Shown here: in pieces, positions 1 through 5,243 of the stretch
How the letters are laid out: each line of letters starts with the position of its first letter
How positions within the stretch are numbered: the first letter of the stretch is position 1
Virus record (IMG/VR): IMGVR_UViG_2671180556_000001
Location: 1 to 5,243 of that record
Source: a virus
Lineage: Duplodnaviria > Heunggongvirae > Uroviricota > Caudoviricetes
DNA length: 5,243 nt
Reading direction: 5' to 3' (one strand)
Made by a program: the position numbers and the translations under genes
The notes under the pieces: model-generated
What the model was told of the DNA's origin: nothing
Databases searched by the model: none
The model's input: the letters and a program-made list of their open reading frames with translations, nothing else

Positions 1-123
1 AAGGCCAGCATGACTGAGCTTATCGAAATCATGTTCTGGTTCGGCTCAGAGCGCAACGTGCGGTGGAGTGATGACTCCTGGCGAGAGTATGAATGGTCAC
101 AACGAAAAGGGAGAGCTGCATGA
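1..123 (+). CDS. 3' end of an upstream gene, truncated by the window edge (frame 1 reads ...[37 protein letters not shown]); possibly ninB-like by position
   Basis: Frame 1 is open from position 1 to a TGA at 121-123, which overlaps the next gene's ATG at 120-122 (ATGA junction). The ninB assignment rests only on typical nin-region gene order, not on recognised sequence. Confidence 0.4.
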   Translation, partial: KASMTELIEIMFWFGSERNVRWSDDSWREYEWSQRKGRAA

Positions 124-647
124 CTATCAAATCAAATACGCCATCACACGACAAGGACTGCTGGCAAACGCCGCTTTGGCTTTTTGATGCACTGGATATT
201 GAGTTTGGATTCTGGCTGGATTCAGCTGCGAGCGACAAAAATGCTCTGTGCGCTCACTGGCTAACTGAGGCCGACGACGCGCTAAATTCTGAGTGGATAA
301 GCCACGGTGCAATCTGGAATAACCCACCGTACAGCAATATCAGGCCGTGGGTGGAAAAAGCCGCTGAGCAGTGCATACAACAGCGACAGACGGTAGTTAT
401 GCTTGTGCCAGAGGATATGTCAGTCGGATGGTTCAGCAAGGCTCTGGAGAGTGTCGACGAAGTTCGCATTATCACTGATGGACGGATTAATTTTATCGAA
501 CCATCGACAGGGCTGGAGAAGAAGGGAAACAGCAAAGGCTCCATGCTGCTGATTTGGCGACCGTTCATCAGTCCTCGACGAATGTTTACTACTGTATCCA
601 AAGCGGCATTGATGGCGATCGGGCAGGGCGTCAGGATGGCGGCATGA
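120..647 (+). CDS. Phage DNA N6-adenine methyltransferase (Dam-type orphan methyltransferase)
   Basis: The translation contains the catalytic NPPY motif (IWNNPPYSN) typical of N6-adenine methyltransferases, and the overall size fits the small phage Dam family. A GGGAGAG Shine-Dalgarno lies 6-7 nt upstream of the ATG at 120; the track's in-frame ATG at 93 lacks an RBS, so 120 is preferred. Stop is TGA at 645-647. Confidence 0.8.
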
Positions 648-826
648 GGCGACAGCGAAGAAGTATCACCGACATCATCTGCGAAAACTGCAAATACCTT
701 CCAACGAAACGCTCCAGAAATAAACGCAAGCCAATCCCAAAAGAATCTGACGTAAAAACCTTCAACTACACGGCTCACCTGTGGGATATCCGGTGGCTAA
801 GACATCGTGCGAGGAAAACAAGGTGA
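644..826 (+). CDS. ninE: NinE protein (60 aa, lambda nin region)
   Basis: The ATG at 644-646 overlaps the methyltransferase stop (ATGA). The product [60 protein letters not shown] matches my recollection of lambda-family NinE. The track ORF 554..826 is the same frame with a spurious N-terminal extension. Confidence 0.75.
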
Positions 827-916
827 TTGACGCGATGATTTATTCGGGGCTATATTCCTCACGCGCCAGCAAAATCTGGCGTCGGGATTAGCACCCCGGA
901 TATCGAAACGGTGCAT

Positions 917-937
917 AACCGCGCTGGCGGTTTTTTT
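917..937 (+). terminator. Candidate rho-independent terminator downstream of ninE
   Basis: Perfect 6-bp stem AACCGC (917-922) / GCGGTT (927-932) with a 4-nt loop GCTG, followed by a T run through 937. Confidence 0.5.
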
Positions 938-1101
938 ATGCGCTAAGCACAGTCACATTCGCGATTTATGGCGGGCTGTGTGGGGGAGCCGAAAGGCTCG
1001 CCGGATGTTTCGACCGGTAGTGCTAACCCCGCACAGTTCGCCACCACGATGATTAGCACCTGACGGTGGCGAGGTAAAAATTATCGAAACGCGAGGTCAT
1101 T

Positions 1102-1779
1102 ATGGCTGTTCAAATTTCTGTCGAAAACCTTTCCCCTGTTACCTATAACCAGATCCCCGTAATTACTACTGAACTGTTGGCTCACCTTTACGGAACAAAA
1201 ATCAAAAACATTTCTGATAACTTTCTGAACAACACGACGCGATTCATGCCCGGAAAGCATTACTTTAAAATTGAAAAAAACGAATTACGCGAGTTTAAGA
1301 ACAGACCCGAAACAATCGGGTTAGTTGGTAAAAATGCCCGCTCCCTCATCCTCTGGACAGAACGCGGCGCAGCCCGTCACGCAAAAATGCTCGAAACCGA
1401 TCAGGCGTGGGATGTGTTCGAAAAACTGGAAGACTGCTATTTCAGCCAGTGCGAGAAAAATACTGGCAAACAAGAGAAGAAGCTCAACGGGCTTTCCGCA
1501 AAAGAAACAGACAGCCTTGTATGGCTGTGGGATTATGCCAACCGCTCACAGGCATTGTTCCGTGAGTTGTATCCCGCATTAAAACTGATTCAGTCTGGCT
1601 ATTCCGGCATATGCCACGACTACGGCTATGAGTTCTCGTATATCATCGGGAGGGCGAGAGACGTTTTAATCAATCACACACGAGATGTTGATATTAATGA
1701 GCCAGACGGACCAACGAATCTTTCCGCATGGGTAAGGCTTAAGAACAAAGAATTACCTCCTTCACTACATCGCTACTGA
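1102..1779 (+). CDS. ORF6N/KilA-N-like domain protein (putative phage DNA-binding regulatory protein)
   Basis: 225-aa ORF with a GAGGT Shine-Dalgarno 5 nt upstream of the ATG. The N-terminal region ([16 protein letters not shown] ... [14 protein letters not shown]) resembles the ORF6N domain signature as I recall it. The C-terminal half is unassigned. Confidence 0.65.
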
Positions 1780-1796
1780 CAATTGACAACTTAACA

Positions 1797-1820
1797 AACC
1801 CAGCTTCGGCTGGGTTTTTT
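1797..1820 (+). terminator. Candidate rho-independent terminator after the ORF6N gene
   Basis: 8-bp stem AACCCAGC (1797-1804) / GCTGGGTT (1809-1816) with a TTCG tetraloop, running into a T tract that ends at 1820. Confidence 0.6.
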
Positions 1821-1853
1821 ATTGGTGAATTTTCAATATGAGAGGACATGACA

Positions 1854-2576
1854 ATGAACGAGCTGATAAATAGCAACGTCATCAAAATGACCAGCATTGA
1901 AATCTCTGAGCTTACAGGTAAGCGTCATGACAATGTGAAACGTACTATCGAAATGCTGGCTAAAAATGGTGTTATCCGACATCCTCAAATTGAGGATTGT
2001 GGAAGAATCAATGGGTTAGGCTTAAATCAAAGTTTTCGTGTGTATGTATTCGAAGGCGAACAAGGTAAGCGAGACAGCATTATTGTCGTTGCCCAGTTGT
2101 CGCCGGAATTCACCGCTCGTCTTGTTGACCGTTGGCGAGAGCTTGAAGACGCTGCGGTTAATATCCCCAAAACTCTACCAGAAGCGTTGCGCCTTGCTGC
2201 TGATCTTGCTGAGCAGAAAATGCAACTGGAAAACCAGCTCGCAATTGCCGCACCTAAAGTTGAGTTTGCCGATCGCGTTGGCGAGGCCAGTGGAATTTTG
2301 ATTGGAAACTATGCAAAGGTTGTTGGTATTGGTCCAAACAAACTGTTTGCGTGGATGCGCGAACACAAAATCCTTATTGCTTCAGGTTCCCGGCGCAATG
2401 TGCCAATGCAGGAATATATGGATCGCGGCTATTTCACAGTGAAAGAAACAGCGGTCAATACAAATCACGGAATACAGATATCGTTCACCACAAAAATCAC
2501 CGGGCGTGGTCAACAGTGGCTGACCAGAAAGCTGCTCGATAACGGAATGCTGAAAGTAACAGGGGAGGCTGCTTAA
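1854..2576 (+). CDS. Phage antirepressor-family protein (N-terminal Rha regulatory domain, C-terminal KilAC/Ant domain)
   Basis: The N-terminus carries the Rha-family motif ([22 protein letters not shown]) and the C-terminal half resembles antirepressor KilA-C domains ([14 protein letters not shown]...). GAGAGGA at 1840-1846 sits 7 nt before the ATG at 1854, whereas the track's ATG at 1848 is only 1 nt from it, so 1854 is preferred. Stop is TAA at 2574-2576. Confidence 0.8.
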
Positions 2577-3181
2577 TGGCTAAACCAGCGCGAAGGAAAT
2601 GCAAAATATGCAAGGAATGGTTTCACCCGGCATTCTCAAATCAGTGGTGGTGCTGCCCGGAACACGGAACTCAATTAGCACTCGAACGACGAAGTAAAGA
2701 ACGCGAAAAAGCGGAAAAAGCAGCAGAGAAGAAACGACGACGAGAGGAGCAGAAACAGAAAGATAAACTGAAGATTCGAAAACTCGCCTTAAAGCCCCGC
2801 AGTTACTGGATTAAACAAGCCCAACAAGCCGTAAACGCCTTCGTCAGAGAAAGAGACCGCGACTTACCATGTATCTCGTGCGGAACGCTCACGTCTGCTC
2901 AGTGGGATGCCGGACATTACCGGACAACTGCTGCGGCACCTCAACTCCGATTTGATGAACGCAATATTCACAAGCAATGCGTGGTGTGCAACCAGCACAA
3001 AAGCGGAAATCTCGTTCCGTATCGCGTCGAACTGATTAACCGCATCGGGCAGGAAGCAGTAGACGAAATCGAATCAAACCATAACCGCCATCGCTGGACT
3101 GCCGAAGAGTGCAAGACCATCAAGGCGGAGTATCAACAGAAACTTAAAAAACTGCGAAATAGCAGAAGTGAGGCTGCATGA
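2576..3181 (+). CDS. ninG: NinG (Rap) recombination protein, a Cys-rich structure-specific endonuclease family
   Basis: 201-aa product with Cys clusters ([10 protein letters not shown]...WCCPEHG; CISCG...[11 protein letters not shown]) and a basic Lys/Arg-rich linker, matching lambda NinG in size and features. The start overlaps the previous stop (TAATG) and is preceded by AGGGGAGG. Confidence 0.8.
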
Positions 3182-3849
3182 ATATCTACGAAAGAATTGA
3201 TGGCAGCAAATACCGAAATATTTGGGTAGTTGGCGATCTGCACGGATGCTACACGAACCTGATGAACAAACTGGATACGATAGGATTCGACAACAAAAAA
3301 GACCTGCTCATCTCGGTTGGCGATTTGGTTGATCGCGGTACAGAGAACGTCGAATGTCTGGAATTAATCACATTCCCCTGGTTCAGAGCTGTACGTGGAA
3401 ACCATGAGCAAATGATGATTGATGGCTTATCAGAGCGTGGAAACGTTAATCACTGGCTGCTTAATGGCGGTGGCTGGTTCTTCAATCTCGATTACGACAA
3501 AGAGATTCTGGCTAAAGCTCTTGCCCATAAAGCAGAAGAACTTCCGTTAATCATCGAACTGGTGAGCAAAGATAAAAAATATGTCATTTGCCACGCCGAT
3601 TATCCTTGTAACGAATACGAATTTGGAAAGCCAGTTGATCCTCTGCAGGTAATCTGGAACCGCGAACGAATCGGCAACTCACAAGACGGGATCGTGAAAG
3701 AAATTAAAGGCGCGGACACGTTCATCTTTGGTCATACGCCAGCAGTGAAACCACTCAAATTTGCCAACCAGATGTATATCGATACCGGCGCAGTGTTCTG
3801 CGGAAACCTCACATTGATTCAGGTACAGGGAGAAGGCGCGTGGGCATAA
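3178..3849 (+). CDS. Serine/threonine protein phosphatase (lambda phosphatase-like metallophosphoesterase)
   Basis: Metallophosphatase signature motifs are visible: GDLHG, GDLVDRG and GNHE. The N-terminal sequence ([35 protein letters not shown]) is close to lambda protein phosphatase as I recall it. The ATG overlaps the ninG stop (ATGA). Confidence 0.9.
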
Positions 3850-4328
3850 GAGAACTAAACCTCACCAAAGAACAGCACGAGTGGCTGAATGGCTGGCTTG
3901 AACTGTGGGGCGCATGGGTTTATTCAGGTCGTCTGGAAAAGCGCATGAGCAGCGTAATAGCGAAGTTCATGGAGAGCGTAGAGCCGGGAAGAGTTATGAC
4001 AAGGCCAATGTGTAATGATGATGATGGAATGTTGATTTCTCAGGTCGTCGATTCCGTCATGTACATTGACAAGAAAGCCTTCGGCATCCTCCTCAGCTAC
4101 TACGCTCATGGTTCTTCCAGGCACGCCATTGCATCTTACTATCATCGCGTCGCAAGACCTCGCAAGATGTTATGCCGGGGCGGCGGGCGCATTCAAAAAC
4201 CATCGCTCGCAACCTGTCGACGGGAAGTTGACGAAATCCTTAATGCCTCGTTGTTTATGATTTACCCGGTTCTGGATAGTGCGTTTAAAAACCGGAAACG
4301 TGTAGAGAAAATTAAACATGTAGCATAG
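3840..4328 (+). CDS. Q: Late-gene antitermination protein Q (non-lambda Q family, phage 82/21/Stx-phage type)
   Basis: The product carries the N-terminal LWGAWV motif that I recall from the small Q antiterminator family, and the gene sits directly upstream of a candidate late promoter. GGGAGAAGG at 3828-3836 precedes a GTG start at 3840, overlapping the phosphatase 3' end by 10 nt. The start is uncertain; the next in-frame ATG is at 3945. Confidence 0.7.
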
Positions 4329-4330
4329 AA

Positions 4331-4373
4331 CGTGTTGACATCATTGAGCAAATGAGCAACACTATTGGCATAA
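4331..4373 (+). promoter_or_regulatory. Candidate Q-dependent late promoter (pR'-like) and Q-engagement region
   Basis: A consensus -35 hexamer TTGACA lies at 4335-4340, just after the Q stop. I could not place a convincing -10 hexamer at 16-18 bp spacing (TATTGG at 4363-4368 and TAAGCT at 4371-4376 are at non-canonical spacing). The call rests on position plus the -35 match. Confidence 0.35.
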
Positions 4374-4418
4374 GCTGCCGTTAGTGACTCTTAAGTTGCA
4401 ACGGTGGCTTTTTTATTT
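4374..4418 (+). terminator. Candidate tR'-like intrinsic terminator
   Basis: 9-bp stem GCTGCCGTT (4374-4382) / AACGGTGGC (4400-4408) including two G-U pairs, a large 17-nt loop, then TTTTTTATTT (4409-4418). Confidence 0.45.
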
Positions 4419-4493
4419 GGGTCAGTCGTATAAAGGTCATTACGGAAGGCTGTTAACCTTCTTATCGTGGTTCGAGTCCACGCTGTCCCGCCA
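4419..4493 (+). tRNA. tRNA-Asn(GUU)-like gene, 75 nt including encoded CCA
   Basis: Manual cloverleaf: acceptor GGGTCAG/CTGTCCC (one T-T mismatch at pair 4-69), U8, D arm GTAT-AAAGGTCA-TTAC with G18/G19, perfect anticodon stem GAAGG/CCTTC with loop CTGTTAA (anticodon GTT), T arm CGTGG-TTCGAGT-CCACG, discriminator G, CCA. The anticodon loop and T loop resemble E. coli tRNA-Asn as I recall it. Confidence 0.55.
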
Positions 4494-4498
4494 AACAT

Positions 4499-4574
4499 GC
4501 TGGTTTAGCTCCAATGGTAGAGCAACTGACTTGTAATCATCAGGTCGCCAGTTCGATTCCGGTAGCCGGCACCA
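4499..4574 (+). tRNA. tRNA-Thr(UGU)-like gene with imperfect stems, 76 nt including CCA; possibly divergent or a pseudo-tRNA
   Basis: Acceptor GCTGGTT/AGCCGGC (7 pairs, two G-U), U8, canonical D arm GCTC-CAATGGTA-GAGC, anticodon loop CTTGTAA (anticodon TGT), T loop TTCGATT, discriminator A, CCA. The anticodon stem (ACTGA/TCATC) has only 3 Watson-Crick pairs and the T stem (GCCAG/CCGGT) has one A-C mismatch. Confidence 0.5.
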
Positions 4575-4577
4575 TAT

Positions 4578-4652
4578 GCGGGTACCGTATAATGGCTATT
4601 ACCTCAGCCTTCCAGGCTGATGATGCGGGTTCGATTCCCGCTACCCGCTCCA
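4578..4652 (+). tRNA. tRNA-Gly(UCC), glyT-like, 75 nt including CCA
   Basis: Perfect 7-bp acceptor GCGGGTA/TACCCGC, D arm GTAT-AATGGCTA-TTAC, perfect anticodon stem TCAGC/GCTGA with loop CTTCCAG (anticodon TCC), perfect T arm GCGGG-TTCGATT-CCCGC, discriminator T, CCA. The sequence is nearly identical to enterobacterial tRNA-Gly2 (glyT) as I recall it. Confidence 0.8.
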
Positions 4653-4665
4653 GATTTATTATCAG

Positions 4666-4688
4666 GCTCGCTTCGGCGGGCTTTTTTT
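4666..4688 (+). terminator. Rho-independent terminator after the tRNA cluster
   Basis: 6-bp stem GCTCGC (4666-4671) / GCGGGC (4676-4681) with one G-U pair and a TTCG tetraloop, followed by seven T (4682-4688). Confidence 0.6.
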
Positions 4689-4740
4689 GTATCTGCGTTA
4701 CACCATTAACTAATAAATCGAGTGCTTATCAGGAGGCTAT

Positions 4741-4965
4741 GTGAAAAAGCTGATGGTGACGATTGGTCCGTTCGAAACAGAAGTTAGTTTTCGTGTCGTT
4801 CAGGGGGAGAGTGTACTTGTTGAAGATGTATTTCATGGAAAATCAACAGGTCCTTATGTAAAAGAATATTTTGTCGACGCCACGGATGAAAATATTGAGG
4901 TGGTGTACGATTCCGTCAATCACCCTAATTTGATCATTAAGGCAAAATTGAAACCACTTTATTGA
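4741..4965 (+). CDS. Hypothetical small protein (74 aa), unknown function, in the cargo position downstream of the late promoter
   Basis: ORF with AGGAGG at 4731-4736 and a GTG start at 4741 (short 4-nt spacer); stop TGA at 4963-4965. I recognise no motif in the product. Confidence 0.5.
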   Translation: MKKLMVTIGPFETEVSFRVVQGESVLVEDVFHGKSTGPYVKEYFVDATDENIEVVYDSVNHPNLIIKAKLKPLY

Positions 4966-5017
4966 TCTGAGCGGGAGCAATCATAAAATATCTCTGGGTA
5001 CCCATAAGGAGATAAAT

Positions 5018-5227
5018 ATGTTTGTTGCTGAAGGGGTAATGGAAGATAAGGACAACAAAGGATGTGTTAAAGGTTGGGCTGTGGTAAGAAACTCGCCATG
5101 GCATCTTGTTGGGGTTTTTGCGACAGAGGAAGACGCGGAAATGGAAGCAAGAAAGACGGGAGATGAGTACGAGGTTCACTATGGCTCGCATCGAACAGGA
5201 AGTGATGATTTTGTCTGGGGGGAGTAA
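5018..5227 (+). CDS. Hypothetical small acidic protein (69 aa), unknown function
   Basis: Strong Shine-Dalgarno AAGGAG 7 nt upstream of the ATG at 5018; stop TAA at 5225-5227. The C-terminus is acidic (EEDAEMEARKTGDEYE). I recognise no confident family. Confidence 0.6.
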   Translation: MFVAEGVMEDKDNKGCVKGWAVVRNSPWHLVGVFATEEDAEMEARKTGDEYEVHYGSHRTGSDDFVWGE

Positions 5228-5243
5228 CAGTCGTTTAACCCCA

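Follow-up and report, generated by a model that had tools for sequence, protein, structure and literature searches.

Why do 275 bp of apparently noncoding DNA lie between ninE and an ORF6N gene in a lambdoid E. coli prophage? The window, by which we mean the whole stretch of viral DNA analysed (5,243 nucleotides), corresponds to the nin region of such a prophage. Genes for a Dam methylase (93-647) and NinE (644-826; Pfam NinE, stop codon at 824-826) are followed by the next long ORF only at ATG 1102, which bears out the gap described in the initial annotation. This ORF (1102..1779, + strand, 225 aa) encodes a putative antirepressor with an N-terminal ORF6N and a C-terminal P22AR_C domain (Pfam), and an intrinsic terminator with a 9-bp stem and a T-run closes the cassette 3' of it (1796..1826, + strand). 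A gene for a Rha/KilAC protein comes next (1848-2576), and then NinG, a phosphatase, Q (3840-4328) and tRNAs. As 434, HK620, P22 and other cassette-free phages align to the window only up to ∼831, just beyond the ninE stop, the gap represents the left end of an inserted cassette and not an expanded spacer. We consider it about 88% probable that what follows ninE here is an antisense-RNA control cassette of the phage P1 immI type, in which, by analogy with P1, two small RNAs and their target sites probably keep the antirepressor gene off. The apparently empty gap would then be explained as a complete post-transcriptional switch guarding an antirepressor. This reading is carried by family membership, RNA fold, complementarity, positions and co-variation, all of which were observed.

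The gap is rich in repeats. Two 10-mers occur twice each, GATTAGCACC at 886-895 and 1051-1060 and TATCGAAACG at 901-910 and 1082-1091, exactly where the initial annotation had located them. At least two repeated 10-mers were found in 0.9% of 5,000 dinucleotide shuffles of the 275 nt, and in 0.02% of shuffles two 7-mers from the central RNA had their reverse complements on the upstream as well as the downstream side. TTAGCAC is present four times in the window (0.52 expected) and TCGAAAC five times (0.99 expected), in each case with three occurrences within the element. The further copies of TTAGCAC (2675) and TCGAAAC (1391, 4772) were set aside as chance matches, being lone sites that never form an a+b pair. 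Both copies of a third repeat, GCGAGGT, also exist, the first at 1069-1075 as claimed and the second at 1091-1097, one base away from the 1092-1098 given earlier. The homologous loci examined do not keep this repeat; we therefore rejected it as a functional site, and it is probably a Shine-Dalgarno-like coincidence.

To identify RNA elements, we performed a permissive Rfam scan of the window in which matches were listed to E ≤ 10. Within the gap, three curated families occur in the right order, each on the + strand and above its gathering score (GA): c4-a1b1 (RF03163; 850-902, 50.6 bits, GA 46.7), a motif located upstream of C4 RNA; isrK (RF01394; 863-937, 76.6 bits, GA 50); and C4 antisense RNA (RF01695; 964-1048, 75.1 bits, GA 45, E = 6e-14), the last as a full-length model match. 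The suggestion of a small structured RNA in the initial annotation was thus right, and the gap actually holds two, an IsrK-like and a C4-like RNA, together with target sites. Upstream lies a predicted sigma-70-type promoter (827..856, + strand) with a -35 box TTGACG (827-832), an 18-nt spacer and a -10 box TATATT (851-856). Its hexamers match the consensus at 10 of 12 positions, and the -10 context GGGGCTATATT is kept in homologous loci. Transcription is predicted to start at ∼863, where the isrK model begins.

The IsrK-like small RNA, or a1/b1 leader of a C4 precursor (863..937, + strand), was delimited by the isrK and c4-a1b1 matches, its fold and its terminator. It comprises hairpin 1 (863-882), hairpin 2 (883-898) and an intrinsic terminator (917-932 plus a U-run to 937), the latter being the terminator already recognized in the initial annotation, which here ends the IsrK-like sRNA. 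In the predicted fold, site a1 (GATTAGCAC, 886..894, + strand; core TTAGCAC at 888-894) is displayed in the loop of hairpin 2, and site b1 (TCGAAAC, 903..909, + strand) is single-stranded. These two sites are complementary to the segments a' and b', respectively, of the C4-like RNA.

The C4-like antisense RNA (+ strand) is predicted to have mature ends at 970 and 1045, by analogy with P1 c4. It consists of a 17-bp basal stem (969-985/1027-1043), hairpin 1 (986-999), which is the GAGCC-GAAA-GGCTC hairpin with its GAAA loop noticed before, hairpin 2 (1000-1018) and an ACCA tail (1043-1046). Its minimum free energy (MFE) is -48.6 kcal/mol (z = -6.6), and the MFE structure equals the consensus fold. 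RNAalifold analysis of 16 homologues gave 27 base pairs, 14 of which show compensatory changes, and the variable unpaired columns of this alignment are exactly a' and b'. Segment b' (GTTTCGA, 1007..1013, + strand), the partner of b1 and b2, occupies the 9-nt loop of hairpin 2, and a' (GTGCTAA, 1020..1026, + strand), the partner of a1 and a2, lies in the unpaired stretch that links hairpin 2 to the basal stem's 3' strand. The latter is the inverted partial repeat of the initial annotation, which grows to 12 nt with 92% complementarity between 883-894 of the IsrK-like RNA and 1020-1031 of C4; 903-909 additionally pairs with 1007-1013. The order of the segments is consistent with antiparallel pairing, as the targets run a then b and C4 runs b' then a'. 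The GG at the predicted C4 5' end (970-971), the acceptor-like stem and the ACCA tail are compatible with an RNase P substrate.

The second pair of target sites lies in the leader of the antirepressor (ant) mRNA. Site a2 (GATTAGCAC, 1051..1059, + strand; core TTAGCAC at 1053-1059) starts 5 nt past the predicted C4 3' end and 2 nt past the end of the Rfam match at 1048, in the same relative position as a2 of P1. Site b2 (TCGAAAC, 1084..1090, + strand) is located 2 nt before the Shine-Dalgarno sequence GAGG (1093-1096) and 11 nt before the ATG at 1102. The a'-a2 and b'-b2 duplexes comprise 7 bp each. With C4 1003-1031, the IsrK-like RNA reaches a duplex energy of -31.9 kcal/mol compared to -19.0 kcal/mol for the leader, and this longer complementarity fits a role as decoy or anti-antisense RNA. 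RNAcofold of C4 with either the leader or IsrK gave no net stabilization, which is uninformative as loop-loop kissing is beyond this method.

Several smaller features were seen around these contacts. Between a2 and b2, a conserved copy of C4 5'-strand sequence, GGTGGCGA (1065..1072, + strand), is complementary at 8/8 positions to the C4 3' strand TCGCCACC (1038-1045). Their pairing would form an alternative hairpin with a2 in its 19-nt loop, with a weak fold (1036-1075, z = -1.8); GGTGGCGA is present in most loci, and a C/T difference co-varies. A constant GA precedes the TT of every a site across loci (886-889 and 1051-1054 in the window) and faces a constant AACC in C4, giving an A-C mismatch flanked by pairs, possibly a non-Watson-Crick element conserved in the a contact. 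Within the ribosome footprint, GTCGAAA at 1120-1126 (ant codons 7-9) is complementary to C4 1008-1014, overlapping b'. This is probably a coincidence, as homologues that have other b' types show a similar coding sequence.

The same order of promoter, a1, b1, terminator-like hairpin, C4, a2, b2 and start codon is found in phage P1. The gap between a1 and b1 measures 7 nt in P1 and 8 nt in the window, that between a2 and b2 22 and 24 nt, and the distance from the end of b2 to the start codon 10 nt (icd ATG) and 11 nt. P1 likewise has a' in an unpaired stretch and b' in the loop of hairpin 2, its b2 coincides with the ribosome-binding site (RBS), an antirepressor follows downstream, and its C4 scores 69 bits in Rfam compared to 75 here. 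Mature P1 c4 starts with GG and ends with ...CCACC, for which G970 and C1045 are the equivalents in the window. The P1 record NC_005856 annotates a1, b1, c4, a2, b2 and icd with the label 'repression of icd ant translation'. The P1 a1/b1 leader (locus L010, 48230-48311) matches c4-a1b1 above threshold (51 bits) and the isrK model below GA (35 bits, E = 4.5e-6), and a terminator-like hairpin precedes c4. As the P1 leader matches the isrK model, the IsrK sRNA is, judged by sequence, the a1/b1 leader of a C4 precursor. However, the two cassettes are not identical: the window lacks icd or an icd-like small gene between C4 and ant, so that b2 directly precedes the antirepressor gene, which encodes an ORF6N/P22AR_C protein and not P1 Ant. 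Moreover, the P1 c4 promoter bears a C1 operator and none is known at the window promoter, the window cassette resides in a lambdoid nin region whereas P1 is a plasmid prophage, and the two have different a/b specificity sequences.

Transcription, processing, repression and anti-repression in this prophage can be proposed from experiments with P1/P7 and the Salmonella prophage Gifsy-1. The predicted promoter at 827-856 would start RNA synthesis near 863, and the terminator at 917-937 would stop most transcripts to yield a ∼75-nt IsrK-like sRNA with a1 in a hairpin loop and b1 single-stranded. Transcripts reading through would hold the C4-like RNA (∼970-1045), which, as in P1, may be excised by RNase P to repress ant in trans and confer immunity. 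Its unpaired b' loop and a' segment would pair with b2 and a2 in the antirepressor mRNA leader. As b2 adjoins the Shine-Dalgarno sequence, the b'-b2 pairing would block ribosome binding, keeping the antirepressor off and lysogeny maintained, in P1 with premature termination as well; Biere, Citron and Schuster are said to have reported in 1992 that the translational block by C4 also gives Rho-dependent termination before ant. The IsrK-like RNA, presenting the same two sites in a longer complementary context, would titrate C4 and free the leader, as Gifsy-1 IsrK has been shown to do, and the variable a/b sequences would set the specificity, or immunity type, of each cassette. For P1/P7, C4 is described as being cut from the operon transcript by RNase P, with the b' loop occluding the RBS and a' adding specificity (PMC5320573; notes of the P1 record).

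To examine whether the pairing segments evolve together, we compared related loci. The isrK/c4-a1b1/C4 trio, or a pair of these families, was also found in 17 related phage loci and in P1. In 16 curated loci (E. coli Stx phages, phiV10, phiP27, Klebsiella, Salmonella and Aeromonas phages, an Actinobacillus-labelled phage, APSE-7 and P1), the a'/a1/a2 and b'/b1/b2 sequences differ among loci yet change together in all of them, and in a cross matrix of the 16 loci, cognate matches fill the diagonal and non-cognate ones are rare. As an independent sample, we searched IMG/VR with a pattern that fixed conserved stem bases only, which retrieved 45 distinct a'/b' combinations. A cognate a2 was present in 45/45 of these variants, b2 in 41/45, a1 in 39/45 and b1 in 34/45; a2 and b2 together were found in 41/45 for the cognate but 0/900 for non-cognate comparisons. 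With the distance taken to the first ATG after b2, the end of b2 lies 6-16 nt from the start codon in 36 of 38 independent loci (mode 10), often overlapping the Shine-Dalgarno sequence. The downstream genes are of antirepressor type (Rha 12, ORF6N 6, Bro-N 5, Derepression 4, and P22_AR and AntA), and in P1-like contigs of the survey the downstream gene is icd-sized.

This co-variation fits antisense-RNA specificity determinants and not operators of a conserved protein. The initial annotation had favoured such operators, bound by the adjacent ORF6N or Rha-family protein. Direct repeats close to a promoter-like site would indeed suit DNA sites for ORF6N/P22AR_C, Rha/KilAC or a prophage repressor, and the C1 operator on the P1 c4 promoter makes protein control of a cassette promoter conceivable, although away from the repeats. 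However, the repeats are reverse-complementary to unpaired segments of the intervening RNA and co-vary with them in a three-way manner, they are not palindromic, and the a-b spacing is unequal (8 versus 24 nt), as in P1. Both site pairs lie downstream of the promoter, one of them at the RBS, where an antisense RNA would act, and proteins of such unlike families as Rha, Bro-N, ORF6N and AntA all accompany the same architecture. We therefore regard operators as very improbable. The annotation had also proposed to discard the repeats if they were not conserved in related phages. Their sequence does vary, but position and complementarity are kept, so that this rule would have wrongly discarded a real element.

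Equally improbable is that this prophage has ceased to express or use the cassette, which would then be a remnant in decay. Defective prophages are common in E. coli, and the best match of the whole window in complete E. coli genomes reaches only 96.4%. Against decay, each of the six interacting segments is intact and matches its partners perfectly, and promoter, terminator, Shine-Dalgarno sequence and the full-length ant ORF are likewise intact. Moreover, the inducible phages phi24B and JLK-2012 have identical or 99-100% copies of the element, and 109 records among the complete E. coli genomes contain it at no less than 99% identity.

A less remote, though still improbable, alternative comes from the Gifsy-1 locus isrK-orf45(STnc1160)-anrP-isrJ. 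As here, this locus belongs to a lambdoid prophage and has, after a member of the isrK family, a C4-like RNA and an antirepressor gene, and a short terminated sRNA carries sites that pair with the C4-like segment. IsrK provided in trans increased anrP translation 139-fold (Hershko-Shalev et al. 2016, PMC4825925), and compensatory mutants prove pairing of the middle of IsrK with the downstream region (PMC4825925). By way of the Gifsy-like phage SW-37, we infer that the published pairs G28/C162 and G31/C159 map onto a1 TTGGCGT and a' ACGCCAA. Unlike the window, Gifsy-1 carries antQ upstream, whereas Q lies 2.7 kb downstream here (3840-4328), and isrJ after the antirepressor gene; isrJ had no match in the window at E ≤ 10, and the same model does find it in SW-37. 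The C4-overlapping ORF is 31 aa long here and does not adjoin ant, and the specificity sequences differ. The Gifsy-1 study compares its locus with P4 CI/seqA/seqC and not with P1-type C4 (PMC4825925).

On the Gifsy-1 model, a1 and b1 would pair with a' and b' in cis within the read-through transcript, with no need for a free processed C4, and translation of an ORF overlapping C4 (ATG 968 to TGA 1063, 31 aa), opened by IsrK acting in trans, would be coupled to that of ant. This is the published model for the closest characterized IsrK locus (PMC4825925), 16/16 loci share the ATG in the 5' strand of C4, and a 31-aa ORF does exist at 968-1063. A processed RNA from the downstream region of Gifsy-1, STnc1160, was detected as well, and the paper left its role unassigned (PMC4825925). 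However, the ORF from the invariant ATG ranges from 14 to 64 aa or is fused with ant, and it stops within C4 in P1, APSE-7 and others; with frame ends varying this widely among homologues, we rejected ORF 968-1063 as a conserved coding gene. In the window this ORF lacks a Shine-Dalgarno sequence, and 38 nt separate its end from the ant ATG, a poor arrangement for coupling. As icd is also missing, neither of the published coupling routes (icd, orf45) transfers literally. The predicted MFE structure of 863-1115 retains the C4 fold and the IsrK hairpins instead of an a1/b1:a'/b' helix, and a switch in cis leaves unexplained why a2/b2 are retained, co-vary and, in 41/45 variants, are positioned at the ant RBS. 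The reading we prefer is a C4-like antisense RNA that would act on the leader in trans.

Related RNA switches further place this antisense cassette. In APSE phages of Hamiltonella (LR794146), isrK and C4 families are annotated with a'/b' marked (Rouil et al. 2020, PMC7313666). There the cassette lies upstream of a Bro-N and then a Rha gene, an arrangement as in the window, and a/b co-variation holds, but host clade, downstream protein family and specificity sequences differ. The sar RNA of P22 immI does the same job, as a small antisense RNA that blocks antirepressor translation (PMC12197685). In contrast to sar, the regulator in the window lies upstream of its target on the same transcript and makes two short loop-target contacts, and the Rfam scan of the window to E ≤ 10 listed no match to the sar model. 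The same logic is described for P4 CI RNA with seqA/seqC, where a small RNA processed from the leader of its own operon pairs with sites on both sides (PMC4825925). In P4, however, this leads transcription of the replication operon to terminate prematurely and does not control an antirepressor RBS.

The cassette type is already known, widespread and ordinary, and the present copy is real and functional-looking. Members of the family were found in 1,700 of 5,426 complete E. coli genomes, with up to six cassettes per genome in poly-lysogenic E. coli. Among the best-scoring matches listed from complete E. coli genomes, none has a RefSeq annotation under the cassette, and the element is unannotated in phi24B (99.6%), JLK-2012 (100%) and the 109 E. 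coli records; the phi24B counterpart of the antirepressor gene, 3' of the element, is annotated as Ant. The switch is a possible induction route in Stx-type lambdoid prophages, and phi24B carries a nearly identical element. In several GenBank records, CDSs are laid over the RNA cassette (L009 1173-2195, L011 2467-2535, L004 1498-1740 and L016 959-1208), including an 'Ant' extended too far, with its start upstream of C4, and small 'hypothetical proteins' that cover isrK/C4. They are probably annotation errors to which the invariant ATG of the C4 stem gave rise.

The practical value of the assignment thus lies mostly in annotation; it also joins work on Salmonella IsrK to work on P1 C4. C4 was reportedly described in 1990 by Citron and Schuster, with P1/P7 immI also said to be treated by Hartmann et al. 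in 1995, and IsrK reportedly between 2008 and 2016. In the literature searched, the two RNAs are still handled as separate items. The motif list of Weinberg et al. 2010 includes c4-a1b1 (PMC2864571), a 2025 review gives IsrK and c4 as separate entries (PMC12197685), and Tree et al. 2014 mention neither IsrK nor C4. Rfam leaves isrK out of the C4 clan CL00128, even though isrK overlaps c4-a1b1 in every locus examined.

The IMG/VR sample contained 19 a' types in its 45 a'/b' combinations, and a single a', ACGCCAA, was common to 15 combinations that differ in b'. We tentatively propose, as a speculation more likely to need revision than to stand as it is, that three RNAs from a single promoter, IsrK as decoy, C4 as antisense and the a2/b2 leader as target, make up a self-contained circuit, in which read-through would set the ratio of decoy to repressor and the a and b determinants would reassort independently as a combinatorial immunity code. 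If so, the prophages of a poly-lysogen could insulate or cross-control their antirepressor switches, possibly including those of Stx phages and thereby toxin induction. In addition, some IMG/VR contigs repeat the C4 cassette in tandem every 656 nt, with three copies in L098 (9292-11104) and two each in L065 and L066. In the L065 and L098 arrays, the a'/b' pair differs per unit and the downstream gene encodes ∼120-190 aa. From their sequences, such arrays may be several independent switches side by side.

The region 3' of Q showed further features. A scan for a late promoter and terminator 3' of Q found nothing by the criteria of the tool. Rfam predicts three tRNAs there (4419-4490, 4499-4571 and 4578-4649), of which ARAGORN calls only the first and third, as Asn-gtt and Gly-tcc. 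By eye, the second resembles a tRNA-Thr(UGU) whose anticodon stem contains a duplicated TCA, and it could be damaged or unusual. A strong intrinsic terminator (4664-4693) follows immediately 3' of the tRNA cluster. Past it lie two small ORFs (4741-4965 and 5018-5227) for which Pfam gives no match, and which occupy the spot where Stx phages have stx.

Follow-up and report, generated by a model that had tools for sequence, protein, structure and literature searches.

The window analyzed here, a 5,243-nucleotide stretch of phage DNA, raises the question of whether two regulatory-type genes lodged between ninE and ninG form a single acquired module or are two separate features. The initial annotation took the former view: it correctly placed them in an interval where lambda has only small nin ORFs (ninF alone occupies it), and described them as a regulatory cassette of antirepressor type, bracketed by two terminators and set off by the lack of the overlapping junctions seen among the neighboring nin genes. 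The genes and the element between them are as follows:

644-826: ninE, the flanking gene upstream of the ant leader
1102-1779, forward strand: ant, 225 aa with ORF6N and P22AR_C domains, ortholog of phi24B Ant
1796-1820, forward strand: intrinsic terminator with a 9-bp stem, TTCG loop and T-run (hairpin 1796-1817)
1848/1854-2576, forward strand: roi, 242 aa if read from 1848, with a KilAC (ANT) domain and a weakly Rha-like N-terminus
2576-3181: ninG, the flanking gene downstream of roi

Pfam profile searches confirmed that both ORFs are real and carry domains, and their sequences identify them as the annotated ant and roi genes of many Stx phages, phi24B among them. Both are thus already known, and ant has been studied genetically. 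Ant contains the ORF6N domain proposed for it earlier (PF10543; residues 12-96, E 2.6e-20, 72.9 bits against a cut-off of 27.8, profile positions 3-86 of 86), along with a P22_AR_C domain (PF10548; residues 126-197, E 3e-24, 85.3 bits against a cut-off of 22.4, profile positions 2-73 of 73) that the initial annotation did not mention. It matches PHROG 377 ('anti-repressor Ant', E 3e-81), is identical to phi24B Ant at 219 of 225 positions (97%) and, over its C-terminal 104 residues, shares 87% identity with P22 Ant. In Roi the ANT/KilAC domain is strong (PF03374; residues 128-230, E 6.9e-33, 113.7 bits against a cut-off of 25.3), whereas the Rha part of the earlier assignment is marginal: Phage_pRha (PF09669) scores 30.8 bits against a cut-off of 29.9, and BLASTP aligns Roi with P22 Rha at 25% identity over 51 residues (E 6e-4). 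Roi is assigned to PHROG 63 and is 81% identical to phi24B Roi; its gene shows about 91-92% nucleotide identity to HK620 roi and, among 219 phage records with a match, is complete in 201. For either protein, NCBIfam gave no matches and a PDB sequence search nothing relevant, and the AlphaFold2 models computed from the single sequences of Ant and Roi were unusable (mean pLDDT 33.7 and 37.8, respectively).

Each gene has its own ribosome-binding site, as originally described, with the Shine-Dalgarno sequences GAGG at 1093-1096 for ant and GAGAGGA at 1840-1846 for roi. The true start of roi is likely the second ATG, at 1854, since it lies 7 nt from the Shine-Dalgarno sequence and matches the roi start of HK620 and JLK-2012. 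Terminator-like hairpins do exist near 917-937 and 1797-1820, but they do not bracket the gene pair. As the second stands in the 68-nt gap between the two genes, at most ant is enclosed; the first, instead of being a cassette border, is the terminator of an IsrK-like sRNA within the leader of ant. The inter-gene terminator folds with -15.9 kcal/mol (z = -3.8). In 67 of 78 ant loci it recurs together with a constant gap (71 nt from the final sense codon of ant to the roi ATG), and phages 933W and PA28 retain it despite a different adjoining gene. Nor does roi lack an overlapping junction: its TAA (2574-2576) overlaps the ATG of ninG (2576-2578), as at other nin junctions, coupling its 3' end to ninG.

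The 275-nt segment preceding ant (827-1101), missed by the initial annotation, is not a spacer but an RNA leader of the P1/Gifsy-1 type. Its elements are:

827-856, forward strand: sigma-70 promoter-like site (TTGACG, 18-nt spacer, TATATT), directly after the ninE stop
863-937, forward strand: IsrK-like sRNA (Rfam RF01394) with its own intrinsic terminator at 917-937 (hairpin 917-932, then a T-run)
888-894, forward strand: target box a1, TTAGCAC, within the IsrK-like sRNA
903-909, forward strand: target box b1, TCGAAAC, within the IsrK-like sRNA
964-1048, forward strand: C4-like antisense RNA (Rfam RF01695), a long outer stem enclosing two hairpins
968-1063, forward strand: upstream ORF of 31 codons, placed like orf45 of Gifsy-1 and overlapping the C4-like RNA
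1007-1013, forward strand: box b', GTTTCGA, in the loop of the second C4 hairpin
1020-1026, forward strand: box a', GTGCTAA, in an unpaired stretch 3' of the second C4 hairpin
1038-1045 with 1065-1072, forward strand: possible alternative hairpin that would draw on the 3' side of the C4 outer stem and hold a2 in its loop
1053-1059, forward strand: target box a2, TTAGCAC, the downstream copy
1084-1090, forward strand: target box b2, TCGAAAC, ending 2 nt before the ant Shine-Dalgarno sequence

Both RNAs match their Rfam families over the full models (isrK, the family of an Hfq-binding sRNA, 76.6 bits against a gathering threshold of 50; C4, 75.1 bits against 45, model positions 1-87), and the c4-a1b1 family (RF03163) is matched at 850-902 with 50.6 bits against a threshold of 46.7. 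The C4-like RNA has a minimum free energy of -49.1 kcal/mol (z = -5.95, with 0 of 200 shuffled sequences equally good). C4 RNAs are cut from their precursor by RNase P and repress the making of an antirepressor; in this respect the sequence here shows a CCACCA motif on its 3' side (1041-1046). The promoter-like site agrees with the consensus at 10 of 12 positions, a scan of the whole window yielding 5 such sites against 6.1 expected from shuffled sequences. Positions 827-885 are nearly invariant among 31 leader alleles, and the -10 hexamer ends 6 nt before position 863, which corresponds to position 1 of the isrK model. This site is presumably the promoter of the IsrK-like RNA and of the ant leader.

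Boxes a' and b' are complementary both to the upstream pair (a1/b1) and to the pair adjoining the ribosome-binding site (a2/b2), and this complementarity is maintained by covariation: overall, 98.8% of cells are paired and 10 pairs have changed on both sides, as against 37-47% paired in slid controls, although these sequence counts overstate the independent events because the leader alleles are kin by descent and recombination. Across the same 31 alleles the a'-a2 helix is 100% paired, 3 of its 6 pairs having changed on both sides; the a1-a' pairing holds in 97.8% of cells with compensatory changes; and the internal helices of the C4-like RNA are 92-100% paired with 7 pairs changed on both sides. 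Five alleles are found per C4 box, each with an exact complement upstream and downstream in its own leader, and complementarity, 6-9 nt within an allele, is reduced to 2-5 nt across alleles that do not share the box. As the energies of the 7-nt box duplexes are no better than those of shuffled boxes, it is the covariation by itself that argues for RNA-RNA pairing.

Nin regions are characterized by their terminators, the nin5 deletion conferring N-independence, and both hairpins lie on the path of the pR transcript to Q. One might accordingly see in 917-937 and 1796-1820 plain nin terminators comparable to lambda tR3 and tR4, through which late-gene expression comes to depend on N, and in the leader RNAs functionless sequence. 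We consider this extremely improbable: the first hairpin falls within a full-length isrK match that is followed by a C4 match, the covariation of three sites points to selection on RNA-RNA pairing beyond termination, and the leader is, in the loci scanned, confined to ant-type genes, being absent from nin regions without them. The two roles are compatible, in that both hairpins would also act as N-sensitive terminators.

The alternative hairpin is 100% paired in the 31 alleles with one compensatory pair (GC in 12, AU in 16, GU in 3), while its slid controls are themselves 25-75% paired; by analogy with the alternative structures of Gifsy-1 isrK, this faintly hints that it might possibly serve to display a2. 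The upstream ORF is probably not a conserved protein: its length ranges across the alleles from 14 to more than 47 codons with changes of frame, and reading of the sequence found no Shine-Dalgarno sequence upstream of the 31-codon version. Almost none of the phage and RefSeq records examined annotate the leader, and we found no paper in the searchable literature linking an IsrK/C4 leader to the ant of Stx phages.

Comparison of nin regions revealed largely independent inheritance of the two genes rather than gain and loss of the pair as a unit, with roi found mostly without ant. Of the IMG/VR loci whose Roi is 91% identical or more, 75 could be evaluated; the upstream gene is ninF without ant in 56 of them, an ORF6N-type ant in 16, a P22-type ant in 2 and a P63C gene in one. 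HK620 has ninF-roi and no ant, 933W has a P63C gene with a short ant remnant upstream of roi, and PA28 likewise shows roi behind a different neighbor. The relation is asymmetric, for roi lies downstream of ant in all 78 evaluable ant loci, at fixed spacing in the 67 mentioned above, and in 430 of 5426 E. coli genomes 80% or more of 827-2600 is covered by a match, that is, leader, ant and roi together. These figures speak for the view that the genes are one module, gained and lost together, encoding two cooperating antirepressor-type proteins, as do the membership of both proteins in the shuffled antirepressor/KilA/Bro domain families and the potential co-transcription of roi from the ant promoter should the terminator at 1796-1820 leak. 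However, besides the frequent absence of ant and the varied upstream neighbors of roi, the alleles are reshuffled (an Ant of about 98% identity goes with a Roi of about 83%, and a Roi of 100% with an Ant of 74-78%), and in some loci other DNA, 228 or about 637 nt long, lies in the gap. A conserved terminator stands between the genes, the 3' end of roi is coupled to ninG, and the leader goes with ant only: all 8 scanned loci with ant have it and all 6 scanned loci with roi alone lack it, which links it to ant. The one-module reading is thus largely refuted by the comparative data, and we regard it as very unlikely.

Given that ant is self-contained under an antisense-RNA leader and that roi usually occurs without it, the locus most likely combines two distinct features already known from Stx-type lambdoid phages: a leader-controlled ant cassette (827-1820) and a nin-operon roi (1854-2576). 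The former has the attributes of a moron, an autonomous unit of promoter, gene and terminator within a phage operon, with a promoter-like site (827-856) and a terminator (1796-1820), and is missing in lambda, HK620 and the 56 roi loci noted above. Judged from these attributes and its leader, ant is a putatively riboregulated moron-like cassette with a predicted promoter. The proposal of an acquired regulatory cassette of antirepressor type is supported for ant, which is self-contained, and finds no support for the pair as a unit.

The roi gene is a separate gene of the nin operon whose contribution to lytic growth is poorly defined and independent of ant. Its designation as an antirepressor derives only from the name of the KilAC domain. 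The Roi of HK022, reportedly the sole characterized Roi, is said to be a DNA-binding protein linked to IHF, and to bind inside its own gene at a place adjoining an IHF site. By analogy the Roi of this phage, which shares the C-terminal KilAC domain with the HK022 and HK620 proteins and the nin-region position with the HK620 gene, is probably also a DNA-binding protein. In HK620, unlike here, roi comes after ninF, the junctions overlap, and neither a terminator nor ant precedes it. One further element lies within the gene:

2006-2018, forward strand: match to the IHF consensus (AATCAATGGGTTA), within roi, the sole match in the window

This is suggestive only, as 0.28 matches are expected and 40 of 200 shuffled sequences (20%) have at least one.

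The same ninE-ant-roi-ninG order is found in phi24B (vB_EcoP_24B, HM208303), Min27, VT2-Sakai and others, and is annotated as such in phi24B and VT2-Sakai. In phi24B the ORF lengths (225 and 242 aa), the leader and the inter-gene terminator are also the same, while its roi is a different allele, diverging chiefly in the N-terminal half (about 72%); downstream, the window has ninI, a Q unlike that of phi24B, and tRNAs that are not followed by stx. The leader itself resembles the immI region of P1/P7, which is ordered a1 b1, c4 antisense RNA, a2 b2, icd and ant1/ant2: in both, a C4-family RNA (RF01695) lies between two copies of its target boxes, the downstream copy being at the ribosome-binding site of the regulated gene, and the allelic variants of the boxes recall P1/P7 heteroimmunity. 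In contrast to P1/P7, icd is absent and the boxes directly adjoin the ant Shine-Dalgarno sequence, the regulated protein combines ORF6N with P22AR_C in place of the P1 Ant1/2 architecture, and the cassette is situated in a lambdoid nin region with its upstream boxes in a separately terminated IsrK-like sRNA.

In locus layout, a second likeness is to the isrK-orf45(STnc1160)-anrP-isrJ segment of the Salmonella prophage Gifsy-1, where a structured RNA and then an antirepressor-like gene come after an IsrK-family sRNA that has a promoter of its own and a leaky terminator. There, translation of anrP rises 139-fold when IsrK is provided in trans, and the AnrP protein triggers prophage induction (PMC4825925). 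Here, the upstream ORF in place of orf45 lacks conservation at the protein level and stops 38 nt short of ant, which makes translational coupling doubtful; Rfam gave no isrJ match downstream in the window. Finally, the immI region of P22 (mnt, arc and ant, with the sar antisense RNA) shares the P22AR_C domain, but the P22 Ant architecture of P22_AR_N plus P22_AR_C under Mnt/Arc control is not found here: ORF6N replaces P22_AR_N, the window has no Arc-family genes, Mnt or sar, and control would fall to the C4/IsrK leader. In JLK-2012, the closest relative, a P22-like cassette of two Arc-family genes and a P22_AR_N/P22_AR_C ant is inserted in ant at an 80-bp repeat.

Extrapolating from P1/P7 c4 and Gifsy-1 isrK, most transcripts in a lysogen would end at the IsrK terminator, and those that read through would give rise to the C4-like RNA, which could pair with a2/b2 and block translation of ant. 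By the same analogies, the IsrK-like RNA may counteract this block with its a1/b1 boxes as decoys. Upon induction, N-antiterminated transcription from pR would pass both terminators and increase ant expression, and Ant would then speed derepression, probably by binding the CI repressor in the manner of P22 Ant, the archetype of antirepressors that bind and inactivate repressors. The P1 model, in which C4 represses, and the Gifsy-1 model, in which IsrK activates through coupling to the upstream ORF, differ, and since this ORF is not conserved among the alleles the exact regulatory logic in this lineage is uncertain.

Genetic data on phi24B bear on the last step. Deletion of ant reduced the output of the late promoter pR' to 27-56% of wild type after norfloxacin induction, a plasmid copy restored it, and superinfection immunity was unaffected by the knockout (PMC3064807). 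Ant has been termed a 'lytic induction enhancer' with Roi downstream (PMC3430580). The published evidence is thus a phenotype and not CI binding (PMC3064807), which, with the unchanged immunity, leaves room for Ant being an ORF6N DNA-binding regulator or an exclusion/defence factor whose phi24B phenotype is indirect. The same direction is indicated by the N-terminal domain being unlike that of P22 Ant, by the wide occurrence of ORF6N in phages of Gram-positive bacteria under varied annotations, and by weak PADLOC matches of this domain to the candidate defence family PDC-S05 (E about 1e-6). We nevertheless hold it unlikely that Ant is not a CI-binding antirepressor, because its C-terminal domain closely matches that of P22 Ant, its gene lies behind the type of RNA leader that controls the P1 antirepressors and the Gifsy-1 inducer, and the knockout phenotype fits faster derepression. 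A defence role as such was considered and ranked low, the PADLOC scores being low (about 26 bits) and PDC-S05 an uncharacterized candidate family. The difference between ORF6N and the P22_AR_N of P22 Ant does count against antirepressor action on CI, which is nonetheless the explanation we favor.

What is added to the earlier knowledge of these genes is that the ant of Stx-type phages, including that of phi24B, sits behind an IsrK/C4 RNA leader. This might explain why ant transcripts are detected in uninduced phi24B lysogens without loss of immunity, and it offers a testable RNA-level route of cross-talk between prophages that could affect the induction of Shiga-toxin phages. Leader-like sequences are present in 1854 of 5426 complete E. 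coli genomes, a single genome having as many as 7 copies, and at least five variants of each a/b box are combined by modular recombination. It is possible, if on balance doubtful, that the box alleles constitute an RNA specificity code among E. coli lambdoid prophages. If so, the C4 RNA of a prophage would silence only ant genes with the same allele, be they on co-resident or incoming phages, and the IsrK-like RNA would unlock only matching ant genes, so that the alleles would set which prophages cross-induce and thereby affect Stx phage induction in polylysogens. In strain JNE122536 the Stx1 and Stx2 prophages carry different box alleles, a single case that fits such a code.

The window covers a lambdoid nin region like that of Stx phages, in which the following elements were recognized:
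93/120-647, Dam-family methyltransferase
644-826, ninE
1102-1779, ORF1 (ant)
1848-2576, ORF2 (roi)
2576-3181, ninG
3178-3849, NinI-type phosphatase
3840-4328, Q antiterminator
3' of Q, three tRNAs
4741-4965, small ORF, PHROG 2571
5018-5227, small ORF, PHROG 4280

The nearest phage record is that of JLK-2012 (E. coli O55:H7), which matches in two pieces with 99.4% and 97.2% identity; phi24B is colinear across 1-3181 with 94.7% identity. Between ninE and ninG, where lambda indeed has just ninF, the initial annotation had recognized an ORF6N gene and a Rha/KilAC gene and read them as an acquired, bounded regulatory module. Numerous Stx phages, among them phi24B, Min27, VT2-Sakai, 2851 and 1717, have these two genes annotated as ant and roi. 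Among 5426 complete E. coli genomes, 430 have a match spanning at least 80% of 827-2600. The feature is ordinary. The finding is already known: both genes are annotated, genetic work on one of them has been published, and Rfam has curated entries for the RNA families.

Pfam searches bore out the ORF6N domain of ORF1 (E 2.6e-20) and added a P22_AR_C domain (E 3e-24) missing from the initial annotation. The protein is identical to phi24B Ant at 219 of 225 positions; over its last 104 residues it shares 87% identity with the P22 Ant C-terminus, the N-terminal domains being unrelated. Deletion of ant in phi24B left superinfection unchanged and lowered norfloxacin-induced pR'-lux output to 27-56% of wild type, which pBAD-ant rescued; binding of Ant to CI was not demonstrated (Fogg et al., PMC3064807). 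Smith et al. described Ant as a lytic induction enhancer and placed Roi downstream of it (PMC3430580). In the phage collection just 11 of 261 matching records contain ORF1 at full length, the remaining matches being segmental (231-678, 363-678, 238-347), which marks ant as a mosaic gene. The ORF6N coding core (1339-1448, 110 nt) is 97% identical to antirepressor-like genes found elsewhere in many Stx2a phages, e.g. PA2 and P13374, and is likely a recombination linker for domain shuffling. Phage 2851 has a second ORF6N/P22AR_C gene, antB, downstream of IS629, preceded by an sRNA-Xcc1 family RNA (L006 4306-4389, 79 bits) in place of the C4 leader; the APSE phage paper likewise describes sRNA-Xcc1 upstream of an ORF6N gene.

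In ORF2 the KilAC domain (ANT/KilAC, E 6.9e-33) is equally real, but the proposed Rha domain lies only marginally above the Phage_pRha cut-off (30.8 versus 29.9 bits). ORF2 shares 81% identity with phi24B Roi and, at the nucleotide level, about 91-92% with HK620 roi; of the 219 records in the phage collection that match roi, 201 contain it in full. Judging from sequence, the second ATG (1854) is the probable start codon: the Shine-Dalgarno (SD) GAGAGGA (1840-1846) is 7 nt from it, as against 1 nt for the upstream ATG, and the roi genes of HK620 and JLK-2012 start there. By comparison with PA28, the first three codons (ATG ACA ATG) are the start of another gene fused onto roi. ORF2 has its own RBS, as had been claimed, but it does not lack an overlapping junction: its TAA stop shares a base with the ninG ATG (TAATG, 2574-2578) and so joins it to the nin operon as neighbouring genes are. 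The clues to the function of roi are confined to the resemblance of its product to a known DNA-binding protein and to an IHF consensus within the coding sequence. This match (2006-2018), the sole one in the window, is by itself statistically non-significant; HK022 Roi reportedly binds next to an IHF site.

The ant-roi pair is not one unit. Terminator-like hairpins are present at 917-937 and 1796-1820; the latter sits between ant and roi, so the two hairpins cannot bracket the pair. Among the best 80 Roi loci of IMG/VR, 75 were evaluable for the upstream gene, which is ninF without ant in 56, an ORF6N-type ant in 16, a P22-type ant in two and a P63C gene in one; NinG comes next after roi in just 10 of 76. 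This speaks against gain or loss of the pair as a unit, as does the reshuffling of alleles (Ant of ~98% identity with Roi of ~83%; Roi of 100% with Ant of 74-78%). Yet roi lies downstream in all 78 evaluable ant loci, with constant spacing in 67 and with 228 or about 637 nt of other DNA between the genes in 11.

In PA28 the order is ant, terminator, another gene, ninF and roi. In 933W (L002 3935-4095) some 30 nt from the 3' end of ant are retained upstream of roi together with the terminator that separates the two genes, directly following a P63C-domain gene with its own terminator; this remnant is evidently the footprint of ant replacement by another cassette. In JLK-2012 (L001 4545-6140) a P22 immI-like cassette, encoding a leftward Arc-family protein, a rightward Arc-like protein and a P22_AR_N/P22_AR_C ant, lies inside ant between copies of an 80-bp direct repeat, and the window ant is the same form minus this insert. 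Such junctions point to the ninE-roi stretch as a cassette-exchange hot spot with roi as a stable neighbour. The initial annotation was accordingly only partly confirmed in its observations; its interpretation was partly supported, being right for ant as an acquired, induction-related cassette and wrong for a bounded pair.

The 275-nt stretch that separates ninE from ant is no mere spacer, and contains:
827-856, promoter-like site (TTGACG, 18 nt spacer, TATATT), directly upstream of isrK
850-902, c4-a1b1 target element (Rfam 50.6 bits, gathering 46.7)
863-937, isrK (Rfam 76.6 bits, gathering 50)
964-1048, C4 antisense RNA (Rfam 75.1 bits, gathering 45)
1007-1013, box b' GTTTCGA, exact complement of TCGAAAC
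1020-1026, box a' GTGCTAA, exact complement of TTAGCAC

The hairpin at 917-937 is the terminator of the IsrK-like RNA, and the C4-like RNA folds with -49.1 kcal/mol (z = -5.95). Each box has one upstream target inside the IsrK-like RNA (TTAGCAC 888-894, TCGAAAC 903-909) and one downstream (TTAGCAC 1053-1059, TCGAAAC 1084-1090); the 3' end of the downstream b' target, b2, is 2 nt short of the ant SD.

These pairings were compared across 87 leaders from ant-bearing loci, comprising 31 distinct sequences. Each box has five alleles (b': GTTTCGA, GGTTTC, CCTTTTTC, TCCGTAC, TGGTTGAT; a': GTGCTAA, ACGCCAA, GTTCCTAA, ATGCCAA, GTGCAAA), which combine modularly, and every leader has cognate complements at both upstream and downstream sites. 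Complementarity falls from 6-9 nt for matching alleles to 2-5 nt for non-matching ones. The C4 helices and a'-a2 (its downstream target) are paired in 98.8% of cells, with 10 pairs changed on both sides, against 37-47% in a slid-partner control; a1-a' (the upstream target) reaches 97.8%. Duplex energies by themselves do not distinguish the box pairings from shuffles. For a possible alternative hairpin (1038-1045 with 1065-1072), whose loop would display a2, pairing is 100% and one pair shows compensatory change. The leader is present in 8 of 8 ant-bearing loci scanned and missing from 6 of 6 roi-only loci scanned, including 933W and HK620.

In P1/P7, c4 RNA pairs around the ribosome-binding site to block antirepressor synthesis, and its allelic differences result in heteroimmunity (review PMC12197685; APSE paper). 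In Gifsy-1, the IsrK terminator ends most isrK transcripts, read-through yields a translationally silent isrK-orf45-anrP mRNA and the processed RNA STnc1160, and IsrK in trans raises translation of anrP, a prophage inducer, 139-fold (PMC4825925). By analogy, we infer that the ant leader combines these logics. In the lysogen, the C4-like RNA would keep ant translation off, and the IsrK-like RNA with its decoy boxes would counter this block; after induction, N-antiterminated pR transcription would pass both hairpins and yield more Ant, which would speed derepression, probably via CI. Coupling through a uORF, as described for orf45 in Gifsy-1, is doubtful in the window lineage, because its uORF (968-1063) varies from 14 to >47 codons and shifts frame among alleles.

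Of the 5426 complete E. coli genomes, 1854 contain leader-like sequences, with up to 7 copies each, and nearly all records examined leave these unannotated; a link to Stx-phage ant was not found in the literature searched. A second setting of the isrK/C4 leader is a different genome region of short-tailed O157 Stx2a phages (Stx2a_JNE122536, 2520-3407), where the downstream gene looks Rha-like by eye. This leader has yet another box allele, and the same strain's Stx1 prophage has a VT2-Sakai-type allele. Its location before a Rha-like gene and the differing Stx1/Stx2 alleles in one strain are compatible with a hypothetical RNA-level heteroimmunity or cross-talk network among prophages.

In Stx phages, stx is located after Q and the tRNAs. 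Homology to JLK-2012 stops at 4697; in 4698-5243 toxin genes are absent, and its two small ORFs have no Pfam or NCBIfam matches. The third tRNA (4499-4571), between the Asn and Gly tRNAs, is an Rfam match of 49 bits that ARAGORN did not call; its JLK-2012 counterpart is annotated as tRNA-Thr. The expected position of pR', qut and tR' is between Q and the first tRNA. This interval (4329-4418) contains TTGACA and a T-rich sequence resembling a hairpin, and a StxS-like short pR'-derived RNA could arise from it.

Follow-up and report, generated by a model that had tools for sequence, protein, structure and literature searches.

A phage 21-type late-gene cassette directly precedes an apparently promoterless tRNA cluster in a lambdoid E. 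coli prophage

Introduction

In the viral DNA analysed here, a putative late-gene terminator ends one base before the first of three tRNA genes, which raises the question of how these tRNAs are made. They could be excised from a Q-antiterminated late transcript, arise by leak from a constitutive promoter, or come from both sources. The answer bears on whether temperate lambdoid phages match the timing of their tRNA supply to virion production, or whether they alter the lysogen's capacity for translation as well. Transcription antitermination has one of its textbook examples in the phage 21-type cassette; for the late region of phage 21 the primary reference is reportedly Guo, Kainz and Roberts (1991).

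The adjacency of terminator and tRNA is already known, being annotated for phage 21 (terminator 39543-39590, tRNA-Asn from 39591) and for Sf6, and tRNAs "downstream of gene Q" were noted in SfI, Sf6, ST64T, PS3 and phage 21 (PMC3636060). The hypothesis that the tRNAs ride on the late transcript has likewise been voiced earlier and is not new. Modest additions of the present analysis are that the tRNAs stand with zero spacing at three unrelated terminators, that they contrast with an ileZ cluster bearing its own promoter, and that a second terminator brackets them in the window. Throughout, the window is the whole stretch of 5,243 nucleotides that was analysed (positions 1 to 5,243 of IMG/VR record IMGVR_UViG_2671180556_000001).

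Results

Identity of the window and its Q gene

The window carries genes for an adenine methyltransferase, antirepressors, ninG, a NinI-type phosphatase and Q, followed by the tRNAs. A megablast search of positions 3840-4740 against phage records returned phage JLK-2012 at 100% identity and phage 21 at 96.5%, the JLK-2012 record being 100% identical to the window over 3840-4697. Over its full length the window is closest (96.4%) to a prophage in E. coli Z1323HEC0393 (NZ_CP148357.1), which adjoins the bio operon and has T3SS effector genes (NleG family, EspS) at its end. In the closest relative, accessory, lysis and then virion genes are found downstream of the corresponding region.

The gene at 3840-4328 on the plus strand encodes a Q antiterminator of the phage 21 type (Q21) of 162 amino acids, of which 161 are identical to phage 21 Q. 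The protein matches the solved Q21 structures PDB 6JNX and 6P18 over its full length (E about 1e-109) and the Pfam family Phage_antitermQ. In phage 21, Q is annotated as containing an antisense promoter, paQ, and a CII-binding site. Both map to window positions 4133-4165 on the minus strand, and a TTGC-N6-TTGC motif occurs on the same strand at 4152-4165, inside Q.

The late promoter and Q-binding element

Positions 4329-4418, immediately downstream of this Q21-family gene, were aligned with the phage 21 record OL657228. The two differ by one substitution (G4368 for C) and by one T fewer in the T-run, and the features annotated in OL657228, from the -35 through QBE, -10, start site, pause element and terminator to tRNA-Asn, can be carried over to the window nucleotide by nucleotide; equivalent annotations stand in the older phage 21 record AJ237660 and in the Sf6 record. 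All the sequence-level defining features of a phage 21-type Q cassette were tested, and every one was found in the window. By homology, the 4329-4418 segment is identified as a late-gene regulatory cassette of the phage 21 type, carried by a lambdoid prophage of E. coli.

The individual elements lie on the plus strand. The -35 hexamer of pR', TTGACA, occupies 4335-4340 and maps to the minus_35_signal "pR' late promoter" of OL657228. A consensus TTGACA after the Q stop codon had been pointed out in an earlier, sequence-only reading of this DNA, and it is indeed there, 7 nt past the stop. The -10 hexamer AACACT, assigned from the phage 21 annotation, lies at 4358-4363 with a 17-bp spacer to the -35. 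Between the two hexamers of this sigma-70 promoter, the Q-binding element (4343-4358) consists of two tandem 8-bp direct repeats, ATTGAGCA (QBEu) and AATGAGCA (QBEd), which match the QBE annotated in phage 21 exactly (also PMC8022706). According to Shi et al. (PMC6606751), C:G pairs at -21 and -13 of the QBE subsites are required for antitermination; they correspond to C4349 and C4357 in the window, both present.

The late transcription start (+1) was assigned to A4370 from the phage 21 annotation, an assignment that fits both the -21/-13 numbering used in PMC6606751 and the "aRNA" feature of AJ237660, whose 50 nt in phage 21 begin at the start site and include the whole T-run as their end. 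It is followed at 4371-4377 by the sigma-dependent pause element with its -10-like TAAGCT. The full string TAAGCTG equals the annotated phage 21 SDPE and is identical in phage 21, Sf6, BTP1, SE16 and JEP4.

The TTGACA hexamer alone is not above chance, with 3 occurrences in the window against 3.8 expected, and a generic promoter scan of the window did not call pR'. The latter result is ascribed to the weak -10, which matches the consensus at 3/6 positions, and reflects a threshold limit rather than evidence of absence. The significance of the arrangement derives from homology, not from consensus matches: the composite at 4329-4418 is not a chance assembly because it is nearly identical to the experimentally characterised pR'-tR' of phage 21. 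The identification as pR'/tR', which the sequence-only reading had advanced conditionally, is borne out by the same near-identity to the characterised elements (PMC6606751; bioRxiv 10.1101/651190).

The tR' terminator

The predicted intrinsic terminator tR' extends over 4372-4418 on the plus strand, with a hairpin at 4372-4410 followed by T6-A-T3, and is annotated in phage 21, Sf6 and Nil2. The hairpin, whose G-C core spans 4374-4408, has 17 pairs, one bulge and a 4-nt loop. In the RNA the stem, located past the pause site, is followed by U6AU3, and the whole matches 21tR' except for one T fewer. The transcribed leader (4370-4418) is 49 nt long and comprises only the pause element, the hairpin and the U-tract; its folding energy is -20.2 kcal/mol (z = -4.8) and 0/200 shuffles fold as well.

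A generic terminator scan of the window did not call tR', because its stem is bulged; this too marks a threshold limit and does not speak against the terminator. When 11 distinct variants of the 21-type hairpin were tested for covariation, 97% of cells were paired and 0 compensatory pairs appeared, with no excess over shuffles; the signal is absent because the hairpin copies are nearly identical. As covariation adds nothing, the tR' assignment rests on thermodynamics and on published phage 21 biochemistry, in which 21tR' served as a Q-sensitive terminator in vitro (PMC6606751).

The tRNA cluster and the second terminator

Three tRNA genes follow on the plus strand, all encoding CCA and all above the Rfam gathering score of 29: tRNA-Asn (GTT) at 4419-4493 (55.3 bits), a variant tRNA-Thr (TGT) at 4499-4574 (49.0 bits) and tRNA-Gly (TCC) at 4578-4652 (55.4 bits). 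The boundary drawn earlier, with hairpin and T-run reaching 4418 and the tRNA starting at 4419, coincides with the positions on which ARAGORN and Rfam agree. The earlier count of three tRNAs also holds. ARAGORN finds tRNA-Asn and tRNA-Gly and misses the middle tRNA-Thr, yet the latter is recovered by Rfam and is annotated as tRNA-Thr in JLK-2012 and RefSeq.

The tRNA-Asn is identical in phage 21, Sf6, BTP1 and HK446. The anticodon stem of tRNA-Thr is weakened by two mismatched pairs (ACTGA/TCATC), while in one IMG/VR tRNA-Thr variant, among the matches listed, the partner strand is the intact TCAGT. The window's gene agrees with phage 21 tRNA-Thr in the 5' half but not in the 3' half and thus looks like a chimera; the tRNA may be impaired and its function is uncertain. 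The same tRNA-Thr sequence occurs at least 9 times among the IMG/VR copies, the window and its closest relatives.

A second intrinsic terminator was found by the terminator scan at 4664-4688 on the plus strand, with an 8-bp stem, a TTCG loop and T7 (dG -11.9 kcal/mol, z -2.3). It begins 12 nt past tRNA-Gly, so the cluster is bracketed by two terminators. Rfam matches to Plastid-ycf2, TarB and isrB over the tRNA-Gly/terminator region were dismissed, as they score far below the gathering scores.

Two small ORFs with strong ribosome-binding sites lie past the second terminator, at 4741-4965 (74 aa) and 5018-5227 (69 aa), in the position of accessory genes between tRNAs and lysis genes. They match PHROG 2571 (positions 100-171 of the 291-position profile only) and PHROG 4280, both families of unknown function, and a Pfam search of the two ORFs gave no hit.

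Promoter survey at the terminator-tRNA joint

No sigma-70 promoter was called between tR' and tRNA-Asn in the window, nor in phage 21. The end of the stem is only 8 nt from tRNA-Asn and the spacing between T-run and tRNA is zero; no promoter fits between tR' and the tRNA, since the whole 49-nt leader is taken up by pause element, hairpin and U-tract. The earlier remark that the tRNAs have no visible promoter of their own thus stands on sequence grounds, the leader containing no promoter-like site, and a tRNA cassette without its own promoter is supported.

An independent promoter that escaped recognition, for instance one overlapping the hairpin and T-run or located inside the first tRNA, would place the cluster beside the ileZ-argN-argO genes of phage Sp5, where such a promoter does exist in a lambdoid late region (PMC7547250); the corresponding TTGCAA-17-TATTAT is found in Nil2. 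The authors of the phage L study left open whether its tRNAs are excised from late mRNA or have their own promoter (PMC8022706), and a weak promoter can go unnoticed by the generic scan, which overlooked the true pR' as well. In the window, however, the short stem-to-tRNA gap leaves little room and the scan offered no candidate. When 4389-4418 was read by eye, -10-like strings were seen in the T-run, but they have no -35 partner at 16-18 bp. An own promoter for the tRNAs is therefore regarded as very improbable, the more so in view of the joints described below.

The IMG/VR collection was scanned with the first 27 nt of the window's tRNA-Asn as query, which returned at least 119 copies. Among the matches listed, a hairpin and T-run directly precede tRNA-Asn in 119/119 viral contigs. 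The hairpin is of the phage 21 type in about 101 of the 119 matches listed. Upstream of these 21-type hairpins, again among the matches listed, lie the phage 21 QBE (about 39), the Sf6/L/BTP1-type QBE (about 54), a minor variant or an HNH gene (6). A lambda-type tR' stands before tRNA-Asn in 17 of the 119 matches listed, as in HK446, behind a lambda-type Q and pR', and in 1 of them the same zero spacing is seen behind a third late-region terminator, which is unrelated and differs in the sequence of its T-run. As tRNA-Asn abuts three unrelated terminators without any spacing (among the matches listed), there is no shared upstream DNA in which a common promoter could reside.

The phage 21-type terminator also occurs without a following tRNA, in JEP4, HK629 and SE16, so the tRNA cassette behaves as an optional promoterless insert placed exactly at the end of the late terminator. 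We tentatively extend this to the proposal, which may well be correct although we would not yet favour it over its negation, that Asn(-Thr-Gly) forms a promoterless mobile module, always set with zero spacing behind a late terminator's U-tract, and this in three or more unrelated systems, whose output would come from leak in lysogens and from Q during lytic growth. If so, RNase P cleavage at U4418/G4419 would free the same leader of about 49 nt as termination does, and a second terminator, as here, would make the tRNAs a separately gated compartment of the late operon.

In HK629 (148-744), and in six IMG/VR loci among the matches listed, an HNH endonuclease gene ends immediately before the 21-type hairpin. 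A lambda-type pR' is annotated about 550 nt upstream in HK629, and the gene there appears to lie between the late promoter and its terminator.

The juxtaposition could in principle be functionless, a recurrent recombination joint of mosaic lambdoid genomes with the tRNAs as decaying passengers. The two anticodon-stem mismatches of the middle tRNA, the truncated tRNA-Asn remnant at the same joint in Stx2c phages and the TTTTTTATTT string common to lambda-type and 21-type joints are what such an origin would leave behind. Decay is hard to reconcile, though, with a tRNA-Asn showing 100% conservation among phages that share only 80-86% DNA identity in their Q genes, or with tRNA-Asn and tRNA-Gly that score 55 bits and encode CCA, and the third terminator type keeps the zero spacing despite its different T-run. 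We give this explanation scarcely any credence.

Possible Q-dependent and leak expression of the tRNAs

With an own promoter set aside, the tRNAs could be made mainly by Q-antiterminated transcription and so be tied to the lytic programme, as the sequence-only reading had proposed; this is plausible. On a 21PR'-21tR' template in vitro, read-through rose about 2-fold with Q21 and about 10-fold with Q21 and GreB, and read-through of tR' was measurable without Q (PMC6606751). Basal read-through is not negligible, because Q alone, in reactions lacking GreB, gave only the 2-fold rise. The promoter pR' is constitutive in lambda, and the same is predicted for Stx phages; terminated leader RNAs are made by lysogens of lambda, 21, 82, phi80 and P22 (PMC7547250). 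With a constitutive pR', any leak through tR' would yield Q-independent tRNA, and the second terminator at 4664-4688 could confine that leak to the tRNAs.

Expression data bearing on this point come from phage BTP1, whose pause element, tR' and tRNA-Asn are identical to those of the window. In BTP1 lysogen cultures, the two tRNAs were set apart when loci above 100 TPM were listed, implying that their values lie above it as well; the late genes were low, and the holin next to the tRNAs had a TPM of about 5-48 (PMC7067206). The tRNA level fits a leak and equally fits stable tRNA that accumulates from the 0.2% of cells undergoing spontaneous induction. The supplements of PMC7067206 hold no tRNA TPM values, and literature searches on BTP1 tRNA start sites and on the ileZ/argN/argO promoters returned nothing relevant.

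The same elements could thus be read as making the tRNAs effectively lysogen-expressed, with a constitutive pR' and incomplete termination at tR' that would keep stable tRNA at a steady level in each lysogenic cell, a second terminator that stops unmodified polymerases short of the accessory and lysis genes, and Q as a late boost. The constitutive promoter, the Q-free read-through measured in vitro, the bracketing of the window's cluster and the grouping of the BTP1 tRNAs with highly expressed loci, behind an identical tR'-tRNA junction, all point in this direction. Nevertheless, tR' combines a strong hairpin (-20 kcal/mol) with a good U-tract. Moreover, a terminator scan detected no terminator in the phage 21 interval between the tRNAs and the holin gene, so a leak there would carry polymerases into the lysis genes. 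The BTP1 data, in turn, are confounded by spontaneous induction and RNA stability, and standard RNA-seq is unreliable for tRNA quantification. Predominant expression in the lysogen is accordingly judged unlikely, and the amount of tRNA that terminator leak would supply there is a matter of inference.

Codon usage was also considered. The 96%-identical prophage of Z1323HEC0393 uses ACA and GGA, the codons of the Thr and Gly tRNAs, more often than do ten host genes that flank it. Their codon-family fractions are higher in early genes (0.31/0.31) than in late genes (0.18/0.14). Codon demand does not single out the late genes, because ACA and GGA are commoner in the early ones.

Discussion

Taken together, we consider it probable that the window carries a phage 21-type cassette followed by a promoterless tRNA insert, which would be read via Q21 antitermination and acquire its 5' end by RNase P cleavage. 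Alignment shows each DNA element of this predicted route to correspond to a characterised phage 21 element, with neither space nor recognisable signal for another promoter. The sigma-70 promoter pR' (TTGACA, 17 bp, AACACT) would initiate at A4370, and RNA polymerase would pause at the -10-like element, at +2 to +8. When Q is absent, the hairpin and U-tract would stop transcription about 46-49 nt past the start and yield a leader RNA of about 49 nt. With Q21, encoded just upstream, two protomers would bind the direct repeats at 4343-4358 and load onto the paused polymerase.

The Q21 nozzle, or torus, which one of the protomers forms, is known to narrow the RNA exit channel and to prevent formation of the terminator hairpin (bioRxiv 10.1101/651190; PMC6606751), and its presence at the exit channel would block the tR' hairpin here, so that Q-dependent read-through of the window's terminator is predicted. 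The Q-modified polymerase would then proceed through tR' into tRNA-Asn, tRNA-Thr and tRNA-Gly, and on through the terminator at 4664-4688 to the accessory and lysis genes, presumably with a Q-dependent burst of tRNA synthesis. RNase P would cut between U4418 and G4419 and free the 5' end of tRNA-Asn. The sequence-only reading had likewise assigned the 5' ends to RNase P; this is the standard expectation, with U at -1.

The closest known system is phage 21 itself (OL657228/AJ237660; Yin et al. 2019; Shi et al. 2019), which has the same cassette with the terminator one base before the same tRNA-Asn. The window adds a tRNA-Gly (TCC), a variant tRNA-Thr, the second terminator and the two small ORFs before the lysis genes, whereas in phage 21 the holin gene lies about 120 nt past tRNA-Thr. 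The P22-like phages Sf6, L, ST64T and BTP1, with Q21-family gp23/gp59, have an identical pause element, tR' hairpin, T-run and tRNA-Asn with zero spacing, and the Sf6 record annotates promoter, qut site, tR' and tRNA-Asn as "similar to phage 21". Their QBE repeats (AATTAKCC/ATTTAGCC) and -10 (CATAAT) differ from those of the window, differences that match the diverged C-terminal part of their Q.

Lambda follows the same logic in its pR'-6S RNA-tR' region, where the promoter is constitutive, RNA polymerase makes a sigma-dependent pause, Q is loaded and the leader RNA is a terminated one. It differs in having a Q of an unrelated family, a leader of about 190 nt compared with 49 nt in the window, and no tRNAs. 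In HK446-like phages, however, a lambda-type tR' abuts the same tRNA-Asn as in the window.

The Stx2a phages 933W and Sp5 (pR'-StxS-tR'-ileZ-argN-argO-stx2) likewise have tRNAs just downstream of Q, pR' and tR', and a leader that is a small RNA. Unlike those of the window, their tRNAs are separated from tR' and have a mapped promoter of their own (PMC7547250). In Nil2, the TTGCAA-17-TATTAT promoter lies 9 nt upstream of ileZ-argN-argO and matches the transcription start site mapped in phage Sp5 (PMC7547250). The 933W/Sp5 leader is 258 nt long and is processed to the Hfq-binding sRNA StxS. Compared with regulatory sRNAs of the StxS/lambda 6S type, the 50-nt "aRNA" of phage 21 is almost wholly terminator stem, with little single-stranded seed left.

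Stx2c phages combine the two arrangements, pR'21-tR' being joined to a truncated tRNA-Asn and to the ileZ-argN-argO cluster. Nil2 (locus 791-1014) and E. coli O157:H7 E32511 (locus 8814-9128) keep pR'21-tR' and the first 24 nt of tRNA-Asn; this remnant is followed by an annotated IS285-like insertion and then by ileZ-argN-argO, with its own promoter, just upstream of stx2. The Stx2c-type arrangement is a truncated remnant of the one seen in the window. Because the same module controls stx2c in E. coli O157:H7, the basal leak of pR'21-tR' bears on toxin expression as well.

Follow-up and report, generated by a model that had tools for sequence, protein, structure and literature searches.

A recombinant tRNA cassette with a chimeric tRNA-Thr opens the late operon in a lambdoid prophage of the phage 21 type

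The window analysed here (the whole stretch of viral DNA, 5,243 nt in length) carries three tRNA genes just downstream of the gene for a Q antiterminator, which raises the question of where such a trio came from and what it might do for the phage. The first-pass annotation had treated the trio as an unexpected replacement for an Ile/Arg/Arg set, and had offered, as one possible explanation, that it counters tRNA-cleaving or tRNA-depleting host defences, codon supply seeming to fit poorly.

Position and identity of the three tRNA genes

The Q gene (3840..4328, on the forward strand, as are all the features described here; Pfam Phage_antitermQ, E=3e-24) encodes a protein of the phage 21 type, identical to that of phage 21 at 161 of 162 positions. 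Alignment to the annotated -35, Q-binding element, -10 and start site of phage 21 places the late promoter pR' at 4335..4371, with one substitution; the Q-binding element, ATTGAGCA / AATGAGCA, lies inside it at 4343-4358, and the same alignment puts the transcription start near 4370. The tR' terminator and late leader follow at 4372..4418, adjoining the 5' end of the tRNA-Asn gene, and match the annotated phage 21 tR' base for base, except that the T-run is one T shorter; the annotated Sf6 terminator is matched as well. On the far side of the tRNA genes, a terminator scan found an 8 bp stem followed by a T-run at 4664..4690, a hairpin resembling an intrinsic terminator.

Between the two terminators are three matches to the Rfam model RF00005, at 4419-4490 (55.3 bits), 4499-4571 (49.0 bits) and 4578-4649 (55.4 bits), all above its gathering score of 29 bits. 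With their discriminators and encoded CCA ends, the full genes occupy 4419-4493, 4499-4574 and 4578-4652, leaving spacers of 5 nt (AACAT, 4494-4498) and 3 nt (TAT, 4575-4577); the first-pass description was therefore accurate as to spacing, and its placement of the genes between tR' and a second terminator is borne out by Rfam, the alignment with phage 21 and the terminator scan. The anticodons it had read, GTT, TGT and TCC, and the corresponding isotypes Asn, Thr and Gly, are upheld by ARAGORN, the Rfam alignments and public annotation, which rule out other isotypes or a standard ileZ-argN-argO cluster; neither ARAGORN nor Rfam detected an Ile or Arg tRNA in the window. ARAGORN called the Asn and Gly genes and missed the middle one, which NCBI annotation gives as tRNA-Thr in records identical to the window and leaves uncalled in a variant with U68. 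For comparison, the host genes asnT, thrU and glyT score 72.6, 73.8 and 64.9 bits against RF00005, and the tRNA-Thr of phage 21 (Thr21) scores 61.5.

The comparison with an Ile/Arg/Arg set proved misplaced. The ileZ-argN-argO genes of Stx phages occupy the same slot, following Q, pR' and tR' where the lambdoid late operon begins, but are associated with another Q family and have other isotypes, whereas the Q modules of the type found here (in phage 21, Sf6, BTP1, SfI and others) usually have tRNA-Asn and tRNA-Thr there. The complete Asn-Thr21 pair is present in 347 of 5426 E. coli genomes and the trio in 13. Nor can the trio be called unexpected, since the annotation of phage JLK-2012 (100% identical) and that of RefSeq E. 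coli genomes already include it. The window shares with the phage 21 and Sf6 pair its position, Q (99% identical), promoter, Q-binding element, terminator, tRNA-Asn and the first 26 nt of tRNA-Thr; past that point it has instead a 3' part derived from thrU, a tRNA-Gly derived from glyT and another terminator. The three genes form a recombinant tRNA cassette with which the late operon of this phage-21-type lambdoid prophage opens. Lying downstream of tR', the tRNAs would be transcribed when RNA polymerase, under the action of Q, reads through this terminator; a consensus scan found no independent tRNA promoter in 4250-4800, which is weak evidence because the scan also missed the known pR'.

A tRNA-Thr with two parents

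The middle gene divides into two parts with different closest relatives. Its first 26 nt (4499..4524) match Thr21 without a mismatch and differ from thrU at seven positions; in nt 27-76 (4525..4574, including A73 and the encoded CCA) there are 19 mismatches to Thr21, four to host thrU and only two (A49G and U68C) to a variant allele of thrU carried by prophages, the characteristic changes of which, G42U and U43C, fall at 4540-4541. The join lies in a stretch of 9 nt common to both parent genes, GGTAGAGCA (4516-4524), and the match to Thr21 being limited to nt 1-26, a complete copy of that tRNA is absent from the window. Judging by these alignments, the middle tRNA is a natural chimera of phage 21 tRNA-Thr and a prophage-borne thrU variant.

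Cassettes in which thrU and glyT are joined by TAT are present in phi467, vB_EcoS-683R6, the LT-IIb phage and many prophages, and descend from the host thrU-tyrU-glyT operon through loss of tyrU. These prophage cassettes, found also in Shigella and O157 (PMC4539685), have the same gene order and TAT spacer as the window and near-identical sequences for Thr nt 27-76 and Gly; they differ in keeping the 5' half of thrU and, mostly, a wild-type stem, where the window has the Thr21 5' half, G42U/U43C and the Gly changes U8C and A38G. At the level of alignment, a phage 21 module (Q21, pR'/qut, tR', Asn and Thr21) is thereby shown to have recombined with a prophage thrU-TAT-glyT cassette, the crossover falling inside tRNA-Thr; the tRNA-Gly entered together with the thrU variant. 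Mosaic recombination in lambdoid phages can thus take place within a tRNA gene and give rise to a tRNA of mixed parentage. Related arrays, with the order Ile2(CAU)-Arg(UCU)-Thr-Gly, are present in viral contigs.

The predicted structure of the hybrid is irregular in several respects. The anticodon loop, CUUGUAA, has the UGU anticodon with A37, and the mismatches A27-C43 and C28-U42 leave the anticodon stem with three pairs. The D stem is regular, A16 replaces U16 in the D loop, the T stem has an A52-C62 mismatch as in thrU, the acceptor stem includes two G-U pairs, and nt 14 is C. Nearest-neighbour energies favour a slipped 4 bp helix with a 10 nt loop over the canonical register by ~2.9 kcal/mol; these were calculated for fixed registers because unconstrained minimum-energy folding was uninformative, giving no cloverleaf even for host thrU.

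Such irregularities would be expected if the hybrid, and possibly tRNA-Gly, were non-functional by-products of the exchange, with only tRNA-Asn still working. The failure of ARAGORN to call the hybrid, the omission of the U68 variant from NCBI annotation, the short stem, the acceptor G-U pairs, C14 and Rfam scores of 47-49 bits are all consistent with this, as is the state of tRNA-Gly, which among 21 sequences carrying the hybrid has six variable sites in 75 nt (including G53C, A7-C66 and G39U), every copy also having U8C or G10A, and A38G. However, in the same 21 sequences the 76 nt of the hybrid vary at a single site (nt 68, with C or U, either of which can pair with G5), against nine in the 45 nt of the terminator region; tR' has none. 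The block that these features form, from 4374 to 4697 and closed by the second hairpin, is conserved amid mosaic flanks, and is found behind three Q alleles and before several downstream contexts. Both halves of the hybrid come from functional or conserved tRNAs, Thr21 works in vivo with the same unusual 5' half, the variant thrU arm is kept in at least seven backbones, and the identity elements for ThrRS (G1-C72, C2-G71, G35 and U36) are all present. A loss of function therefore seems improbable. The U68C difference was also considered as a compensatory change following recombination, but some thrU-like donors already have G5-C68, and the change may have run in either direction.

Codon use and tRNA-cutting defences

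Codon use was compared between a 50-kb sample of the K-12 genome and phage JLK-2012. ACA accounts for 10.2% of Thr codons in the K-12 sample and 22.7% in the phage; the equivalent shares of Gly codons are 7.8% and 18.8% for GGA, and 19.8% and 41.7% for GGA and GGG together. ACA and GGA are the least used host codons of their own families, and are enriched approximately 2.3-fold in the phage; therefore the first-pass premise that none of the anticodons decodes a rare codon was wrong for Thr and Gly. It stands for Asn, which has no rare codon, AAC being less used in the phage than in the host. The objection to codon supply holds to the same extent, applying to Asn, whereas Thr and Gly may have such a function.

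A pure codon supply account, in which the cassette provides more tRNA for the phage-preferred ACA and GGA/GGG codons and its departures from the host sequences reflect neutral drift, is an alternative, although a less likely one. The same ACA bias is found in phage SfI (PMC3636060), and host-identical prophage copies of thrU-glyT are common, those of Shigella and O157 having been read as compensation for codon use (PMC4539685). Most prophage thrU copies are wild type, hence nuclease-sensitive, and codon supply alone can therefore drive their acquisition. However, the enrichment of AGA (12.6% in the phage, 2.3% in the host) and AUA (18.5% and 4.2%) is far stronger, yet the phage has no matching tRNA for either; nor is there any supply rationale for the tRNA-Asn.

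The contrast between wild-type thrU and Thr21 in published experiments also argues against supply alone. P2-OLD kills through cleavage of thrU tRNA at paired CNG motifs (nt 28-30 and 40-42), and phage tRNA-Thr(UGU), that of phage 21 being named explicitly, rescues cells from it (PMC12445682), which lends the anti-nuclease proposal of the first-pass annotation direct support as regards the parent of the middle tRNA. Thr21 protects, whereas wild-type thrU does so little or not at all; resistance requires both alteration of the CNG motif and a shorter stem, and cleavage resistance with rescue has been shown for Thr6 and Thr21 only (Govande et al. 2025, PMC12445682). The hybrid resembles both of these in its UGU anticodon, changed CNG motif and shortened anticodon stem, but uses other substitutions than Thr6, which has G30C/C40G plus U43A (PMC12445682). 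In the hybrid, G42U/U43C leave 3 bp and turn nt 40-42 into CAU instead of CAG, so that the 3' CNG motif is lost and the 5' CUG kept, a one-sided alteration. By our analysis this double change would match the published two-factor logic of P2-OLD resistance.

A survey of the thrU-type arm in the 2.9 million viral contigs of IMG/VR found nt 42/43 to be either wild type or doubly mutated, the latter in 29 contigs (27 UC and 2 CC) with several backbones and cassettes; there were no single mutants, a pattern that neutral drift leaves unexplained. The variant allele occurred once among GTDB species representatives, on a 7-kb E. albertii contig resembling a prophage fragment. Outside the hybrid, no exact copy was found in named GenBank phages, in which the best non-hybrid matches were wild-type thrU at 97.6%. 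The lack of single mutants predicts that G42U or U43C alone would be unprotective, and the pair protective.

The tRNA-Asn(GUU) gene (4419..4493; G73, encoded CCA) is of the phage 21 type, identical at 75 of 75 positions to the phage 21 and Sf6 copies, and has the Asn identity elements (GUU and G73). Its anticodon arm, GAAGG-CUGUUAA-CCUUC, has C39 and U41 and no CNG motif, in contrast to the U39, C41 and CGG/CCG of host asnT. It is invariant among the 21 hybrid-carrying sequences, despite the absence of a codon-supply rationale. The differences from asnT also bear on PARIS, the AriB nuclease of which has Lys(UUU), Thr(UGU) and Asn(GUU) as its targets and cleaves them at U36AAUC|A41; U39 and A41 are determinants of this site, and mutation of U39 abolishes cleavage (PMC12409363). 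The stretch corresponding to the AriB site reads UAACCU in the window and UAAUCC in the host, leaving the phage tRNA-Asn without the site; PARIS-resistant tRNA-Asn of T5 likewise has U39 replaced, by G39 there and C39 here. T5 tRNA-Thr and Thr21 also have G39, but the hybrid keeps the complete host site UAAUC|A with U39, as in thrU. Recombination may thus have cost the cassette PARIS resistance, the G39 of parental Thr21 having given way to U39. PARIS protects against lambda (PMC9122126), and a resistant tRNA-Lys(UUU) is necessary to neutralise it (PMC12409363); the cassette includes counterparts of two of the three tRNAs that AriB attacks, and no tRNA-Lys was detected in the window by ARAGORN or Rfam, hence none for UUU.

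Gam, the protein that sets off P2-OLD, is among the products encoded by phage JLK-2012. The P2 old gene is present in 17 of 5426 E. coli genomes, which is too rare for it to be a common selective agent; the relevant nuclease, if there is one, is more likely to be sought in a broader group of enzymes resembling OLD or PARIS.

The tRNA-Gly and the function of the cassette

The tRNA-Gly(UCC) gene (4578..4652; U73, encoded CCA), derived from host glyT, is identical to K-12 glyT at 71 of 75 positions, the differences being the compensatory pair C6U/G67A together with U8C (4585) and A38G (4615), both at normally conserved positions. The Gly identity elements (U73, G1-C72, C2-G71, G3-C70, C35 and C36) are present, and both CNG motifs are retained. 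With its variability among the 21 sequences, this copy seems to be a passenger on which constraint has relaxed, and would provide at best extra decoding of GGA and GGG. The main text of the P2-OLD paper does not mention a Gly tRNA (PMC12445682).

A literature search for a defence nuclease specific for tRNA-Gly(UCC) gave only the toxSAS FaRel2, directed at the acceptor stems of Gly and Thr tRNAs. Since FaRel2 selects these two tRNAs by acceptor pairs 1, 2, 4 and 5 (bioRxiv 10.1101/2024.07.05.602228), and Thr(UGU) and Gly(UCC) occur together in many phage cassettes as well as in T5, the pairing could be imagined as a response to a defence of this kind, hitting both acceptor stems. That is very improbable: pairs 1, 2 and 4 are unchanged in both window tRNAs, the Gly acceptor stem differs from the host only at 6-67, FaRel2 is foreign to E. 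coli, and the adjacency of the genes follows more simply from their descent from the host thrU-tyrU-glyT operon.

Our best overall explanation, on which we remain evenly divided, is of a recombinant tRNA cassette with Thr and Asn arms altered against Toprim nucleases, and Gly carried along. Toprim-family nucleases such as P2-OLD and AriB of PARIS destroy host tRNAs through cuts in the anticodon stem; the hybrid, with its 3' CNG lost and its 3 bp stem, and the phage tRNA-Asn, with neither CNG motif nor AriB site, would be expected to withstand such cuts, and the cassette would also add capacity for decoding ACA. Several observations count against this explanation. The tRNAs are late, being behind tR', and Gam, which triggers OLD, is early; the hybrid retains its 5' CUG and AriB site, Gly its CNG motifs, and tRNA-Lys(UUU) is missing; and ARAGORN's rejection, the Rfam score of 49 bits (as against 73.8 for thrU and 61.5 for Thr21) and the slipped helix weigh against the hybrid itself.

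The trio itself was already annotated; what is new here is the chimeric Thr, the origin of Gly, the double-mutant-only pattern of the arm, its fit to the logic of P2-OLD resistance, and the absence of the AriB site and both CNG motifs from the Asn copy. For annotation, it matters that Asn and Thr are the usual occupants of the Q21 slot, and that a hybrid of this kind can escape ARAGORN and, in its U68 form, NCBI annotation too. That phage tRNAs act as decoys or replacements for host tRNAs hit by nucleases is a recent idea, tested mostly in virulent T5 and T4 and in cloned libraries. This locus lets the idea be examined in a temperate phage with a naturally occurring example, which joins the D-arm side of Thr21, a tRNA of experimentally validated resistance, to a host-derived arm with two substitutions. 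The confinement of the G42U/U43C allele to phage and prophage DNA, and its occurrence in viral contigs solely as a double mutant, speak for a more specific proposal, which we make tentatively and at somewhat less than an even chance: that this allele is a naturally selected escape from OLD-family Toprim nucleases that cut the anticodon stem, joined in this case to the 5' half of Thr21, and that the tRNA arrays following Q in lambdoid phages would be modular counter-defences assembled by recombination within tRNA genes, and not a means of codon supply.

The tRNA cluster and its late-operon setting

The window carries three adjacent plus-strand tRNA genes, each matching the Rfam tRNA model above its 29-bit gathering score: tRNA-Asn(gtt) (4419-4490, 55.3 bits), a hybrid tRNA-Thr(UGU) (4499-4571, 49.0 bits) and tRNA-Gly(tcc) (4578-4649, 55.4 bits). 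A discriminator base and an encoded CCA come after each match, extending the genes to 4419-4493, 4499-4574 and 4578-4652, with AACAT and TAT as spacers. When the window was scanned with ARAGORN, the Asn and Gly genes were called, but not the middle one; the coordinates, spacers and anticodons proposed in the first-pass annotation are correct. Every phage copy scores below its host counterpart (72.6 bits for Asn, 73.8 for Thr and 64.9 for Gly), whilst Thr21, the tRNA-Thr of phage 21, scores 61.5.

Upstream lies a Q antiterminator gene (3840-4328; Pfam Phage_antitermQ), identical to that of phage 21 at 161 of 162 positions. Alignment to the annotated phage 21 places the late promoter, the Q-binding elements ATTGAGCA and AATGAGCA, the start site and tR' at 4335-4418, with tR' ending exactly at the 5' border of tRNA-Asn. 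Hence the trio appears to form the first genes of a Q-dependent late transcript; a scan detected a second terminator-like hairpin with a T-run at 4664-4690. Thr and Asn tRNAs have been described downstream of Q in Sf6, ST64T, PS3 and p21 (PMC3636060). The first 197 nt of a 4380-4700 query (leader, Asn and 5' Thr) had counterparts of roughly 91% identity in about 100 phage records; among these are phage 21, Sf6 and BTP1, with tRNA-Asn and tRNA-Thr at the same spot. As this pair is usual behind this type of Q, it is the proper comparator, and the earlier proposal that the trio substitutes for the ileZ-argN-argO set of Stx phages does not hold.

The 4380-4700 interval matches Escherichia phage JLK-2012 at 100% identity, and the annotation of that phage already lists tRNA-Asn, tRNA-Thr and tRNA-Gly. 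The whole trio, present in 13 of 5426 complete E. coli genomes, mostly O55:H7, is a rare recombinant of the common phage 21-type cassette, the complete Asn-Thr pair of which occurs in 347 of 5426.

Directly 3' of the tRNA block are two small ORFs of 74 and 69 aa (4741-4965 and 5018-5227), neither with a Pfam match; the annotation of strain Z1323HEC0393 has the same two as hypothetical proteins. They occupy the slot that holds stx in Stx phages. Elsewhere in the window, isrK (863-937, 76.6 bits), C4 antisense RNA (964-1048, 75.1 bits) and a c4-a1b1 target element (850-902, 50.6 bits) were found with Rfam just upstream of two antirepressor-like genes, at 1102-1779 and 1848-2576, one having ORF6N and P22_AR_C domains and the other Rha and KilAC. 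This arrangement looks like an antisense-controlled antirepressor module of the P1 immI/Gifsy isrK type within the nin region.

Origin and conservation of the chimeric tRNA-Thr

Nucleotides 1-26 of the hybrid have no mismatches to Thr21 and seven to both host thrU and variant thrU, a prophage-borne allele with G42U/U43C; over nt 27-76 there are 19 to Thr21, four to host thrU and two (A49G and U68C) to variant thrU. The crossover lies within GGTAGAGCA (nt 18-26, window 4516-4524), a stretch common to both parents. The tRNA-Gly differs from K-12 glyT by the compensatory pair C6U/G67A, plus U8C and A38G. The host operon has the order thrU-tyrU-glyT-thrT, whereas the lambdoid phages phi467, vB_EcoS-683R6 and LT-IIb phage carry thrU-TAT-glyT without tyrU, both genes in phi467 being identical to those of K-12. 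These donor matches and cassettes indicate that a phage 21 Asn-Thr pair recombined with thrU-glyT inside the Thr gene. Wild-type thrU-TAT-glyT is common (6494 matching places in 5421 E. coli genomes), and non-hybrid variant thrU rare (about six complete E. coli genomes).

The D arms of phage 21-type tRNA-Asn (GUAU-AAAGGUCA-UUAC, 4419-4443) and glyT (GUAU-AAUGGCUA-UUAC, 4578-4602) are alike, sharing a U13-U22 mismatch. In some phage cassettes, tRNA backbones of these kinds have switched anticodon (L009:1122-1197; L022:2795-2866; L011:7057-7133): a thrU backbone reads UCU and is annotated as tRNA-Arg in LT-IIb phage, a glyT backbone with G38 reads UAC and is called tRNA-Val, and one resembling argO reads UUU and is called tRNA-Lys.

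Block 4374-4697 is conserved in 21 hybrid-containing sequences, whereas the flanks are mosaic: Q occurs as three alleles on the upstream side, and the genes on the downstream side come in several sets. Across these non-independent samples, variable sites number 0/120 in the leader plus Asn, 1/76 in the hybrid (nt 68, C or U, either pairing with G5), 6/75 in Gly and 9/45 in the terminator region. Every Gly copy has A38G, permitting a C32-G38 pair, plus U8C or G10A, and minority sequences have changes including G53C, A7-C66 and G39U. This is only suggestive of Asn and the hybrid being maintained whilst Gly drifts; that the hybrid, and possibly Gly, is a non-functional recombination scar seems improbable.

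Codon use

Codon shares within each amino acid were compared between annotated JLK-2012 genes (13,765 codons) and 42 K-12 genes (14,748 codons). ACA accounts for 22.7% of phage and 10.2% of host Thr codons (Fisher p 3e-11), GGA for 18.8% and 7.8% of Gly codons (p 8e-14), and GGA plus GGG for 41.7% and 19.8%; within the host sample, no Thr codon is used less than ACA and no Gly codon less than GGA. Supplying codons is therefore a genuine part of the explanation for Thr and Gly, and the first-pass premise that no rare codon is served fails for both, whilst its poor codon fit stands for Asn, which supply leaves unexplained (AAC 50.9% in phage, 63.3% in host, p 3e-5). Nor does supply explain the choice of tRNAs: AGA (12.6% against 2.3%, p 4e-17) and AUA (18.5% against 4.2%, p 3e-21) are more enriched, yet JLK-2012 has no tRNA for either. 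As a complete explanation, codon supply is less likely than not.

The anticodon stem and tRNA-cleaving defences

In host thrU, nt 27-31 (ACUGA) form five pairs with nt 39-43 (UCAGU), so that CUG (nt 28-30) faces CAG (nt 40-42). The hybrid has the same 5' strand opposite UCAUC, leaving three pairs, with mismatches A27-C43 and C28-U42, and CUG facing CAU. This arm also occurs in 11 viral contigs, there within otherwise thrU-like genes in tRNA arrays such as Ile2(CAU)-Arg(UCU)-Thr-Gly, where ARAGORN does call tRNA-Thr. Complete IMG/VR scans of the context GCAACTGACTTGTAATCA-NN-AGGTC, counted per viral contig, found wild-type GU at nt 42-43 in at least 116 contigs and both positions changed in 29 (27 UC, 2 CC), across at least seven sequence backgrounds; a change at nt 42 only, or at nt 43 only, was found in none. 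The UC allele appears once in a one-genome-per-GTDB-species set, in E. albertii, where its 7-kb contig resembles a piece of a prophage.

The double mutation also creates a tandem UCA-UCA (window 4526-4543, Thr nt 28-45), with which CUGA can pair in two registers. In UCAUCAGG, the 5' strand CUGA can pair slipped, nt 28-31 with 42-45 around a 10-nt loop, a register predicted from nearest-neighbour energies to be around 2.9 kcal/mol more stable than the canonical 3-bp one; it would bring back a paired CUG/CAG motif, 3 nt further from the loop.

The host-defence nuclease P2-OLD kills by attacking the host's thrU tRNA, which it cleaves 3' of the C in paired CNG motifs (nt 28-30 and 40-42); cells are rescued by phage tRNA-Thr(UGU), that of phage 21 being named explicitly, but are not protected by wild-type thrU, and for resistance the CNG motif must be altered and the stem shortened, neither sufficing alone (Govande et al. 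2025, PMC12445682). Judged from sequence, G42U/U43C does both at once, and the absence of single mutants fits this two-factor rule.

AriB, the PARIS nuclease, cleaves tRNA-Lys(UUU) and Thr(UGU), with Asn(GUU) as a secondary target, at U36AAUC|A41; cleavage is abolished by U39A and impaired by U16C, the latter in tRNA-Lys, and PARIS is neutralised by the combined T5 variants of these three tRNAs (Belukhina et al. 2025, PMC12409363). PARIS protects against lambda (PMC9122126). Thr tRNAs are also cut by HepS of Gifsy-1 (PMC13043305). At nt 36-41, the window tRNA-Asn has UAACCU, with C39 and no CNG on either strand, against UAAUCC and CGG/CCG motifs in host asnT; G39 is present in Thr21 (UAAGCG), T5 Thr (UAAGCA) and T5 Asn (UAAGUU). 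The hybrid has UAAUCA, as in thrU, and D-loop A16 rather than U16; many phage-borne thrU copies have U16C there, as in AGCAGGCA variants. Hence recombination may have kept or gained OLD-type resistance whilst losing the PARIS-type change of Thr21.

An anti-nuclease role for Asn and Thr is about as likely as not. By its position the trio would be expressed late in infection, yet the trigger of OLD is Gam, an early protein, which JLK-2012 does encode. P2 old itself is rare (17 of 5426 genomes). The finding is real, yet largely accounted for by known biology and already annotated; what is new and testable is the chimeric tRNA-Thr, together with a phage-restricted thrU arm found only as the double mutant, matching the published rule for escape from P2-OLD.

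Follow-up and report, generated by a model that had tools for sequence, protein, structure and literature searches.

A recombinant phage tRNA-Thr(UGU) gene with a recurrent two-base change in its anticodon stem

Organization of the locus

The window analyzed here, a stretch of 5,243 bp, is identified by its gene sequences as the nin/late-control region of a lambdoid prophage. Pfam matches revealed genes for a Dam methylase (93-647), two antirepressor-like proteins (1102-1779 and 1848-2576), NinG (2576-3181), and a Ser/Thr phosphatase (3178-3849), followed on the plus strand by a gene for a Q antiterminator of the phage 21 type (3840-4328; Phage_antitermQ, 85.6 bits), which is annotated as Q in phage JLK-2012 and, at the homologous place, in phage 21. 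Rfam matches at 850-1048 (c4-a1b1, 50.6 bits; isrK, 76.6 bits; C4 antisense RNA, 75.1 bits) lie directly upstream of the antirepressor-like ORF at 1102-1779 with its ORF6N and P22_AR_C domains, and the matches and this ORF can be read together as a C4-ant control module of the P1/P7 type, situated in a lambdoid nin region.

Downstream of Q, the sequence aligns almost identically with OL657228, an annotated record of phage 21, by which the late promoter pR' region is placed at 4335-4418 on the plus strand. It comprises the -35 element TTGACA (4335-4340), the Q-binding element ATTGAGCAAATGAGCA (4343-4358), a transcription start near 4370, and tR' as terminator (about 4372-4418). All coordinates of pR', the Q-binding element, and tR' were transferred by alignment from the phage 21 record, and the promoter assignment draws on this homology; a simple consensus scan of the window called neither pR' nor tR'. 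The region is followed on the same strand by genes for tRNA-Asn(GUU) (4419-4493), tRNA-Thr(UGU) (4499-4574), and tRNA-Gly(UCC) (4578-4652), and 3' of the cluster by an intrinsic-terminator-like hairpin with a T run (4664-4690, plus strand). By homology, all three tRNAs would belong to a Q-antiterminated late transcript.

Positions 4300-4697 of the window are 100% identical to Escherichia phage JLK-2012, where all three tRNAs are annotated. From 4698 onward JLK-2012 departs from the window and carries the TerB-like genes tciA/tciB at this place. The window itself has two small ORFs downstream of the tRNA cluster (4741-4965, 74 aa; 5018-5227, 69 aa), neither with a Pfam match, and E. coli 2013C-4830 harbors two small ORFs for hypothetical proteins at this position, then TerB.

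The tRNA-Asn gene was called by ARAGORN (Rfam, 55.3 bits) and is identical in phage 21, including a T-T mismatch in its acceptor stem, which had been pointed out in the initial annotation of this DNA and is indeed present as U4·U69. Compared with K-12 asnT (GCGGA/UCCGU), its anticodon arm GAAGG/CCUUC is without the CNG motifs and without the U39 of the host tRNA, position 39 being C; these lost features are the determinants reported for cleavage of tRNA-Asn by P2 Old and PARIS AriB. The tRNA-Gly gene, also called by ARAGORN (Rfam, 55.4 bits), derives from glyT according to its alignment to the K-12 gene, from which it differs by the compensatory pair C6U/G66A, by U8C, through which the near-universal U8 is lost, and by A38G in the anticodon loop, which could pair with C32. 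Related loci show further variants of tRNA-Gly (G39U in L056, L064, and L128; G53C in L069 and L126; C62U in L056), so that this gene looks less constrained than tRNA-Thr.

Structure of the tRNA-Thr gene

A Thr(UGU)-like tRNA had been proposed at 4499-4574, and our analysis confirmed it at exactly these positions. The gene is 76 nt long, encodes the CCA at its 3' end, and matches the Rfam model RF00005 over its full length; the covariance-model scoring with Infernal that the initial annotation had recommended gave 49.0 bits (cmscan, E=1.5e-8), which is 20 bits over the curated gathering score of 29 bits. It is annotated as tRNA-Thr in the GenBank record of JLK-2012 and by PGAP in E. coli 2013C-4830, in the latter case without a pseudogene flag. 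ARAGORN with default settings called the Asn and Gly neighbours and missed tRNA-Thr, which was called with relaxed thresholds.

The layout of the tRNA is GCUGGUU-UA-GCUC-CAAUGGUA-GAGC-A-ACUGA-CUUGUAA-UCAUC-AGGUC-GCCAG-UUCGAUU-CCGGU-AGCCGGC-ACCA. Its acceptor stem (GCUGGUU/AGCCGGC) is paired at seven of seven positions, two of them wobbles (U3·G70 and U6·G67), and the D stem at all four. In the anticodon stem (ACUGA/UCAUC), A27·C43 and C28·U42 are mismatched, so that three of five Watson-Crick pairs are left to carry the loop CUUGUAA with the UGU anticodon and A37. The T stem (GCCAG/CCGGU) is paired at four of five positions, with G49·U65 and the mismatch A52·C62, and bears the T loop UUCGAUU. 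The pairs 27-43, 28-42, and 52-62 were marked as non-standard by cmscan, in agreement with the earlier description of an anticodon stem reduced to three of five pairs and of an A-C mismatch in the T stem. The acceptor stem, D arm, and T loop had been regarded as canonical; this needs refining for the acceptor stem with its two wobbles and for the D loop, where C14 stands instead of A14 and A15 faces C48. Among the conserved tertiary nucleotides, the tRNA has U8, G18G19, and U33 as well as TTCGATT, with C at position 14 and A/C at 15/48. The C14 is shared with the experimentally active tRNA of phage 21.

The T stem had been described as weakened. The same A52·C62 is, however, found in thrU of E. 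coli K-12, and each of the 26 thrU-derived alleles that we examined has it too. By this comparison the mismatch is native to a functional host tRNA and no sign of decay; it is thus neither damage nor informative on whether the gene is decaying. The identity elements of E. coli ThrRS are reportedly G1-C72, C2-G71, G35, and U36. All of them are found in tRNA-Thr, and they are invariant or nearly so among the 26 alleles.

Folding of the isolated anticodon hairpin gave +1.1 kcal/mol for tRNA-Thr versus -2.4 kcal/mol for thrU. Minimum free energy folding of the unmodified sequence with ViennaRNA returned no cloverleaf for tRNA-Thr, nor for the genuine host thrU, and preferred a helix of positions 29-35 with 43-49 in both K-12 thrU (L003:389-464) and the window tRNA-Thr. 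Since the cloverleaf of a genuine tRNA is missed as well, single-sequence folding cannot judge these tRNAs; folding z-scores were weak for all tRNAs in this test. A fully paired re-fold, raised at the outset as a possible oversight, does not exist. The only alternative, which can be read off the sequence, is a slipped register of 28-31 with 42-45, a helix of 4 bp (C28-G45, U29-A44, G30-C43, A31-U42) with a 10-nt loop. As a functional form it was rejected because it is specific to the U42/C43 (TC) allele described below, loses one pair in alleles with C at both positions (CC), and would displace the anticodon.

Hybrid origin of the gene

Alignments divided the gene into two parts of different descent. 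Nucleotides 1-26 (4499-4524, plus strand) match the tRNA-Thr of phage 21, Sf6, and P22-like phages without a difference, and nucleotides 27-76 (4525-4574, plus strand), which come from a prophage-borne thrU copy, equal E. coli K-12 thrU except for G42U, U43C, A49G, and U68C. On this sequence evidence tRNA-Thr is a recombinant of a phage-21-family tRNA-Thr and a thrU copy. The crossover falls within GGTAGAGCA (4516-4524), 9 nt that are common to both parents. The tRNA-Thr of phage 21 is also the allele present in 101 of the 119 IMG/VR loci found with a 5'-half probe. At positions 14, 15, and 48 (window 4512-4513 and 4546), the Levitt pair of the hybrid is a mismatched and uncompensated A15·C48, the corresponding pairs of the parents being A15-U48 in phage 21 and G15-C48 in thrU.

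Copies of thrU are carried in prophages within a widespread cassette, 'Thr-TAT-Gly', whose Gly gene is glyT-like, as in E. coli STEC367, E. coli WL164, and phage SerU-LTIIb; donor-type cassettes of this kind are L131, L132, and L133. The arrangement of the host tufB operon was considered as direct donor and rejected: thrU and glyT are split there by tyrU and spacers, while all phage cassettes have the 3-nt TAT, so that the immediate donor was another phage cassette and not the chromosome.

Intermediate forms were also identified. L077 (1359-1434) is the unmutated recombinant with the exact thrU 3' part, and L009 already carries TC and G49 but still has U68. The window type adds U68C, its sole change after L009, by which G5·U68 becomes G5-C68. 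The Gly allele of L077 and its downstream DNA differ from the window locus, which implies at least two independent crossovers within the tRNA-Thr gene, in the GGTAGAGCA segment. Along these steps and their relatives, the Rfam score amounts to 73.8 bits for thrU, 63.6 for TC on the thrU background, 62.8 for CC, 61.5 for phage 21, 58.6 for the unmutated chimera, and 49.0 for the window, so that each step has its cost but every score stays well over the threshold. In lambdoid mosaicism, as this locus shows, tRNA genes themselves act as recombination modules. We found no published description of the hybrid origin of tRNA-Thr or of the recurrent 42-43 allele in host-derived phage thrU copies; the hybrid origin, like the match to P2 Old presented below, lay beyond what the initial annotation could have seen.

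Distribution and constraint of the two-base allele

Compared with thrU, the TC allele at positions 42-43 (4540-4541, plus strand) unpairs C28·U42 and A27·C43 and turns the CNG motif of the 3' strand from CAG into CAU. Exhaustive IMG/VR scans of thrU-type anticodon arms revealed 30 loci with a base other than G at position 42, all of them with C at 43 (28 TC, 2 CC), and a further copy of the CC type, L164 (CCG at 42-44), was obtained from a cassette-junction scan. The same exhaustive scans yielded no locus with G42 and an altered position 43, and an IMG/VR scan with positions 27-28 left free yielded no compensating change at these two. Scanning of metagenomes added six TC loci, plus one unrelated soil tRNA with G42A alone. 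In total, about 34 loci from phages and metagenomes carry the TC/CC allele. The 5' halves joined to it are of at least five kinds (thrU-identical, C16, C16/C20, the phage 21 chimera, and U3/U15/C16), and its flanks represent about 13 contexts, among them arrays that have other tRNAs upstream and Arg tRNAs downstream. Among species genomes the allele occurred in one of 185,579, on a contig of E. albertii that also holds the phage cassette. Judging from this distribution, the 42-43 allele is derived and not native to any host. Since the same GT-to-TC double change is not likely to have arisen repeatedly, the TC loci probably go back to a single mutational event and were spread by recombination instead of arising independently. 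We also considered that UCAUC might be a recombination artefact from a donor tRNA with GA at 27-28; this was rejected, as the scan with positions 27-28 left free found only the unrelated L260 (GUUGA/UCAAC) and species genomes gave UCAUC only in the E. albertii phage-cassette contig.

Comparison of homologous loci for compensatory changes, likewise suggested in the initial annotation, gave a divided answer: the acceptor stem does show compensation, U68C included, but in the phage scans 27-43 and 28-42 are never compensated. All acceptor-stem pairs (100%) are kept across the 26 thrU-derived alleles, and compensatory series occur at 5-68 (AU/GU/GC) and 6-67 (CG/UG/UA); in 11 of the alleles, 27-43 and 28-42 are unpaired together. 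Other changes on TC alleles are mostly located at the variable loop positions 16, 20, and 59 or preserve pairing or wobbling, and disruptive singletons are no commoner on them than on thrU-identical phage copies. Among 13 IMG/VR and two metagenome loci the window-type sequence does not vary, even though their Q/pR' and downstream modules differ, and the full Asn-Thr-Gly cassette was present in 13 of 5,426 complete E. coli genomes. Among the matches listed, thrU-identical copies outnumber TC/CC copies in prophages. Such a pattern runs contrary to random drift. The window type contrasts with L164 (IMG/VR 643348551_000008), a CC-type copy with G10A, G19A, C13U/G22A, A44G, and A49G, which probably is a genuinely decaying gene.

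Relation to tRNA-cleaving nucleases

Phage tRNAs have long been explained by codon usage and since 2023-2025 are seen as counter-defence against tRNA-cutting immune nucleases. P2 Old, a Toprim nuclease, is the effector of classic P2-lambda interference, which aborts lambdoid infection; it kills by cutting host tRNA-ThrU after C28 (28/29) and C40 (40/41), and both cuts fall in paired pseudo-palindromic CNG motifs at 28-30 and 40-42 (PMC12445682). In the same study, phage tRNA-Thr(UGU) genes, including that of phage 21, rescued cells from P2 Old, while overexpression of host thrU gave no protection. The resistance determinant was the anticodon arm, in which an alteration of CNG and a shortened stem (loss of 27-43) are needed jointly and neither suffices alone; the resistant tRNAs tested there change 30/40 or 28/42 as base pairs (PMC12445682). 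Among the variants named in the main text of PMC12445682, the TC allele is absent.

In the window tRNA-Thr, the UGU anticodon with A37, by which ACA is decoded in place of thrU, is present. The stem is shortened by A27·C43 as a result of U43C, and 28-42 is also lost, which leaves 3 bp. The alteration of CNG is found on one strand only: with the loss of C28-G42, CAG becomes CAU, and the 5' CUG motif is retained together with C28 and C40, the Old cut sites. For PARIS AriB, which cuts tRNA-Thr(UGU) at 40/41 and which phages escape by changes at U39/A41 (PMC12409363), escape by the known determinants was examined and rejected, since U36AAUC/A41 is intact in the window tRNA-Thr as in host thrU, and such an escape is not predicted; phage 21 tRNA-Thr has G39/G41.

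Interpretation and alternative explanations

The explanation that we prefer, and to which we give an even chance of being right, is that tRNA-Thr is a working, late-expressed, and nuclease-resistant replacement of thrU. The gene arose by intragenic recombination that joined nucleotides 1-26 of the phage 21 family to nucleotides 27-76 of a prophage thrU copy. Its transcription would start at the Q-dependent late promoter and take in tRNA-Asn and tRNA-Gly as well, and the tRNA would be excised from the late transcript. By unpairing 28-42 and 27-43, G42U and U43C destroy one of the two paired CNG motifs; two neighbouring substitutions in an arm that otherwise equals thrU thus bring about both published factors of P2 Old resistance. 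With both features in one allele, the phage would supply a cleavage-resistant decoder of ACA, and late protein synthesis could go on when host thrU is destroyed. The gene itself, its surroundings, its hybrid descent, and the recurrent and non-random occurrence of the allele are shown by our analyses, while expression, charging, and resistance to Old or related nucleases are what we infer from the sequence. Among the options originally listed for this gene, that of a tRNA depending on non-canonical pairs is the one favoured by the evidence. Some features speak against our explanation. An A/U-rich anticodon stem of 3 bp is predicted to be energetically marginal and could impair decoding. C14, A15·C48, two acceptor wobbles, and a score below the ARAGORN default are present, and the Old-cut cytosines C28 and C40 are kept along with the 5' CUG. 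Moreover, since thrU-identical prophage copies are commoner among the matches listed, escape from Old cannot be the sole reason for carriage, and the supply of ACA decoding must matter too.

Codon supply may even be the whole explanation, although we consider this unlikely: an extra tRNA-Thr(UGU) would serve ACA-rich late genes, and the 42-43 mismatches would be tolerated, nearly neutral, and hitch-hiking with a mobile cassette. The predominance of copies identical to host thrU among the matches listed fits dosage over escape, the TC alleles may all stem from one event, and in SfI the share of ACA is 17.3% in the phage versus 7.1% in the host, supplementation having been proposed for the homologous Asn-Thr pair (PMC3636060, which also cites the ileX work). 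However, a neutral passenger leaves unexplained why both pairs are always broken jointly and why a second allele (CC) affects the same two positions. No other stem pair has a comparably spread break, the acceptor stem is kept paired by compensation, and the two affected positions are exactly those published as determinants for Old. A decaying pseudo-tRNA, the first of the original options, would mean that recombination and two stem mutations inactivated a redundant gene that is now drifting. The miss by default ARAGORN, the drop of the Rfam score from 73.8 bits in thrU to 49.0, the predicted instability of the anticodon hairpin, C14 and A15·C48, the many further hits in the decayed-looking CC allele L164, and the scattered damaging variants G39U and G53C of the neighbouring Gly gene would all agree with this. 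Against it stand the invariance of the window type in 13 IMG/VR and two metagenome loci with mosaic flanks, the pair-restoring nature of U68C as the only change after L009, the accumulation of TC-allele changes mostly at loop positions 16, 20, and 59 or in wobble-preserving form, a score still 20 bits above the Rfam threshold, and the C14-bearing 5' half of phage 21, which belongs to an experimentally active tRNA. Random uncompensated stem substitutions, named beforehand as the mark of a pseudogene, were not seen in the homologues, one of which, L164, does look decayed; the break is confined to 27-43 and 28-42, recurs as the same change on many backgrounds, never appears singly in the phage scans, and comes without excess damage and with a fully paired acceptor stem. 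We thus regard decay of the window gene as quite improbable.

A non-decoding role is, in our view, highly unlikely. The RNA would then lure an anticodon-arm nuclease as a decoy or inhibit it by competition, or the loosened 27-43 region would alter decoding, for example toward broader ACN reading. Mutations of 27-43 reportedly affect wobble in other tRNAs, which would favour altered decoding. For a decoy, the AriB study raises inhibition of the nuclease through competition by overexpressed viral tRNAs (PMC12409363), and the intact UAAUC/A could still bind AriB. However, a resistant tRNA left endogenous thrU unprotected from P2 Old, which argues against competition (PMC12445682), and all ThrRS identity elements are kept along with the CCA end, needless for a pure decoy. 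No direct evidence favours a non-decoding role, and for the processing signal that had also been suggested we found nothing in support.

Returning to a nuclease-resistant replacement of thrU, we propose more generally, as a tentative reading just short of an even chance, that a minimal two-base 'unzipping' allele (G42U/U43C or C/C) was fixed and spread in prophage thrU copies, by which the tRNA that Old-type Toprim nucleases prefer as substrate became a resistant replacement, and that its arm was shuffled by intragenic crossovers of lambdoid phages into other tRNA-Thr genes, the window gene being one of these hybrids. If this is true, it would represent the shortest route of mutation in nature by which a nuclease-sensitive host tRNA becomes a resistant tRNA of phages, and the allele would mark past pressure by Old or PARIS-like systems on temperate phages. 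Prophages offer a natural contrast between the thrU-identical, sensitive form and a form two adjacent anticodon-arm bases apart at the published P2 Old determinants, and the TC allele is a directly testable candidate for a minimal resistance allele in classic P2-lambda interference. For annotators, a low-scoring phage tRNA with a 'broken' anticodon stem that is missed by default ARAGORN should not automatically be called a pseudogene.

Comparison with known systems

The gene was already annotated as a tRNA, and its most likely kind, a phage tRNA-Thr evading an anticodon-stem nuclease, was described in 2025. Its closest counterpart is 'tRNA-Thr21' of phage 21 (Govande et al. 2025, PMC12445682), which is also found in Sf6, SfI, BTP1, and other P22-like phages. 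Both genes lie right after Q-pR'-tR' and tRNA-Asn and are identical in nucleotides 1-26 and in the anticodon, while nucleotides 27-76 are of other origin, with the arm GUCGC/GCGAA in phage 21 versus ACUGA/UCAUC in the window and with a different variable loop, T arm, and 3' acceptor strand. The phage 21 tRNA has a shortened stem of its own (G27·A43), is without CNG motifs, and was experimentally protective against P2 Old. It loses one anticodon-stem pair, whereas the window tRNA-Thr loses two and keeps C28, C40, and the 5' CUG.

With E. coli thrU and its identical 'Thr-TAT-Gly' copies, the window gene shares nucleotides 27-76 apart from four positions, A52·C62 included. The anticodon stem of thrU, the preferred substrate of Old, comprises 5 bp, and its CUG/CAG motifs are paired; the window gene differs by G42U/U43C, A49G, U68C, and the foreign 5' half. 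Coliphage tRNA-Thr6 and the tRNA-Thr(UGU) variants of T5 and T4 are phage UGU tRNAs that bypass Old or PARIS by anticodon-stem changes. From its sequence, the window tRNA-Thr appears to share the two-factor logic of the tRNA-Thr6 class, a CNG change plus the loss of 27-43, but realizes it differently: tRNA-Thr6 combines the pair swap G30C/C40G with U43A and the T5 variants are altered at 39/41 around the AriB site, while in the window only the 3' strand is changed, at 42-43.

Other lambdoid (Stx) prophages also carry tRNA clusters downstream of pR', e.g., ileZ-argN-argO, as phage-supplied tRNAs for late genes. These clusters have other tRNA identities, and their classic explanation is the supply of rare-codon tRNAs and not nuclease escape; their position in the leader of the late operon is the same as that of the cluster described here.

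What the first reader, a model, noticed from the sequence alone, without database searches (positions are those of the whole stretch)
4578..4652. tRNA-Gly(UCC) looks like a near-copy of host glyT with specific substitutions
The fold is fully canonical, but position 8 is C rather than the near-universal U8, and the anticodon loop ends in G at position 38 (CTTCCAG). As I recall the host glyT sequence, it has U8, A38 and a C6-G67 pair, whereas this gene has T6-A67, which would be a compensatory acceptor-stem change. A host-derived tRNA with anticodon-loop and core substitutions is the pattern expected for a variant that escapes a tRNA-targeting nuclease or has altered modification.
Basis: partly seen in the sequence, partly recalled or inferred. 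Interest (0 to 1): 0.6.

Follow-up and report, generated by a model that had tools for sequence, protein, structure and literature searches.

The report
Prophage glyT copy in tRNA cassette
This is a prophage-carried copy of the E. coli glycine tRNA glyT with two rare extra substitutions, sitting in a three-tRNA cassette whose two neighbours bear the sequence marks of resistance to tRNA-cutting defence nucleases, although the glycine tRNA itself does not.

Summary
Window 4578-4652 is a tRNA-Gly(UCC) gene that differs from host glyT at exactly positions 6, 8, 38 and 67.

T6-A67 is not special. It is the common prophage allele, present in roughly 390 of 5,426 complete E. coli genomes. C8 and G38 are rare derived changes (7 genomes) confined to one cassette lineage, Asn(GUU)-Thr(UGU)-Gly(UCC), downstream of the late antiterminator Q.

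That cassette is a recombinant. Its Asn is identical to that of phage HK446. Its Thr is HK446-type for positions 1-26 and thrU-type for 27-76. The thrU-type part carries G42U/U43C, which matches the published two-factor rule for resistance to the P2 Old nuclease.

Gly(UCC) is a published Old target, and host glyT has the full Old motif (A37, CNG at 28-30 and 40-42). The window's Gly keeps that motif intact. G38 creates a C32-G38 pair next to cleavage Site 2, with unknown effect. An unbiased survey shows scattered, drift-like variation in prophage Gly copies.

Verdict: an ordinary supplementary phage tRNA in an interesting counter-defence context. Nuclease escape by the Gly substitutions is plausible but unproven (about 0.2-0.25).

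The parts
3840..4328 (+). Late antiterminator Q gene. The tRNA cassette lies in its downstream late-transcript leader.
   Evidence: Pfam PF06530 Phage_antitermQ, E=3.2e-24. Annotated 'antiterminator Q family protein' in the matching loci L001 and L005.
4409..4418 (+). T-run (TTTTTTATTT) marking the left edge of the shared tRNA module. Homology with phage HK446 begins here.
   Evidence: Alignment of the window with HK446. The simple scan did not score it as a terminator, so a tR'-like role is inference only.
4419..4493 (+). tRNA-Asn(GUU). Not host-like, and 100% identical to the Asn of phage HK446. Its anticodon stem lacks the CNG pair (AAG/CUU against host CGG/CCG) and it has C39 instead of U39.
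   Evidence: (55.3 bits).
4499..4574 (+). Chimeric tRNA-Thr(UGU). Positions 1-26 are identical to HK446 Thr. Positions 27-76 are thrU-like with G42U/U43C (3' CNG CAG>CAU; pairs 27-43 and 28-42 lost), A49G and U68C (restores G5-C68).
   Evidence: Rfam 49.0 bits; ARAGORN misses it; PGAP annotates tRNA-Thr in L001. Comparisons.
4575..4577 (+). 3-nt spacer TAT between Thr and Gly, shared with the thrU-type Thr-Gly prophage cassettes.
4578..4652 (+). tRNA-Gly(UCC), the finding. A glyT paralogue with T6-A67 (the common prophage allele) plus the derived C8 and G38. A37 and CNG motifs CAG(28-30)/CUG(40-42) are unchanged.
4664..4690 (+). Intrinsic terminator-like hairpin with T-run, closing the tRNA cassette.
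   Evidence: 8-bp stem, 5 G-C pairs, T-tail. Conserved in all cassette copies.
4741..5227 (+). Two small ORFs (74 aa and 69 aa) of unknown function in the moron slot downstream. This module is shared with ileZ-argN-argO arrays of O26/O145 prophages. They are context, not part of the tRNA function.
   Evidence: no Pfam; phrog_2571, phrog_4280, both unknown function.

Best explanation
The gene is a prophage paralogue of the single-copy host gene glyT. It is the last member of an Asn(GUU)-Thr(UGU)-Gly(UCC) cassette in the Q-dependent late leader of a lambdoid, Stx-phage-like prophage that lacks stx. It would be transcribed with the late operon, processed by host enzymes (CCA is encoded) and charged by GlyRS, since all identity bases are retained. 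It then adds decoding capacity for GGA/GGG during lytic growth. The cassette arose by recombination inside the Thr gene between two circulating lambdoid modules. One is the HK446-type Asn-Thr pair. The other is a Thr-Gly pair derived from thrU and glyT whose Thr already carried G42U/U43C. T6-A67 is the ordinary prophage allele. C8 and G38 are lineage-specific derived changes. They are most likely tolerated, neutral-to-mildly-deleterious substitutions in a redundant copy, carried along with a Q-tRNA module whose selected parts are the Asn and Thr genes. Shown: identity, context, allele distribution, chimerism, motif status and codon usage. Inferred: expression, charging, and the selective neutrality of C8/G38.
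For: Exactly four differences from host glyT. Prophage context downstream of Q. T6-A67 alone in about 390 E. coli records and 46 of 119 IMG/VR hits. C8+G38 in only 7 of 5,426 genomes and always linked to the chimeric Thr. Asn is identical to HK446, and Thr 1-26 is identical to HK446 while 27-76 is thrU-like. An unbiased sample of 127 Thr-Gly cassettes gives 23 Gly alleles with rare substitutions at about 20 positions, G38 in 2 of 127. Rfam scores fall stepwise 65.6 > 61.6 > 55.4 > 49.2 along the allelic series. The Gly keeps A37 and both CNG motifs, whereas T5 Gly(UCC) lacks them. Most cassettes with the resistance-type Thr carry an unmodified Gly. Prophage codon usage is GGA 14.7/1000 and ACA 14.4/1000, about twice the E. 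coli average from memory. A Watson-Crick 32-38 pair weakens decoding but does not abolish it (PMC7293025). U68C restores G5-C68 in the chimeric Thr, so the cassette stayed under selection after it formed.
Against: The derived Gly changes are not randomly placed. G38, and U39 in sister alleles, lie 1-2 nt 5' of Old Site 2 and the AriB cut at 40|41. A38G is seen on at least two or three different backgrounds, only in phage arrays. It is followed twice independently by loss of the C31-G39 pair. The two cassette sublineages carry different core changes at adjacent positions, C8 or A10. Gly(UCC) is the second tRNA listed as depleted by P2 Old. No expression or charging data were available.
Confidence: 0.5

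Rival explanations
1. Nuclease-escape variant. G38, perhaps with C8 and later U39, hardens Gly(UCC) against an anticodon-arm or loop nuclease such as P2 Old, another Toprim/OLD-family enzyme or a HEPN anticodon nuclease. It would do so by extending the anticodon helix (C32-G38) next to the Site 2 scissile bond. The cassette would then be a three-tRNA counter-defence set.
For: Old depletes Thr(UGU) and Gly(UCC) first and cuts after nt 27-29 and 40. Host glyT has the full motif. Old cleavage is sensitive to anticodon-stem length. AriB resistance in T5 tRNA-Lys maps to positions 39 and 41. The retron IX HEPN cleaves tRNA-Gly(UCC) and appears to recognise loop shape. The neighbouring Asn and Thr carry resistance-type changes, and HK446 Thr rescues phages from Old experimentally. 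Thr 42-43 is changed convergently, to UC and to CC. G38 recurs in several phage array types and never in a chromosomal glyT among species representatives.
Against: Both CNG motifs, A37 and the 27-43 pair are intact, so by the published rule the tRNA is still a substrate. G38 lengthens the stem rather than shortening it. The allele is rare (7 of 5,426 genomes). Most resistance-type Thr genes sit beside an unmodified Gly. T4-like, Vequintavirinae and T5 Gly(UCC) all keep A38. P2 old is present in only 17 of 5,426 genomes, and none of them carries the cassette. The search for G38 was targeted, so its recurrence cannot be tested statistically.
Confidence: 0.22
2. Decaying pseudogene. The Gly copy lost function with G38, which collapses the anticodon loop, and is accumulating further hits (C8 or A10, U39 or A39, U62). 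Only Asn and Thr would be maintained.
For: Stepwise loss of covariance-model score. Predicted 7-bp helix with a 3-nt loop, and alternative D-region pairing. Changes at near-universal positions U8 and G10. U39 and U62 alleles within the lineage. Some carriers are IS-disrupted prophages. L190 and L180 are clearly degenerate G38 copies.
Against: The score is still 55.4 bits against a threshold of 29. All GlyRS identity bases and CCA are intact. The gene is identical in at least 12 copies across different prophages and hosts. Natural Watson-Crick 32-38 pairs are functional tuning elements. HK446 Thr works in rescue assays despite C14 at the 8-14 pair. L185 shows compensated acceptor-stem evolution on a G38 gene.
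Confidence: 0.18
3. Decoding tuner. C32-G38 weakens or sharpens codon reading by the G/C-rich UCC anticodon, for example by restricting it to GGA or changing frame maintenance, in a way that benefits phage late-gene translation.
For: The 32-38 pair tunes codon binding, and nucleotide 32 controls glycine-codon discrimination (PMC7293025). C32-G38 is predicted to form. GGA is enriched in the prophage.
Against: There is no direct evidence. The allele is rare, and most prophage copies keep A38. This idea does not explain C8 or A10.
Confidence: 0.07

Closest known systems
E. coli chromosomal glyT (tRNA-Gly2, anticodon UCC) in the thrU-tyrU-glyT-thrT-tufB operon
   Same: 71 of 75 bases identical. 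Same anticodon, D-arm, T-arm, discriminator U73 and encoded CCA. Same A37 and CNG motifs.
   Different: Prophage location downstream of Q. T6-A67, C8 and G38. Preceded by Thr(UGU) at 3 nt, whereas the host gene is preceded by tyrU at about 116 nt.
Common lambdoid/Rac-type prophage Thr(UGU)-Gly(UCC) cassette (e.g. loci L003 and L004; phages SerU-LTIIb and vB_EcoS-683R6)
   Same: Thr-TAT-Gly arrangement, the T6-A67 allele, and a position between Q and the lysis genes.
   Different: Those carry U8 and A38 and usually a Thr identical to host thrU. The window adds an Asn, a chimeric Thr, and C8/G38.
Phage HK446 Asn(GUU)-Thr(UGU) module. Its Thr(UGU) rescues phages from P2 Old (bioRxiv 10.64898/2026.07.10.737580).
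   Same: Same position after Q/pR', identical Asn, same 5-nt spacing, and identical Thr positions 1-26.
   Different: HK446 has no Gly. Its Thr anticodon arm (GUCGC/GCGAA) is replaced in the window by a thrU-type arm with G42U/U43C.
Old-resistant phage tRNA-Thr (Govande et al., NAR 2025, PMC12445682) and PARIS-resistant T5 tRNA-Lys/Thr/Asn (PMC12409363)
   Same: Phage copies of tRNAs targeted by Toprim nucleases. The window's Thr and Asn show the same classes of change: CNG alteration plus stem shortening, and a change at position 39.
   Different: The Gly in question shows neither CNG alteration nor loss of the 27-43 pair. No Gly(UCC) resistance variant has been described, and nothing was tested experimentally here.
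Stx-phage ileZ-argN-argO rare-codon tRNA array
   Same: Same slot between Q and the moron/lysis genes, and the same downstream terminator plus two small ORFs. A rare-codon supplementation logic applies: GGA and ACA are enriched.
   Different: Different tRNA identities, and no sequence homology within the tRNAs.

Membership tests
Bacterial elongator tRNA-Gly(UCC) (Rfam RF00005) | Cloverleaf scoring above the family threshold, with anticodon UCC | tested here: met
   55.4 bits against a gathering score of 29. ARAGORN calls tRNA-Gly(tcc).
Bacterial elongator tRNA-Gly(UCC) (Rfam RF00005) | E. coli GlyRS identity set (U73, G1-C72, C2-G71, G3-C70, C35, C36; the set itself is from established knowledge) | tested here: met
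   All are present in the sequence.
Bacterial elongator tRNA-Gly(UCC) (Rfam RF00005) | Near-universal U8 forming the U8-A14 tertiary pair (s4U8 in E. coli) | tested here: not met
   C8. Non-U8 is found only in this cassette lineage in IMG/VR.
Bacterial elongator tRNA-Gly(UCC) (Rfam RF00005) | Open 7-nt anticodon loop with a non-Watson-Crick 32-38 combination, as in host glyT (C32.A38) | tested here: not met
   C32-G38, pairing probability 1.00, MFE helix extended. Whether it opens on the ribosome is not testable here.
Host-derived prophage Thr(UGU)-Gly(UCC) cassette | Near-identity to glyT; lies 3 nt (TAT) after a Thr(UGU) gene; sits in the late region of a lambdoid prophage | tested here: met
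Nuclease-resistant phage tRNA (P2 Old rule, PMC12445682) | The isoacceptor is a substrate of the nuclease | tested here: met
   Gly(UCC) is depleted by Old in vivo (literature). Host glyT has A37 plus CAG/CUG at 28-30 and 40-42.
Nuclease-resistant phage tRNA (P2 Old rule, PMC12445682) | Altered CNG pseudo-palindrome in the anticodon stem | tested here: not met
   The window Gly keeps CAG/CUG. The feature is met by the neighbouring Thr (CAU) and Asn (AAG/CUU).
Nuclease-resistant phage tRNA (P2 Old rule, PMC12445682) | Shortened anticodon stem | tested here: not met
   All five pairs are intact and a sixth (32-38) is added. Only the sister alleles with U39 lose the 31-39 pair.
Nuclease-resistant phage tRNA (P2 Old rule, PMC12445682) | Resists cleavage and rescues phage or cell from the nuclease | not testable with these tools
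   Requires cleavage and plating assays.
HK446-type Asn-Thr module | Same Asn and Thr sequences downstream of Q | tested here: inconclusive
   Asn is 75/75 identical. Thr is identical only for positions 1-26, then differs at 19 positions. The window holds a recombinant derivative.

The most novel reading that the evidence does not exclude
A38G, which forms a C32-G38 pair and extends the anticodon helix beside cleavage Site 2, is a previously undescribed route by which a phage Gly(UCC) evades Toprim anticodon-arm nucleases such as P2 Old. It may be helped by the core changes C8 or A10 and by later loss of the 31-39 pair. Under this reading the Asn-Thr-Gly cassette is a modular, recombination-assembled anti-Old/PARIS tRNA set of temperate lambdoid phages.
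Probability: 0.2. Interest if true: 0.65.

Novelty: new member of a known kind. Interest (0 to 1): 0.42.

Why it matters
Phage tRNAs that survive tRNA-cutting defence nucleases are a recent discovery, described mainly for large virulent phages (T4, T5) and for Thr, Lys, Asn and Tyr. Three results here extend that picture to temperate phages.

- Temperate lambdoid prophages of E. coli commonly carry Thr(UGU)-Gly(UCC) pairs. These are the first two tRNAs listed as depleted by P2 Old, the classic anti-lambda exclusion system.
- The Thr member has convergently acquired the published resistance signature, as UC or CC at positions 42-43.
- Modules are shuffled by recombination inside tRNA genes, which produces chimeric tRNAs.

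If the Gly G38 allele also proved resistant, it would define a new determinant for Toprim nucleases and would give a natural full set for overcoming Old, which single tRNAs fail to do for lambda. If it does not, the gene is an ordinary redundant tRNA copy drifting beside selected neighbours.

Tried and rejected
1. 'T6-A67 is part of a special variant'. Rejected: it is the standard prophage allele.
2. 'Position 38 is a mutational or selective hotspot'. Not supported by the unbiased sample: G38 in 2 of 127 cassettes, among 23 alleles scattered over about 20 sites.
3. 'Phage Gly(UCC) genes in general alter the Old motif or A38'. Rejected for T4-like, Vequintavirinae, Morganella phage and 683R6. 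T5 alters the CNG but keeps A38.
4. 'The window's Thr equals the experimentally Old-resistant HK446 Thr'. Only positions 1-26 match.
5. 'The Gly 3' end is chimeric with argO of O26/O145 prophages', suggested by a BLAST extension. Rejected: homology starts after the tRNA.
6. 'Cassette carriers co-reside with P2 old'. Not seen: 17 genomes carry old and none carries the cassette. Diverged homologues are not covered by this search.
7. G38 in chromosomal glyT of other species. None found among GTDB species representatives.
8. Searches that led nowhere. The PARIS search returned mitochondrial-genome papers. The eLife 2023 paper gave no position-level data in its main text. The simple scan found no promoter upstream of the cassette.

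Full report
**1. Observation**

ARAGORN finds tRNA-Gly(UCC) at 4578-4652 and tRNA-Asn(GUU) at 4419-4493. Rfam adds a third tRNA at 4499-4571 that ARAGORN misses. PGAP annotates it as tRNA-Thr in identical loci.

The true host glyT was taken from the thrU-tyrU-glyT-thrT-tufB operon.

**2. Context**

The window is the nin/Q region of a lambdoid, Stx-phage-like prophage. It contains dam, ninE, a C4/isrK antisense RNA, ant, roi, ninG, pphA and Q. The closest deposited phage is JLK-2012 from O55:H7.

The three tRNAs lie between Q and a terminator. After them come two small ORFs of unknown function. This is the slot where Stx phages carry ileZ-argN-argO and stx.

**3. Allele survey**

Results in 5,426 complete E. 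coli genomes:

| Gly allele (relative to host glyT) | Where found |
|---|---|
| Window allele: T6-A67 + C8 + G38 | 4 genomes |
| + U39 (breaks C31-G39) | 3 genomes |
| T6-A67 + G38 only | 1 genome, in a Rac-type prophage |
| T6-A67 only | roughly 390 records |

Results in IMG/VR:
- A truncated sample of 119 hits gave 67 host-identical copies, 46 T6-A67, 2 T6.G67 and 4 with C8+G38.
- Every non-U8 copy belongs to the window-type cassette.
- I then took a sample that does not depend on the Gly sequence, by anchoring on the upstream Thr 3' end. Its 127 cassettes gave 23 Gly alleles, with rare substitutions at about 20 positions. G38 appeared in 2 of the 127.
- This is the pattern expected for mild drift in a redundant copy.

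Rfam scores fall stepwise along the series: 65.6, 61.6, 55.4, 49.2 bits.

**4. Origin of the cassette**

Phage HK446 carries Asn-Thr downstream of Q/pR'. Its Asn is 75/75 identical to the window's. Its Thr is identical for positions 1-26 and then differs at 19 positions. The window's Thr positions 27-76 are thrU-like.

The window cassette is therefore a recombinant, with the crossover in the shared GGUAGAGCA stretch (positions 18-26) of the Thr gene. One parent is an HK446-type Asn-Thr module, which is present in 347 of 5,426 genomes. The other parent is a thrU/glyT-type Thr-Gly module.

The thrU-like part carries G42U/U43C. This change also occurs on non-chimeric thrU copies in several array types. 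A different replacement at the same two positions, CC, occurs too.

A sister sublineage of the cassette occurs in E. albertii and in metagenomes. It has Thr U68 and Gly A10+G38 with U8 kept. The window sublineage has U68C, which restores G5-C68. So the cassette remained under selection for structure after it formed.

**5. Link to known defence nucleases (literature)**

- **P2 Old.** It cuts after C28 and C40 of paired CNG motifs in the anticodon stem, with an invariant A37. thrU is its best substrate. Phage Thr tRNAs resist only when a CNG alteration is combined with stem shortening (PMC12445682).
- **Old targets in vivo.** A 2026 preprint lists Thr(UGU), Gly(UCC), fMet, Val(UAC) and Pro(UGG) as depleted. 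It shows that HK446 Thr(UGU) rescues phages, while host thrU does not.
- **PARIS AriB.** It cuts Lys, Thr(UGU) and Asn(GUU) at 40|41 and reads U36-A-A-U39.

Status of the three cassette tRNAs against these rules:

| tRNA | Host version | Window version | Fits resistance rule? |
|---|---|---|---|
| Thr(UGU) | CUG / CAG | 3' CNG lost (CAU); pairs 27-43 and 28-42 lost | Yes, both factors |
| Asn(GUU) | CGG / CCG, U39 | No CNG (AAG/CUU); C39 | Yes |
| Gly(UCC) | A37, CAG / CUG | A37, CAG / CUG, all five stem pairs kept | No |

T5's Gly(UCC) lacks the CNG pair (AGG/CCU). T4-like and other phage Gly(UCC) genes keep both the CNG motifs and A38.

**6. What C8 and G38 do**

G38 creates a Watson-Crick C32-G38 pair with predicted probability 1.00. 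The predicted helix extends and the MFE falls by 4.5 kcal/mol. Published work shows that such 32-38 pairs weaken codon binding but are functional tuning elements in tRNAs with G/C-rich anticodons (PMC7293025).

C8 removes the U8-A14 pair and permits an alternative pairing of 8-11 with 15-18. C8 also cannot be thiolated to s4U8 (established knowledge).

G38 and the later U39 lie 1-2 nt 5' of Site 2. G38 was found on several backgrounds and only in phage arrays:
- T6-A67 (the Rac-type copies and the cassette lineage);
- U5-A68 Arg-Gly arrays, including Citrobacter sedlakii, where G39>A follows;
- a compensated gut-metagenome variant (L185);
- a truncated copy (L190).

They are suggestive, but the searches were targeted at G38, so no unbiased statistic is possible.

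**7. Ordinary function**

The prophage uses GGA at 14.7/1000 and ACA at 14.4/1000. That is about twice the E. coli average as I recall it. These codons are read only by the single-copy glyT and thrU isoacceptors, which supports supplementation as the base function of Thr-Gly cassettes.

P2 old is present in only 17 of 5,426 genomes at megablast sensitivity, and none of them carries the cassette.

**8. Verdict**

The gene is a prophage glyT paralogue in a recombinant tRNA cassette. The Asn and Thr members carry nuclease-resistance signatures. The Gly member does not match the known rule, and its C8/G38 changes are rare and lineage-restricted.

| Reading of the Gly gene and its C8/G38 changes | Confidence |
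|---|---|
| Supplementary tRNA with tolerated derived changes | about 0.5 |
| Adaptive nuclease escape | about 0.22 |
| Decaying pseudogene | about 0.18 |
| Decoding tuner | about 0.07 |

It is a new member of a known kind. Interest is moderate, because the context makes a sharp, testable prediction.

Noticed in passing
IMG/VR loci L038, L187, L189, L192, L194-L199 (Thr genes), plus the sample: Prophage thrU copies that otherwise differ from host thrU only by minor D-loop (and occasional T-loop) polymorphisms carry G42U/U43C or G42C/U43C. Both changes destroy the 3' CNG motif and unpair 27-43 and 28-42, which is the published two-factor P2 Old resistance signature. They occur in several array types and mostly sit next to an unmodified Gly.
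   Followed up: partly
L171 (phage HK446, NC_019714) 35097-35171 and 35177-35252: HK446 has two tRNA genes, Asn(GUU) and Thr(UGU). Neither is annotated in the record, and the Old preprint mentions only a single tRNA. The Asn lacks the CNG pair and has C39, so it may matter for Old and PARIS too. The module is present in 347 of 5,426 E. coli genomes.
   Followed up: partly
window 4499-4574: The tRNA-Thr is an intragenic recombinant (HK446-type 1-26, thrU-type 27-76). ARAGORN does not call it. U68C in this sublineage restores a G5-C68 pair.
   Followed up: yes
window 850-1048: C4 antisense RNA (75 bits), isrK (77 bits) and c4-a1b1 target sites lie just upstream of the ant antirepressor gene. This is a P1/P7-style antisense control module inside a lambdoid prophage.
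   Followed up: no
window 4741-4965 and 5018-5227: Two small ORFs (phrog_2571 and phrog_4280, unknown function, no Pfam) lie in the slot where Stx phages carry stx. The same terminator-plus-ORF module follows ileZ-argN-argO in O26/O145 prophages.
   Followed up: partly
L190 (IMG/VR), Gly-derived gene after a thrU-UC Thr: A glyT-derived gene with anticodon UAC (C35>A), G38 and a truncated 3' end. It is either a decayed copy or a remnant of an anticodon switch towards Val(UAC), which is another Old target.
   Followed up: no
L131 1194-1271 and L182 652-729: Met-?-Arg(UCU)-Gly arrays contain a tRNA-like gene that ARAGORN labels '???' with a two-base anticodon.
   Followed up: no
window 4583 and 4643 (Gly positions 6 and 67), and about 390 E. 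coli records: The common prophage allele changes G67 to A. This base lies in the C-rich 3' acceptor strand, 6-7 nt upstream of CCA, where retron Eco2 is reported to nick tRNAs including a tRNA-Gly (PMC12916289). This is an untested lead, and the isoacceptor is not stated in that paper.
   Followed up: no
L178 (E. albertii), L181, L143, L191, L200, L201: A sister sublineage of the cassette carries Gly A10+G38 (U8 retained) instead of C8+G38. So two different core substitutions at neighbouring positions sit on the same G38 background.
   Followed up: partly
L010 5276-5788: In strain UTME-3 an HNH endonuclease gene is inserted between Q and the tRNA cassette.
   Followed up: no

Follow-up and report, generated by a model that had tools for sequence, protein, structure and literature searches.

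A moron of the classical lambdoid type brings a promoter of its own and is expressed in the lysogen. Among the cargo slots of E. coli phages, the stx locus has the greatest medical importance. Transcription of stx2 and nanS-p proceeds via Q-modified polymerase, and late genes, these two included, are strongly induced after norfloxacin (review PMC8065619). According to Tree et al., the site downstream of the late promoter pR' is one at which morons insert in the prophages of EHEC, and anti-sRNAs were also described there (PMC4104026).

The locus considered here lies in a stretch of 5243 bases (further referred to as the window), which spans the nin region and the late-regulatory region of an E. 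coli lambdoid prophage. The window contains, in this order, the genes of a Dam-type methylase and NinE, an isrK/C4-type antisense RNA module, two antirepressor genes, genes of NinG, a NinI-type phosphatase and Q, three tRNAs, and two small open reading frames, ORF1 and ORF2. The first-pass annotation, made from the sequence alone, proposed that these two ORFs (74 and 69 aa), each with its own Shine-Dalgarno sequence, are accessory cargo in the Q/pR' late-promoter slot, and it named stx and bor as examples of such cargo. The coordinates of the ORFs and both Shine-Dalgarno sequences were found as described, and the assignment to the slot was supported by comparison with related phages, as presented below. 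The choice of bor as an example was not correct; on the lambda map bor follows Rz and is not located between Q and S. The pair is very probably a real, conserved moron of the late operon. In the best overall explanation, which we hold with about even confidence, it is a mobile, promoter-less moron of ~600 bp in the Q-dependent late unit, with a role in phage–host conflict.

The late-regulatory region and the junction shared with stx2

The coordinates of the features are collected in Table 1. The late unit is anchored upstream by the Q antiterminator gene. We infer, only from the letters of the sequence, that the TTGACA hexamer behind it is a candidate -35 element of pR'; a consensus promoter scan gave no -10 matching this hexamer. 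The hairpin located just past Q looks like the promoter-proximal terminator tR'.

Table 1. Features of the late-regulatory region and of the inserted gene pair, in window positions
Feature	Position	Strand	Basis and remarks
Q antiterminator gene, upstream anchor of the late unit	3840..4328	+	Pfam Phage_antitermQ E 3.2e-24; phrog_943 E 1.2e-89; RefSeq 'antiterminator Q family protein'
TTGACA hexamer, candidate pR' -35	4335..4340	+	Read from the sequence; 7 nt past the Q stop
Hairpin and U-run, tR'-like promoter-proximal terminator	4372..4418	+	Fold -20.2 kcal/mol, z -4.3, 0/200 shuffles as stable; followed by UUUUUUAUUU
tRNA-Asn (GTT)	4419..4493	+	ARAGORN; Rfam tRNA 55.3 bits; RefSeq
tRNA-Thr	4499..4574	+	Rfam tRNA 49 bits (4499-4571); annotated in RefSeq and in phage JLK-2012; missed by ARAGORN
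tRNA-Gly (TCC)	4578..4652	+	ARAGORN; Rfam 55.4 bits
Intrinsic terminator and GTATCTGCG, resident sequence up to the left junction of the cassette	4664..4697	+	8-pair stem 4664-4683, T-run; -11.9 kcal/mol
Moron insert, clipped by the window end	4698..5243	+	Runs ~50 bp more to the second terminator copy GGCGGCCTTTTTTGTATCCGCG
Shine-Dalgarno AGGAGG of ORF1	4731..4736	+	Sequence; 4 nt ahead of GTG; invariant across three prophage contexts
ORF1, 74-aa acidic soluble protein, predicted six-strand beta-sandwich, PHROG 2571	4741..4965	+	GTG start
Shine-Dalgarno AAGGAG of ORF2	5005..5010	+	Sequence; 7 nt ahead of ATG
ORF2, 69-aa strongly acidic soluble protein, predicted beta-beta-alpha-beta domain, PHROG 4280	5018..5227	+	ATG start; motifs GWxVV, SPWHL, YGSHRxGSDDF

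The boundaries of the insert were obtained by comparison with phage JLK-2012 and its host O55:H7 DEC5E, which share the roi-ninG-ninI-Q-tRNA(Asn, Thr, Gly) backbone with the window but have tciA placed directly after the terminator, with the insert absent. The sequence through 4697 is common to the window and to these two genomes devoid of the ORFs, and a Stx2a phage shares it to the same point. The homology between the window and JLK-2012 continues through ...GGCGGGCTTTTTTTGTATCTGCG, stops at 4697, and restarts past the second terminator GGCGGCCTTTTTTGTATCCGCG; thus, ORF1, ORF2, and one copy of the terminator make up the insert of ~600 bp. The alignment of the locus in the window's prophage (L001) with JLK-2012 contains an insertion of ~600 bp between two related terminator/GTATCYGCG sequences. 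The second terminator copy is positioned at 8931-8965 of L001, which corresponds to about 5260-5294 in the window numbering, and a terminator-like hairpin is found 33 nt 3' of ORF2 in this locus. The GC content amounts to 42.3% in the insert (4698-5243) and 39.1% in ORF1, vs 47.8% in window positions 1-4328.

The same cassette was found in O26:H11 strain 11368 and in strain FHI_NMBU_10, behind tRNA-Ile, Arg, Arg and different Q types, with identity starting right past the last tRNA. The Stx2a phage is identical in sequence to the prophages of 11368 and FHI_NMBU_10 as far as TATCTGCG, which comes after the last tRNA-Arg and the terminator, and then enters the stx2A leader. The nucleotide at which the stx2 cassette of this phage diverges is the one at which the window cassette begins (4698), so that the pair sits, strictly speaking, in the stx slot. 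Another occupant, a RelE/ParE-type toxin-antitoxin pair, is located at this slot in phage PPyecE_EH1910. In the prophage matching the window, ORF2 is followed by tciA (TerB-like), tciB (DUF3927), and nanS-p, and then by the holin gene ~3.2 kb downstream of ORF2; the lysis cassette is situated beyond the window. Megablast of the cassette against the phage collection returned no match, and an Rfam search comparing the terminators flanking the cassette with curated sRNA families gave nothing above noise.

The cassette resembles the stx1/stx2 AB cassette in its left junction, located past the tRNA-proximal terminator and TATCTGCG, and in its position between the Q/tRNA and the nanS-p/lysis blocks. 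Both are two-gene units with a similar size of the small subunit, and expression by read-through from pR' with Q is probably shared. However, ORF1 and ORF2 have neither sequence nor fold similarity to Stx, no signal peptides, and no promoter-like site upstream. The 3' neighbours differ as well, being tciA/tciB after the ORF pair vs the STnc100 sRNA and iraM in the examined Stx2a phage. When compared to lambdoid morons (Juhala/Hendrix; lambda bor, lom, HK97 gp15), the cassette is similar in being a discrete insert, either present or absent, of lower GC content, equipped with its own terminator and placed in the late region. In contrast to classical morons with their own promoter and expression in the lysogen, ORF1 has no promoter-like site and a terminator is present directly upstream of it.

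Predicted proteins of ORF1 and ORF2

The GTG and ATG start calls are supported by homologues that open with MKK.. and MFV.EGL, respectively, at matching positions. In RefSeq, both products are labelled hypothetical proteins. PHROG 2571 matches residues 1-72 of ORF1 (E 1.5e-26), and PHROG 4280 matches residues 1-69 of ORF2 (E 1.4e-38); both are annotated 'unknown function'. Searches with ORF1 and ORF2 in Pfam, NCBIfam, and PADLOC assigned no family, in agreement with the first-pass statement that neither ORF has recognisable motifs. None of the PADLOC-DB defence models was matched at E up to 1 by either protein, and no sequence match was obtained with known anti-defence families in Pfam (e.g., Acb2_Tad1_hairpin). 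Pfam DUF7336 was considered and its membership rejected, because the match is partial and below threshold (16.1 bits over residues 30-52, with a gathering cut-off of 25; 3 of 77 relatives at E up to 0.01). When PDB sequences were searched with profiles, noise alone was obtained (E 0.16 or more), Foldseek against viral models gave nothing at E up to 0.001, and a literature search by identifier found no paper on ORF1, ORF2, or their PHROG/Pfam families.

Both proteins are acidic (pI 5.2 for ORF1 and 4.7 for ORF2), with maximum 15-residue hydropathy of 0.75 and 0.81, respectively, and neither has a hydrophobic segment, transmembrane segment, signal peptide, or hydrophobic N-terminus. Since they are acidic and devoid of a hydrophobic segment, the products are probably soluble and cytoplasmic. 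AlphaFold2 models based on family alignments reached a mean pLDDT of 90.7 for ORF1 and 86.1 for ORF2. As modelled, the ORF1 fold is a generic small beta-sandwich, whose best structural neighbours, carbohydrate-binding modules and lectin-like sandwiches, are not informative. The ORF2 model is a previously undescribed beta-beta-alpha-beta domain without a Pfam family or structural match. A Shiga-like AB5 toxin was rejected as a candidate, with no Pfam match, no hydrophobic N-terminus, and predicted folds that are unrelated.

The ORF2 domain in longer proteins

An exhaustive search with ORF2 resulted in 209 representative clusters. Among the best 150 of these 209, ~15% are longer proteins with the domain at one end. 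The partner is a TIR domain in two of them (P0080 and P0102), a trypsin-like serine protease in six (P0094, P0136, P0139, P0162, P0207, and P0213), and an Mrr-type nuclease in one (P0103), whereas P0127 and P0143 combine an N-terminal ORF2 domain with a C-terminal hydrophobic tail. The homology of the fused domain to ORF2 is secure, given 44-61% identity and E down to 1e-12. For fusion proteins without annotated N-terminal domains, relaxed Pfam scans gave nothing. The neighbours of some fusion genes encode an Mrr nuclease together with an AAA_13 ATPase, BrnT/BrnA and HigBA-like toxin-antitoxin pairs, or a ThsB-type TIR protein; where readable, the neighbours suggest defence or mobile regions. 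The fusion proteins are mostly metagenomic and none was placed in Enterobacterales. RX4H (HEPN-like) motifs were noticed by eye only in P0079 and in a neighbour of P0213, and nothing is claimed from them.

A small domain on interchangeable killing domains is the pattern of recognition modules in bacterial immunity. The likeness to sensor modules of the SAVED/STING/CARF style concerns architecture only, i.e., one small domain combined with TIR, serine protease, restriction-type nuclease, and hydrophobic-tailed proteins. The ORF2 domain differs from these modules in its small size, only ~55 residues, and in being unrelated in sequence and fold.

Expression of the cassette

In a simple consensus scan, no sigma-70-like site was detected upstream of ORF1 in any of four contexts (the window, phage mEp237, and the loci L006 and L009, the last one from a metagenomic phage), the counts being at or below shuffle expectation. 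A terminator lies directly ahead of the pair in two of these four, the window and L009. In the window this terminator had already been indicated at 4666-4688, and a terminator scan places its stem and T-run at nearly the same position (Table 1). Past ORF2, a related hairpin, AGCCTCGC-loop-GCGGGGCT-T5, is present in mEp237 and L009. As the cassette has a terminator on either side and ORF1 lacks a promoter-like site upstream, Q antitermination is probably needed for its expression, and we consider Q-dependent expression likely from the arrangement of these signals. It is proposed that the cassette, located behind two terminators (4372-4418 and 4664-4693) and devoid of its own promoter-like site, would be silent in the repressed prophage. 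Q-modified RNA polymerase starting from pR' would then read through both terminators, and the cassette would be transcribed together with nanS-p and with the genes for lysis and for the virion.

A different expression mode is assumed if the pair is cargo that protects the lysogen, being expressed from the repressed prophage and acting in superinfection exclusion or anti-phage defence, with ORF2 as a sensor. It was reviewed that lambdoid morons of the late region often serve the lysogen (PMC8065619), the ORF2 domain is present on defence-like effector proteins, and the neighbouring tciA and tciB bear colicin/tellurite resistance names in phage records. The missing promoter-like site in all four contexts and the terminator directly upstream in two of them speak against this possibility, as does the fact that neither protein has a recognisable effector domain or membrane segment or any PADLOC match. 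On balance, we find it rather improbable that the cassette serves the lysogen in this way.

Possible functions in lysis or outside the cell

If late expression of the cassette alongside the lysis genes is assumed, its products might also be accessories of the lysis programme, which are co-expressed with holin, endolysin, and spanin and tune the timing of lysis or bind cell-wall material. The neighbourhood fits such a role, and in Stx phages ORF1 is coupled to Rz. However, similarity scores to SPOR and XepA are all in the noise range, and the predicted beta-beta-alpha-beta topology of ORF2 is unlike the SPOR fold. Moreover, tciA, tciB, and nanS-p occupy the 3.2 kb between the pair and holin, and the gap between Rz and terminase genes is a generic moron slot too. 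As both proteins lack a signal peptide and a membrane segment, the cell wall is inaccessible to them until lysis. For these reasons the involvement in lysis is regarded as decidedly improbable. More specific assignments were rejected: a lysis component (holin, antiholin, endolysin, or spanin) on account of the low hydropathy maxima (0.75/0.81) and the lack of an enzyme domain, and a SPOR peptidoglycan-binding domain on account of no significant match and no periplasmic export. The reading of either product as a virion protein was also rejected.

Both proteins could alternatively be released by lysis and act as extracellular factors in the manner of Stx and NanS-p; ORF1, for instance, might bind glycans of mucus or of host surfaces. 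The pair shares its slot and its inferred mode of expression with stx and nanS-p, of which the strong induction by norfloxacin is documented (PMC8065619), and the structural neighbours of ORF1 point in the same direction. On the other side, many phages carry the pair without nanS-p, and an extracellular function is considered very unlikely.

Distribution and association of the two genes

Of 5426 complete E. coli genomes, 110 (about 2%) carry the cassette, in all cases on the chromosome; among the strains listed, O26, O145, and other STEC or EPEC-like strains predominate. Divergent pairs, adjacent and co-oriented, with 29-41% identity in ORF1 and 52-70% in ORF2, were found in phage mEp237, in prophages of an Erwiniaceae bacterium, Xenorhabdus, Yersinia, Pseudocitrobacter, and Scandinavium, and in many viral contigs. 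In most divergent loci whose neighbours were examined, the pair is placed past the lysis cassette (Rz) and ahead of the terminase genes. The localization in the cargo slot behind Q thus holds for the window's prophage, but it cannot be extended to the divergent copies, which usually use the post-Rz slot instead. In one Xenorhabdus prophage, the pair is located just ahead of holin.

ORF1 lies 40-75 nt upstream of ORF2, without overlap of the genes, in 51 of the 74 distinct loci bearing ORF2, and the two genes co-diverge (Mantel r 0.78, 0/2000 permutations). There are also recombinants, in which a near-identical ORF1 is combined with a 47% divergent ORF2, and the converse. Each gene was found alone as well. 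In Stx1a, Stx2a, and Stx2c phages, ORF1 occurs solo, directly behind Rz and overlapping the Rz stop codon, and a search for an ORF2 remnant behind it was negative. ORF2 homologues without ORF1 are encoded in Pseudomonas, Stutzerimonas, Azotobacter, Ralstonia, Bordetella, and alphaproteobacterial genomes, and no conserved alternative partner was identified at ORF2 loci outside Enterobacterales. Some ORF2 homologues are plasmid-borne, in contexts that are uninformative. As each gene occurs alone and the pair is reassorted, ORF1 and ORF2 need not act together. The two genes are often associated but do not form an obligate two-part machine; they belong to two uncharacterised families, which in lambdoid phages of Enterobacterales are usually found together in the late operon.

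These data bear on the possibility that the genes work as an obligate module of two components, be it a heterodimer or a toxin-antitoxin pair. Two small, adjacent, and co-oriented genes with strong synteny and co-divergence would be expected from such a module, and the RelE/ParE pair of PPyecE_EH1910 resides in the same slot. However, the many genomes with one gene alone, the recombinants, the gap of 40-75 nt, the absence of a promoter-like site ahead of ORF1, and the lack of a match to any toxin-antitoxin, DNA-binding, or toxin family make an obligate module highly improbable. A type II toxin-antitoxin pair in particular was rejected on solo occurrence, gap length, reassortment, and the missing family match.

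The chance that the ORFs are non-functional or decaying frames hitch-hiking in a tolerant intergenic slot is negligible: although the cassette is dispensable, as seen in JLK-2012, purifying selection acts on both genes (median dN/dS of 0.20 in ORF1 and 0.09 in ORF2, from unique homologous coding sequences with >120 comparisons each), their frames remain intact across genera down to 29-40% (ORF1) and about 60% (ORF2) identity, and both structures are predicted with confidence. Selection and conservation effectively refute the junk-ORF interpretation.

A proposed role in phage–host conflict

We return to the interpretation of the pair as a late-expressed moron acting in phage–host conflict. In relatives, the two late-operon slots are occupied by stx, by a RelE/ParE toxin-antitoxin pair, and by an Acb2/Tad1-like gene. 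A conflict-related function of the late-expressed pair is given a probability a little short of even. The candidate functions named in the first-pass annotation (host modulation, anti-defence, and superinfection) are supported only indirectly, by the fusions of the ORF2 domain to TIR, protease, and nuclease domains. ORF2 is a free-standing copy of the domain which TIR, trypsin-like protease, Mrr-nuclease, and hydrophobic-tailed proteins of other bacteria carry terminally. It is proposed that the free protein would bind a partner or ligand shared with the effector modules and, as a decoy or sponge, would blunt such effectors, with ORF1 as an accessory binding module, co-inherited in most cases but not of necessity. 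Alternatively, free ORF2 could be a phage protein that the effector modules recognise.

The decoy or sponge mechanism as such is judged unlikely. ORF2 is similar to sponges of the Acb2/Tad1/Tad2 type in being a small, soluble, acidic, phage-encoded, single-domain protein, but no sequence or structural relationship to them was found. Beside the examined ORF2-domain fusions there is no signal-synthesising enzyme, which weakens the sponge variant. A decoy target in E. coli is hypothetical, as the fusions come mostly from metagenomes and none was placed in Enterobacterales. It should also be considered that most known counter-defence genes are expressed early, whereas the predicted timing of the cassette is late. 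In a Xenorhabdus prophage bearing the pair, a gene of the Acb2/Tad1-hairpin family is located right behind the spanin gene.

A broader and still tentative proposal, which is somewhat unlikely in our estimation, is that ORF2 founds an undescribed, widespread small-domain immunity family. According to this proposal, the domain would serve as the recognition module of single-protein effectors of the TIR, protease, nuclease, and membrane types. Its free phage copies would be either late decoys by which these effectors are disarmed or the partners with which such 'integrated-decoy' sensors co-assemble when infection is detected.

Significance for phage cargo

The ORF2 domain provides a testable lead, as it occurs in effector fusions in other bacteria and is a common free protein in prophages, and it is possibly a sensor or decoy module. 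If the function of the pair turns out to be mundane, the result is the annotation of two hypothetical proteins present in about 2% of complete E. coli genomes. If the proposal of an immunity family is true, the stx slot of non-Stx prophages in O26/O145 STEC would hold a new class of conflict cargo. The promoter-less, terminator-bracketed cassette of the window probably follows the induction logic of Shiga toxin. The comparison made here reveals, at nucleotide resolution, that the stx slot swaps stxAB for other two-gene cassettes, which helps to explain how cargo is acquired and exchanged at this locus.

Antisense RNAs and antirepressor genes in the nin region

The nin region contains an immunity RNA module of the P1/P7 type, recognized by Rfam at window positions 850-1048, and two tandem antirepressor genes lie directly 3' of it (see table). 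This arrangement suggests that antirepressor expression would be under antisense control by the module, in analogy with P1 c4-ant, where an antisense RNA controls the antirepressor, and with similar control at the Gifsy-1 isrK locus.

Features in the window and at related loci (L-numbers)
Feature	Location	Strand	Remarks
c4-a1b1 target	window 850-902		Rfam 50.6 bits
isrK Hfq-binding RNA	window 863-937		Rfam 76.6 bits
C4 antisense RNA	window 964-1048		Rfam 75.1 bits
Antirepressor gene 1	window 1102-1779		ORF6N/P22AR
Antirepressor gene 2	window 1854-2576		Rha/KilAC
tRNA-Thr, middle of three	window 4499-4574		Rfam 49 bits; present in the annotation of RefSeq and of phage JLK-2012
Terminator-like hairpin	L001 8931-8951	+	
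Terminator-like hairpin	L001 9127-9114	-	
RelE/ParE-type toxin-antitoxin pair	L127 1661-2356		phage PPyecE_EH1910; flanked by methylase and tciA
Acb2/Tad1-hairpin family gene (anti-CBASS/anti-Thoeris type)	L008 8891-9133		Xenorhabdus prophage; directly 3' of spanin gene
ORF2-like sequence	L129 7001-7156		IncF plasmid pSCU-115-1
ORF2-like sequence	L130 5741-6216		Salmonella plasmid pLG26p2
68-aa ORF 3' of Mrr-ORF2-domain fusion	L131 7264-7470; L132 1784-1990		

ORF2 homologues on plasmids and in fusion proteins

ORF2-like sequences with 41-46% identity are present on large conjugative plasmids, both in E. coli and in Salmonella. On IncF plasmids the sequence has no annotation and is flanked by chorismate mutase and mig-14; on pLG26p2 the homologue lies within a phage-like region, with a 68-aa ORF 53 nt 5' of it.

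Among proteins carrying the ORF2 domain at one end, the Mrr fusion is followed, 10 nt 3' of its gene and in two independent contigs, by a conserved ORF of 68 aa, in which no sequence resemblance to ORF1 or ORF2 was seen by eye. RX4H spacing is typical of HEPN RNases. It is matched both by RHHCVH, present in a 255-aa gene (L122 2520-3287) adjoining a trypsin-ORF2-domain fusion, and by RDEVTH, present in the N-terminal part of the fusion protein P0079; profile searches gave no match backing HEPN for either.

Borders of the cassette and exchange of cargo

The tRNA set 5' of the cassette (ORF1, ORF2 and their terminator) is either Asn/Thr/Gly or Ile/Arg/Arg, while the cassette is the same; the tRNA block and the cassette therefore assort independently. 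The tRNA-Thr in the window was not called by ARAGORN.

The intergenic region between ORF2 and tciA (L001 8899-9130, outside the window) contains convergent terminator-like hairpins. In EHEC prophages, convergent genes of Hfq-bound anti-sRNAs were described between a moron coding sequence and the phage ORF that follows it (Tree et al., PMC4104026). Rfam gave no match in the ORF2-tciA region; in the Stx2a phage, by contrast, STnc100 is located after stx2B.

The two late-operon slots used by the ORF pair, at the stx position and after the spanin gene, were also observed to hold other cargo, in phage PPyecE_EH1910 and in a Xenorhabdus prophage.

Two related terminator copies, at window 4664-4697 and, past the window end, at L001 8931-8965, bracket the cassette, and both end in CTTTTTTGTATC(T/C)GCG. 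In phage mEp237, which has a divergent ORF1-ORF2 pair, and in a metagenomic phage, ORF2 is followed by a similar hairpin, AGCCTCGC-loop-GCGGGGCT-T5. The terminator seems to travel together with the cassette, and it may be where recombination exchanges cargo at the stx locus.
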